A DNA stretch of 64,000 nucleotides. Source: Phyllobates terribilis. Taxonomy: Eukaryota. Positions within the stretch are counted from its first letter, which is position 1. The number at the start of each line of letters is the position of its first letter. The stretch spans positions 179,490,001 to 179,554,000 of the forward strand of contig NW_027362770.1 in assembly GCF_046119375.1 (NCBI RefSeq), written 5' to 3'. Below, in pieces: positions 1 through 64,000 of this stretch. The notes under the pieces were generated by a model, which did not search any database, was not told the origin of the DNA, and saw only the letters and a list, made by a program, of their open reading frames with translations. The position numbers were made by a program, and so were the translations under genes.

Positions 1-2090
1 GCAAGCTTGCCTTGGCCTACGGGCTCTAACAGGTTCGCACCGTTATCGCACAAGGCCTTCCCTGGCTCTAGGTTCAGTGGAGACAGCCATTGCTCAAACT
101 GAGCCTGGAGAGCTGCCCACAACTCTTCACCTGTATGACCGCGATCTCCAGGGCATATTAATTTTAAGACTGCCTGATTACGGTGAGCCCTGACTGCGCA
201 GTACGGAGGTGGTGTGTATTCGCTCCGCACCCTTGGAACGCGTGTATTGTTAAGGCAGAGGATGAGTGCACAGGTGGAGGCCCTAGAGGAGGAGGAGGAC
301 GCAGAAGCAGTGGAGGAATGGGAAATACAGAGGTTTCTTCTGCAAGCCTTGGGAATTCCAAGATTTGTGGAGTAGCCCCTTCGCCGCTGCCCCCACAGCC
401 ACCAGAGTCACCCAGTGCCCAGTCAGCGAGATGTAACGCTCTTGGCCATGCTTACTTGTCCAGGTGTCTGTGGTGAAATGCACCCTGGCACACGTAGATT
501 TAGACAAGGAATGGGTGATGTTGTCTGCGACATGCTAGTGTAGCGCAGGCACAGCTAGCTTTCTTAGAGAAGTAATGGCGACTGGGCAATTGGTATTGGG
601 GGACTGCGACGGCCATCAGTTTTCGGAAACCAATTGTATCTACCAGGCGGAAAGGCAGCATTTCCGTGGCCAACAGATTGGAGATGGTGGAGTTCAACCT
701 CTTAGCTTTGTCATGCGTAGGATGAAACAATCTTTTATGTGACCACAACGCAGGACCGAGGGCTGGCTAAGGTGCTGAGAGAGGGCGGAGTATGGTGAAC
801 TGGAAAAACTGGTGAAGCGTGAGTGAGGTGCAGATGTTAGGGTGGATTGAGAAACATGCGATGTGCTCGGTGAAACAAAAACAGCAGGGTTGTCCGCTTT
901 CGTTACTGCTAACGGGCTGTCACTCAACCTGACTGGAGTGGGTAAAGAACTGGAGTTTCTGCGATGGGAGACCTGCGTGACAATACTTGGCACGGTAACA
1001 GAGGAGGCGGAAGAAGCAGTGGATGCGTTTGATGGGGCAGCTAATGGTTGTTGAGGTCCGCTGGTCCGCATTTCAGCATGGTAAGATTCCCAGCGTAAAG
1101 AATGTTGTTTGAGCATGTGAATGTTCATGAATGTAGGCAAATTATTGCAATTTTTCCCTCTACTGAGGTTTTTATCGCAAAGATTGCAGATAACGTGAGT
1201 TGGCTCATCCTTTGCAGTGACAAAAAAGGCCCATGCTAGGCAACCCTTGCTGCTCCTGTGAGCTGCAGACCCGTGACTGCTGCTGGCCACAGCCACGGTT
1301 GTGGCTAAGGATGCAATGCTCCTCGTGCTTGCTTCACTCTGTGTCTGCGCCATAGGGCGAAATGTAACCTCCTCGTCTTCCTCCTCCACCTCCTCAGATG
1401 AGCTACTCGGCTGTGTGACTCTGGGTTCACACCAAGTAGGATCTTCAACCTTGTTATCATCCAATGTGTCATTCCATTCCTCGGCCTCAGAGTGACCCCT
1501 CTCCTCTTGTTGCCCTGACAGCACAGTACAGTCGGCATGAGCCTCAGGTTTCTGAGTCTCATCGGGATCACCTCCCTCCCCTGCGGTTAACTTCTGGTGA
1601 CGAGGGTCAGGAACCTGCTCGGACCCTACTTCGTCCTCCCCCGAATCCAAGCTAAAAACTTTTGGGCATCGGTGCAGATGCATTCCTCACCTTGACTCTG
1701 TGACTGTTTGGGGTACACTTCTGATGCCCATGGTGTAGAATGGGTGAAAAGTTGTACAGACTCGCCCATCTGTGGTTCGCTACAGTCAGTTGGGCAGTTG
1801 GCCAGTTGTGACGTGGCGTCAAGCATTGGTAATTGGGGTGCCACCTCTGTGGACTGTACTGTGTGTGATGTTGAGGTGGAGGAAGAAGAGGAGAGGGCAC
1901 TGGAAGCAGAGGCTTACCATCCACTGGAGCACCTGCTCTTTCTGGGCCTGATCAACACCAAGCCTATTCCCCCTTCCACCATGCACTCTCTTTTTACCAC
2001 TCATGTTGGTCAGATACAGTGGCAGGAGCATGCAATTAACTAAAGAAAAATATGTTTTTTTCCTGTGCAATAGCTCAGCACACACCTGAA
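1..2090 (-). pseudogene. Decayed hAT (Ac-like) transposase with N-terminal BED zinc finger
   Basis: Minus-strand ORF fragments carry a BED finger (AWAFF...VICNLCDKNLSRG...HMLKQH), SKLNSTISNLLATEMLPF-like and VHFTTDTWTSKHGQERYISLTGHW (first catalytic D). Manual translation of 1-170 gives EELWAAL...CDNGANL. Broken by frameshifts and cut off by the window start. Confidence 0.85.
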
Positions 2091-2405
2091 TTTCAGCGAC
2101 TCTAAATGACAAGGTAAGATATGGCCTGCCGTATAATGTTACTAACAGACAAAAGAAATTTGTTAGTGTGCATGAGGTCGATAAAACCTGCGAGATATTC
2201 TCAAAACAATTTCAAATTGAGATGTCCCTTGCTGTATTACTTTACGAACAGAAGAAATTTTTATTTGAATGCGGATGAGGCCAGTATGACATAGAATATA
2301 TGCTCCAAAATATTTCAAACTCAGATCTAGCCAGCTGTGTCACTTTACTCAGAGCAAACAATATTTTTGGGTTACTCTGCATAAGCTCTGCGTCCAGCTG
2401 ACTTT

Positions 2406-2742
2406 GACCGCCACTGACGTAGTAGCTAGGTTATAGCACTGTATGACTTTTGGCACAGGAAAAAATATTTTTTGGACTGGGCCTAGTAAGAGAAGTTTTT
2501 TGTTGTTTTTTTTACTATGAAACCGGGACAAGTTCAACGCCACTAAAATAGGATGTGCCTTTTAGCAGACTGGATCAACTTTGCCACAGTAAAAAACCTT
2601 TGTTGCCTGCCAACCAAAAATGTATATAGGTTTGACTGTGCGTACAAGCTGAATTTTACCGCCACTGACGTAGTAGCTGTCTTATAGCGCTGTATGACTT
2701 TTGGTACAGGAAAAAATATTTTTTGGACTGGGCGTAGCAAGA
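2406..2742 (+). repeat. About 80-bp direct repeat (2406-2485 and 2659-2742) upstream of the hAT transposase
   Basis: ACCGCCACTGACGTAGTAGCT...TATGACTTTT..CAGGAAAAAATATTTTTTGGACTGGGC occurs twice about 250 bp apart. Confidence 0.8.
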
Positions 2743-2890
2743 CCGGGTCACGGACCGGGTCACCGCCACTGTGACATCACCCCTAGCAATGACCGGCCCG
2801 TCACCGAGTACCCTACGGCCCAGGGGGCGCATCATGGGCTTAAGGTGTGATCTGTAAATCAGCCCCTAAGCCACCTCAAAGAGGGGGAGA

Positions 2891-4125
2891 TGTCATGGAG
2901 ATATTACGAAAGTATTAACAATTTCTCCCAAACCCCTCATTCCCCCTCCCCTATTGTAATTGTCAAAGGACCAAGAGCTAACACTTGGACCATCTTCTCA
3001 TATGCTAATTGACACACACAGCAGTAGTGACTTGTAAACAAATGCCAGCCAAGAGGTGCTACAACCCAATTAAAATGTGAGTGTATTTTCCCCTGGCAGA
3101 GGGATAAATTTACATGTAGCTGAGGAAGTTCTATTCCCAGGACGTCAAAGGGAATCTAACCGAAGTCTCCAGACTTTTGGGCACAGACACGAAATACTGA
3201 ATATTGTAAGTTCCATAATTCTGAAATAATGGGACCTATATTTTTAGTGACAGGGTCAGCTAAGGAACAATATAGATATTTTCCCATCACTGTAAGCCCC
3301 TCCAGGGAGCTGTAGAGAAAAAGTGAAAGAATAACGGATCGCAGCTACACCATGTGTGGTCTCTAGAGAAAGGTAAAATCATAATGTAAAATATGGCATC
3401 GCTTGCAAGCCTCTGCGATCAACCAGTGATAAGTTATCACAAAAACCAGATATCTTAATGAAAATGTGGAGGCTGGAGTCTAGCCCACGTGATGTCAGCA
3501 CAAGGGGTGCGTGGTCAGGTCTCCCCTTAGGCATAAAAGAATCCACGGAGGATGGATCAGTGCTCATGGTGGACGTTTCATATTTTGTGTAGCACTGGTC
3601 ACGTTCGCTGAACGGGCATCGGAGTGCTTCCCTCCACCTATACTGAATCGTCTCAGTGATATTTATAGTAAGTTTTCTTTAATCCTGTTTATTTTGTGAA
3701 ACTGTATATTCTGTACTGTATTGTCCCCTTTGTAAAATCTTTGTATATTTTTCATAACACTGCCTCCCTTTTGGATTAAACCTAAAATGTTCTGTTTCTT
3801 TTGTCCTGTAATCGTTCCTTCCCCCGAAGCCATACACTACCAGAATCCAGGCCTGTATTATATTTCAAACTCGGCCGGTGGTGGCAGCGAATAATAATAA
3901 TTGGGCTATCATGAATTTGGCATTGACCGCACGGGGCGTGTACACATATTCCATGCATTGGAATCAGGAGGTGTGACGCCATACGCTCACTGGTCGCTTG
4001 CCAATAGCTACGTAGTGAGTAGTCGGGATCGTGGGCTCGCAAATCCCTGACGAAATCTAGACAGAGTGACGGCAACGGTGAGATATTGTGTGATCTCCCC
4101 GGTGTCGTCACTGTGAACCCTGACA
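2891..4125 (+). mobile_element. Probable 3' LTR of an LTR retroelement, preceded by a polypurine tract
   Basis: AAAGAGGGGGAGA lies immediately before TGTCA at 2891, and the stretch ends in TGACA at 4121-4125 (TG...CA with a 5-bp IR). No TSD and no internal coding region. Confidence 0.4.
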
Positions 4126-5129
4126 CTGTCACTCTCCAGTCATTTTTTCACTCTATTGAATAATGAAGAAACCATTAGGATTTTTTTTAAGCAAAAACGA
4201 CAACAAAACTCTCCAAAAAGCGAGCGATTGCCTTCTGGGCATTTTTTCAGCTTTAACATTGATTTGTATTGTAAAGTAACAGCGTCTTGCAAGCAGTGAA
4301 CTTCAGATTGATGGACCAGTCACTTCTTTTATCTGCTTGGTGTTTTTAGAAATTTGAATTGGTTAAAAGATGTTCAAAAGCCTGAATATGTGCAAAGCAA
4401 GTCACTTCTAAATAGCATGGAATATGGTCATTCTTTTTGAACATTTGTTGAGTTTTTTTCAGGCAGTTTCCACAGTGGAATCTGTCTGAAAAAGACGTAT
4501 GCACAGACCACTCAGTAACTTTTCCTGGATTGTCAGGATTCCCATAGTATTTGTTTTAATTTGCCAACAATATTGGGGTATTATTCAGTCTTTGTCTGGT
4601 CATGTTATTCAGTATAGTGTTAATAATTATTCAGTCTTTGTATGATGGTTGTCCAATCCTAGCAAGGTGGTGTTCATATGATAGTACTATTTAGTCATGG
4701 TGTGGGTGTGTTACTCACAGTATGGTGGTTTTATTAGGAAATGATATACAGAGACTGAATATAGCGGTATTATTCAGTCATTTATTAGTATGTGCTCAAG
4801 AAGAGCAGATGATTAGGACAACAATCCACACCACTGAACACCAGGACCAGGCTGATTGCTGGGATGCTGTCACGGGTGTATCAGGTGTGATAGTGTGAAC
4901 AGTCGTTCTGGATCCGGCTGTAGAACTCGTGATCAATTGTAAACAATAGTTTTGTTATTGAGGTTCTCCTTTGTTATCACTGACCAATTCACATTGCTCT
5001 CGAATAGACATGAGCATACCATACCAATAATCGGTTAGTATAAATGGGCCTTTAATCAGGGAGCATTTATGATCAGTGCCTAGGGCAGAATGAACTGTAA
5101 ATACGGCACTGGCTTTGACGAATTCTTTT

Positions 5130-6245
5130 TAACCTCTTTATTAATGACCTAGTGGATGGGATTAAGAGTAAAGTGGCAGTCTTTGCTGATGACACCAAAC
5201 TATGTAGGATATTAAAATCTGATCTTGACATAATGATATTGCAGAACTATCTGGATAAGATGACTGAATGTGCAAACACTTGGCAGATGAGGTTTAATGT
5301 AAATAAATGTAGAGCAATGCACCTAGGACCGAGTTCGCATTTGTCTTGAGTCGTCTAAAGCTAAGCATTCTTCCCCTGTTTGTCTACCCTTGTCTATAGA
5401 GTTTAGCAGCGATCGAATAGTGCTCATCTCCTCCCATCCCTAGCCTTAGCCATTCGCCAGGGAAAGACAGGGCAAGGCATGCGGGCGGCGATTGCTAAGG
5501 AGGCAATACAGGGACGTTAGTTGAGACAGGGTGACACTAGACCAGGCTGCGAGGTCTCCACTCTCCCCTTTCCCTAGAGTCTGGGCTCCCTTTCCCTCTT
5601 CCCTCTGTGTTGCACTATGTCTTTCCCACACCTGGCGTGACAGATGACCAGCAGTACTCAACGTCCTGCTATCCCAACGTATTGTTACCCCTTCATAAAT
5701 CACTGGTGAGGTCACATCTGGAATATGGGATCCAGTTTTGGGCTCCACATTTTAAAAAGGATGTTCAGAAGTTAGAGTCAGTTCAAAGGCGGCAACTAGT
5801 TAATACAAGGGATGGAGGCCTCACATATGAGGAGAGGTTGGAAAACTTTAGCTTGTTTAGCTTAAAAAAACAAAGCCTCAGAGCAGATCTCATTTACATG
5901 TATAAATATATGTGTGGTCAGTAAAAAAAGGACTGGCACATGACTTATTCCTTCTAAAGACCATAGTAAGGACCAGGGGGCACTCATTACGGGTGGAAGA
6001 AAGGCGATTCCGGCACCTAAATAGGAAAGGGTTCTTTACAGTCAGAGCAGTCAGATTGTGGAAAGCCGACCACAAGAGGTAGTGATGGCTGAGATTATAA
6101 CATCTTTTATAGAAGGGCTCGATGATTTCCTCGATACACATAACATTGTGGGTTACAGTTAAATTAGACAAAATGTACAATTGGGGGAGGAAGGTTGAAC
6201 TTGATGGACCGGAGTCTTTATTCGACCTACGTTACTATGTTACTA
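5130..6245 (+). mobile_element. CR1 LINE 3' fragment, interrupted by an LTR-like piece (about 5350-5642)
   Basis: FADDTKLCR RT motif; PLHKSLVRSHLEYGIQFWAPHFKKD C-terminal block; TACTATGT-repeat tail near 6230-6247. The insert ends in CGTGACA. Confidence 0.85.
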
Positions 6246-7049
6246 TGTGGAGAGAAACACAGACAATGCTGCTCCTAGGTCTAGTTCTCAGAGCTGGATT
6301 CACTGGTACACTGCTCAGTCCTGATTTATTGCGTCCTCCATGCTGCTGCTTCTAAGACAGGGGAATAGGAATCCCTTGTGTCTGTATGTGCTATATATGG
6401 GGAACATGATGGCAGATAGTCTCCATCCACTAGTTTGGAATCAATGAAAAATGATAAATAGAGGCCGCAGAAGGTAAAGCTGCTGAAAAAGGCAGGATAC
6501 AAGTCAGGAAATAACCAGAAAAAGTGTTGTTCCTCATGGACACACATGACAGCTTACTCTGTACAACAACATGTACACTTTAAAACACACATTTATATAT
6601 TACAGGATTGTATAATGAGGAGAGCAGTAAAATAGTTATTGACTACAATACAGGCGATCAACAAGTGTCTGAATGAATGGTGACCCTGATCTCAGGAGCT
6701 TACACTCTAAGGCCTTATTCCCATGTCAGTATTAGGTCACTATTTTGCATCAGGATTTTCTGCAATAAAATCAGGGGTGAAAGTTACAGAGAAATATTAT
6801 CATTCAAATTTTCTCACCTCTTACATATTTCACAGCTACTCCTGGTTTGGGTTTACAAATACTGAAGAAATACTGACCAAAATTACTGATGTGTTAATAA
6901 GACCTAGGGAGAGACAGAGTATGGATCAATTTACTTCACTGTAACTGTAGACTGGTGTCATTTCTTATCTCAGCTTATAGGGTTAATAGACGTCACTCAG
7001 CCGCAGGTCATGCAGCGTTATATGTGCTGGGACACGCCCTGTAACTTAC

Positions 7050-7062
7050 ACTTTCAGTTTCC
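7050..7062 (-). promoter_or_regulatory. IRF-E/ISRE-like element upstream of TRIM copy 1
   Basis: ACTTTCAGTTTCC reads GGAAACTGAAAGT on the minus strand and matches GAAANNGAAA. It is conserved in copy 2. It could alternatively be a splice-acceptor pyrimidine tract. Confidence 0.5.
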
Positions 7063-7083
7063 TTTCTTGTAAATCCTGAAGCC

Positions 7084-8715
7084 ATGGCGTCTGCTGATCT
7101 AAGAGGAGAGCTGGAATGTTCCATCTGTCTGACCCTGTATACAGATCCCGTAACCCTGAGATGTGGACACAACTTCTGCCGGGTCTGTATTGATGAGGTC
7201 CTGAGTGCACAGGACGGGCCTGAAGTTTATTCCTGTCCTGAATGTAGAGCAGTGTTCCTGGAGCGGCCAACACTGATGAGGAACCTAACTCTACGTAATG
7301 TAGCCGAACGTTTCCTGATTACTGAGTCTCATCAGGAGGAGATCACCGGGATCTGCTGCACTTACTGTGTGGACTCTCCGGTACCTGCTGTTAGATCCTG
7401 TCTACACTGTGAGGCTTCTCTGTGTGATAATCACCTGAGGTCTCACAGCATAGGACCAGAACACGTCCTCACTGATCCCAGCACTTCTCTGGAGAACTGG
7501 AAATGTTCCATCCATAAGAAGATCCTGGAATATTACTGCACTGAGGACGCTGCTTGTATCTGTGTGTCCTGCAGTTTGACTGGAGAACATCGGGGACATC
7601 AGGTGGAGATGCTGGATGAGGCCTCTGAGAAGAAGAAGAAGAAACTGAGGAATGTTCTCCAGAAACTGACAAAAAAGAGAAAGAAGACCAAGGAAAGAGT
7701 CCGGAGTCTGGAGGAACGCAGGAGAAAAGCTCAAGACAAAGCATCCGGAGAAGCCGAGAGAGTCACTGCCCTGTGTACAGACATCAGGAGACGGGTGGAC
7801 GACCTGGAGAAGAAGGTCCTGAGTGACATCTCCAGGCAGGAAGAGAAGATGTCACTGTCACTGTCTGCTCTGATCCATCAGCTGGAGATAAAGAAGGACG
7901 AGCTGTCCAGGAAGATGAGGCACATTGAGGAGCTGTGTAACATGACTGATCCACTGACTGTCTTACAGGAACCGGACACCGGTGACTTGTGTGATCCTGA
8001 GGAGGAGGAAGGTGATGAGGACACAGGGGGACATGATGGAGGTGATGAGGACACAGGAGGACATGATGGAGGTGATCGGGGTGTGGAGCTGATCTCACAC
8101 ATATCACACACATTATCTGCTATGATAAGAGATATAAATGTGATCTTCTATGTGCAGGATCCTGCAGACATATTACTGGATGTCAACACGGCTGCTAATA
8201 ATCTCCTTATATCAGACGACCTGAAAACTGCGACCTGGACGAGAATAACAGAGAATCGTCCAGAAACAGCAGAGAGATTCCAGTATAATCAGGTGATGAG
8301 CAGGAGGGGATTTACCTCAGGACGACATTACTGGGATGTGGAGATCAGGGGGTCAGGATGGTGGATTGTGGGGATGTGTTATCCCAGTATAGACAGGAGG
8401 GGGCTTCAGTCACTCATTGGATATAATAACAAGTCCTGGTGTTTACATAGAGAGAGGTGGTTTAGTAATCCGTGTTCAGTGAGACATGACAGTAAAGTGA
8501 TCCAGTTACCTGATGAGATCTCCAGTGATAGAGTCAGGATATGTCTGGATTATGAGGCCGGGCAGCTGTCCTTTTATGAGCTGTGTGACCCCATCAGACA
8601 CTTACATACCTTCACTGCCGCCTTCACCGAGCCCCTTCATGCTCTATTACATGTATTTAATGGTTCTATAAAGATATCAGGGGGAGCAGCAGGTGGGAAA
8701 ACTGAAAGAATCTGA
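7084..8715 (+). CDS. TRIM E3 ubiquitin ligase (RING, B-box1, B-box2, coiled coil, PRY-SPRY); TRIM25/39-like amphibian-type family, 543 aa
   Basis: Uninterrupted ORF with Kozak-like GCCATGG. C3HC4 RING (CSIC..CGHNFCRVC..CPEC), two B-boxes, LLDVNTA, GRHYWDV and LDYEAGQLSFY SPRY motifs. Confidence 0.95.
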   Translation: MASADLRGELECSICLTLYTDPVTLRCGHNFCRVCIDEVLSAQDGPEVYSCPECRAVFLERPTLMRNLTLRNVAERFLITESHQEEITGICCTYCVDSPVPAVRSCLHCEASLCDNHLRSHSIGPEHVLTDPSTSLENWKCSIHKKILEYYCTEDAACICVSCSLTGEHRGHQVEMLDEASEKKKKKLRNVLQKLTKKRKKTKERVRSLEERRRKAQDKASGEAERVTALCTDIRRRVDDLEKKVLSDISRQEEKMSLSLSALIHQLEIKKDELSRKMRHIEELCNMTDPLTVLQEPDTGDLCDPEEEEGDEDTGGHDGGDEDTGGHDGGDRGVELISHISHTLSAMIRDINVIFYVQDPADILLDVNTAANNLLISDDLKTATWTRITENRPETAERFQYNQVMSRRGFTSGRHYWDVEIRGSGWWIVGMCYPSIDRRGLQSLIGYNNKSWCLHRERWFSNPCSVRHDSKVIQLPDEISSDRVRICLDYEAGQLSFYELCDPIRHLHTFTAAFTEPLHALLHVFNGSIKISGGAAGGKTERI

Positions 8716-10612
8716 TTGATGGAGAACGTGGCCTGTTGGATGCAGCAGGTTTTAGGAATCTTCTTCTTTCCCTTCTTATTTGACAATTATAGGAGTTTTC
8801 TTACAATTACAGCACATTGATCTCTTCTATTGGATCAGGTTAAATAATGAAAATGTTCTTTCTAACGTCATTAAATAGAAGGGAACCTACAGAACCCGGA
8901 GAAGGTTATTAAAGGGTGTTTTCCTGGGCTGTATAAATAAGGCATACATAATAGGTTCCAACATGTCTGTTTTCTGTGTGAAAACCAAACCTGCCCATGG
9001 GTTGTGCCGAATATTACAGGCTGACTCCATGAAAAAGAATAAATCTGAGTTGCAATACCACATACAACCTGTAGTCAGGTGTGGTGCTGTTACTATTTAA
9101 AAAAAAAAGCATATTTGATTTTCTAATTATGGACAATATTCTTAAAATGTAAAATAATTAAATATTTATTTTGCGCCATTCATTGCTGATCCCCGACCTT
9201 TCTCATTACAATCTGTAGATAAACATTGTGGCATCTAATGGTCAGTGTTCTTGTGGTGTCACATTATTGACCACATGTTATCACACAACATTTTATAAAC
9301 CGGAAGGATCTCGGACTAATGGGATCAGCAGTGCCAGAAGGGAACGCAGTAAATTAAAGGACAAATACAGTGATTTTTTTTTATTTGCCCCTTTGTTAGG
9401 TATCATGTCCTATGTAAGTGTCATGAAGGCAGTAACATACTCAACGATTGCCGTTTTCTGCCGGTGTTAGTGGCGCTGCTGTCACGTGATGCAGAAATGG
9501 ATCAGACACTGGGAAAGGACGGTGACCGGTGAGTTTGATACAACCTTTATGACAGGCAGAAAGTTGCCAGTTAGTGGTGGGGACGTGGTTGGACTACCTG
9601 GCAGCAGGCCAAGTTCTCCTCTATTGATGATCTCCTGATTTTATTAAAACTACATTGAGCAGCCAAGTAAGTGACACTTCACTGGAATCAGGGTCTCTGC
9701 CCCTACATTGTGCTACTATGAGATTAGGTAAGAAAAAACAGAGAAAAATTCCCTTTAATTTAAGTAAGGTATTTTACTACAAGCAAATTCAGCAATTGTT
9801 ACAAACATATAATTTTCATTTTGTTGTTGCCAATTTTTAGTTATTATTTTTAGTTATTATAATGTATAAAACATTATTGGGTAACTATAAAAACACATTT
9901 AGATCTTTGTAATATTGTCATTTACAGCTTACATTATGGCAATGATCACATGCGTCCTTTTTACCAGCTTAAAATTGACAAGAAAATATGTCACCTTTAC
10001 AATAGAAAACAGCATAAACCTCACGTGAACACAGCCTATAACTAACAATAATAGGAAATGTATTTACTCCTGATTTTCCTTTCTGGTCATTTTACTGATA
10101 ATTATTTATACCCAGTATGTAACAATGGTCATATATCACTGATCAGATGATAAATCCATACACAAGATTGTAAATTCAGATTCTGATACTTAGAGATATT
10201 GGGACACTCATTGTGGCTGCCGCAGGATCCACCGTATGTTGGTTTGTCATCAGTTGCCGAGAATTTACCAGAAAAGTGACGACCAAAATAGAGGTGGATT
10301 CAGTTTTCTATTTTTAAAAAAAATTATTTTGCTTGGTTTTGAACATCTGTTCATGTTGTTCTCACCTTTGACCCATATTTTAAATGTCTTTGTTACAATC
10401 AGGAGGGATCTGTTGACTTCCTTTTTACATTTGCATACCTAATAAAATGTATTTTTTTACATTGAAATCATTCTACAGTGTCTTCTTGCTTGGGCTTAGT
10501 TACTCCATTTTTCTTGTAGGTGTTGACTTTATTGGGAGAGCCCTTATACCTAACCATTATGGTGTATTTACACTCCCATGATTTTCGGTATTTTCGTATT
10601 TAAGTAGTTTGA

Positions 10613-11412
10613 GGCTGCGTGCCCACGTTGCGGATTACAAGCGTTTTTGATGTGGAATTTCCGCAGCGTAAACGCTTGTAAAACGCATGTATATCCGCAC
10701 CCCATGGTCCCCAATGGCATTATGCAATGTCAATGCCCATGCTGCGGATTTTTCCGCAGCGTATATGCTGCGGTCAAAAATCCGCAGCATGTTCATTAAT
10801 TTTGCGTTTCCGCATGCGGAATCAATGTGCGGATGGTACCCAAGTCTGGAGAAGAGGAGACTCTCATCCAGACCTGGGTACCAAAGAACCTGTAAAAAAA
10901 AGAATAAAATAAAGTTTATACTTATCTTCTGATGTTTTCCCTCCGTCGCGCTGTTGTGTGAAGGACCTGCCACGTCATGAGTCATGCGACCCATCACATG
11001 ACTCAATGACGTCACCGCAGGTCGTGCATACAACAGCGTGAGCAGCTCAAGACTCCGGACGGGGCAGAGAATGCATCGGAAGGTGAGTATAAACTTTATT
11101 TTTTTATTTTTTACTATTCTGATTCTTTTTTTTTAACTATTACTGGTCACACTATAAAAATCCATGCCGGTTGCCGTTTGCATGGATTTATATAGTGTGA
11201 ACAAGTTGTCAAGCACTTTTCCAAGTGATGCTAAAATCACTTGGAGAAGTGCTTGATAACCCGCATGCGGAAATGCATGCAAAGACGCTGCAAAGACGCC
11301 TCACAAACGCTTCTACCTGGCGGGAAAACCGCATGTAAAATCCGCATGCGATTTTCCCGCCAGGGAGAAGCGTAAAAAATATGCTTCAGTTCCGCAACGT
11401 GGGCACATAGCC
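10613..11412. mobile_element. PIF/Harbinger-type MITE
   Basis: TIRs GGCTGCGTGCCCACGTTGCGGA / TCCGCAACGTGGGCACATAGCC; identical 3-bp flanks TGA (10610-10612 and 11413-11415). Confidence 0.85.
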
Positions 11413-11415
11413 TGA

Positions 11416-12275
11416 GTGTTGCAGTAGTCCCGGTGGTGTTGAGGTGGCAGTTGGGTCATTGCAGTTTGTAGGCTTTTTTGAAGAGATGGGTTTTCAGGTT
11501 CTGTCTGAAGGATCCGAATGTGGCAGATAATCAGATGTGTTGGGGCACAGAATTCCAGAGAATGTGGGGATATTCGGGAGAAATCTTGATGGCTATTGGA
11601 TGAGTAATGAACAAGTGTGGAGGAGAGAAGGAGGTCTTGGGAGGACCGGAGATTGCGTGAGGGAAGATATCGGGAAATTCGTTTGGAGATGTTCGAAGGA
11701 GACCGGTTATGGATGGCTTTGTAGGTCAGTGTTAGTAGTTTGACCTGGATATGTTTGGGAATTGGGAGCCAATGAAGAGATTTGCAAAGCAGAGGAGTAG
11801 CGAGGGATGTGATGAAATAGTCGCGTATCAGAGTTAAGGGCGGACTGAAGAGGTTGCAAAGTGTTAGCAGGTAGGCCACCGAGGAGGATGTTGCAGTAGT
11901 CAAGGTGGGAAATGATGAGGGCATGCACAAGCAGTTTAGTAGATTGAGGGTTGAGGAAAGGAAGGTGGAGAGAGCTTGGATGTGCGGTTTCAAGGATGGG
12001 GCAGAGTCAAGGGTTACTCCAAGGCAGCGGATTTTCAGTACAGGGGAAAGAGTGATGTCGTTTATTGTTATAGATAGATCAGGTGGGGAAGATATGCGAG
12101 ATTGAGGAAAGATAATGAGTTCAGATTTGTCCACATTGAGCTTGAGGAAGTGAGAGGAGAAGAAGGAGGATGTGGCTGATAGACATTCCGGGATTCTGGA
12201 CAGCAGAGAGGTGACGTCTGGGCCAGAGAGGGAGATCTGGGTGTCATCAGTATATAGGTGGCACTGGAAGCCATG
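11416..12275 (-). mobile_element. L2-clade LINE RT C-terminal fragment
   Basis: ORF fragments DKSELIIFP..RCLGVTLDS, HALIISHLDYCNILLGGLP and KSLHWLPI..KLLTLTYKAIH. Confidence 0.85.
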
Positions 12276-15200
12276 ATACTAACCACATAGATTGGCGTCC
12301 ACCTCCAGCCCCATCTCCACTACTAGCACCATCTATGCCGCCTCAGTAGTGGCTGCCCCAGAGTCTAGAACCTGCCACTTTATTGTGGAACTACAGTTAC
12401 TGCTCTATGCAGAATGAGATAACGAAGAATCTGATGAAAGAAGTAACTTTTTGGTGGGTTTTTATTTTTTTATGATCTTCTCTCAGCTGACTTATGACCA
12501 CAGACCACATCAAAGTTACACGTATAGAATCAGCGACCAAGTAAAAGTCAAACATTGCAAAACTTTAATGACAGCCAGTTACAAAAATTAATTTTAGCCC
12601 CAAATACATGCATAGACAACCCCTTTAAGGACGTCTATATAGAACTATGTTGTTACAGATGTTGGTTACAATATAAGAGTTATTGGTGATGGTATAAAAG
12701 TGAACTAAATAAACTAATAGAATGATGAATATTTTAATGAAAATGGTGGTAAATGTAATAAGTATTCATTTCTGTAACATTTTGACATCTAGTAATAAAG
12801 GTTTTGATCGAGTTACTTTCTCATATTATTAGATAATATGATTATTAGATTACTATCGTGGCATTTATAAGGACCTGAACAATTAAATGATCCCGATGTT
12901 TTACGAGCCATAAAATAAAAAAGTGTCAGAATTGTGTTTTTTTCTTTTTCTTCATCATATCTGTAAAAAATTAAATGAAGAGTCATATAAAAGATATATG
13001 TACCCCAAAATGGTACCAATGGGAACAATAACTCGTCCTCTAAAAAGTAAACCATCACATGGCAACATAAAAATAAAAAGTTATGCTTTTGAGAGTAAAG
13101 CAACAGACAAACAAATTATATATTTTTTAAGATTTTAAAACTCAAAATCTACACAAAAAAAAAAAGTTAAATGGAGACACACATTTCCTGCGGATCAGAT
13201 TGCAACACTGTTGCACCACAGAAATAGCAGAAATGGCTTCCAGGTCCTTTTATTTCTATTTGTACAAATGGTTATATACAGCTTGTGGAAGACAAAATCC
13301 ATATGGTGCTCAACCTCCAAGAAGACTGACCCAGGTTTCACCTGCTCTGGCTTCTTCAGGTACGCTCTGTTTGCCTTATTTATTAAATAATCCTGTTTTT
13401 CATGAGTTGGGAATGGGAGTTCAGACATCAATAAGAGACTTATACATATATAGTACTATATACTGTAAATCATATGCGCTCTTGGGTTGTAACATCAGAT
13501 TCTGGACAGCATTGTGGGAGCAAAAGACACCGGACTCTCCAATCTGATGTTATAGGAGATGGGACAGGGATGGGAACGTGATCGCCGCACGGGGTGGATG
13601 AACCCGTCTAAGGACGCTAGGGAGCTTAGGGTTGCGAAGGGCAATTGTCAGGGGTGCCCCCTTTAATCTTTCCCTCGTGGCAGAGCTCCCCTTCCCTTCA
13701 GTCTCCTCGTGCGCCATCTTACTTCTGGCAGAAGCTGTTGTTTCCTAATCGAACATCAAATGCTCACTTTTATCTTATCAACGTGTTTTCCTACAAAATG
13801 TACAATTTTCTCCCCAGGATTCATGTTTATAATGAACATGAAAATCACATGAACTTCTTCTTTTAATAATGAACTTTTCATACATCTCTGACTACACGTC
13901 ATCTATGTGTTTCCTCTGCCCCAACGGCTTCTTCAGCTGCTACAAGGACAGGAGCAGAATGAAGAGAAAGAGAGAATATTATGGAGAAATTCACGCAAAA
14001 GGAACAGGGGGAAATGTGCAACACCAAGAAAAACCTAAGAGGAAGTCATATGGAGTCTATAAAATGATTTTTCTTCAAGATGGTGATGACACTTTTATTA
14101 TATTACTGTTCCAGTTTCAAGCAAAATTATTCACCCCTCATTGCAACTTTACAAGCTTTCCGCTGTTTTCAATAGTCCAATCAAACAAGAACTATATAAC
14201 ACGTGGTTTCTCCAAATTCAACACAAAATGCCTCTTTTATCAGAATTATTCACCCCTTCATGACTAACATGTTTAGTACTTAGAAATGCCTATCCGGCTG
14301 TTATAACCTGCTGCTGACCTGTCTCATAGTCAGACACCAGTTTCTGGCAGCATTCCTGAGGAATGTTTGCCTTTCCTAATGGGTATTTGTTGCTCATATA
14401 TGGACTGTCAATCACCCTCACTGTTGTATTTTGATATTTTTCTCCTCCCTCTAATATGAGCTTCCAGGTGGGCAGAAAATCTACCACATTAGTATTAACA
14501 ATGGAACTCCTGCTCCACTGCTGTATACATATGGCACAATGGTTGCTTTACTGCATTCCCTGCATTGGCTTTTATTCAGGCTATGATATACTGTACTATA
14601 CTATGTGATTACTGCGCTCTACTATGTGATGTGATTGCTTCAAGGCATTTTTGGCAGGTCTGTTGTTTACGCCTAATGTGATGTGTGCCTTCTCTGGCAA
14701 CCTTCTGCTTTGTGTAATATAGTGGTTAATCCAACCACAAATTGTTCAGTCATTGAGTCCAGCGAACTTCCAAAAATTCAACATTAGTTCAATTTGCATC
14801 AAATCGATAGACTTATCTCTACAAACAATCATCATTGGCCATTCTTTCATATGTCCTGGTGTGTACTCAATATTATATTCCACAGACCCAAACACTCACA
14901 ACACGCTGTTCCATATAGAAAACATCAAGTCCCCTTCTCCTTCAAGGGGGGACACATTTAGGCTTCACTCGTATCTGCGTATTAAAAATCGCTCCAATGT
15001 TCATCCCGAAAAGTTGGACAAGTGTCATGTGTGAGATATTCCTATGCGAGGGTGCCAATTTTATTTTTGATTTATTTTTTCTCACCTAGCATCCATATGG
15101 CATTCATATACAATGTGTTTTTAACATCATCTTTTACATAACGATAATGCTCTATGTAACTTAAAGCTAATTTACAAAACTAATAAAGCAATCTTATATA

Positions 15201-15520
15201 CAGATATAGATAGATGATAGAAAGATATTAGATACATAATAGAAAAATACATAAATAGAATAGATAGGGGGACTGCAGATATATAATTTGACAACTTCCT
15301 ACATATTATAAACTTGTACCCTTCAGCGCCTTTCATGTGGAGTTTATTCTGCATCTTACATAAAAAGAGACATAAAAGCAAGACACCGTCCCTCGTTCAT
15401 CAATTTACTATAAAATACGGGTCCCACGCTTCACGTAGATTTCTATTCAGTGTTTTATATGTCAGAGCAGGAAGCTTTTCATTATGAATAATTATGTGCA
15501 GATATACACCACAGCCTTAA

Positions 15521-15983
15521 AGAAGTTGTCCACTACTTGGACAGCTCCTTCTCATACTCCTCGCTTGGCCCCGATAAAAGAAAAATGCCTATACTCACCT
15601 CCAGTGCTAGCGCCTTTCCAGCGGTGTCGGCACTTGTGGTCTCGGGGTTCCCGTGTGGTTGTTGGGACACGTGACTCAGGCACCCAATCAGCACTGGTGT
15701 CACAGTCTCCGCCTTCATATGGTTAAGTAATTAACAGGAATTGAGGGCTGCGGCTGCTCTCACTTCCTGTCAATTACTTAACCATATGAAGGCTTAGACT
15801 GTGACGCCAGTGCTGATTGGGTGCCTGAGTCACGTGTCACAACAACCACATGAGAGCCCTGGGAACGTGAGTGCCGACACCGCTGGAACAATGTCAGCAC
15901 AGGAGGTGAGTATAGGCCTTTTTCTTTTATCGGCGCCAAACATTGAGATCAAGAAGGGGTTGTCCTAGTAGTGGACAACCCCT
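15521..15983. mobile_element. TTAA-flanked palindromic MITE (Kolobok/T2-like)
   Basis: TTAA at 15517-15520 and 15984-15987; ends AGAAGTTGTCC / GGACAACCCCT. Almost the whole element is a foldback with about 200-bp arms. Confidence 0.85.
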
Positions 15984-16061
15984 TTAATTGTAATTCTTTG
16001 CATATTCACACATAATGGGTCTATTGTTGTTTTATATACATTGCCATGATTCCTTGAGTAA

Positions 16062-16259
16062 GGGCACAGTCAGATGGCCGTATAAATCGAAGCAAGATCG
16101 TAATGCAATGCACAGACTGGCCAGCGGTTCTCCCGACCTGAGTGTTACAGCTGCATAGATATACATAAAACTGTCACACCCAGGTTGGGAGAGCCGCCAG
16201 CCAGTCCATGCCCTGTGTTCTGATCTCGCTCCAATTCATACGGCCATCTGACTGTGCCC
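16062..16259. mobile_element. Short Harbinger-type MITE
   Basis: 22-bp TIRs GGGCACAGTCAGATGGCCGTAT / ATACGGCCATCTGACTGTGCCC; flanks TAA and GAA. Confidence 0.8.
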
Positions 16260-16618
16260 GAAGAGCGTTACTCTTTCACCAAAAATGTCAGTCAGTCATG
16301 ACTATCATGTGAATTACTTTTCAGGGATCTGACACCCCGGACTTTGCCTCTGACTATCCGTTTGTTATGCTCCATGGTCTTGACGTACCCTCCTGGCATT
16401 TGACCCCTGATTGTTACTTGACCATGCCTTTGTCTTGCCTCCCTGTACTACGAGACCTCCTGGTATCTGACCTCAGACCTCCTGACTACCCTGTCTCATG
16501 GCTTTCCCGTGAGTAGTGGCTCAGCGTCACAACTGTTCTATCCTCATGATCTTTGTGAAGTAGATGGTCTTATAGAGATCCGACACTCTTTTATTCCAGA
16601 GCAGTATTTACTATTGTA

Positions 16619-17173
16619 TAGAGATGAGTGGATAAATTTGAGTGCCATTGAATTCTACCAGAATATCATAATATTACAAGAATCTGCATTTGCCAAAATG
16701 TGAATTATTATTTTTTTTTTTTGGAATCTGTTTCCACACAGATTCGGCAAAATTTATTTTCATGAACTGTACAAGGCCATCTAAATGTAAAAAATAAAAA
16801 AATCCTTATGTTAACCTCACCCCTCACTTCTCCATCCCACCCTGTACTCGGGTGCATGTGCAGAACCCTCCCGGGCTTATCAAGACCGGAAGTCTCAACC
16901 TAGTTTAAGAGGCCCAGTGATTTCAGCTCCGCCAATGGTGATTTCAGCTCTGCCAATGTGATCCAAAGATACGACAAGGACTAGACAGATGACAGTGAGG
17001 AGTGTAGGGGCCGGGGAGGTAAGTATAAGGATTTATTTTTTATTTTTTACATAATACGTTATGTTCTGGGGTCTAAATGAACCCCAGAGCAGGAACCCTA
17101 GAGCAAATTGAATTTCTCAGGAAAAACCACCAGAACAGGCGAATTCAAATTTTGCCTGATCTGTTCAACTCTA
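16619..17173. mobile_element. hAT-type MITE about 350 bp upstream of TRIM copy 2
   Basis: Ends TAGAGATGAG / TTCAACTCTA; 8-bp flanks CTATTGTA and ATTTTGTA (6/8 match, decayed TSD). Confidence 0.6.
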
Positions 17174-17487
17174 ATTTTGTATTATCGATGCCCTAGGTTT
17201 TGTTTACAGGGGTGAAAACTACAGTTGAAAAAAATATAATTGAAAATCTCACACCACTTCTCTGTTTTAGAGATACTCCTGGTTATTCCTTATAAATACT
17301 GATGAATTCTGACCAAAATTGCTGATGTGTGACCGAAGGCTCGGGAGAGTATAAACATGGAGAAATCAACTTGACTCACTGTATTTGTAAACTGGAGAAA
17401 GAACATTTTGTTCTCTTCTAGCTCATTAAAGGGTTAATACAGGGATCTTTAGGTTGTGCAATGTCATATGTGCCGGAACAAGCACAC

Positions 17488-17500
17488 ACTTTCAGTTTCT
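17488..17500 (-). promoter_or_regulatory. IRF-E/ISRE-like element upstream of TRIM copy 2
   Basis: ACTTTCAGTTTCT, at about the same distance from the ATG as in copy 1. Confidence 0.5.
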
Positions 17501-17521
17501 TTTCTGGAAAATCCTGAAGCG

Positions 17522-19483
17522 ATGGCGTCTGCAGATTTGAGAGACGATCTGGACTGCTCTATCTGTCTGACCCTGTATACAGATCCAGTAACCCTGAGAT
17601 GTGGACACAACTTCTGCCGGGTCTGTATTGTTCAGGTCCTGAATGCACAGGACAAGTCTGGAGTTTATTCTTGTCCTGAATGTAGAGGAAAGTTTCTGAA
17701 GCGGCCTTCGCTGATAAAGAACATAACTCTCCGTAACGTAGCAGAACGTTTCCTGTCTACTCAGCCTAATCTGGAGGAGATCACCGGGATCCACTGCACT
17801 TACTGTATTCACTCTCCTGTACCTGCTGTTAGATCCTGTCTACACTGCGAGGCTTCTCTGTGTGATAATCACCTGAGAGTTCACAGCAGAGGACCAGAAC
17901 ACGTCCTCACTGATCCCAGCACTTCTCTGGAGAACAAGAAATGTTTAGTACATCAAGAACTTTTGAAATACTATTGTACCGAGGACGCTGCTTGTATCTG
18001 TGTGTCCTGCAGTTTGGCCGGTGATCACCGGGGACACCGGGTGGAGCTGCTGGATGAGGCCTCTGAGAACAGGAAGAAAAAACTGAGGAATGTTCTTCAG
18101 ACCCTATTCACAAGGAGAAAGAAGACTGAGGAAAGTGTCCAAAGTCTGGAGGAACACTGGAGGAAAGCTCAAGAGAAAGCAGCTGGAGAAATCGAGAGAG
18201 TCACTGCCCTGTGTACAGACATCAGGAGACGGGTGGACGACCTGGAGAAGAAGGTCCTGAATGAGATCTCCAGGCAGGAAGAGAAGTTGTCACTGTCACT
18301 GTCTGATGTGATCCAGAAGTTGGAAATAAAGAAGGACGAGCTGTCCAGGAAGATGAGACACATTGAGGAGCTGTGTAACATGACGGATCCACTGACTGTC
18401 TTACAGGAACCAGACAGTGGTGACTTGTCTGATACTGAGGAGGATGGAGGTGATGAGACCACAGAGGGACAGGATGAAGGTGATGAGGACACAGGAGGAC
18501 ATGATGGAGGTGATGAGGACACAGGCGGACATGATGGAGGTGATGAGGACACAGGGGGACTTGATGGAGGTGATGAGGACACAGGCGGACATGATGGAGG
18601 TGATGAGGACACAGGAGGACATGATAGAGGTGATGAGGACACAGGGGGACTTGATGGAGGTGATGAAGAAAAAGGGAGACATGATAAGACACATGATGTA
18701 GATGTGGATGTAATTACAAGGATGTTACATGCAGGTTTCTCTGATATAATGACTTATCTACAGATCATCCCATCTGCAAAACCTAAAGAAACGAACCCTC
18801 AACCCCTTGGCACTCTATCTCTGTCCAGTCTCAAGCAAGATTTATCTTTATCAGGTATAAAATATGGAGGTGATGATGAGATAATAGTTGGTACTAGAGG
18901 TGAGAGAGGGAAGGTATTGCCTACAGAAAATGGAGGGATATGTGGTCAGGGTGTGGAGGTAAATACAGCAGATAAGATATTAACATCAGATGATCGGAAA
19001 ACTGCAACCAGGTTACAAATAAAGCAAAATCATCATCCAGAAGCAGCAGAGATATTCCAGAAATATCAGGTGATAAGCCGCCGGAGATTTACCTCAGGAC
19101 GACATTACAGGGACGTGGAGATAGGTGGTTCAGAGTTGTGGATGGTGGGGATGTGTTATCCCAGTATGGACAGGAGGGGGCGTCAGTCACACATTGGATA
19201 TAATAACAAGTCTTGGGGTTTATATGGAGGGCTGGTGTATAATAATCAGTGTTCAGTGATACATGACAGTGAAGAGATCCCATTACCTGACCAGATCTCC
19301 AGTGATAGAGTCAGGATATATCTGGATTATGAGGTCGGGCAACTGTCCTTTTATGATCTGTGTGACCCCATCAGACACTTACACACCTTCACTGCCGCCT
19401 TCACCGAGCCCCTTCATTCTGCACTTTGTGTATTTCGTGGTGATGTAAAGAAATCAGGAGAAGCAACAGGGGGGAGAAGTTAA
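17522..19483 (+). CDS. TRIM E3 ligase paralogue, 653 aa, with expanded acidic repeat linker, an extra in-frame segment and a divergent PRY-SPRY
   Basis: ATG at 17522 aligns with copy 1 (MASADL). RING and B-boxes are intact and the ORF is open to TAA at 19481-19483. Confidence 0.9.
   Translation: MASADLRDDLDCSICLTLYTDPVTLRCGHNFCRVCIVQVLNAQDKSGVYSCPECRGKFLKRPSLIKNITLRNVAERFLSTQPNLEEITGIHCTYCIHSPVPAVRSCLHCEASLCDNHLRVHSRGPEHVLTDPSTSLENKKCLVHQELLKYYCTEDAACICVSCSLAGDHRGHRVELLDEASENRKKKLRNVLQTLFTRRKKTEESVQSLEEHWRKAQEKAAGEIERVTALCTDIRRRVDDLEKKVLNEISRQEEKLSLSLSDVIQKLEIKKDELSRKMRHIEELCNMTDPLTVLQEPDSGDLSDTEEDGGDETTEGQDEGDEDTGGHDGGDEDTGGHDGGDEDTGGLDGGDEDTGGHDGGDEDTGGHDRGDEDTGGLDGGDEEKGRHDKTHDVDVDVITRMLHAGFSDIMTYLQIIPSAKPKETNPQPLGTLSLSSLKQDLSLSGIKYGGDDEIIVGTRGERGKVLPTENGGICGQGVEVNTADKILTSDDRKTATRLQIKQNHHPEAAEIFQKYQVISRRRFTSGRHYRDVEIGGSELWMVGMCYPSMDRRGRQSHIGYNNKSWGLYGGLVYNNQCSVIHDSEEIPLPDQISSDRVRIYLDYEVGQLSFYDLCDPIRHLHTFTAAFTEPLHSALCVFRGDVKKSGEATGGRS
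18446..18685 (+). repeat. Coding minisatellite, 8 x 30 bp (GGDEDTGGHD)
   Basis: Unit GGAGGTGATGAGGACACAGGNGGAC(A/T)TGAT; only about 2 units in copy 1 (8008-8067). Confidence 0.95.
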
Positions 19484-21956
19484 AGAACTTAATTGGGGGA
19501 GAATTTGAACTATAGGATACAGCAATAGAAGGGCTTAAGATATGGTCTCGTTGCCATTTTTATTTTTCTTACATTAATTATGGGGCTTTCCTAAAATTAA
19601 GTACATTGATTTCTTCTATTGACATTGGCAATTTATCTCTTATCATTAGAATCAGGTTAGGAAATGATGATACATTTTTTTTTCTGACTTCATGGAAAAG
19701 AATGGAACCTACAGAACCTCAGGAGGGTTCGTTTTGCAGCAGCGCAGATGCCGACATCTTTTTCTATACTTTTAGCTATAACTAGTGAGAAGCTTCGTAG
19801 CAGAAACTGTGAATGAATGTGCGACTTTTTTTAACCACGTCACGGTTTCCGAACCCTGAAATGGTTAAAAGAAGTAACAAAGGACCTAACCTGTGCACAG
19901 CATTTGCTGTGCATTATGTTCATTTTTTGCTGCAGTTTCGCAGTGCTTTTTCAGGTGTGTTCCTGGTGGAATCCACCAGAAAAAGCTGTGTGTACATACC
20001 CTTACAATGGATCTGTCAGTGGATTTTACATAAATGTATTTTATTGATTAGATCTCTTAGATTTGATGAAATTGGTGAATTTACATTGAAAAATCATTTC
20101 AAAATCGATATATAATTCATTGTGAAAGTTTAAGTTCAGAAGAGAGTGAGAAAGCTGAAAAGTCTAAATGTATAAATGACCTCGGCTCAAACTCCGCCCT
20201 CCAGGATTGATTGACAAGCGCTCATGTCATTTAGTTGTTGAGCATTTTTAGTTTTATTATGATTTGTAAAACAAATGTATTTACACCTGATTATTCTATC
20301 TTGTAATTGTACTAATAATCATTTCCAACAAAATTGTTAAAATACTGAAATATTAAGAAATTAGATGATAAATCTATAAGCTTAGTTTGTAAATTCAGTC
20401 TCTTAGAATTATTGCCAAAATGATTTTCAGTGCTCCAGGATCCACCTGTCACCTCAAGAATCTACTAAAAAAGTGTCAAAACAGAATATGTTTTGAGTGT
20501 CAAAACAGAATATGTTTGCTGGGTGTTGAGTGAAGGTGTAAATGTGGGGTTAGGGTAGAAACTTGGAAGGACAATAGGCGCAATATGGTCTTATCCGGGC
20601 AAAATGGGGAGATTTTGGGCAATGGTGCTCACCTAGTAGAGTTCTACTCATGTATAATCCATGATTCTGGGTAGTCAAGAGGTCCAAGGTCAAAAGCCAA
20701 GAGAGTACGTCATAGACAGAGGAGTGAGATGAAGACATAGTCAGGAAACAGTCTGAGGTCAATTTTCCAAGAAGATCAGATCACGACAAAAGGGCTAGGC
20801 AAAGGGATGGTCAAGACAAATCCTAGGTCAACCAGCAAAGATCAGAATACCAGACTAGGAGCACAGGGTAAGCACACACCTCACGAGCAAAGCTACAATT
20901 GGCAGCCATCAAAGGCAGAGAGTTGGTTAAAGATCCAGGTAAATACTCTGAACAAGAGACAGGTGAATGAAGCCCCGACACACCCTGGTCCAGAATGAAT
21001 GGCTAAACTGTCACTCCAGACACAGAGCTCAGCATGCCCCAGCATCCGATTGGACGGCTGAGCTGTCCATCACTACACTGACAGCTCAGCACGCCCCATT
21101 GCTAGATTGGATGGCAGAACTGTCACACACTCAGAGGGGAGGAATCGTGACAGTGACACTTCGAAACGTGTTGACAATTAAACCGCATTCCGGTATTTCT
21201 GACTCCTTTTCCATCATCATTCGCCAGCCTTGCAAGATTTAACCCATTACCTCCACTCTCTGAAGGTATGAATGTGAGCTTACTTACTTCATGATGATGA
21301 ATATCATATTGATAATGGTGATTTGTGACTAATAAATATGCATTGCTTCAGTAATTGTCATCTAGTAATGAAATAATTGAATAAAATGAAACTGTGCACT
21401 AATCACCTGTCCAAAAACACAGAGGTTAAAGTCATCCTGGTGCATTTTGGCTAGAAACATAGAGGAGAGGGTGAGATTGAGGGGATTGTCCTAAACTAAA
21501 CTTACTGAAGTGATCACATGTAATATATCCATGTGACCGCTGCAGCCAATCAGTGGCCTGAGCAATAACATGATGAACATGTCACCATCACTGTTGAGAG
21601 CAGTGATTGGCTCAAGCAGTCACATGGATTTACGGCATATCATTGATCAAGAAAAGCAAACAAAAAACAGAGAAAAATACTGGAGCATCAGCGTTGGAGC
21701 GTTGGAGTGACGAGGAATGTTTTACTATTTAATTTTTTAATATATTTGTGATGGGAAGAGAAAAAGGGATACATTAATGGGATTATTAGTATTGCTATTT
21801 TCTCTATTTTCTAAATTTATTGTGAAGATTGATAAAGAGGCATGTGAGTGGTTTCATCATGGTTTTATTTTTTATTTAAATACTAAGCAGTTGGTCAGGT
21901 AATATTATACACAGAGGGCAGATAGTGTCACACATTGTTCATTTAGTGGCCAGATA

Positions 21957-22430
21957 AATAGAATCATAGAATGTTTTAGTTGGAGGGGACCTCCAGGGTC
22001 CTTGTGTCCAACCTCCTGCTCAATGCAGGATTCACTAAACCATCTCAGACAGATGTCTGTCCAGCCTCTGAAGACTTCCATTGAAGGAGAACTCGCCACC
22101 TCTCGTGGCCGCCTGTTCCACTCATTAATCACCCTAACTGTCAAAAAGTTTTTTCTAATATCTAATCTGTATCTTCTCCCTTTCAGTTTCATCCCGTTGC
22201 TTATCGTGTTTCCATGTGCAAATGAGAATAAAGATGATCCTTCTACAGTGTGACAGCCCTTCAGATATTTGTAGACCGCTATTAAGTCTCCTATTAGCCT
22301 TCTTTTTTGCAAGCTCTAACCGTTCCTTGTAGGACATAGTTTACAGTCCGCTCACCATCCTGGTAGCTCTACTCTGAACTTGCTCCAGTTTTTCGATGTT
22401 TTTTTTTTAAATGTGGTGCCCAGAACTGAA
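21957..22430 (-). mobile_element. CR1 3' fragment, same family as 51425-54242
   Basis: QKRRLIGDLIAVYKYLKG...RRYRLDIRKNFLTVRVINEWN with an ATTCTATG-type tail. Confidence 0.9.
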
Positions 22431-23172
22431 AATAGAATTGTGTGGGTAAATGGTGCCACGCCACATGTCTGCAGTGACCTGAGTTGTTGGTGCCTGAATA
22501 AGGTATCCATTTATTCATCATCCTATCTGTTGTTCAGATGTTCAAAGAATATATATGGTGGTACCTGAGCAGGGTTATTATTATGGGTCATGCGTGGACT
22601 GGCTGCAGCTTTCCCGACCCAAGCTGTCATTCTTTGGTCAGGAGACCTATGGGCTATCTGTGTATTGTGGTCCAAGATCAGACCAATTTGCATGGATGTC
22701 TGCATGAGCCATTTATTGAGTGGGTAATTAAGGGTAACAACTCCAGGAGTAAAAAAAAAAAAAAGAAATTGCAGTATTCTGCGTAATATGACAGTATTAC
22801 TTGGGTTTCTTAAGGGAGTATTCCTTGGATATTGCATATATCGTGTTCACTAAACGGCAGTATTATGAGGTCCAAAATTAAAATATATATACTGTTCAGA
22901 AATGGCCAGGTCCTCTTTATCTACAATTAAAAAATATTGAGGAACTTGAAATATTTGGGAGGTTTGTCTCGGTGAGCTCATTTTTTGGCACATGTGCGTC
23001 CACAGATATCAGTCAGGTAAGATAAATATATTTCTTAAAGGAAACCTCAGTCAAAAACTGTCATCTCTGAGTCTTTGGTTTTATCAAAGTCAAAGGGAGA
23101 AAATCAGATCCATCGTATTAACTTTTGTCCCCAGTGGAAAATGATTAAAAAATTAAATGAAATTATGTTTAA

Positions 23173-23624
23173 AGGGAATTTGTCAGAAGGCTTTTGCTAC
23201 CTCATCTGAGAGCAGCCTGATGTAGGCAAAGAGACCCTGAATCCAATGATGTATCACTTGGTTTACTGGATGTAGCGGTTATGACACATTCAGAATTTTT
23301 AGATTTAGTATGCAGCAGAGCTGAGAAAGCTAATCCCACCCACACCAGGATCCCTATATAAATGCAGCAGAGCTGAGAAAGCTAATTCCGCCCACACCAG
23401 ACTCTATGTGTACACAGTCTATAGACAGTGAGCTGCTTATCACAGAAGGGGCGGAGTCTGACCAGTAGGCATGTGCTGCAATGATAATCACCAGGTGATA
23501 AAACGTTCAGTGTAAGTAAACAACAGCACACAGCCTGACGTGACACATCGTTGAATTCAGTGTTTTAATCCCTACGTCATGCTGTCCTCAGAATAGATAG
23601 CAAAAACTAGCTGACAGATTCCCT
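23173..23624. mobile_element. TTAA-flanked Kolobok/T2-like MITE
   Basis: AGGGAATTTGTCAG ... CTGACAGATTCCCT with TTAA on both sides. Confidence 0.85.
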
Positions 23625-24770
23625 TTAAGGTTAATTAAATAGATTTGTAATACAGTTTCCTGGCCATAGTAACAGTAGTAGAATTAGTCACACTGCCTTC
23701 ATGCCAGTACATCCAACAGTGTCCAAAGTAACAATAATAATCATAGTGCCTCCATACCAGCTGTTTTCCATCTTAAAAGTAAAAGTAATAGAAACCCAAT
23801 AACAATCTTAATCATGATCACAAAGTGCACCCATTTTAGTACGATGAGCAGTACCCAAACAATAGTAATTGTCACAGTACAGCGATAACAGTCTAAGGAG
23901 GTGGACTGTTGCTGCTCCATTCCTTTCCCTGAAGACACCAAGCGCTATATTGTAATATGTTATGTGGTGTAATTTGTACTGCGATATTGTGATGTAGTGT
24001 GAAAAATATAATGCTTTGGATATGTTAATGATGTTGGTAATGTGTGTAGTTGACTATAGAAATGATTATGAGTTAATAGTTGGGACTAGCCCACAATGGG
24101 AGTGGCTAGTGTTAGGGAAAGTGACTGTTTCCTGCTCGGAAGACAGATAGGGCCTGGAGTGCTTGTTGAGCAGTCCAAAAGGTCCAAGGCGAACAGTTTT
24201 GAATTCTGGGGAGACTGTAAATGAGAAGAGACTGAAGAGAAGGGATAGCAAGATCTTGAGCATATGTGACAGGGCTGTGGAGTCATAGTCATGGAGTCAG
24301 AGCCCATTTTGATGGAATCTGAGTCGGTATAAAATGGACTGACTCCAACTAAAATGTATAATAAATTGGGTACAGTAATTCAATGCAGTTTGTGGGGAAT
24401 ATTTTTTTCAAAAGAATTTTGGAAAGTTATGAAATGTCCTATAAATGACTGTCCTATTCCTGATCTAAGGGTCTAGACCAGTGGTAGCGAACCTATGGCA
24501 AACGTGACATCAGCTGCAGCACTTGCAGGGGGAGCTCTGCGCCGGGGATGAGGGAGCAGAGAAGTTCGGCAATGCACTGAGTGCAGCACGAAGTGTACAC
24601 CAGCGGCATCGCTAGGCAGTAGGCACATTGATTCAGGGCCTGCGCACAAATCAAAAGTGCACTGCCTCGAATCTCTTGGGCTGCACGTTTTATTTTGTTT
24701 GAATGTATAGTGCCTGTGTCTCAGTGTACGCAGGCATGCACGCAGCATTATTTTTTTTTTCCCCTGTGGT

Positions 24771-25544
24771 GCGAATGCAGATTCCCTCTTCTGCGGATGC
24801 AGATTCCCTTTTCTGCGGATGCCGAGTCCCTCTTCTGCGGATGCAGAGTCCCTCTTCTGCGGATGCAGATTTCCTCTTCTGCGGATGCAGAGTCCCTCTT
24901 CTGCGGATGCAGATTTCCTCTTCTGCGGATGCAGATTCCCTCTTCTGCGGTTGCAGATTCCCTCTTCTGCGGATACAGATTCTCTCCTCTGCGGATGCAG
25001 ATTCCCTCTTCTGCGGATGCAGATTCCCTCTTCTGCTGGATGCAGATTCCCTCCTCTGCGGATGCAGATTCCTTCCTATGCGGATGCAGATCCCCTCTTC
25101 TGCTGGATGCAGATTCCCTCTTCTCCTGGATGCAGATTCCCTCTTCTGCTGGATGCAGATTCCCTCTTCTGTTGGATGCAGATTCCCTCTTCTGCGGATG
25201 CAGATTCCCTCCTCTGCGGATGCAGATTCCCTCCTCTGCGGATGCAGATTCCCTCCTCTGCGGATGCAGATTCCCTCTTCTGCGGATGCAGGTTCCCTCC
25301 TCTGCGGATGCAGGTTCCCTCTTCTGCGGATGCAGATTCCTTCCTATGCGGATGCAGATCCCCTCTTCTGCGGATGCAGATTCCCTCCTCTGCGGATGCA
25401 GATTCCCTCTTCTGTGGATGCAGATTCCCTCTTCTGCGGATGCAGATTCCCTCCTCTGCGGATGCAGATTCCCTCTTCTGCGGATGCAGATTCCCTCCTC
25501 TGCGGATGCAGATTCCTTCCTCTGCGGATGCAGATCCCCTCTGC
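24771..25544 (+). repeat. 22-bp minisatellite (GATGCAGATTCCCTCTTCTGCG)n, about 35 units
   Basis: Direct inspection; explains the overlapping repetitive ORFs. Confidence 0.95.
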
Positions 25545-26359
25545 TGCCATGTCAGAGATTACTAGCTGTGATTTAGTGCTGGTGAGTCTGAAGCTCCTTG
25601 TTAGCTGATTGATGCAGTATCAGATTTCTCATCCACACACTGCACCGACCAGCGACTCCAGCGAGCTCCGAGTAGACACTAAATCTCTGCTTGTAATCAC
25701 TAACACTGTGTCCTGTCACTGCACTCTGATTATTCCAGGCTGACCTCTGATCCTATCCCCCAGCTACATTGTCGAAAATATATTGTGTGCTATACACTGT
25801 TATGCACACGCCCGGACTGACTGGCGTGTGCGGGTGTTGTGGTTCCACTGGACCATGGACAGGAGAGTGCCTGGAGGGGCGTGACTAAGTATCTGGCCGA
25901 TCCGACCAAGGTGGCACGACGGCATACGACGCCAGTGCACCAGGGAGAAACCGGGCAGAGGGACCAGGTGCTACTCCAGGTCAAACTCCGGACACGGGGG
26001 TTGACCCACACTGGGATTACTGGAACAGGCAGGTTAGGCTGGCACAGACTGGTGGATGTAAGCAAACACGGCAGGTATGCAGATGGGTGGATACAGGCGA
26101 GTATGCAGGCAGGGAGGTACTGGCCGAAAGGACGGGCTGGAGCACAGAGAGGTTAAGACCCAGTACAGACTGGGTCACAGAACCGCAGATGCGGTAGACA
26201 ACCACAGCAGAGAGGGAACGCCCGAAGCGATGGGCAAGAACAGAGCAGGACGGGGCTGCAGGAGCAGCGAGCACAAGCAGGGCAGGACAGGACTGCCGGA
26301 GCAGCGGGCAGAAGCAGGGCAGGGCGCAAACCGCAGAAGCAGTAAGCAAGATAAGAGCA

Positions 26360-26955
26360 GAGCAGAAACCGCAGGAGCGGCAAGCAAGGCAGGAGCAGAG
26401 CGGACACCGCAGAGCGGTAAACAAGGCAGTAGCAGAGCAGAAACCGCAGGAGCGGTAAGCTAAGCAGGAGCAGAGTGGACACCGCAGAGCGGTAAACAAG
26501 GCAGGAGCAGAGCAGAAACCGCAAGAGCGGCAAGCTAAGCTGGAGCAGAGCGGACACCGCAGAGCGGTAAACAAGGCAGGAGCAGAGCAGAAACCGCAAG
26601 AGCGGCAAGCTAAGCAGGAGCAGAGCGGACACCGCAGAGCGGTAAACAAGGCAGGAGCAGAGCAGAAACCGCAAGAGCGGCAAGCTAAGCAGGAGCAGAG
26701 CGGACACCGCAGAGCGGTAAACAAGGCAGGAGCAGAGCAGAAACCGCAAGAGCGGCAAGCTAAGCAGGAGCAGAGCGGACACCGCAGAGCGGTAAACAAG
26801 GCAGGAGCAGAGCAGAAACCGCAAGAGCGGCAAGCTAAGCAGGAGCAGAGCGGACACCGCAGAGCGGTAAACAAGGCAGGAGCAGAGCAGAAACCGCAAG
26901 AGCGGCAAGCTAAGCAGGAGCAGAGCGGACACCGCAGAGCGGTAAACAAGGCAAG
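26360..26955 (+). repeat. 75-bp tandem repeat (about 8 units) inside the solo LTR
   Basis: 25-residue periodicity in all overlapping ORFs. Confidence 0.9.
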
Positions 26956-27204
26956 GGGATAGGACTCTGTTCACAAAGAACAGACGGAGAAGGAAAGGCA
27001 GAACCAGAAGCACTCACAGTACTTACATAGAAGTAGCGAGCGTACACTAAATTCACAACAGAGGTACAGAGACGACGAGAAGGAATTTAGGAGCGGGTTC
27101 AGACTCTGCAGAAAGACGCAGAAAACAGACATAGAGGGAAAAGGGAGACAAGGTTAAAGTAGAAACGAGGCACAGACAACAGGGAACAGAGGAACGGGAA
27201 CAGA

Positions 27205-27505
27205 GACAGCAAGGCAGGAACACAAACAGGACTCTGTTCAGACGGGAACAGATACCGCAAGGCAGGAACACAAACAGGACTCTGTTCAGACGGGAACAGA
27301 TACCGCAAGGCAGGAACACAAACAGTACTCTGTTCAGACGGGAACAGATACCGCAAGGCAGGAACACAAACAGGACTCTGTTCAGACGGGAACAGATACC
27401 GCAAGGCAGGGACACAAACAGGACTCTGTTCAGACGGGAACAGATACCGCAAGGCAGAGACACAAACAGGACTCTGTTCAGACGGGAACAGATACCGCAA
27501 GGCAC
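27205..27505 (+). repeat. 48-bp tandem repeat (about 6 units) inside the solo LTR
   Basis: GCAAGGCAGGAACACAAACAGGACTCTGTTCAGACGGGAACAGATACC repeated. Confidence 0.9.
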
Positions 27506-27944
27506 AGACAGGCAGATCTAGGAATACGGCCCCTAGAAGGCGAAAGAACAGGCAAGAAGCGTGTTCACAAGAACAGACCACAGTTCAGACACAGAACTGG
27601 AAAACAGGCAGGAAAACAGGATAGGACCTGGCATGTCAGAGACAAAAAGCCAACTGACAAGAAACAATGCTCAGGCGCCATCTTGAGGAAGAAGGTGGTA
27701 TAAATACCCAAAGATGGACAGCAATAGGCTGAAGGTGCAACAGGGGCGTGTCCGCAGCAGGTACAAGAAACAGGAAGTTCAGCGGGCGTCGCCCTATGCA
27801 GCCAAAACAGACAAACAGACAGCAAGGAGGGAAGCCAGAGAGACATTCTGGACAGGAGATCAAGTGCGCGCTCTTGCACAGTGGGAGATGGACCACTATG
27901 CAAGGACGCCGCCAGGTATGTTACATACACATACTCACAGATAC

Positions 27945-29370
27945 TCCTGCCTGCTCTCTGTTGCCCCTGCCTGCTCTCTGTTGCCCCGTTTCCTCTGCCC
28001 GCTGTTGCCCCTGCCTGCTCTCTGTTGCCCCGTTTCCTCTGCCTGCTGTTGCTCCTGTCTGCTCTCTGTTGCCCCATTTCTCCTGCCTGCTGTTGCCCCT
28101 GCCTGCTCTCTGTTGCCCCATTTCTCCTGCCTGCTGTTGCCCCTGCCTGCTCTTTGTTGCCCCATTTCTCCTGCCTGCTGTTGCCCCTGTCTGCTCTCTG
28201 TTACCCCCTTGTTTCCCCTGCCTGCTGTTGCCCCTGCCTGCTCTCTGTTGCCCTCTTGTTTCCCCTGCCTGCTGTTGCCCCTGCCTGCTCTCTGTTGCCC
28301 CCTGTTTCTCCTGCCTGCTGTTGCTCCTGTCTGCTCTCTGTTGTCCTCTTGTTTCCCCTGCCTGCTGTTGCCCCTGCCTGCTTTCTGTTGTCCCCTTGTT
28401 TCCCCTGCCTGCTGTTGCCCCTGCCTGCTCTCTGTTGCCCCCTTGTTTCCCCTGCCTGCTGTTGCCCCTGCCTGCTCTCTGTTGCCCCCTTGTTTCCCCT
28501 GCCTGCTGTTGCCCCTGATTGCTATCTTTTGCCCCGTTTCTCCTGCCTGCTGTTGCACCTGCCTGCTCTCTGATACACCTGCTTGCTCTGTTGCCGCAGC
28601 TTGCTCTCTTGCCCCTGCCTGCTTTCTTGCCTTTGCCTACTTCGTTTTACCTGCCTGCTGTTGCCCCTGCCTGCTGTTGCCCCTGCCTGCTCTCTGTTAC
28701 ACCTGCTTGCTCTGTTGCCGCAGCTTGCTCTCTTGCCCCTGCCTGCTTTCTTGCCTTTGCCTACTTTGTTTTACCTGCCTGCTGTTGCCCCTGCCTGCTC
28801 TCTGATACACCTTCCTGCTCTCTATAGCCCCTGCCTGCTCTCCCATACACGTGTTTGCTTTCTGTTACCACTGTCTTCTCTGTTTCCCCTGTCTGCTCTC
28901 TGATACGCCTGCCTGCTTTCTGTTGCCCCTGCCTGCTCTGTTTCCCCTGCCTGCTTTCTGATATATTTGCTTGTTCTCGGTTTCCCCTGCCTTCTTTGAT
29001 ACACCTGCTTGCTGTCTGTTGCCCCTGCCTGCTTTCTCTTTCCCCCACCTTCTTTGATAGGTCTGCTTGCTCTCTGATACACCTGCTTGCTTTCTGTTGC
29101 CCCTGCTTGCTTTCTGTTTCCCCCAGCTTCTCTGATAGGTCTGCTTGCTCTCTTTTGCCCCTACTTGTTTTCTGTTGCCCCTGCCTGCTCTATGTTGCCC
29201 CTGCTTGCTCTCTGATATGCCTAATTGGTGTTACCCCTGCTTGCTCTCTGATACGCCTGCTTGCTGTTGCCCCTGCTTGCTCTTTGTAAAGTGCTGCGGA
29301 ATATGTTGGCGCTATATAAATAAAAAATAATATATTTGATACACTTGTTCTCCGTTGCCCCTGCCTGCTC
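27945..29370 (+). repeat. Pyrimidine-rich degenerate satellite (CCTGCCTGCTCTCTGTTGCC-like)
   Basis: Direct inspection; part of the Charlie-like element interior. Confidence 0.9.
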
Positions 29371-29519
29371 TCTGTACAAGTTGTTTTTCCTAAACATAGT
29401 ACTCAAGTTGAATTGCTGTGTTGGCACTTTGCGATAAATAAGTGGGTTTTGGGTTGCAGTTTCGGCACTCGGTCTCTAAAAGGTTCGCCATCACTGGTCT
29501 AGACTTTTAGCTAAGATTA

Positions 29520-30399
29520 CCGTATTTTTCGGACTATAAGACGCACCGGACCATAAGACGCACCCCAAATTTTGGGGTGGATAATAGGTACCTGGCGGCA
29601 GCCGAAGAGGTGAGATACTGCGGGGCCGGTGGCCAGGCTGGGGCCTGTGGCCTGGCTGGGGCCTGTGGCTTGGCTGGTGTCGGGCCTAGACCTGTGCCTG
29701 GCTGTGGCCTTTCTGGGGACTGTGGCCTTTCTGTGGTCTGTGGGCTTTCTGGGGTCTGTACCTGTGCTGGCCGTGGCTGGTGTCTGGCAGTGAAGCAGAA
29801 GCGCCTTTCTGGGGCTGGAGCCGTGGCCTGTACCTGTGCTGGCCATGGCTAGTGTCTGGTGGTGAAGCAGAGGGGCCTTTCTGGGGCTGTAGCTGGGGCC
29901 TGTTCCTGTGCTGGCCGTGGCTTGTGTCTGGCGGTGCAGCTGAGCAGCGTGTGTGGCTTCCGGTGGCTGCCGCCATCTTCCTAAAGCTGTGATCTACAGG
30001 AAAATGGTCGCCGGAGCTCCTGGTCTGTGCATGCGCCGGCTCGGGTGGCCATTTTCCTGTAGATCACAGCCTCAGGAAGATGGCTGCGGACACCGGAAGC
30101 CGCACATGCTGCTCTGCCGCACCGCCCGACGACGCTCACAGCCCGGCACAGGTCCAGACCCGGGTCCCGGCCTCTCTGCTTCACCACCCGACACCATCCA
30201 CGGCCAGAACAGGTACAGGCCCCGGCTCCAGCCGCTCTGCCTAACCGCCAACAGCATCTCACCTCTGCCGCTGCCGGAGAACCCTGCGATCCCACTCCAC
30301 CACCACCGGTAAAGTAACGTTTGGGCCATAAGACGCACCCCCCATTTTCCTTCCAAGTTTGGGGAGGAAAAAGTGCGTCTTATGGTCCGAAAAATACTG
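29520..30399. mobile_element. Non-autonomous Tc1/mariner (Tc2/pogo-like) element
   Basis: TIRs CCGTATTTTTCGGACTATAAGACGCAC / GTGCGTCTTATGGTCCGAAAAATACTG with TA flanks. Confidence 0.88.
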
Positions 30400-31059
30400 T
30401 AATCTGTGCTACATTAAGTTTATCACTTAAACATGAGCCATGTATGAGGGAGTCGGGGTCGTGGAGTCGGAATTGGAGTCGGTGTCATGGAAATTGAGAC
30501 GTTGGAGTCGGAGGTTTAGCTTACAGACTGCACAGCCCTGCTTCCGGAGATGGGTCCTAGCAGAGAATGCTTACCCACGTGACCCCGTGCTTGTAATGCT
30601 GGAAGGTAATGGTCCTAAACAGGACTGATTAACAGTGACTTGTGATGGGTCCCGAGCGGGAGTTCCAGGGCGCCAGTAGTGGAAAGAGGTTGCGGAAATG
30701 CAGAGCAAGTAAAGACTGTAGCGTTAAAGCTGGATTGTGTTGAAGTAGGGAGAAATAGTGGACATCACGAGCCCTGGAGAAAACGACTTAGGAAGGAAAC
30801 TGTGTGGAAAATGCATCGACTTGTGAAGGAAATGTTCATAAGACTTTGTGCCCGCTATCCCTAGTATATAACCCTTATCAAGTTACCGTTCAGTAAAGAG
30901 TTTTTTTTTGACTTGTAGTCTGCCTCATTGAACTGTGAAACATCTGGTCCTGGCAAACCTACAACATCGGTTACAGGCAGCCTGCACAGGCATAATGTCC
31001 TCACAGCACAAGTCCATACACCCAGCCATGACACTGGTATTGTCGATGATCCGTTTATC

Positions 31060-31512
31060 CGAACCATCCAAATTTTGTACCGTCCCCTCTTTGTAATTCC
31101 CCTACTAAAATAAAATAAGAATACAAAGAGAGAGAGAGCGCAAAGACCAATAGAGTTTCACCTGTAGACATAGGAATGAATAATAAAAAGGTGGTGCTCA
31201 CCTGGTTTGGTTGTGTAAGGACACAACCACCATAACGTATAAAAAGCAGCTGCAGCGGACCTCCAATGGGTGTCCCACAGGACCAGAATAAATCCAAAGG
31301 CGGTGAAAGTAGAGATATACGTCCGCGTCGCTGAAAGATCCTCAAGTCAGGAACATGTAATAATATCCTTGTTTATATCTGTTGGTGCCCTGATGAAGGG
31401 GTGTGGAACACCCAGAAACGCGTAGGCATTTACCAATAAACAAGGATATTATTACATGTTCCTGACTTGAGGATCTTTCAGCGGCGCGGACGTATATCTC
31501 TACTTTCACAGC
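31060..31512. mobile_element. Penelope-like pseudo-LTR remnant in inverted arrangement
   Basis: 74-bp inverted arms (31303-31376 and 31436-31509, one mismatch) enclosing a hammerhead motif followed by AATAAA. Confidence 0.6.
31384..31430 (+). ncRNA. Type I minimal hammerhead ribozyme motif (Penelope-associated type)
   Basis: Stem I GGTGCC/GGCATT; core CTGATGA; stem II GGGTG-tggaa-CACCC; GAAA-CGCG-TA cleavage site. Confidence 0.65.
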
Positions 31513-31912
31513 CTTTGAAAATAAAATAAGACTCAGACACCATACTCTTTGGGAAATTCTGGCCACAGCAGCCTTTTTTTAAACAAAATTACATAGATAA
31601 ATCCAAATTAACATTCAATGGTGGGAGGGTCCTTGAAGCTCCAAAGATCTGGTGATTAACATAAAACCAACAATTAAAACCAACTTGCCCCCAGCCTTTA
31701 CCCCACTGGCTCGAGAGCACCATAACCCAAAAGGGTTCCATTAATTACTTCCACTTCCCAGGCTCCGACATTCCCTGCCGTGAGACCCCCAAAACCAGAT
31801 CAGCAACCAACGTTTACCAATTAAGGAATCCATACCCTAATGGACCCCCCATACCAATTTAAATCCAACTTCAAGGACCCCCAACCGCCACAACGAGGGC
31901 ACTTTGAATATC

Positions 31913-32485
31913 TCAAATGCCCGAGACCCCCCCCGAACGAAAAGCTATGGCCCTCTCGATGCCCTCTTGTAGCCCCAAAGCACACATGTCAATGCCCACA
32001 GCATTTAAATGTACGCCATCAGCCAACCAAAATTCACCCTCTCCTTTCTCCAAATCAAAATGCCGCACAGCAATCCCCCCATTCCTAGTAACAAAACTAG
32101 AGACTGCTCTATTAACTTTAATCCTGGCCTTATTGATTTTCTCAACTGACCTAGCCCTACGCCAACATCTCCGAGGGACAATCTCCGACCAAACAATAAA
32201 CAAACCTGGAAATGCCAACCACAATCGCAACAAATCATGTTTAACATCCCTTATCAACTCTCTGAAAGGGCGCAAACCCAGGTCGTTCCCACTCACGTGT
32301 AAAACCAAAACGTCAGGTGACCTATCTAAACGCACAATGTGATGTACCTCCTGCAGCACTCCACCTGATCACCGCCGTTTCTCTGTCAAAACCGAGCTGC
32401 CTTCCTGCAGGCCTTATATCCACCCTCAGTGCTCCCCAGTGCACGTAGTAGTGTCCCAGAATCCAAACCAACACGGAATTGGAAC
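31913..32485 (-). pseudogene. SGNH/GDSL-type hydrolase ORF of the Ngaro element
   Basis: Block I VWILGHYYVHW (Ser replaced by Tyr), block III HVSGNDL, block V DGVHL; one internal frameshift near 32340-32360. Confidence 0.8.
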
Positions 32486-32580
32486 CTGCAGAATAAACAC
32501 AAACAAACTTGAAAAACACTTGCCATAAACCACCAACAGCCATAAAATCCAACATTAAAGAGGCAGTTTACCTGCCTGAG

Positions 32581-33430
32581 CCGAGAATTGGATGTTTCGC
32601 CACCAGCAGTTTGCCCCAAGCAGTTCGCCCCCAGCAATTCGCCCCCGGGTACAATTCACCCCAGCACATTTCGTCCCCAGCATTTGGCTCCCAGGATGTT
32701 TTTCCCCTGCACATTTCACCCCCGCACATATCGCCCCCAGTTCGCGACCGGATGTTTCGCCCCCAGCAGTTCGCCCCCGGAGGTTTCATGTAGGGTGAGG
32801 CCTACTGATTCCAACTATGCCTCACTTGTTTAGTTGCAGTCTGATTCTCTGCTCAGCTTCAAAGTAGAAGTCCTGCCTTTGAGATACAGTGGTCTGCCAT
32901 ATTCATAAGCAGAGTGGTAACCTTGTCCACAACCATGATTTGCAGGTATCCAGCCATTGTCAATTACAGCCAGAGGACAAGGTTGTCGCATCAAACCCGC
33001 ATCACTAGATATCAATTTTAGTGTAGAATTTTCTGCTATAAAATAGCTGCAGATTGTCTGCTGCAACTACTTAGTGCATGTGAATGTACCTTAAGGATTC
33101 ATTAACATGTCTCCTAACCTCTGTGGATTATCCACAACTGTAGATACACAGCTATTCTGGTGTAGATAATTCTACACCAAAATCTCCATTTAGCTCTATG
33201 GATTTAGGTGCAGGTTTTAGTGCAGAATTTTAGCCCCGTGTCTGAATGGCTGGAATCTTCTAAACGTCCGGGGGCGAAACGTCCGGGGGCAAAACGTGCG
33301 GCTGCGAATCTTCCTGGGGGCGAAATGATAGGGGCGAAATGTGCAGGGGCGAAATGTACCTGGGGGCGAACTGCTGGGGGCAAACTGCTGGGGGCAAACT
33401 GCTGGGGGCGAATCTTCCTATAACCCCCGA
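32581..33430. mobile_element. 850-bp foldback-like insertion with inverted arrays of TTCGCCCCC / GGGGGCGAA, superfamily unassigned
   Basis: GCCTGAG at 32574-32580 and 33431-33437. Removing the insert restores YIRPQAG of the Ngaro recombinase. Confidence 0.75.
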
Positions 33431-33447
33431 GCCTGAGGTCGGATATA

Positions 33448-35086
33448 CAGTTATATGAAAAAGTTTGGGCACCCCTATTAATCTTAAGCTCAATGATTTA
33501 TAAAAATTGGTGTTTTTGCAACAGCTATTTCAGTTTGATATATGTAATAACTGTTGGACACAGTAATGTTTCTGCCTTGAAATGAGGTTTATTGTACTAA
33601 CAGAAAATGTGCAATCTGCATTCAAACAAAATTTGACAGGTGCATAAGTATGGGCACCCTTATCATTTTCTTGTATTAAATACTCCTACCTACTTTTTAC
33701 TGACTTACTAAAGCATTTTTTTTTGTTTTGTAACCTCATTGAGCTTTGAACTTCATAGCCAGGTGTATGCAATCATGAGAAAAGCTACTTAAAGTGGCCA
33801 CTTGCAAGTTGTTCTCCTGTTTGAAGAGTGGCATCATGGGCTCCTCAAAACAACTGTCAAATGATCTGAAAACAAAGATTATTCAACATAATTGTTCAGG
33901 GGAAGGATAAAAAAAGCTGTCTCAGAGATTTAACCTGTCAGTTTCCACTGTGAGGAACATAGTAAGGAAATGGAAGAACACAGGGACAGTTCTTGTTAAG
34001 GCCAGAAGTGGCAGGCCAAGAAAAACATCAGAAAGGCAGAGAAGAAGAATGGTGAGATCAGTCAAGGACAATCCTCAGACCACCTCCAGAGAGCTGCAGC
34101 ATCAACATGCTGTAGATGGTGTCAATGTGCATCGGTCAACTATACAACGCACTTTGCACAAGGAGAACCTGTATGGGAGAGTGATGCGAAAGAAGCTGTT
34201 TCTGCAAGCACGCCACAAACAGAGTCGGCTGAGGTATGCAAAAGCACATTTGGAGAAGCCAATTTCTTTTTGGAAGAAGGTCCTGTGGACTGATGAAACC
34301 AAGATTGAGTTGTTTGGTCATACAAAAAGGTGTTATGCATGGCGGCAAAAAAACACAGCATTCCAAGAAAAACACTTGCTACCCACAGTAAAATTTGGTG
34401 GAGGTTCCATCATGCTTTGGGGCTGTGTGGCCAATGCCGGCACCGGGAATTTTGCTAAAGTTGAGGGACGCATGGATTCCACTCAGTATCAGCAGATTCT
34501 TGACAATAATGTTCAAGAATCAGTGATAAAGTTGAAGTTACGCAGGGGATGGATCTTTCAGCGAGACAATGATCCAAAACACTGCTCCAAATCTACTCAG
34601 GCATTCATGCAGAGGAACAATTACAATGTTCTGGAATGGCCATCCCAGTCCCCAGACCTGAATATCATTGAACATCTGTGGGATCATTTGAAGAGTGCTG
34701 TCCATGCTCGGCGACCATCAAACTTAACTGAATTGGAATTGTTTTGTAAAGAGGAATGGTCAAAAATACCTTCATCCAGGATCCAGGAACTCATTAAAAG
34801 CTACAGGAAGCGACTAGAGGCTGTTATTTTTGCAAAAGGAGGATCTACTAAATATTAATGTCACTTTTCTGGTGAGGTGCCCATACTTATGCACCTGACA
34901 AATTTTGTTTGAATGCAGATTGCACATTTTCTGTTAGTACAATAAACCTCATTTCAAGGCAGAAACATTACTGTGTCCAACAGTTATTACATATATCAAA
35001 CTGAAATAGCTGTTGCAAAAACACCAATTTTTATAAAACATTAAGCTTAAGATTAATAGGGGTGCCCAAACTTTTTCATATAACTG
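33448..35086 (+). mobile_element. Full-length Tc1 element, 1639 bp, IR/DR type
   Basis: About 210-bp near-perfect TIRs starting CAGTTATATGAAAAAGTTTGGGCACCCC; internal GGGCACC direct repeats; TA TSD. Confidence 0.97.
33836..34858 (+). pseudogene. Tc1 DD34E transposase, 340 codons, with one nonsense codon
   Basis: ATG at 33836 (MGSSKQLSNDLK). TAA at codon 25 (33908-33910) where GEGYKK is expected. TDETK, DNDPKH and SPDLNIIE are intact, with 34 residues between D and E. Confidence 0.93.
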
Positions 35087-35088
35087 TA

Positions 35089-36021
35089 ACTCCGATAACG
35101 TCTCGACTCCCAATGCGCTGAATAGTCTCCCTATTAAGACCACCCTCAGCTGCTCCAATCCGAAACGAGTGTGACCCAAAACAGGATGAATCTAACCCCA
35201 ATGACTTTAAACACTTCCTGAACACTGCTATAAACTGGTATCTGGACAAGAAAGACCCGTCCTTGTGACACAATAATGGATCTCCCGGCTTTGGTTCAGA
35301 CTCCCTGAACAGCTGCAAGCATCTTAACGGACACATAAATGAATTCCTAACTGCTCCCCAAACTATGTGTCTTTTTTTTCCTACCTGATCCGTTTTGGAT
35401 TTCCAGGTCCAAAATTCCACACCTCTGGAGGTGCCCACCACATCTGCTGACAAAAGACCCCCACCCACTGATCTACTATGTGATACAATCTCACCCACCC
35501 TCAAAGCTCCAAAGAAGGCCAAGGAAAAGGCCAATCTAAAAAGACAAGTTTCAAACTCAGAGCAACACACAGAAGGTAAACACCCCCCCTATAATTTCCA
35601 AAATGCCAAATGAAACGGGCCTCCTAAAGTCCTCCTGCCCCTTCCCCCTCCGAAACCCCTTCAATGCCTGTTTTATCAGAAAACTTTTTGTTAAATCTCT
35701 CTGACCATGTAACTTAAAGCCAAAGGCCATAGCTGCAATAGTCCAGGAGATTTTTGCTACTGACCAATCCCCCGCAGCCCCTTGACTTATCCATGACAAT
35801 AATACTCCTAACTGATCATCCTCCAGAGCCGTAAGTCCAACTGTATTAAGCAAGCGGTCTTCCCATAATTGCCAGATAGATTTATACGCTTCCCAATTTC
35901 CCACCGCCAACGATGACCTAATCAGCGACTCAGCGGCCCGTATACCACCTTCCAAAGCTCCGGAGGGCAATCCAGCCCCTTGTCTGCCGCCTCTGGTGCC
36001 AACCGCCGGAAGCGCTCCCAT
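35089..36021 (-). pseudogene. Tyrosine recombinase of the Ngaro element, frameshifted; its C-terminal tip lies at 33438-33447 and 32572-32580
   Basis: FFGALRVGE (Arg) and FGSHSFRIGAA (HxxR) motifs; manual translation gives IQRIG..ESRRYRS|YIRP across the Tc1. Confidence 0.88.
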
Positions 36022-37349
36022 TGCAAACGATAAAGTGAGTCAGCAATGGCATTCTGGACTCCCGGTACATGAGACACTGTCACATAAGCATTCATGGAAA
36101 GGCAAGTCAGCACTAACTGGCGGAGGACCCTAATCACCGGAGGCGACAATGCTGTAATGTTATTAATTGCACACACGACCCCTATGTTGTCGCAGTTAAA
36201 CCGCACCCTCTTATTCTGAAGTTCCCCCCTCCACAAATATACTGCAACCAAAATGGGAAAAATCTCTAATAGGGCTATGTTTTTTACCAATCCTGATGCT
36301 ACCCAATCTTCAGGCCAACCGGATGCGCACCATTGACCTCTGAAGTACGCCCCAAAACCTGAACTTCCTGCAGAATCTGTGTACAACTCCAAAGTACAAT
36401 TGTCCTGTACTTCCTCCATGAGCAATGAACATCCATTATATTGCTCCAGAAATTTTTTCCACACTACCAAATCATCTCTGTGTTCCGCCGACAAACGAAC
36501 GTAATGATGTGGCGATTCCACCCCCGCCGTAGCGCTGGCTAACCGCCGAGAAAAAATTCTCCCCATGGGAATAATGCGGCTTGCAAAATTAAGTTTCCCA
36601 AGAAGAGACTGTATTTCCCTCAAAGTCATTTTTTTTAACTTCCTAGCGCGCGTCACCTCCTTTTTCAAAGCCGACTCTTTCTCCTCTGGCAGCCTAAATT
36701 CCCAATTAACTGAATCAATTACAATTCCTAAAAAACAAATAGTTGTAGTTGTACCTTCAGTTTTTTCTGAAGCCAAAGGCTCTCCGAAATGACCTGCTAC
36801 CCACTGAATCGCCCTCAACAGAATTTCACAACATGTAGAGTCGCCCGAACCAATGCACAAAAAATCATCCAGATAATGGATGATAGATTCAAGACCGGTC
36901 ACGTCCTGGACGACCAATTCCAGAAATGAACTGAAAGCCTCAAACAAAGAACAAGACAGAGAACAGCCCATGGGCAAACACCTATCCACAAAAAACTCAC
37001 CTCCCCAGTAACAACCCAACAACCTAACACTTTCAGGATGAACAGGCAACAACCGAAACGCTGATTTCACATCCGTCTTAGCCAGCAATGCGCCTTTACC
37101 ACACTGTCTAACCCACCGTGCTGCCTCATCGAATGATGTATAAACCACGGAACACAGTTCCGGATCAATCCCGTCATTAACTGAACTTCCCCGCGGATAA
37201 GAAAGATGGTGAATAAGCATGAACTTATTAGGCTCCTTTTTGGGCACTACCCCCAATGGAGATACTACCGAATTTGAAAAAGGAGGATCGGCAAAAGGCC
37301 CAGCCATACGCCCCAAAGCCACCTCTTTTTGTAACTTCACAGAAACCAC
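35922..37349 (-). pseudogene. DIRS/Ngaro reverse transcriptase-RNase H
   Basis: SPLGVVPKKEP, KTDVKSAFRLLPVHP, CLPMGCS, HYLDDFL and YTDSAGSSGFG motifs. Confidence 0.9.
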
Positions 37350-37381
37350 CTCCGCCTACTGATCTGCTGATCTAAGATTTT

Positions 37382-39389
37382 TCAGCACCCGGATGGAGGT
37401 GGAGGAATTTTAAAACCATCAGCAAAACCTGATAATAACACTGCAGCTTTTTCCCTATCAGGAAACCTATTTAGATATAAGGGTGCATCGTGGTTAGGTT
37501 CACCGGTGTCTCCCCCTTGAGAATTGTTGGCCCCTGACTTGGCTTTCTTTTTGAAACACCTGGCAGCGCCATGTGATGAGCCATTGCAGTGCGAGCAAAG
37601 ATGCTTAAACCTGCAGTTGGCCCCAAATTTACACTGGCTGTCGTTGAACTGCCAATATAAACTCGGTTTTTGAGTTCCTGACTGCCCGGATGTGCCTCCA
37701 CTCCCCTGCGTACTAGATTGACCAGCAGAATGGCCGACAAAACCGGCCCCTCCGTGAAAGGAATGCCCTAGTCTAGAAGGAGCCATCACCCATAACCAAA
37801 GGCCAATGTCCTTCTGATCCCACCCTATGGCAGGACGAATAGCTTTCCTCTGACGAAACTGCTCGTCATACCGAAGTCATGTCTGTCCCCCGTAAGTCCT
37901 ATGGGCCTCCCCAATAGCGTCCATATAGCAAAACAAGGGAGAGCAATTCTCCAGTGCTTTCTCACCTATCACGCTCGCCAAGATGACGAATGCCTGCAGC
38001 CAATTAGTAAAAGTCTGCAGGATTAAACGCCACCTTTTCTTTTCTTCGTCCTCCTTCCTACTATCAACCTTTTTACTTCTATCCAGGTTAAATTTCACCA
38101 GAGGCAGAAGAGAAAAAATTTCTACGTATTCATCTTTCCAAATTTTTCCCTCACCTCTTTCTTAAGGTGTGCCCCTAACGGACCTTCAAAACACACATAA
38201 ACCTCCACGTGAGCCCTATCGTCCAAATTAATTCTACACTCCTTTTCTTTCTCTGTCTGCACCGACACCGAAATGGGCTCGGGCAATTGACTCTCGCCCC
38301 CAAGTCTATTACCCACACTGCTCAGCCCGCCCAATTGCGGGCTCATCCATGCAGCTAAATGGCCCGAAGCGGCACTACTACCCCTTTCCAGACGCGACAA
38401 TAACTCCCTCACATTTGCTAATACTTCACTCACCCCTACGCCAACCACCCCCATCTGTCACTGACTTGTACCCCCAGCCACCGACCCCGGATTAACACTT
38501 AAGCCTGGGGATAGAAAATTCTGGGGTAACGAACAAGACATAGAACACAACTAACCAGGCTGTGGAGGAACTGTGGCCCCCCCAGCCGACATTCCTGAAT
38601 CCAGCCGTCCGTCCCGTCTTCCGATTCTTCCCGATTTCCCGATGAATCCTCCGCCTCTTGTGGCCCGAACACCGCTGATGCAATGGATCACGCCGACGCA
38701 GCCCTGTAAGGCCGAAAGTCACTGGCATGCACTGATGTTGAAAAAGGACCAGAGGGCTGTGTATGTGAGGACACATCATTATCACCCAGCCCCTTGCCCG
38801 CTCTGACCCCTGCCTGTAAGGTCTGTGTGCTAGTGGCCTGCGTGTCTGGTCCTGAATTTAAAGCAGCCCACGGACTGCCTATGAGGGCCAGTAATAACAC
38901 TTGCCTGTTATCACCACTCGATTGCTGCCCATCCTGGATGATCCTGCTGTCTTCTGTGTCTGAGGAGGCGGGCCGCCCGACAGGAGCATTGCCGTGGCGA
39001 CCCCCCATGACTTCACTGGTACCATCGGCCCTGAGGCGTGTAGACTCCGCCCCTGATACGGGCTGCGGCCTACTAACCGCCGCATGACACGTGCCGGCGG
39101 GGGCGGATTCCTCCCAGACCGGGGTCTGCTGCTGCGCTTCCAGCCTGGCACCCAGCCTGGAGGGTCCCAGGAGGGGGTTCTGCGCCTGCGCAGTGTCTGG
39201 GGAGCCAGGTCGGGCGACAGCCTATCAGGAGGCCGCGCCCGACGGGAACGCCGCTCCGGCCATGCTGTCACAGGCACCGTCCCCGCTCCCCCTCCGATGA
39301 TCGCCGCTACATGCTTCTCAAGCTATCCCGCATGGGTGTGACTCTGCAGCCGTCCTCAGGGTTTCCAAGAGCTGTGCTGGTCCGCCATA
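37382..39389 (-). pseudogene. Ngaro gag-like ORF, fragmented
   Basis: EVYVCFEGPLGAHL, QTFTNWLQAFVILASVIGEK and a C-terminal Cys/His cluster (CKFGANCRFKHLCSHCNGSSHG). Confidence 0.75.
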
Positions 39390-39843
39390 AGGTATTCATA
39401 GGACGGTATGGGGGAGACAAAACACTACCCCTGTGAGCAGGAATCTATATAATGAACCCCCTTAGTACATGCCGCAATGTAGGCACGCGTTTTGAGATGG
39501 TAGGCATGCCCCCAACCCTGGTAAGACAGGCTCCAGGGATATGTGAAGCAACTCTGAGATGTGTTGCATTCCACCTCGGCGCTTACGTTCCACGGGCCGG
39601 ATATACGTCACAGGGAAACCGGAAGTGACCCGTAATATCGGCCGTGAGTGCATGTGCAGTAGGAGACTCTGCGCTCCAGCGTGCGTGTTAGGAAGCAGAC
39701 ACAAGCACGATGGTAGAGCGCAATACCGGAGGGACACGGGCACCGGAAATACACATCACATGGCAGGTCTGGCGGTCAGCATATAAAGTGTATGCAATCT
39801 ACTAACAGTCAGACATTTCTTGAAGATAGCATAAGGCTCTAAA

Positions 39844-39875
39844 CTCCCCTGAAGAATAAGGAAACGCGTCGGGAG
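39844..39875 (+). ncRNA. Minimal type I hammerhead ribozyme motif within a probable Penelope pseudo-LTR (about 39480-39900)
   Basis: CTCCC-CTGAAGA-ATAAG-GAAA-CGC-GTC-GGGAG: perfect 5-bp stem I, intact core, GUC cleavage triplet, palindromic ACGCGT. ATATAAAG lies about 60 bp upstream. Confidence 0.75.
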
Positions 39876-40969
39876 CCGAAGCATGGTATAACCTGCACTG
39901 ACACCAATGAAGGAGACTTCATGACAGATAAGTCTGCCTACACATATATAAAATTGGTGAAATGGTCCAATAAGTATGCCAAATTATTCAATTCCACTAG
40001 AAACCGAGGGCGGCTAAGACAGTCTGATAAGCAGCAGGGTTGTGCAATAATTGATAATGTATTAGTTATGACATTGTAATTGAGGCTTATGGTATTTTAG
40101 TGCTTCATGTACTGTTTTTTGTCCATCTGTATAATTCTGACTGAAGAAGGGTGTACGATATTTACTCACTCCGATCCCTTAATCAAGTGGGATAATGAGA
40201 GTGTTTGCTAATTAGAAATAAAATATAGAAAGCACATCCCATTTAGAAGTGCTCGAGTCGTGGCATAATGATTGAGTGATTATCAGTAAGCCTTCTGATC
40301 CTCCTGTAAAAAAACAGGGTATATTAATAGGAAATTGCGCAGTCAGTTCAATAACTTGGTCTCAGAAAAGTGTAATTCCAGGAGTATTGTTTGTCTTCTT
40401 CATCAGGTTGCATAGATTTATATCGGAGGTTTTATATGCACGGTGCACTTTTTGGGCGATAATTCTATGTTTTTACTATAAACAAATAAAACATTGATAT
40501 TTTAACCTCTTGCTATTACCTTCTGATTGATAATTGAGTTTATCTATATTAGCTGAATTGCACGTTACAACAGTACAACCAATAACCGCTGCAATAACAG
40601 CAAGAACCATAAACACATTGCCCCATATCAGTACAATCAACAGTAGCGGCCCGATGGCCATAACATCACAAATATCCCAATAATAGCAGTAACCAGTGCG
40701 ACAATAACAGTAATAATTGTAGGCACACGTGAAGGTTCAGCACCTCTGTGACCGGTCAAAATCTAATTAGAAAGTCAAGGTATCGCCTACAGGGAAGTTT
40801 CAAGAATTCAGAACTAAGGTGTGTCCTTACAGGAATGTCCTGGGGAGGAGGCTGACGTATTGCTCATCAGTAGGAGGCTTCGTCCTCCTTTGTACATTAG
40901 AAGTTTCTGTCTCCAGGTGACATCACTGTTATACAAACAAAAGAATACTGCAGCCACTGTAAGTGCTAA

Positions 40970-41935
40970 GGCCTCATTCACACTGCATGTTTAAACACAT
41001 ACGTGAAAAATAGTACTGATGTCATCAGTGTTGTGCATCAGTGTGTCCTTTTTTATCATCAGTGTGTCATCCATCCGTGTGTCCTTTTTTACCATCAGTG
41101 TGTTATGCATCCGTGTGTCCTTTTTTACCATCAGTGTGTCATCCGTGTGTCCTTTTTGCCATCAGTGTGTCCTTTTTGTACCATCAGTGTCATCCGTGTG
41201 TTCTCTTGTACCATGAGTGTCATCCGCGTGTCCTTTTGTATCATCAGTGTGTCATCCGTGTGTTCTTTTGTATCATCAGTGTGTCATCCGTGTGTCCTTT
41301 TGTACAATCAGTGTGTCATCCGTGTGTCCTTTTGTATCATCAGTGTGTCATCCATGTGTCCTTTTGTATCATCAGTGCGTCATCCGTGTGTTCTTTTGTA
41401 TCATCAGTGTGTCATCCATGTGTCCTTTTTTACCGTCAGTGTGTCCTTTTTCACCATTAGTGTGTCATCCGTGGGTCCTTTTTACCATCAGTGTGTCATC
41501 CGTGGGTCCTTTTTACCATCAGTGTGTCATCCGTGTGTCCTTTTTACCATCAGTGTGCCATCAGTGTGTCCTTTTGTACTATCAGTGTGTCATCCGTGTA
41601 TCCTTTTGTACCATCAGTGTCATCAGTGTGTCCTCTTGTACCATCAGTGTGTTCTTTTGTACCATCAGTGTGTTATCCATGTGTCCTTTTGTACCATCAG
41701 TGTGTCATCCGTGTGTCCTTTTGTACCATCAGAGTGTCACCCGTGTGTCCTTTTGTACCATCAGTGTGTCCTCCGTGTCTTTTTGTACCATCAATGTGTC
41801 CTCCGTGTGTCCTTTCGTACCATGACTGTGTCATCCGTGTGTCCTTTCGTACCATCAGTGTTTTATCTGTGTGTCCTATCGTACCATGACTGTGTCATCA
41901 GTGTGTCCTTTTTTACCATCAGTGTGTCAGCCGTG
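40970..41935 (+). repeat. About 30-bp minisatellite (CCATCAGTGTGTCATCCGTGTGTCCTTTTTGTA-like) behind a Harbinger-like end
   Basis: TAA-GGCCTCATTCACAC start followed by the degenerate array. Confidence 0.85.
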
Positions 41936-43254
41936 TTTTTATTTAACATGCCTTTTTTCAAGCTCCAGATAAAAGCCTATAGTGAAAAAGAACCAAAACC
42001 GCACAATTCAGCAGCGTTTTAGATGATAAATAGAGTTTTAATGAAACCACATCCACCTTTGTTGGGCATTTAGACCATGTTCACATGCATCGTAAATGCT
42101 GCAATTTTTTTTTTTCCTGGTGCTTTTTTTTTTGGCACAGAAAACAAACACAGTTGCATTTTTAAGTGCAGAATCAAAACTTATTTGTATTATAAAAAAT
42201 GCATTAAAAAATTGTTCAAATCTGCACCAAAAACGCGTCAAATAATGGGGAAAAATCATAAAAAATGCACAAAAATGCAATAACCAGAGAAGGTTGTTAT
42301 AGTGTAGTTTAGTATGGACACATGCAGATAACATGCAGAAAAAATGCAGCATTTATGCTGTGTGTGAACACCTTATAGATGTGTTTTGGAAAAATGGTGC
42401 TTAAAAAAACTACAGTTCATCTTGCGAAAAATCAAAACCTCAAATTGTGAAGATTACGTAAAAATTAAAAAGTTCTAACTCCTACAACTATGAATAAATG
42501 AACCAAACATAAATTTATAGGTCCATCCATCCTGGATGCGACCTGCAGTCCTGGGTGACTCCTGAATGTTCCTCACTGCCACCCCCCTCTGACATTTCCT
42601 GCCAAGTTGAAAAGAAATGGTAATTGGGTATGGCTAATGAGCTTGATTAGGGGACGAAATTAAAATTTTGCATAGAGCACATATATTTTGTCCCGCTTTC
42701 TCTTCTGTAAAAGCTGGGAGCTATAGTATTTGTTTGGCATGTGCGACTACTAAAAGGGGTGTATAAAAAAAGGAGTTTATGAAATGTACACTTTGTGAGG
42801 TAAGTAGTCACAGCTACACTGCTCAGTACTGCGGTATGAATTTGTCACTTCACTCTCATTTGGCAGGTAAATTCAATTAGCATTGAAGTTATTAGATGCC
42901 AATTGAATGTTCCTTGTGTTGCTCTGGGGGTCCCTACACATCCCAGACCATAAATAAAATTGATACTCACCTTGGTGCTCTATCACCTGTCCTGATGCCT
43001 CCACAACTCCCCATGCGTGAAGCTCCATCTTGCCTCTTCATTCTTTATAGACCTCTACTGCCATCGTCCCTCTGTACTGGGTTTCTGGTGCCGATTAGGC
43101 AGCTGACATCCCAACGCCGGTGATGTACAGGGGAAGTACAGCGGAGGAAAGACAGACCACCTCTAAAACCTTTCCCGGCCAACTACAATTTAATAAAGAA
43201 TTATTGAAGCCACAATTTTTCTGAGCCCCCCCAAAAAAATGGATTCAGGATGAA

Positions 43255-43618
43255 CGCGACCAATTAGCAAAGCTGTGTTTAAATTTGGCATCAATAATGC
43301 TGATTGGTCGCGGCCTGCGGCCTCGACCAATCAGCAGAGCGGTGTTTAAATTTGGCGCACATAATGCTGATTGGTTGCGGCCGGCGACCGCGACCAATCA
43401 GCTAAGCAGTGTTTAAATTTTGCGCCAATAATGCTGATTGGTCGCGGCTGGCGGCCGCGACCAATCAGCAGAGCGGCGTTTAAATTTGCCGCCCATATCG
43501 CTGATTGGTCGCGGCCGCGACCAATCAGCGAACCGTGTTAGTGAGTACTGGAGAGCGAGTTTAAATTTGCCGCCCAAATCGCTGATTGGACGCGGGCGGC
43601 GGCTGCAACCAATCAGCG
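43255..43618. repeat. Tandem array (about 66-bp unit, 5-6 copies) of palindromic CCAAT pairs
   Basis: GCTGATTGGTCGCGG..CCGCGACCAATCAGC hairpins separated by GTTTAAATTTG spacers. Confidence 0.9.
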
Positions 43619-43764
43619 TCGTATTAGCGAGGACTGGGGAGCGGCGCTGCCTGTGCAGGTACTTCCGCTGCGAGCAGCTGGGAGATGAGCGGCTGCTCGC
43701 AGCAGAAGCATCCCGACCGGCGGCACCGCTCCCCGGTCCTCCGTTCACACTTGCCGTCGGGAGA

Positions 43765-44335
43765 TCAGCGGTCTGTTTAGTGGAGCGTTTGGCCTGTAGG
43801 ATACAGCAGTAGGAGGGACTTCAGAAATGTTCTTGTTACCCTTCTTATTTTATTACATTAATTATAGGGTTTACCTAAAATCAGACTGTGTTGATCTTAT
43901 TATTCTAGGTTAGATAATAAAAATATGTTTCTTACTGGCTTCATCAAAAGAATGAAACCTACAGAACCTCGGGAGAGATCTCATTAAAGTGTATTTTCCT
44001 GGACTGTATAAATAAGGTATAATGTGTTCAAAGGTGTTGTCCAAAAGTAGAAAAAAACATGTTGGCTTGATCTACTAAAAACCACACTCCTCCATGGGTT
44101 GTGTTGGATATTACAGGCAACCCAATTTGACTTGCAATATCACCAACCACCTATGGACAGGCGTGGTGTTTTTTTCTGATAGAAAGCACACATATTTTCT
44201 AATTATTGACAATCTTGAGATGTAAAAGAATAAAAAAAACTAAATCTTTATTCTCTACCAGTTTTGTTTGCTGATCTCAACCAATCCTCAAGTTTTCTGA
44301 TTACAAGCTGTTGTTTCAACATTGCTGTGCATTAT
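43765..44335 (+). pseudogene. Orphan paralogous TRIM 3' flank/UTR with no coding sequence
   Basis: Collinear with 8710-9235 and 19500-19725 (TAGGATACAGCA, TTACATTAATTAT, GAACCTACAGAACC, TTTTCCTGG.CTGTATAAATAAGG, CCATGGGTTGTG, TTTTCTAATTAT). Confidence 0.85.
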
Positions 44336-44699
44336 GTTAATTTCTGACCCCTGACAAAGCATTAGCGAAACGCTCGTTATCTTTCAGGATGTCTAACTAG
44401 TGTTGGCATTTTTACCTTATGTATACTTTTCTGTATATATTTGATCACTCCTACATTTTTGTGAAAAGTTTTTTTTATTATACTTTCTATCTTTGGAATT
44501 TACCATTAATCTCCCTCATTACTATTAGGTATTAAGGTACTTTTAATGTTATTTTTCAAACAGGTATCTCTCAATATCTTCAGGTCAACTACTTTTTCAG
44601 TGCTCACCCACCTTCTACATATCTGTTTATTAATGGTAACTTAATGTTAATCTTACACCGCATCTTGCATTGTTATCTCTCGGTATTCAAGATATTCCT

Positions 44700-45200
44700 T
44701 TTCAATTTAGACACATAATTATTCATATTTTATTGTGTTGCACAGCTTCTGGATACCCACAGTTGCGGTAGAAACTTCACAGAGCAGATTATATAGGATA
44801 ACAAGCTTTTCCTTCTCAGAACATGAGGTAAAGGAAACAACGCACAGTCACTCAGTACTGCACCAGGAAGTAAGAACAAAACAGAATAAACAAGAGAGAC
44901 TTTTTTCTTTTTACAATACAGGAAACAAGAAAACTTTACACAACATCACCATCTACTGTCAGATCAGCATAAAGTCCTCCTTCACACAAACAAAGAAATC
45001 CACAACTGTTGCATATACCAGCATATTGGTCATTTAATTACTGATTGCTTCAAGGTGGAAACAGAAGGATATTTCCAAAATTTCAGATATTAAAGAGAGA
45101 ATTTCTACTCATAGAGTTTTTGAACTCTTTCTTGCATTAAGAGAGAACAAATTTACAACATATACCAAGAGATGGCAGCTTTGGAATAACGTTTTTCCTC
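44700..45200 (+). mobile_element. L1/Tx1 ORF2 C-terminal fragment
   Basis: Manual translation gives LIASRWKQKDISKISDIKERISTHRVFE..TYTKRWQLW, resembling the L1 ORF2 C-terminus. Confidence 0.5.
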
Positions 45201-45619
45201 CTTCCCCTAAGTTGGATGTATAGATATATGTTGATTAACCTAGAACAGGACAAGACAAGCCAAGTTTCTTCATCCTCGACAAACTCAACTATTAAAGGAC
45301 TTTTTCAGAATCTAAGTTTAATATACTGGTTGGACATATGATCCCTAACCAGGGGCTGGCTGGCAAATTTTGGCCAGACTCTTAGCAGTGGCCCACAAGT
45401 TGTGGTGGCCCATTTTAACCTACTGCATAAAATCAGCAAAGGTAACAAAGCTTTGAAAAATGTTTAGGGTACCAGAAAGGATCCCTTATTGGGATCTAGC
45501 AGACATGTGCAATCCTATATACATTATTGATCTGTTAATAACATCGTAATCATTCAGAAGCAAGAATTAGTTTTACTTATTTTCCATTAGTTGTAGGTGA
45601 TGCAGAACAAATCAATCTG

Positions 45620-46392
45620 TAACATAATTTACCGTGCGGGCTCCATTCCAGCGGTGTCAGCATTCGCGGTCCCGGGGCTCTAGTGCGGTGGAATGACACA
45701 TGGTGTCCGATGCCCAATCAGGGCTGGTGTCACTATCCCTGCCTTCGTACGGATTGATCATGAAGAGGAAGCCACTGCTGCAGCTGATCCCAGACTTCCT
45801 CTTCATTTTCAATCCATATGAATGGTGGGGACAGTGATGCCAGCACTGATTGGGCGCCGGACACCATGTGTCATTCCACCGCACCAGATCCCCGGGACTG
45901 CGAATGCTGACACCGCTGGAATGGAGCCGGCACGGCAGGTGAGTATAGGGATTTTTTATCAGGGCCAAACATTTGTATCTTTTCCGTTTTTACCATCAAT
46001 GTTTTTCACAGATGGATAAATAAATTACAAATCTTCTCCTATCCATTCAATATTAAGGGCGCTGTCCACAATTCGGACAACCCCTTCTGAATACCTGTGC
46101 TTCTCCCCAGTAAAATAAATGCACCTACTCACCTCCGGTGCTGGCACCATTCCTGCCATGTCAGCACTGGCTCTCCCGGTGATCGTGTCACATTATAATG
46201 TCACGCAATCACTGCAGACAATCAGCGCTGGTTTCCCTTTCCCCTTCTTAGGACAAATCCAGTCATCCGGAGGAAGGGAGAGCTGCTGAAGCAACGGTGC
46301 CGGCACAGGAGGTGAGTACAGGTGTTATTGTTTTACTGGTGGAAAACATAGTGATTGAGAAGGGGTTGTCTGAGTAGTGGAGAACCCCTTTA
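45620..46392. mobile_element. Two palindromic Kolobok/T2-like MITEs (about 45620-45960 and 46055-46392)
   Basis: Foldback structure and ACTCACC/GGTGAGTA arms like those at 15521-15983; the second ends in ACCCCTTTAA. Confidence 0.7.
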
Positions 46393-48071
46393 AACAAGGA
46401 CAGCACACTGATACCATTTGTGTGCTGTACGTGTTTTTCACAGACAAGTAGACTTGTATTACCACTTTTCATTCATGCTGCTGGAAAATAAAAGAAAAAA
46501 ACACACACGTTTCTGTGAGTTTTGCATGGACACAAGGTTCATGAACAAACATGGACATGTAAACTGCCCCATAAACTATAATGGGTACTTTTGTATCTGA
46601 AAAACACAGAACATGCTACACAGACGTCTGAATGAGACCTTACAAACGCACACAGACACATTATATATACAGTAAATATTGTTTTACTTGGTCATTTACC
46701 CAGAAACTGATAACTTCAAGCAAAAAAAAATAGATTAAGTAGATAAAGAGCTTTGCTATCTCTGGCTCTCCTATTGAGAATGAACGGAGCACACGCTCAA
46801 CCTCTGAGTAATTCTTGGGATCACTGGGGGTCCCATCTGGAAATTATCCCCTACTCTGTGGCACAACAGCTTTAAAGGGAACCTATGAGCTGATTCATGC
46901 TGCCCAAACTGCAGGCGACATGAACCCGATCCTGGCTGCACGATTGCTGCTAGATATACTTTTCCTGTTAATATAGTTAGAAGATCTGGCTGGAGACGAC
47001 AGGGAGAGACGAGACTAGCCCAGCGCCGCCGCCAGCCATGGTTTGGGCTTCACAAAGAGGCAAATTTCCGTTTTTAAGTTTTGTTTTTTTCCTCCCCTTC
47101 TTACCAGAGCCATAACTTTTTTATTTTTCTGTCCACATCGCCGTATGAGCGCTTGTTTTTTTGCAGGACAAATTTTACATAGTATGCTGGAAAACAGGAA
47201 AAAATGCCAAGTGAAGTGAAATTGTGAAAAAAAGAACGCAATTCTGACATTGTTTTTTGGGAATTGATTTTACTGTGTATATTGTGCGGTAAAAATGACC
47301 ATGCAATCTGATTCTCCGCATCAGTACAATTACGGCGATGCCAAAGATGTCCGGTATTTTTATTATCTTAGTGGTGGAAAAAAAAATCAGAATTTTGAAG
47401 AAAAAAATGTTTTGGGTTGTGTTGCCATTTTCTGAGACCTGTAACATTTTTATTTTTTGGCCTATAGATCTCTGAGACAACGTTTTTATTGATACCATTT
47501 TGAGATAGATGTGACTTTTTGGTCGCTTGTTACAACATTTTTTGTCGTATTTTAGCGACCAAACAAGTGTCATTTTGGCGTTCTTGAATTTATTCCATTT
47601 ACGGAGATTACCGATCAGGTTAATTATTTTTATATTTTGATAGATTGGACTTTTCTGAACGCAGCGATACCAAATATTTATTTTTATTATCTTTCTTTTT
47701 GATAGGGGGAGATGGGGGTGATTTGAACTTTCGTTCTTTTTTATTTTTTAAAACTTTTTATTTTTACTTTTCATTGTTCTTATTAGTGTTCTTTGGGGAC
47801 TTGAACCTGCAATCGTCGGATAGCTTGTGCTATATGCAACAACGCCACAGTATTGCTGCATATAGCAGGAATCACAGTCTCTTTTGAAGACGGGCCGCAG
47901 GGAAGGTTTCAAGGGAGCTCCGGAATGACAAGTATGGAGGTCTTTAACAGACCCCCGCCTGCCATAGCAAACTGTCGACGACCCTCGATCACTTCATGAG
48001 CACAAAGAATGATGTGGTACCATGCCAGTGCGTGTTAAATGCCGCTGTCCGAGTTGGTAAGGGGTTAGTAG

Positions 48072-48300
48072 TAGTGTTGAGCCACCCCCGTAGTGTTCGA
48101 GTTCGGTTCGGTTCGTCGAACTCCCTTGTGTTCGCCGAACTGTTCGTCGAACACCTTCGAACACCGTTAAAACCAATGGCAGGCAAACAAAAACACATAG
48201 AAACACATAGAAAACACCTTCAAAGGTGTCCAAAAGCTGACAAACTGCTCAGAAGACATAACTAACACATGGAAAAGTGACAAGTACATATAGTCATGCG
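48072..48300 (+). mobile_element. hAT left-end fragment (TAGTGTTGAGC type)
   Basis: TAGTGTTGAGC followed by GTTCGA/GTTCGG subterminal repeats. Confidence 0.6.
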
Positions 48301-48565
48301 AAAAGAAAAGAGGTGGAGGAGTAAAAGGAGGGGGAGACACAGATATTGGCATGTCATCCCCTTCTAAAATCCAAAAAGTGAGAAACCGACACGGCCAGTC
48401 TGTTCCTGCCCGTGCCACCTCCGTGTCGCCGGGTTTGTGCCAGAGCCGCGGTGGACCCTGACGGCCAGCCCCACTCTCCCAATACTGGTGCCTGTCCGCT
48501 GGTGAGTCGAGCGAGCCCCCCTGTGGTGGAGGCAGCTCTAAGCTTTTTAATTTAAATTGTCTCTC

Positions 48566-48867
48566 TAATTTGAATGAATACACTTTAAATCCTTTTACAA
48601 GGATCTATTGGAGGGCAAGTCTCATGCCAGCAGCCGCGTAATTCCAGCTCCAGTAGCGTCCACTAAAGCTGCTGCAGTTAAAAAGCTTTTATAAGGATCG
48701 AGCTCGGCTGTCCACCGCAAGGCGTCCTACCGCCAGTCCCAGCCCCTATGCCTTGGGATGCCTCCTGATGCTCTTCACTGAGTATCCCGTGGTCCTGAAG
48801 CATTTCCTTTGAAAAAATTAAGTGTCCAAACTGCAGGTGGTGTAGCTTGCTTAACAGCTGGGATAAT
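48566..48867 (+). pseudogene. Decayed 18S rRNA fragment (about 300 bp, 530-loop to V4 region)
   Basis: CACTTTAAATCC, ATTGGAGGGCAAGTCT, TGCCAGCAGCCGCG, TAATTCCAGCTCCA, GCTGCAGTTAAAAAGCT and TTTGAAAAAATTA, with many substitutions and indels. Confidence 0.92.
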
Positions 48868-48934
48868 CCGCTGACTAGCAGACACTGCTACTAGGCACAA
48901 AGTATTTCCTGGGATAGATGCAGTTAAAAATTTG

Positions 48935-50404
48935 TAATTAGATACTCTCGTTGGATGCTGAGAAAGCATTCCATAGAGTCTCCTGGCACGCCATATATTA
49001 TTCTCTTAAAAAGCTTGGGGTAGGGGTCTAGGGGACCCTTTTATAGCCAAAATCACGGCCCTGTATCGCAATACGTCACCTAGGCTGAAGATAAATGGAA
49101 CTGTAGCACCCCGAGGGCTCGGTTGCTACAGAGGTATTGCACCTCACCCAGAGGTGTGATATCTCACTCTCAGGTAAGGATGGAGTGTGGATCAGGACCC
49201 GACACCTGCATGCATTACACCACATTGCCGTGGGGCAGGGCGACCAATATGCCCCTGAGATGGACACGACAGTCCTTTTCAATGGCTGGAGTGGGGGGAG
49301 GGAACACTGAGGAAGGGGAACCCTGTAGTGCAGGAGCAGGGAGGAAGCAGTTCCTGGGTGAATTGAGAAGGGAGTATAAAAGCTGGGCACCATCTTAGTT
49401 CAGTGCAGAGAAGTCTGAGCAGAAGTGACAGGGAGCAGGGGCTCTGCATGAGCTCTGCTTCGGAGGCGGGCCTAGTAACAGAGGCCCAGGCCTGGAAGAG
49501 GGAGAAGGAAGGAAGAGGAGCGGAGAAGGCTCCAGGAACGAGCAAAGAAGGGATCCCAGGGGTGCGGACGGGCGAGTCGCCACCGCACGCCCGAATCCAC
49601 CTGCGTGGAGGGGTCAGGCCAAAGGGGGAGACCGGTCCCCGAAACTAGTGGAGGCAGGAAACGACCCTCAGCTAGAAACCGGAGGCTGTGACATTTTATG
49701 TGGCGCAGCCCCTCGCTACACCCGCTAGGAGGGCAGCACATAGGGTCAGGGAAACTGGCGCCAAGTTTACCAAGAGGAGGCCCGAGGCAGCCGGACAGAA
49801 GGGTTGGTAAGAAAGGCTAGACAAAAGACACACAAAGGGGGTCCTGTGAAGCGCTCCAAAGTTATCTGGGAGTTGTCTGAGCCCCTCACCTGGTGAGCAC
49901 AGTACGACGTGGGCAGCCGTTACCTGCAGAAGTGGTCTGGATAATAAGAACTGTGAGTAAAGGCCCTGGACTGCATCACTGACTCCGTGTCGTTACTGCT
50001 GCTGCCCTGCACCATCACCCCCATCCTCCGCATACACTGCCCTGAGGCTATACTCCTCCCGTGGGGAGTTATGCTACGCTCTGCTGCACCCATAACACCA
50101 GCCTCAGCGGTCTGCCCTGCAGCGGCGGTTCACTCTGACCGCAATCCACGGGTGGCGTAGTCGGACATTTAAACATCAAAACCACATAAATAGTTCCGCC
50201 ACTGGTTTGACCACCCTGAGCCACGGAACCGGGTCGCCGCCACGAAGACTACAACCACCAGCATCCACCAAAAAGGGTCCGGCTCCGGGTGTCCCAAGGC
50301 CCAGGGGGCGCGTCAGAACATTTTCATCACCTTTCATAATCACCAATGGGACAAGGCAGGGATGTCCTCTGTCCCCTCTCTTATACATCCTAGTGACGGA
50401 GCAC
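48935..50404 (+). mobile_element. L1/Tx1 RT fragment split by a solo LTR
   Basis: ILSLDAEKAFHRVSW, then ALYRNTSPRLKINGT | FSSPFIITNGTRQGCPLSPLLY, which reads through once the LTR is removed. Confidence 0.88.
49102..50315. mobile_element. Solo Gypsy LTR, 1214 bp
   Basis: TGTAGCACCCC...GGGGGCGCGTCA with 4-bp TSD GAAC. Confidence 0.88.
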
Positions 50405-51424
50405 ACAGGGACTCTTCAAATGCAACATGGTGTCCGCTAACAAATTGTCAGCTCAAATTCTTAGCGGACACCATGTTGCATTTGTAGAGCCCCTGTGTGC
50501 CCAAACATTGGAGCTCCCCCACAAGTGACCCCATTTTGGAAACTAGACCCCCCAAGGCACCTATCTAGATGCATAGTGAGCACTTGGAACCCCCAGGTGC
50601 TTCACAAATTGATTCATAAAAATGAAAAAGTGTTTTTTTTTTACTTTTCATAGTTCTTATTAGTGTTCTTTGGGGACTTAAACCTGCAATCGTCGGATCG
50701 CTTGTGCTATATACAACAACGCCACAGTATTGCTGCATATAGCAGGAATCACAGTCTCTTTTGAAGCCGGGCCGCAGGGAAGGTTTCAAGGGAGCTCCGG
50801 AATGACAAGTATGGAGGTCTTTAACAGATCCCCGCCTGCCGTAGCAAACTGTCGGCGACCCTCGATCACTTCATGAGCACAAAGAATGATGTGGTACCAT
50901 GCCAGCGCGTGTTAAATGCCGCCGTCAGAGTTGGTAAGGGGTTAATAGACATGACCACGGCTTCATCAGAGGAGACTGGTGCTCTTTCAGATTAACCTCT
51001 GCATGTTGTCATCCAGATTCACAAAGCTGTCCGTCACTATGAGACGATCTTCCAAACGCCTCTCACACAGTATACAGGGTACACAGTATACAGGGTACAC
51101 AGTATACATGGTAATACACCCATTCCATCAAAAGTTCACCGCGTTCACAGCGTAAAATAGCCTGCAGCCCCCAGGGTATAATAGCCTGCAGCCTATAGAA
51201 GCCTGCAGCCCCCAGGGTAAAATAGCCTGCAGCCCCCAGGGTAAAATAGCTATCAGCCCACTGCAACCTGCAGCCCCCAGGGTAACATACCCACCACATC
51301 CCATTTATCATCAATTCTCTGGCCAGGAACTGCCAGCAGGAGGGAAGCCCTGAAAATCAGCACAGGGAGATGGAGCCAGCACTGAGCACCGCACAGGTCC
51401 TGAGCTGCAGGATTAGACAGCCGG

Positions 51425-54242
51425 GAATCATAGAATCATAGAATCATAGAATCATAGAATGGTAGAGTTGGAAGGGACCTCCTGGGTCATCTGGTCCAAC
51501 CCCCTGCTCAAAGCAGGATTCACTAGATCATCTCAGACAGATGTCTGTCCAGCCTCTGTTTGAAGACGTCCATTAAAGTGAAACTCACCACCTCTCGTGG
51601 CAGCCTGTTCCACTCATTAATCACCCTAACTGTCAAAAAGTTTTTTCTAATATCTAATCTGTGTCTCCTCCCATTTAGTTTCATCCCATTTCTTCTAGTC
51701 TTTCCTTGTGCAAATGAGAATAAAGATGATCCTTCTACAATGTGACAGCCCTTGACATATTTGTAGACAGCTATTAAGTCTCCTCTCAGTCTTCTTTTTT
51801 GCAAGCTAAACATTCCCAAATCCTGCAACCGTTCCTCATAGGACATGGTTTGCAGACCAGTCACCATTCTGGTCGCTCTTCTCTGAACTTGCTCCAGTTT
51901 GTCTATGTCTTTTTAAAATGTGGTGCCCAAAACTGTACACAGTATTCCAGATGAGGTCTGACCAAAGAGGAGTAAAGACCGATAATGACTTCACGTGATC
52001 TAGACTGTATGCTTCTGTTAATACATCCCAGAATTGTATTTGCCTTTTTTGCTGCTGCATCACACTGTTGACTCATGTTCAGTCTATGATCTATTAGTAT
52101 ACCTAAGTCTTTTTCACATGTACTGTTGCTTAGCTCTATTCCTCCCATTCTGTATATGCTTTTTTCATTTTTATTGCCCAGATGTAGTACTTTGCATTTT
52201 TCCCTGTTAAAAACCATTCTGTTGGTTGCTGCCCACTGCTCCAGTTTATTTAGGTCTTTTTGAATCCTCTCTCTCTCTTCTCTAGTATTAGCTATCCCTC
52301 CTAGCTTTGTGTCATCAGCAAATTTAATCAGTTTACCCTCAATTCCTTCATCTAAATCATTGATAAAGATGTTGAACAATACAGGTCCCAGGACGGAGCC
52401 CTGTGGTACCCCACTTGAGACATTCATCCAGCTGGATGTGAAGCCATTTACAACCACCCTTTGAGTCCGATCACTAAGCCAGTTATGAATCCACCTAACA
52501 GTTGCCTGGTCCATTGCATACTTGGTCATTTTTTCAATAAGGATGATGTGAGATACTTTGTCAAATGCTTTGCTGAAGTCAATATATACTATATCTACAG
52601 CATTTCCCTGATCCACCCAGTCAGTGATTCTGTCATAGAAGGAAATTAAGTTAGTCTGACATGACTTGTTAGTTACAAACCCATGCTGACTCTGGTTAAT
52701 CACTTCATTCTTATCCATGTACTTATATACATGTTGTTTAATAATTTGTTCAAAGATCTTTCCTGGTATAGAAGTCAGACTCACCGGCCTATAGTTCCCT
52801 GGGTCCACCTTCTTCCCCTTTTTGAAGATAGGAACAACATTTGCTCTTCTCCAGTCTTCTGGGACTTCTCCTGTTCTCCAAGAATTTTCAAAGATTATGG
52901 AGAGTGGTTCTAAAATTTCTTCTACAATCTCCTTCAGTACTCTGGGGTGTAATTCATCTGGACCTGGAGACTTGAACTCATTTATGTTAGCTAAATATTC
53001 CCTCACAATCTTTCTGTTTACTGATAACTTGGATTCCTCTATTCCTTTAAAAGGACAGTGAAGATCAGTTGATGTTACATTTTCTTTCTGAGAGAAAACA
53101 GATGCAAAATAGGAATTAAAAAGTTCGGCCTTCTCAACATCCTCTCTTACCATTTCTCCATTTTCATCCTGTAAAAATCCTATAGCATCTTTGACTTTTC
53201 TTTTACTTTTGACATACCCCCAAAATCCTTTTTTATTGCTTTTGACATCTCTTGCAAGCCTTAATTCATTGTCAGCTTTAGCTAACCTGATATGTGCCCT
53301 ACAGGATCTGCAGACTGCATTATAATCTTCTTTAGATATGCCTCCCTCTTTCCATTTAATAAACATTTCTTTCTTTCTTTTTAGCATGTGTTTAAGTTCT
53401 GTGTTCATCCATCCTGGTTTCCTTAAATGCTTCCCATTCTTCCTACTTTTCGGGATTGTTAACGATTGTGCTTTGAGAATCTCATTTTTAAAAATTTCCC
53501 ATCCTTCCTGGACATTTTTGTCCTTAAGGACATCCAGCCATTGGATCCCTTCTATTCTCTTTCTGAGTCTCTTAAAATCTGCCTTTCTAAAATCTAACCT
53601 TGAAGTTTGAGTCTTCACATGTCTTCCTCCTCTAGTTATCCAAAATTCTATAATAGCATGATCGCTGCCTCCTAGGGTCCCAGCCACCTTTACCTCCTCA
53701 ACCATTTCCTCCCTGTTTATAAGGATTAGATCCAAAGTAGCAGATCCCCTTGTTTTCTCCCCTACCTTTTGGAAGATAAAGTTGTCAGCAAGAGAGGATA
53801 AGAATTTGCTTGACCTGTTAGTTTTACTTGAGAGAGATTCCCAACAAATGTCTGGATAGTTGAAATCTCCCATGACCACTACGTCATATTTTTTGGAGAA
53901 CTTGGTCATTTGATACATAAAGAGTTCATCCATATCTTCAGCTTGCCCAGGTGGCCTGTAGTAAATGCCTACAATGGTGTCCTTTCCGTTGTTCTCTCCT
54001 TGTATTCTTACCCAAACAGTTTCCACAGAACTCCCAGTCTCTGAAGCTTCAATCTCTGTGCAGATATACGCTTTTCTAACATACAATGCAACACCTCCTC
54101 CTCGTTTATCAAGTCTGTTTCTTGCAAATAAGTTGTATCCTTTTAGCCTTTTATTCCAATCATGTGTATCGTCCCACCAAGTTTCAGTGATTCCAATGAC
54201 ATCATATTCCTTTTCCTGCATTAGTAGTTCCAATTCTCCTTG
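51425..54242 (-). mobile_element. 5'-truncated young CR1 LINE with nearly intact ORF2 (APE endonuclease + RT)
   Basis: GITETWWDD, VGIYYRPP, MGDFNYP, GNYRPVSLTS, YIDFSKAFD, GVPQGSVLG and FADDTKL motifs. About 780 open codons, one frameshift near 51908, and an (ATTCTATG)4 tail at 51425-51460. Confidence 0.96.
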
Positions 54243-54513
54243 GGCCAGGGCCTGTGATGTCAGTAAAGGAGGCCTGACCATGCAGAGCGCGCTGCCTGCT
54301 CCGTCTTCTCTCTGCTGTATTATCGGGCTGCTGAATTTAAAAAGATACAGTGCAACGCAGCGGCTGGCCCTGAACATCTATAGGAGGACCAGCCTGGGGG
54401 GCATTTGCCCCTCTGCCCCCCAGCCCGCCCCTGTCCCTAACGATGCATGCAGTAATTGATTTTCTGTTTAAAATTAGATCGGTTAGAGAGTGCAAATTTA
54501 CCAGCAAGATCTT

Positions 54514-57500
54514 AGTGACTCGCCCAGGGGTATATGGGGGACTCTCGGTACCCGGGCCTTGACCTTCTGTGGGATGTCACGGCAGTCGGCTCCCGGGCCC
54601 ATACCCTGGGGTCACTCTTTAAAAGGGGAATTGTTAACAGTTTTGTCTCGTGACGCCACCTGTGGTTTCTGGTAATGGGTACCAGCGCTGCTGCAGACCT
54701 CCGGGGGTGTTGGGATGGCAGCTAGGATGCTTCGGCTCCCCACAAGCGGAGCGGGCCCCCGGGGCAGGGTTGATGGAAGGAATGCAGGTGAGAGGTGGCC
54801 AGGTCGGGTCAGGAGAGAATAACAAACACGCACTCAGGGGGTTTGCTTCAGTACCTTTACTGGTGTAACGGCAGGTATGGTCCAGGGTACTCAGTAGAAA
54901 GGGTTCTCTTCTGGACTCTCCCCAGTGAGAGGGTAGTAGGCCTCCTGGTCCATTTATTCCTCTCCTTAAAGCTTCTGGCCAGCCTGGAACTAGGCCTAGC
55001 TTCTGTACTGTTTTACTCTCTCACCTGCCTGCTTGGTAGTAGAACTTTTCTCTGGATACCACTATCCCTGGATGCTGGGGCCTTCGTGGTTCATAGTTCT
55101 GTAAATTATGGTAGCTTCAGGTTGACCAGGGGTCTGGAAGCCTCCTGGTATGCCGGTTGTCCCTACTGGGTGTAGAGGACCCTGTAGGCACGGACCCGGT
55201 GTCCAGCTTGTATCCTGGGGTGAGCCTAAGATGCTCCTCTGCCCCCTTAACTCCTCTCTCCTCTCCTTAACTCCAGCCACACTCAGGGTCCTCAGCTCAG
55301 CAGCAGACGTGCTGCTCCTTCACTGATCTAAAGTGTCAGCACACTCTGCCTACCTAACTCCACCCTCCAGTATATACATATCCCTAACAGGGCTCCCTTT
55401 GTTGGTATGCGGTGGAAAGGTGGAGGTGTCTGTTATGTAATGAGGGCCTCTTGTGCAGAAGTCCGTCCATGCACCCTTTTGGGTCCTGTGGTACCTGTAA
55501 TAGCAGGGTGCCACATTCCCTCCTAGTACAACTCAGTACTCCTGGACTGAAGCAGTTTTGTAAACAGGTCACAACAACAATTACAATAACAATAACACAT
55601 ATCAAAGTTACAGTGAGTCCCATAACCAGGTGTCCATCTCACTGGTGAAGGTGCAATATGAGCAGCATGAGGGACCCGCCTGAAAACCCTCAACGTAGGC
55701 CCTGGGCGTGGCTACAGGGCATAAGTGATCCAGGTGTTGGACCACGTCTTCGGCCACGCCAAATGGGTTTTTGTTCAGTGGTCTTTTAATATAGAACCAG
55801 TAAGGGGCACTTTAATAAGTGCAACTATTTACAATGGACAGTTTTTGGCTGCTCACAGTCCTCAGCCTGCAAGTCTTTATACCCTTATGGGTAACTAAAT
55901 GCACACATATAACTTTTTCAGTTCACACAAACAATGCTATATCCTTATGGGTAACGATTTACACTGTAGGCATTTTGTACCTTATTCCCTATACCTGGTA
56001 GGGATTTGGCCTTGTGTGCTGCGTGTGGATCTACGTAGCATTGGAGTGATACTGGTGTCTGTGCATGTACTATCCGCTAACCTCAGGTCTACGTGCGGCT
56101 AAGTTATAGAACTTCCTCAACATCTCTATAGGACTGGCAAGTGCACTGTTTACTGGACCCTCAGGTTCTGCTTCAACTGGTGATCCTTCTCTTACTTGGG
56201 ACTCTTCCTGTTCCTGAGCGGGTTCTTCCAGGGTGCTCACAGGTCCTTCTTGTGGTGCAGGTTCTTCTGGTGGCTGACAGAAGTGTTTCACTGGTATGAT
56301 AACTGCTCCATCGAGTTGAGGCCAGTCCGCGGGGAAGTCTCCTAGTACTGTATGAACTACATCTTCCTTGGGTTTTTCCAGTATTATAAGAGGTACTTCT
56401 TCCTCCTGTGTCTTCAGTAGACCTGGGCACAATTTCAAGTGGTCTTATGAGACTGTTGTGGTGGTCCTACCTCCATCATTGCTGATCAGGCAGGTTTTGG
56501 TGTTGTCAAATCTGGAATTTAACACTGTGTAGGGCTCTCTTTCTCACTGGTCATCGAGCTTGTGACCTCTTCTTTTCCGCTTTAGCATTATTTATCTGGG
56601 TGCCAAGGGCTCAGCTGGTGCATGCTTGTTTTACTGGTCTTCTTGTCTTTCCCTGACTTTCTTTAGGCTGTCTTCAACACAGGCCTGTACTTTACTGTAC
56701 TGCTCTTGCCGATTTGTGTCCCAGTCTTCAGTGGACGTATCTGCAGCAGGTTCTACCACTCCAAGCTCCAGGTCCATGGGCAATTTTCCAGGTCTTGCTC
56801 TCATGAGGTACGATCGGGTACAATTAGTAGAACTCACGGGTATGTGGTTATACAGGTCCACTAGGTCAGGTAGCTTTTCCGGCCACTGGTTCCTCTCTTC
56901 CAAAGGTAGGTTTTTTAACAGGTCAATGACGATGTTATTCATTTTCTCGCACATACCGTTGGTTTCAGGATGATATGGTGTAGTCCGGATCTTCTTGCAT
57001 CCATACAGGTGACAAAATTCTTTAAACAGCTCAGCTTCAAAGGCTGGGCTTTGATCTGTTAGCACCTTCTCCGGGTATCCATGGGGCCTGCAGATGTAGG
57101 TTTGGAATGTTCTTGCTGCAGTTTCTGCTGTCAGATCCTTGACAGGGGCTACCACAAGGAACCGGGAATATTGGTCCACCATGGTCAGGGAATAGGAATA
57201 GCCTGATCTGCTGGGTGACAGTTTGATGAGATCCAGAGCGACAATCTCCAGAGGTTGGGCTGTTTTGATGTACTGCAAGGAGGCTTTCTGACTTCCGTAG
57301 TCTTTCCTTCTGAGGCTACAGGGCCCGCAATTCCAGCACCACCTTTCTATGGAACTCCGCATTCCAACCCAATAGAACCGGTCCTTCAGCAGGGTTTCCA
57401 GCTTCTTCCAGCCAAAATGACCTGCTTGGTCATGGTAGGCCTCTAGCACCATCTGGATATCCGTCCTGGGCACTACATTCTGCCACACCATTTCATGCGT

Positions 57501-58324
57501 TTTAGGGTTGACATACCTCCTGCACAGCTTTTCTCTGTAGATGAACAGCCGGCTTCTCTCATTCCACAGGTGTTTGGCTTGTGGAGGAGCATCCTTCTCC
57601 AGGTGAGAACCTTCTTAGGTTATCAGTCCTTTGACGAGGCTGACAACTGGGTCACTGTCCTGGGTCTCCTTCCAGCTGTGATGAGGTAAAGGGTTTAGCG
57701 TCTTACCATGACGTCTTCTGGAGGTGTGTTGCTCATGGACCATTCCATTTATGTGGAAAGTAGGTAATTCAATTTCTTCTAGGTCATCCACTTCATCCTC
57801 GGTGTCCGACTGGTGGGGCATTCTTGACAGGGCATCAGCATTGGTGTTCTTGTGACGTGCCCGGTACTTGATTGTGAACTGATAATTCGACAATCTGGCC
57901 ATCCAACGCTGTTCCATGGCTCCCAACCTGGCTGTCTCCAGGTATGTCAAGGGGTTATTGTCGGTAAAGGCTGTGAATTTAGTTGAGGCTAAGTAATGCT
58001 TGAATCTTTCAGTGATAGCCCAGACCAAGGCCAGGAACTCCAGCTCGAAGGAACTGTAATTCTCCGGGTTCCTCTCAGTAGGGCGAGGCTTCCTACTGGC
58101 ATAGGCAATTACCTTTTCTCTGCCATTTTGCTTCTGGGACAACACAGCTCCCAGTCCCTCATTGCTGGCACCTGTGTATAACAGGAAAGGTTGGCTGTAG
58201 TCGGGGTAAGCTAGGATTTCCTCACCGGTTAGGGCTTCCTTCATTAATGCAAAGGACTCAGTCTGCTCTTTGCCCCACTGGAATGGGGGACTTTTACCTC
58301 TTTTGGACTGTCTTACTAGGAGAT
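54514..58324 (-). mobile_element. Host Gypsy element: RNase H, integrase, PPT and 3' LTR (about 54514-55515)
   Basis: FLLYTGAS..IAYASRK..NPENYSSFELE; integrase YHDQAGHFG, CGPC, VDQYSR, TDQSPAFE, YHPETNGMCE. PPT AGGAGGGAA precedes TGTGGCACC at 55515. Frameshifted. Confidence 0.88.
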
Positions 58325-59098
58325 TGTTATGGATCCGGGTGGTGGAACCTCTGTGCTGTAGTGCAAGGAGGGACCCAGAGGGGCGTAACTAAGTATCAAC
58401 GCAGACCGACCCTGGTCGTACGGCGGCTAACAACTCCGTGACCAGGGAGGGACCGAGCAGAGGGACCAAGTGCTACTCTGGGGACGACCTTGAAAGAGAG
58501 CAGGTGGCTCCCACGGGTCAGCAGACTGGGACTGACCGGTATAGTGGATGGACACAACAGGCAGGCAGAAGTCTCTGGATAGTAGACAGGTGAGCGGGCT
58601 AGCAGGCACGGCAGGTAGCAGGTAGGTAACAGGCTAGTGCTCCCAGGTGAGCGGGCTAGCAGGCAGGTAACAGGCAGGTGCTTCCTGGTAAGCAGGTGGA
58701 CTTGCCCATAGACAGACTGGCGGGTAGAACGGAAGGCAGACTGTCGGGCTGGAGAGAAGTCAGACTGGCGGACTGGAACAGTAGTCAGGCTGGCAACTGG
58801 ACCTGAGGGCTGAAGCAGAGGTAAGTATGCTGTGCATCAACTTTTGCTAGGGCACCTCCATTTTGGAGGAGGTGCCTTATATATGGGAGGACCCTCGTCC
58901 ATTGGCCGGGAACTCCTTAGGACGGCGCGCGTGGCCCCTTTAAGAGAGAGGGAGCGCGCGCGCACCCTAAGCACAGTGCCTGGGAAGCTGCGCGCGCCGG
59001 TAGCAGCAGGAAGAGGAGCGCAGGAGGACGCCGCGCGGGGAGCTGGGAGGTGAAAGGGACGGCGTCTCTGCCTGCCAGGCAGAGACGCCGGTGCTACA

Positions 59099-62000
59099 GT
59101 ATCCCCCCCTTTACGCCCCCTCTTTTTTAGGCCAGAAAGAAATTTTTCAAGGAGAAGCGGGGCATGGATGTTCTCCCTGGATTCCCAAGTTCTCTCCTCT
59201 GGGCCAAACCCCTTCCAATCCACCAGAAAAAAGGTTTTTCCTCTTACCCTTTTGGTAGCCAGAATATTTTCTACCTCAAAAACGTCCTCAGCAGAAACCA
59301 GAGCAGGGGAAGAACCTGGATTGTTGGAAGGAGTTGGGAATCCGTAAGGTGGCTGGGAGCTTTAACTTGTAGGCCACTGGATTGATTTGTTTAAGGACTT
59401 CAAATGGACCGATGAACCAAGGACCCAACTTGTAGGAGGGTATTTTGAGCCGAACATGTTTGGAGGAGAGCCAAACCTTGTCTCCGGGCCGGAATTGAGG
59501 CGGATCCAGACATCTCTTGTCAGCATGTCTCTTCATCCGCTCGGAGGACTGAAGAAGTGCGGACCTAGTATTCTCCCAAATGGCGGAAAATTCGCTGACC
59601 AGAGACTCCGGGGCAGGCTTGTCTACAGAAATGGAGACGGGAAACAGAATCCAGGGATGTTGACCATAGACTATAAAGAACGGAGACTTGGAAGATGATT
59701 CACTCTCATGGTTGTTGTAGGAGAATTCAGCCCATGGCAGGAGATCCACCCAATCAGTATGGTGAGCGTTAACAAAGTGCCGGAGGTAGCTGGTAAGGAT
59801 CTGGTTGATCCGCTCCACTTGACAATTGGACTGTGGATGATAAGCGGAGGAGAAATCCAGGGTGACATCCAGCAGCTTACACGTAGCTTGCCAGAAACGT
59901 GAGGTGAACTGAACCCCCCGATCCAACACGATGTGGAGGGGTAGGCCATGGAGACAGAAGATGTGGAGGAAGAAGTCCTTAGCTAGCACTGATGCAGACG
60001 GGAGACCAGGCAGAGGGATGAAGTGAGCCATTTTAGAAAAGCGGTCGGCGACCACCCAAATGACTATACAACCGGCAGAGACAGGGAGATCTGTAATAAA
60101 GTCCATAGCAATGTGTTGCCACAGAGCATCAGGTACGGGAAGAGGCAGGAGATGACCGGCTGGTAGATGTCTGGGAACTTTGTTGCGGGCACAGGACGAA
60201 CAGGCTGAGACGAAGTCTACCACATCCTTGCGCATGGTAGGCCACCAGTAATGCCGGGCAATGAGCAGGAAGGTCTTCTTTTGGCCAGCATGGCCGGCTA
60301 GTTTAGATGAATGACCCCAGCGAAGAACCTTCTCACTATCCGGTACTGCTACAAACGTGTTACCGGGTGGAAGACGAGTCAGATCCAAGGGGGCCACATT
60401 CATCACTTTGGAGGGGTCGATGATGTGCATAGGCTCCTCCTCTTGATCGGAGGACAGGAAGGATCGGGACAAGGCGTCGGCTTTGACATTCTTGTCCGCC
60501 GGGCGGAAGTGTAGGACTAAGTCGAAGCGGGCGAAGAACAAAGACCACCGGGCCTGGCGCGGGTTGAGTCTTTGGGCATTCTGGAGATATGCTAGGTTTT
60601 TGTGATCCGTATAGATGATCACCGGGTATAGAGCCCCTTCAATCAGGTAACGCCACTCCTCCAGCGCCAATTTAACGGCTAACAGTTCTCGGTCTCCTAT
60701 AGAGTAGTTGCGCTCAGAGGAGAAGAGTCTGGAGAAGAAGCCACAGGTTACCATTCTCCCGGAAGAAGACTTTTGGGTGAGCACCGCTCCGGCTCCGGAG
60801 GAGGAAGCATCAACCTCCAGGTAGAACTGTTTGTTGCTATCCAGACAGTGCAGCACTGGGACAGAGGAGAAGGCTTGCTTTAAGGAAAGGAAGGCCTCCT
60901 CAGCTTCGGGCGACCATTCCTTCGGATTTGCTCTCTTACTGGTGAGCGCAGATATGGGAGCAGTCCGAGAAGAGAAGTGCGGGATGAAGAGACGATAGTA
61001 GTTGGCGAAGCCCAGGAATCGCTGAATCGCCTTCAACCCCTCCGGACGGGGCCACTTTAGGACAGCAGAGAGCTTCTCAGGATCCATTCGTAGGCCTGTC
61101 TGGGAGATAACATAGCCCAGGAATGGAAGAGAGGTCTGCTCGAAGAGACACTTCTCGTATTTTGCATAGAGGTGGTTCTGCCTGAGCCTAAGCAGGACCT
61201 GACGAACATCCCTCCGGTGTGTGGGAAGATCCGGAGAGAAGACCAAGATATCGTCCAGGTATACCACCACGCAGGAGTAAAGAAGATCACGGAAGATGTT
61301 GTTGACCAATTCTTGGAAGACAGCGGGAGCATTGCAGAGACTGAAGGGCATCACACGGTACTCATAGTGACCGTCCCGGGTATTGAATGCCGTCTTCCAC
61401 TCATCTCCTTGACGGATTCGGACCAGGTTATACGGTCCACGAAGATCCAGCTTGAAAAAGATCCTGGCACCCTTAAGGCGATCAAACAACTCGGAGATGA
61501 GCGGCAGGGGATATTTGTTTTTTACCGTGATCTGATTGAGTCCTCTGTAATCAATACAGGGGCGTAGCGAACCATCCTTCTTCTTGACAAAGAAGAATCC
61601 GGCTCCAGCCGGGGAGGTAGATTTCCGGATGAATCCCCTAGCCAGAGTCTCCTCAATGTACTCAAATATGGCTCAGGTTTCGGCCGCCAACAACGGGTAA
61701 ATAAGCCCACGGGGTGGAGTGGTGCCAGGTACCAGGTCGATCGGGCAATCATATGGCCTATGAGGTGGCAGTGTCTCTGCTTCCTTTTTACGGAAGACAT
61801 CTGATTAGGACCAGTAAGGAGCCGGTACACCAGGTAAATTAGCTGGGGTAGGTGGTGGACGAGTTGGGTGAACCGGAATCAGGCAGGTCCTATGGCAGTC
61901 CTGCCCCCACCGGAGTACTTCACCGGATTGCCAGTTCAGCACGGGTTCATGTGTCTGGAGCCAGGGTAGACCTAGCAATAGGGAGTGAGAGAGTCCGGAC

Positions 62001-62390
62001 AGCACATGGAAGGAGATTTTCTCAGAGTGCAGCATTCCCACCTGCAGGGTTAGGGGCTCAGTGATGAGCAGGATGGTCACCGGAAGGAGTCTTCCATCCA
62101 CGGAGGTGACGGACAATGGTTCAGGCAGAGGTTTGGTGGGAATACGGTATCTCTCTAACAGGGACTGGGAAATGAGATTTCCAGCAGCTCCAGAATCCAG
62201 ATGAGCAATTTCAAAGAGAGACGGTTCTCTCCCCAGGAGATAGAGACAGACAAAGTCAGGGATGGAGAGGGCTTACTTGTGTCTAGGATGACCTCTCCGA
62301 GCGGTCCTAGACACTGAAGTTTCCCAGCCTCTCCGGGCATGAATGGACCAGATGCTCTTTACTGCCACAATAAAAACAGCTCCTCTCGGC
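59099..62390 (-). pseudogene. pol (protease, RT, RNase H, integrase, chromodomain) with several frameshifts or stops
   Basis: DSGAAG protease motif (frameshifted); KLDLRGPY, YLDDILV, EVDASS, YTDHKNL, HIAMDFIT and SAYHPQSN motifs; chromodomain WKGFGPEERTWE. Confidence 0.9.
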
Positions 62391-63257
62391 TCAACGTGAC
62401 TCTTGGCGAAATTTGACCATCTTGGTCTGGTCGATCTGCATGGGTTCAGGCGAGTGCGCCAGGGGAGTGACTAGTTGAGAGGCAGGTCTCTGGAAAGTAG
62501 GAGCGAGGCGGGGAAACTTTCTCTCCCGAGTGGTCTCTTTGGTGCATTCTTGGAAACGGATGTCAATCCGGGTAGCGAGTGACACCAGGTCATCCAGGGT
62601 GGTAGGAATGTCCCGACCGGCTAGCTCATCCTTAATCCGACCGGAAAGACCCTCCCAGAATACGGACACCAGAGCCTCGTTATCCCAGGCAAGCTCAGAA
62701 GCAAGGGTACGGAACCGTATGGCATATTGGCCCACGGTGAGACTCCCTTGGCGGAGACGTAGCAGAGAGGAGGCTGAAGAGGATTTTCGTCCTGGCTCAT
62801 CGAAGACTTTCCAGAAAGCCACGAGGAAAGACGATAGATCGGACACCAGGGGATCCCCTCTCTCCCACAGGGGATTTAGCCATGCCAGTGCTTCCCCAGT
62901 GAGATAGGACATGATGAATGCCACTTTGGCCCAGTCGGAGATGAACTCATGTGCCAAGAGTTCAAAATGCAGGGTGCACTGGTTTATAAAACCCCGAGCT
63001 AGAGCAGGGTCGCCTCCAAAACGAGGAGGTGCAGAAAGCCGGGGACCAGGGTTGGATGCCGTGGTATTGGTGGGCAGCGGCGCTGCCGGAGCGGGTGTTA
63101 CTCGACTAGGGGCGGACACAGGTGGTACGGACAGCGTGTCCAGGCGAGTGTTGACAGACCGCAGGTAGGTCAGGATGGTTTCCTGTTGGGATCTCTGACG
63201 AGAAACCTCCTGGTACAGGTCAGCAAGCGAAGGAGCCTGGGGGCCACCGGGTTCCAT
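62391..63257 (-). CDS. Retrotransposon gag (Tf1/sushi type), 288 codons, ending in a stop codon
   Basis: PPRFGGDP..RGFINQC, LTGEALAW, LRQGSLTVGQYAIRFRTLA and EPMQID motifs; ATG lies 14 nt after the 5' LTR. Confidence 0.85.
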   Translation of the reverse strand: MEPGGPQAPSLADLYQEVSRQRSQQETILTYLRSVNTRLDTLSVPPVSAPSRVTPAPAAPLPTNTTASNPGPRLSAPPRFGGDPALARGFINQCTLHFELLAHEFISDWAKVAFIMSYLTGEALAWLNPLWERGDPLVSDLSSFLVAFWKVFDEPGRKSSSASSLLRLRQGSLTVGQYAIRFRTLASELAWDNEALVSVFWEGLSGRIKDELAGRDIPTTLDDLVSLATRIDIRFQECTKETTRERKFPRLAPTFQRPASQLVTPLAHSPEPMQIDQTKMVKFRQESR

Positions 63258-64000
63258 GGCCCGATCAAACTGTTACGGATCTGGGTGGTGGAACGTCTGT
63301 GCCGCGGTGCAAGGAGGGACCCAGAGGGGCGTAACTAAGTATCAACTCAGACCGACCCTGGTCGTATGGCGGGTAACGACTCCGTGGCCAGGGAAGGACC
63401 GAGCAGAGGGACCAGGTGCTACTCTGGGGACGACCTTGAAAGAGAGCAGGTGGCTCCCACGGGTCAGCAGACTGGGACTGACTGGTATAGCGGATGGACA
63501 CAACAGGCAGGCAGAAGTCTCTGGATAGTAGACAGGTGGTCACGGCACGTGACGGCAGAGCAGGTAGAAGTCTCTAGGTAACAGACAAGTGGTCACGGCA
63601 AGTGACAGCAGGAGCCTCCAGGTAGGCTACGGCAAGTGACGGCTAAGCAGACTGAAGTCTCAAGGTTAGCAGGCGGGTGGTCACGGCAAGTGACAGCAGG
63701 AGCCTCCAGGTAGCCTATCAGGTAACAGGCAGGTAACAGGCGAGTGCTCCCAGGTGAGCGGGCTAACAGACATGGCAGGTAGCAGGCAAGTAACAGGCTA
63801 GTGCTCCCAGGTGAATGGGCTAGCAAGCACGGCAGGTAGCAGGCAGGTAACAGGCAGGTGCTTCCTGGTAAGCAGGCAGACTTGGCCATAGACAGACTGG
63901 CGGGTAGAACGGAAGGCAGACTGTCGGGCTGGAGAGAAGTCAGACTGGCGGACTGGAACAGTAGTCAGGCTGGCAACTGGACCTGAGGGCTGAAGCAGAG

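Follow-up and report, generated by a model that had tools for sequence, protein, structure and literature searches.

The SGNH hydrolase exon at the 3' end of a decayed Ngaro-type retrotransposon in Phyllobates terribilis probably receives the 5' leader of ORF1 by splicing, with the tyrosine recombinase (YR) likely spliced to the same leader; an 86-nt GT-AG stretch at the end of the recombinase frame is at most a minor splice. Splice sites, their phases, their conservation among relatives and junctions that recur in gene models point to spliced messages that would join the leader to the hydrolase, to YR and perhaps to gag. The element lies in the window, the 64,000-nucleotide stretch of DNA that we analyzed (contig NW_027362770.1). 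An initial sequence-only reading had proposed that removal of the 86 nt fuses the recombinase to the hydrolase.

Organization of the element

The element is dead and lies on the minus strand; two insertions interrupt YR, and several frames are broken. In minus-strand order it encodes the leader, a gag core with a CCCH finger, reverse transcriptase (RT)/RNase H, YR and the SGNH hydrolase. Its features, with homologues designated P and sequencing contigs X, are as follows.

38556..39388, minus strand: 5' leader of ORF1, putative shared first coding exon, with ATG at 39388; interrupted in the window copy by a stop and by frameshifts (tblastn; alignment A1)
38550..38555, minus strand: leader donor CTG/GTTAGT, phase 1, after ...GGATVPPQP; register fits the junctions of P0291, P0115, P0134 and P0142
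38505..38524, minus strand: uncertain candidate acceptor of the gag core, phase 1; P0149 residues 304-424 match 38451-38134
37382..38504, minus strand: disrupted gag-like core carrying a CCCH zinc finger (ORFs, Pfam, homologue matching)
35922..37379, minus strand: RT/RNase H ORF (Pfam RVT_1, 2e-09; P0149 matches 37379-35946)
36021..36040, minus strand: recombinase acceptor position within the RNase H end motif; CAA here, CAG in relatives examined
35087..36020, minus strand: main part of YR, broken (Pfam Phage_integrase weak, 0.012; 91 YR homologues)
33448..35086, plus strand: Tc1/mariner insertion at TA, with inverted repeats of about 210 bp; absent from contig X4-26
32583..33428, strand undefined: non-coding insertion of 846 bp that resembles a DNA transposon, has subterminal repeats and is flanked by a 5-bp duplication, GAGCC
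32555..32582, minus strand: recombinase tail and stop, containing donor CAG/GTAAAC at 32571
32553..32557, minus strand: TAATG, in which the YR stop overlaps an in-frame hydrolase ATG
32486..32505, minus strand: phase-1 splice acceptor of the hydrolase, located seven codons 5' of the block I tryptophan; the P0291 alignment starts at 32486 and that of contig X1-2 ends there
31913..32485, minus strand: SGNH/GDSL hydrolase exon, with a frameshift near 32360 and Tyr at the catalytic Ser position (Pfam Lipase_GDSL_2)
31520..31912, minus strand: 3' non-coding tail; matching ends at 31520 in two family contigs (records 17 and 25)

The order of a gag-like ORF, RT/RNase H and YR is Ngaro-like, and a methyltransferase domain is absent after RNase H (the RT ORF runs up to the beginning of YR, and Pfam finds RT families only). 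Self-comparison of the window gave no split direct repeats (A1...B1-A2-B2) of the kind known from Ngaro; the window copy is degraded, and at 31517 its 3' end adjoins a palindromic element. Xenopus Ngaro is described, in the available part of PMC9210276, with four overlapping ORFs: those of gag, RT/RH and YR, and one after YR for an SGNH protein whose function is unproven. The window element has the same arrangement, including the SGNH ORF 3' of YR that the same text gives as a trait of amphibian-type Ngaro. The window element thus likely belongs to the Ngaro-like retrotransposons, and its homologues come mostly from frogs. That some animal Ngaro elements carry a hydrolase ORF, as the initial reading had stated, agrees with both this source and the homologues. 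The catalytic set is Ser, Gly, Asn and Asp-x-x-His: S, G and DGVH are invariant among the relatives and N is present in seven of eight rows (alignment A2), and block I reads GHY in the window copy versus GHS in relatives.

The palindrome adjoining the 3' end is 223 bp long (31295-31517). The two flanks of the element (31295-31517 and near 39870) share a short ACGCGTTTC...CTTCA motif, which may be of the kind found at the ends of Penelope-like elements.

The Tc1 insertion is flanked by TA on both sides, as had been claimed. The second insertion, previously given as 850 bp with a GCCTGAG duplication, is 846 bp (32583-33428) with a duplication of GAGCC, as revealed by the flanks together with the 15 joining letters of a family contig (run X4, record 26). 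This contig lacks both insertions, joins 35087 to 32579 and carries the 86 nt unspliced. With a duplication of 5 bp and not 7, the true empty site exceeds the earlier reconstruction by two codons, in an unchanged reading frame. The Tc1 insertion retains an open 315-codon transposase frame (33911-34858, plus strand) and inverted repeats that match at 98%, and it is by far the deepest-covered part in all four sequencing runs described below.

Splice sites at the hydrolase

The 86 nt at minus-strand 32571-32486 begin with GTAAAC, contain a T-rich tract and end with CTGCAG, with phase 1 at both ends. The donor, the T-rich tract, the CAG acceptor and the matching phase are therefore all present as first described, and the stretch has the features of a U2-type intron (GT donor, pyrimidine tract, YAG acceptor). 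We scored the element without its insertions (5,210 nt) using approximate splice matrices; on this scale the hydrolase acceptor at 32486 ranks first of 387 AGs and the YR-end donor at 32571 sixth of 370 GTs. Such phase-1 donors are expected at about 0.04 per 33-nt tail, a post hoc figure, and to that extent the donor speaks for a recombinase-hydrolase fusion.

The initial reading had overlooked that the hydrolase frame stays open throughout the 86 nt and possesses an ATG within the TAATG at 32557-32553.

The leader exon

The leader comprises a short helical N-terminus, an Arg-rich R-x-R-P-P-x-R-L-S-P motif and a low-complexity linker. By tblastn, the leaders of three homologues (P0139, P0291 and P0395) match window positions 39298-38933. 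The unspliced leader frame reaches a stop two codons past the donor at 38555, which lies about 3.6 kb upstream of the hydrolase acceptor when the insertions are removed. Counting against leader splicing, this donor ranks only 18th of 370 with the same approximate matrices. Splicing from it to the candidate acceptor of the gag core would remove only 51 nt in the window copy, which makes that intron doubtful. In the predicted structure of homologue P0005, helices at residues 8-22 and 24-35 are confident and precede a linker modelled as disordered, after which the chain adopts an SGNH fold. The leader gave no usable match in the ESM Atlas.

Joining from 38555 to 32486 in phase 1 would yield a predicted leader-esterase protein. 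The leader is likely also spliced in phase 1 onto YR, whose acceptor would be concealed within the end motif of RNase H, and it may be spliced onto the gag core as well. In some families a short mini-exon from the 5' end of YR would come between leader and esterase.

Gene models of relatives

The protein evidence consists of gene models whose read support is not displayed. RefSeq isoforms rest on RNA-seq. Among 23 long hydrolase homologues, 15 are leader-SGNH proteins (two of them via a short 5' piece of YR), 2 join the leader to zinc fingers and SGNH, and in the remaining 6 SGNH follows fragments of RT, gag or YR; none of the 23 contains a complete YR. The 15 leader-SGNH assignments were made by reading the sequences and cover six frog species in five genera. 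An automatic rule applied to the best 150 of 3,535 representatives placed 63 in the class with a low-complexity leader, the largest, 33 with another N-terminus, 30 as stand-alone, 10 with part of YR, 10 with the YR end and 4 with RT. None of the 20 YR-containing representatives among these best 150 combines the catalytic Tyr with block I, and their join points are scattered.

On the recombinase side, we found 91 YR homologues of at least 299 aa, 88 with a complete C-terminus. The stop falls within 8 residues of Y-x-R in 75 of these and within 25 in another 12; a single one (P0087) runs into SGNH. In 52 of the 88, G, R, S and C are absent from the first seven tail residues, which is incompatible with a phase-1 GT there. 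Both counts argue against fusion at the YR end as the main splice product.

In five frog families one leader continues into either YR or SGNH. Two Bufo families have leader-YR and leader-SGNH isoforms of one locus (LOC122926745 X1/X2 and LOC121003196 X1/X3), and YR and SGNH models share a leader also in Rhinoderma, Ranitomeya variabilis (P0024/P0395 versus P0291) and Hyperolius (P0079/P0367). The family closest to the window element is modelled as leader-YR and leader-SGNH, which again counts against the fusion. In 12 of the 15 leader-YR models in which the join to YR could be located (17 examined), the residue 33 positions ahead of the first YR helix motif is Val, in register with window position 36020.

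Fusion at the YR end nevertheless finds some support. In one Leptodactylus cluster of GenBank models, seven of nine have a full YR with catalytic Tyr joined to SGNH, and a merged whole-element model from Mytilus (P0199) contains a YR-SGNH join too. As a minor or lineage-specific isoform, a YR-SGNH (or leader-YR-SGNH) protein is therefore a possibility that we consider unlikely but worth keeping in view.

Many gene models attach random YR or RT fragments to the hydrolase acceptor. This is what would be expected if the splice sites were cryptic and the element made no use of the fused proteins, which would then be artefacts of gene prediction or by-products of splicing by the host; against this, the identical leader junction recurs in several species and families.

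Two candidate exceptions were rejected: an extra exon of P0007 and P0016 that might have been a gag piece is the 5' end of YR, and P0003, considered as a YR-end fusion, lacks the YR C-terminus. The RT models that we inspected either gave no information or had been merged with gag.

Several models are of interest in their own right. In a Lithobates pipiens cluster (P0148), RT/RNase H is joined to SGNH via a donor near the 5' end of YR; the junction is identical in the seven models examined of nine members and may represent a further isoform. P0018 and P0019 from Aquarana catesbeiana combine the leader, repeated CCCH zinc-finger units and SGNH, and may be derived or domesticated. A possible domesticated gene family is formed by very long proteins in which Ngaro-type SGNH domains are repeated in tandem two to six times (P0253, P0254-P0257, P0266, P0299, P0346 and P0363); P0253 belongs to a multi-isoform gene of the gecko Sphaerodactylus townsendi (LOC125439779).

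Conservation in distant elements

The distant set of animal-type YR elements comprised one element from a metagenome scan (L001) and contigs L037-L050, with YR identities of 28-58% among the nine compared. Among 36 metagenome loci, L001 was a clear relative (E 1e-24) and the other 35 were weak (E 5e-6 or worse). For most tests, seven of the 17 loci on genome contigs (L043, L045, L047-L049 and L051-L052) gave partial data or none that could be used. Scans of viral contigs found no relatives.

In all nine loci where the RNase H end motif was found (L001, L037-L042, L044 and L046), its codons read TCN-CGN-..-CAG and place the AG in phase 1 of YR; the motif was not found in L045. The codons avoid AG before ending in CAG, for which the background product over eight loci is 5e-6, a figure that is overstated because the loci are related. 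The loci are likewise not independent, because their common phase is partly inherited. The YR ORFs of L001, L037, L038 and L046 have their first Met only at residues 112-167. Both the motif coding and these late Met residues speak against cryptic splice sites.

Four distant animal elements have SGNH after YR, and each has a phase-1 YAG within a few codons before block I, although the acceptor of L001 scores low (-1.8). The YR-end donor behaves differently. A phase-1 donor scoring above -3.4 was found in the YR tail of none of eight distant elements, so that the four with SGNH retain the hydrolase acceptor without a usable YR-end donor. At the other end, the top leader donor is in phase 1 in 7 of 10 loci versus a background of 44% (P = 0.09), a result that is weak by itself. 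L001 also has several weak candidate phase-1 acceptors for RT.

These elements also bear on the hydrolase ATG. A conserved ATG and promoter of the hydrolase's own had been named beforehand as evidence against splicing. The ATG is present in the window but is not conserved: a stop-start overlap between YR and the hydrolase occurs in none of the four distant elements and L001 has no in-frame ATG before block I. The 25 stand-alone hydrolase models show no common start either: their N-terminal extensions range from 1 to 64 residues, and several resemble translated pyrimidine tracts.

A divergent SGNH ORF with its own ATG lies about 0.6-0.9 kb before gag in L040 (284-910 and 7421-8047) and L041 (559-1230); L040 is a near-perfect tandem repeat with a period of 7137. 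Contigs L037-L050 place eukaryote-type YR retrotransposons inside bacterial and archaeal genome bins, probably through contamination from host animals.

Contigs from sequencing runs

Contigs from four runs of one study, presumed to be RNA, were aligned to window positions 31200-39800. Neither the joint from 38555 to 32485 nor the YR-end joint occurs among the joints listed (15 of 18), which is also what cryptic splice sites would predict. Contig X1-2 (run X1, record 2) aligns over 32219-32486 and continues for 48 further letters. Splicing from the leader donor would end the alignment at 32486 and splicing from the YR-end donor at 32489, so this contig fits the former and not the latter. It is only one contig, however, and would fit equally with any other upstream exon that ends alike.

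Discussion

We favor a shared leader exon as the source of the 5' end of the hydrolase message. That the hydrolase acceptor is used while the genomic copy retains the intron, a part of the initial reading, is supported by these data, with a different donor. The RNA that is copied as the genome would be the full-length, unspliced one, which would account for the introns in genomic copies, by analogy with the splicing of retroviral env. L040 and L041, whose hydrolase has its own ATG and a different arrangement, count against leader splicing.

The alternatives fare less well. That the 86-nt stretch is the main splice, giving a recombinase-esterase fusion, seems improbable to us: its well-ranked donor and the Leptodactylus and Mytilus models are outweighed by the unfused YR homologues and the donorless distant tails. 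We also give little credence to purely cryptic sites, for which the random attachments in gene models are set against the recurring leader junction and the RNase H codons. Least probable is translation of the hydrolase as a separate ORF4 from unspliced RNA by termination-reinitiation at TAATG, which has in its favor the open frame into block I, the four overlapping ORFs assigned to Xenopus Ngaro (PMC9210276, available part) and the UAAUG stop-start coupling of SART1 described in the accessible text of PMC3894237, the same pentanucleotide that links the YR stop and hydrolase ATG here, but which is disfavored by its lack of conservation in the four distant elements and by the scattered starts of the stand-alone models and leaves the top-ranked acceptor unexplained.

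Introns have been mentioned for fungal elements, and prior notice of Ngaro splicing is possible. Splicing of Ngaro ORFs was not described in the literature that we searched, which did not extend to Goodwin & Poulter 2004 and Poulter & Butler 2015. A term search of the main text of PMC9210276, as far as available, gave no occurrence of 'splic' or 'intron', and the accessible portions of PMC6681497, PMC9341512, PMC13465315, PMC7192593, PMC3783388, PMC5408684, PMC8547959, PMC4157794 and PMC3894237 do not describe Ngaro ORF splicing. Whereas the ORFs of Xenopus Ngaro are presented as overlapping in the available part of PMC9210276, those of the window element are likely reached by splicing from the shared leader.

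Two other systems offer comparisons. The best solved relative of the hydrolase by sequence is the esterase of ZfL2-1 ORF1p (PDB 4c1b, E 1e-7). According to the available text of PMC3905857, ZfL2-1 ORF1p unites in one chain an SGNH esterase, whose activity and lipid binding were measured, with a coiled coil and an Arg-rich motif. The predicted leader-esterase is similar in having a helical N-terminus, an Arg-rich stretch and an SGNH esterase, the last predicted from sequence. In contrast, ZfL2-1 ORF1p is the contiguous first ORF of a non-LTR LINE, and the N-terminus of the Ngaro protein is modelled as a short two-helix unit. By analogy, the leader-esterase may have a role like that of ZfL2-1 ORF1p and may tie the ribonucleoprotein of the element to membranes. 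In LTR elements, ORF3/env is typically expressed from spliced messages, and ORF3 of bdelloid Vesta is a GDSL protein (PMC5408684, as far as accessible). Like the window element, they carry an accessory ORF at the 3' end, which in some cases encodes a GDSL esterase; those elements, however, are integrase-encoding LTR elements, whereas here a long coding leader is likely shared and YR is likely spliced too.

A broader reading, which we place slightly on the probable side of even, is that Ngaro elements from frogs to molluscs and other invertebrates follow a splicing programme like that of complex retroviruses, in which gag, YR and esterase each receive, in phase 1, the same basic first exon capped by helices. 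As parts of this one joint reading, the shared leader would tag gag, recombinase and esterase for one particle, the YR acceptor would be written in the RNase H codons, the leader-esterase would be a membrane adaptor like LINE ORF1p, and some frog lineages would add a YR-esterase fusion via a short terminal intron like that of the window.

If leader splicing holds, YR and the esterase would gain a long, mostly disordered basic N-terminus of about 150-400 residues in the models, and many 'uncharacterized' frog gene models would be explained as transposon isoforms. Leader splicing supplies exact, testable junctions and would make the esterase product resemble LINE ORF1p. It would thus bear on how the overlapping, often ATG-less downstream ORFs of YR retrotransposons are expressed, and on the purpose of the Ngaro hydrolase.
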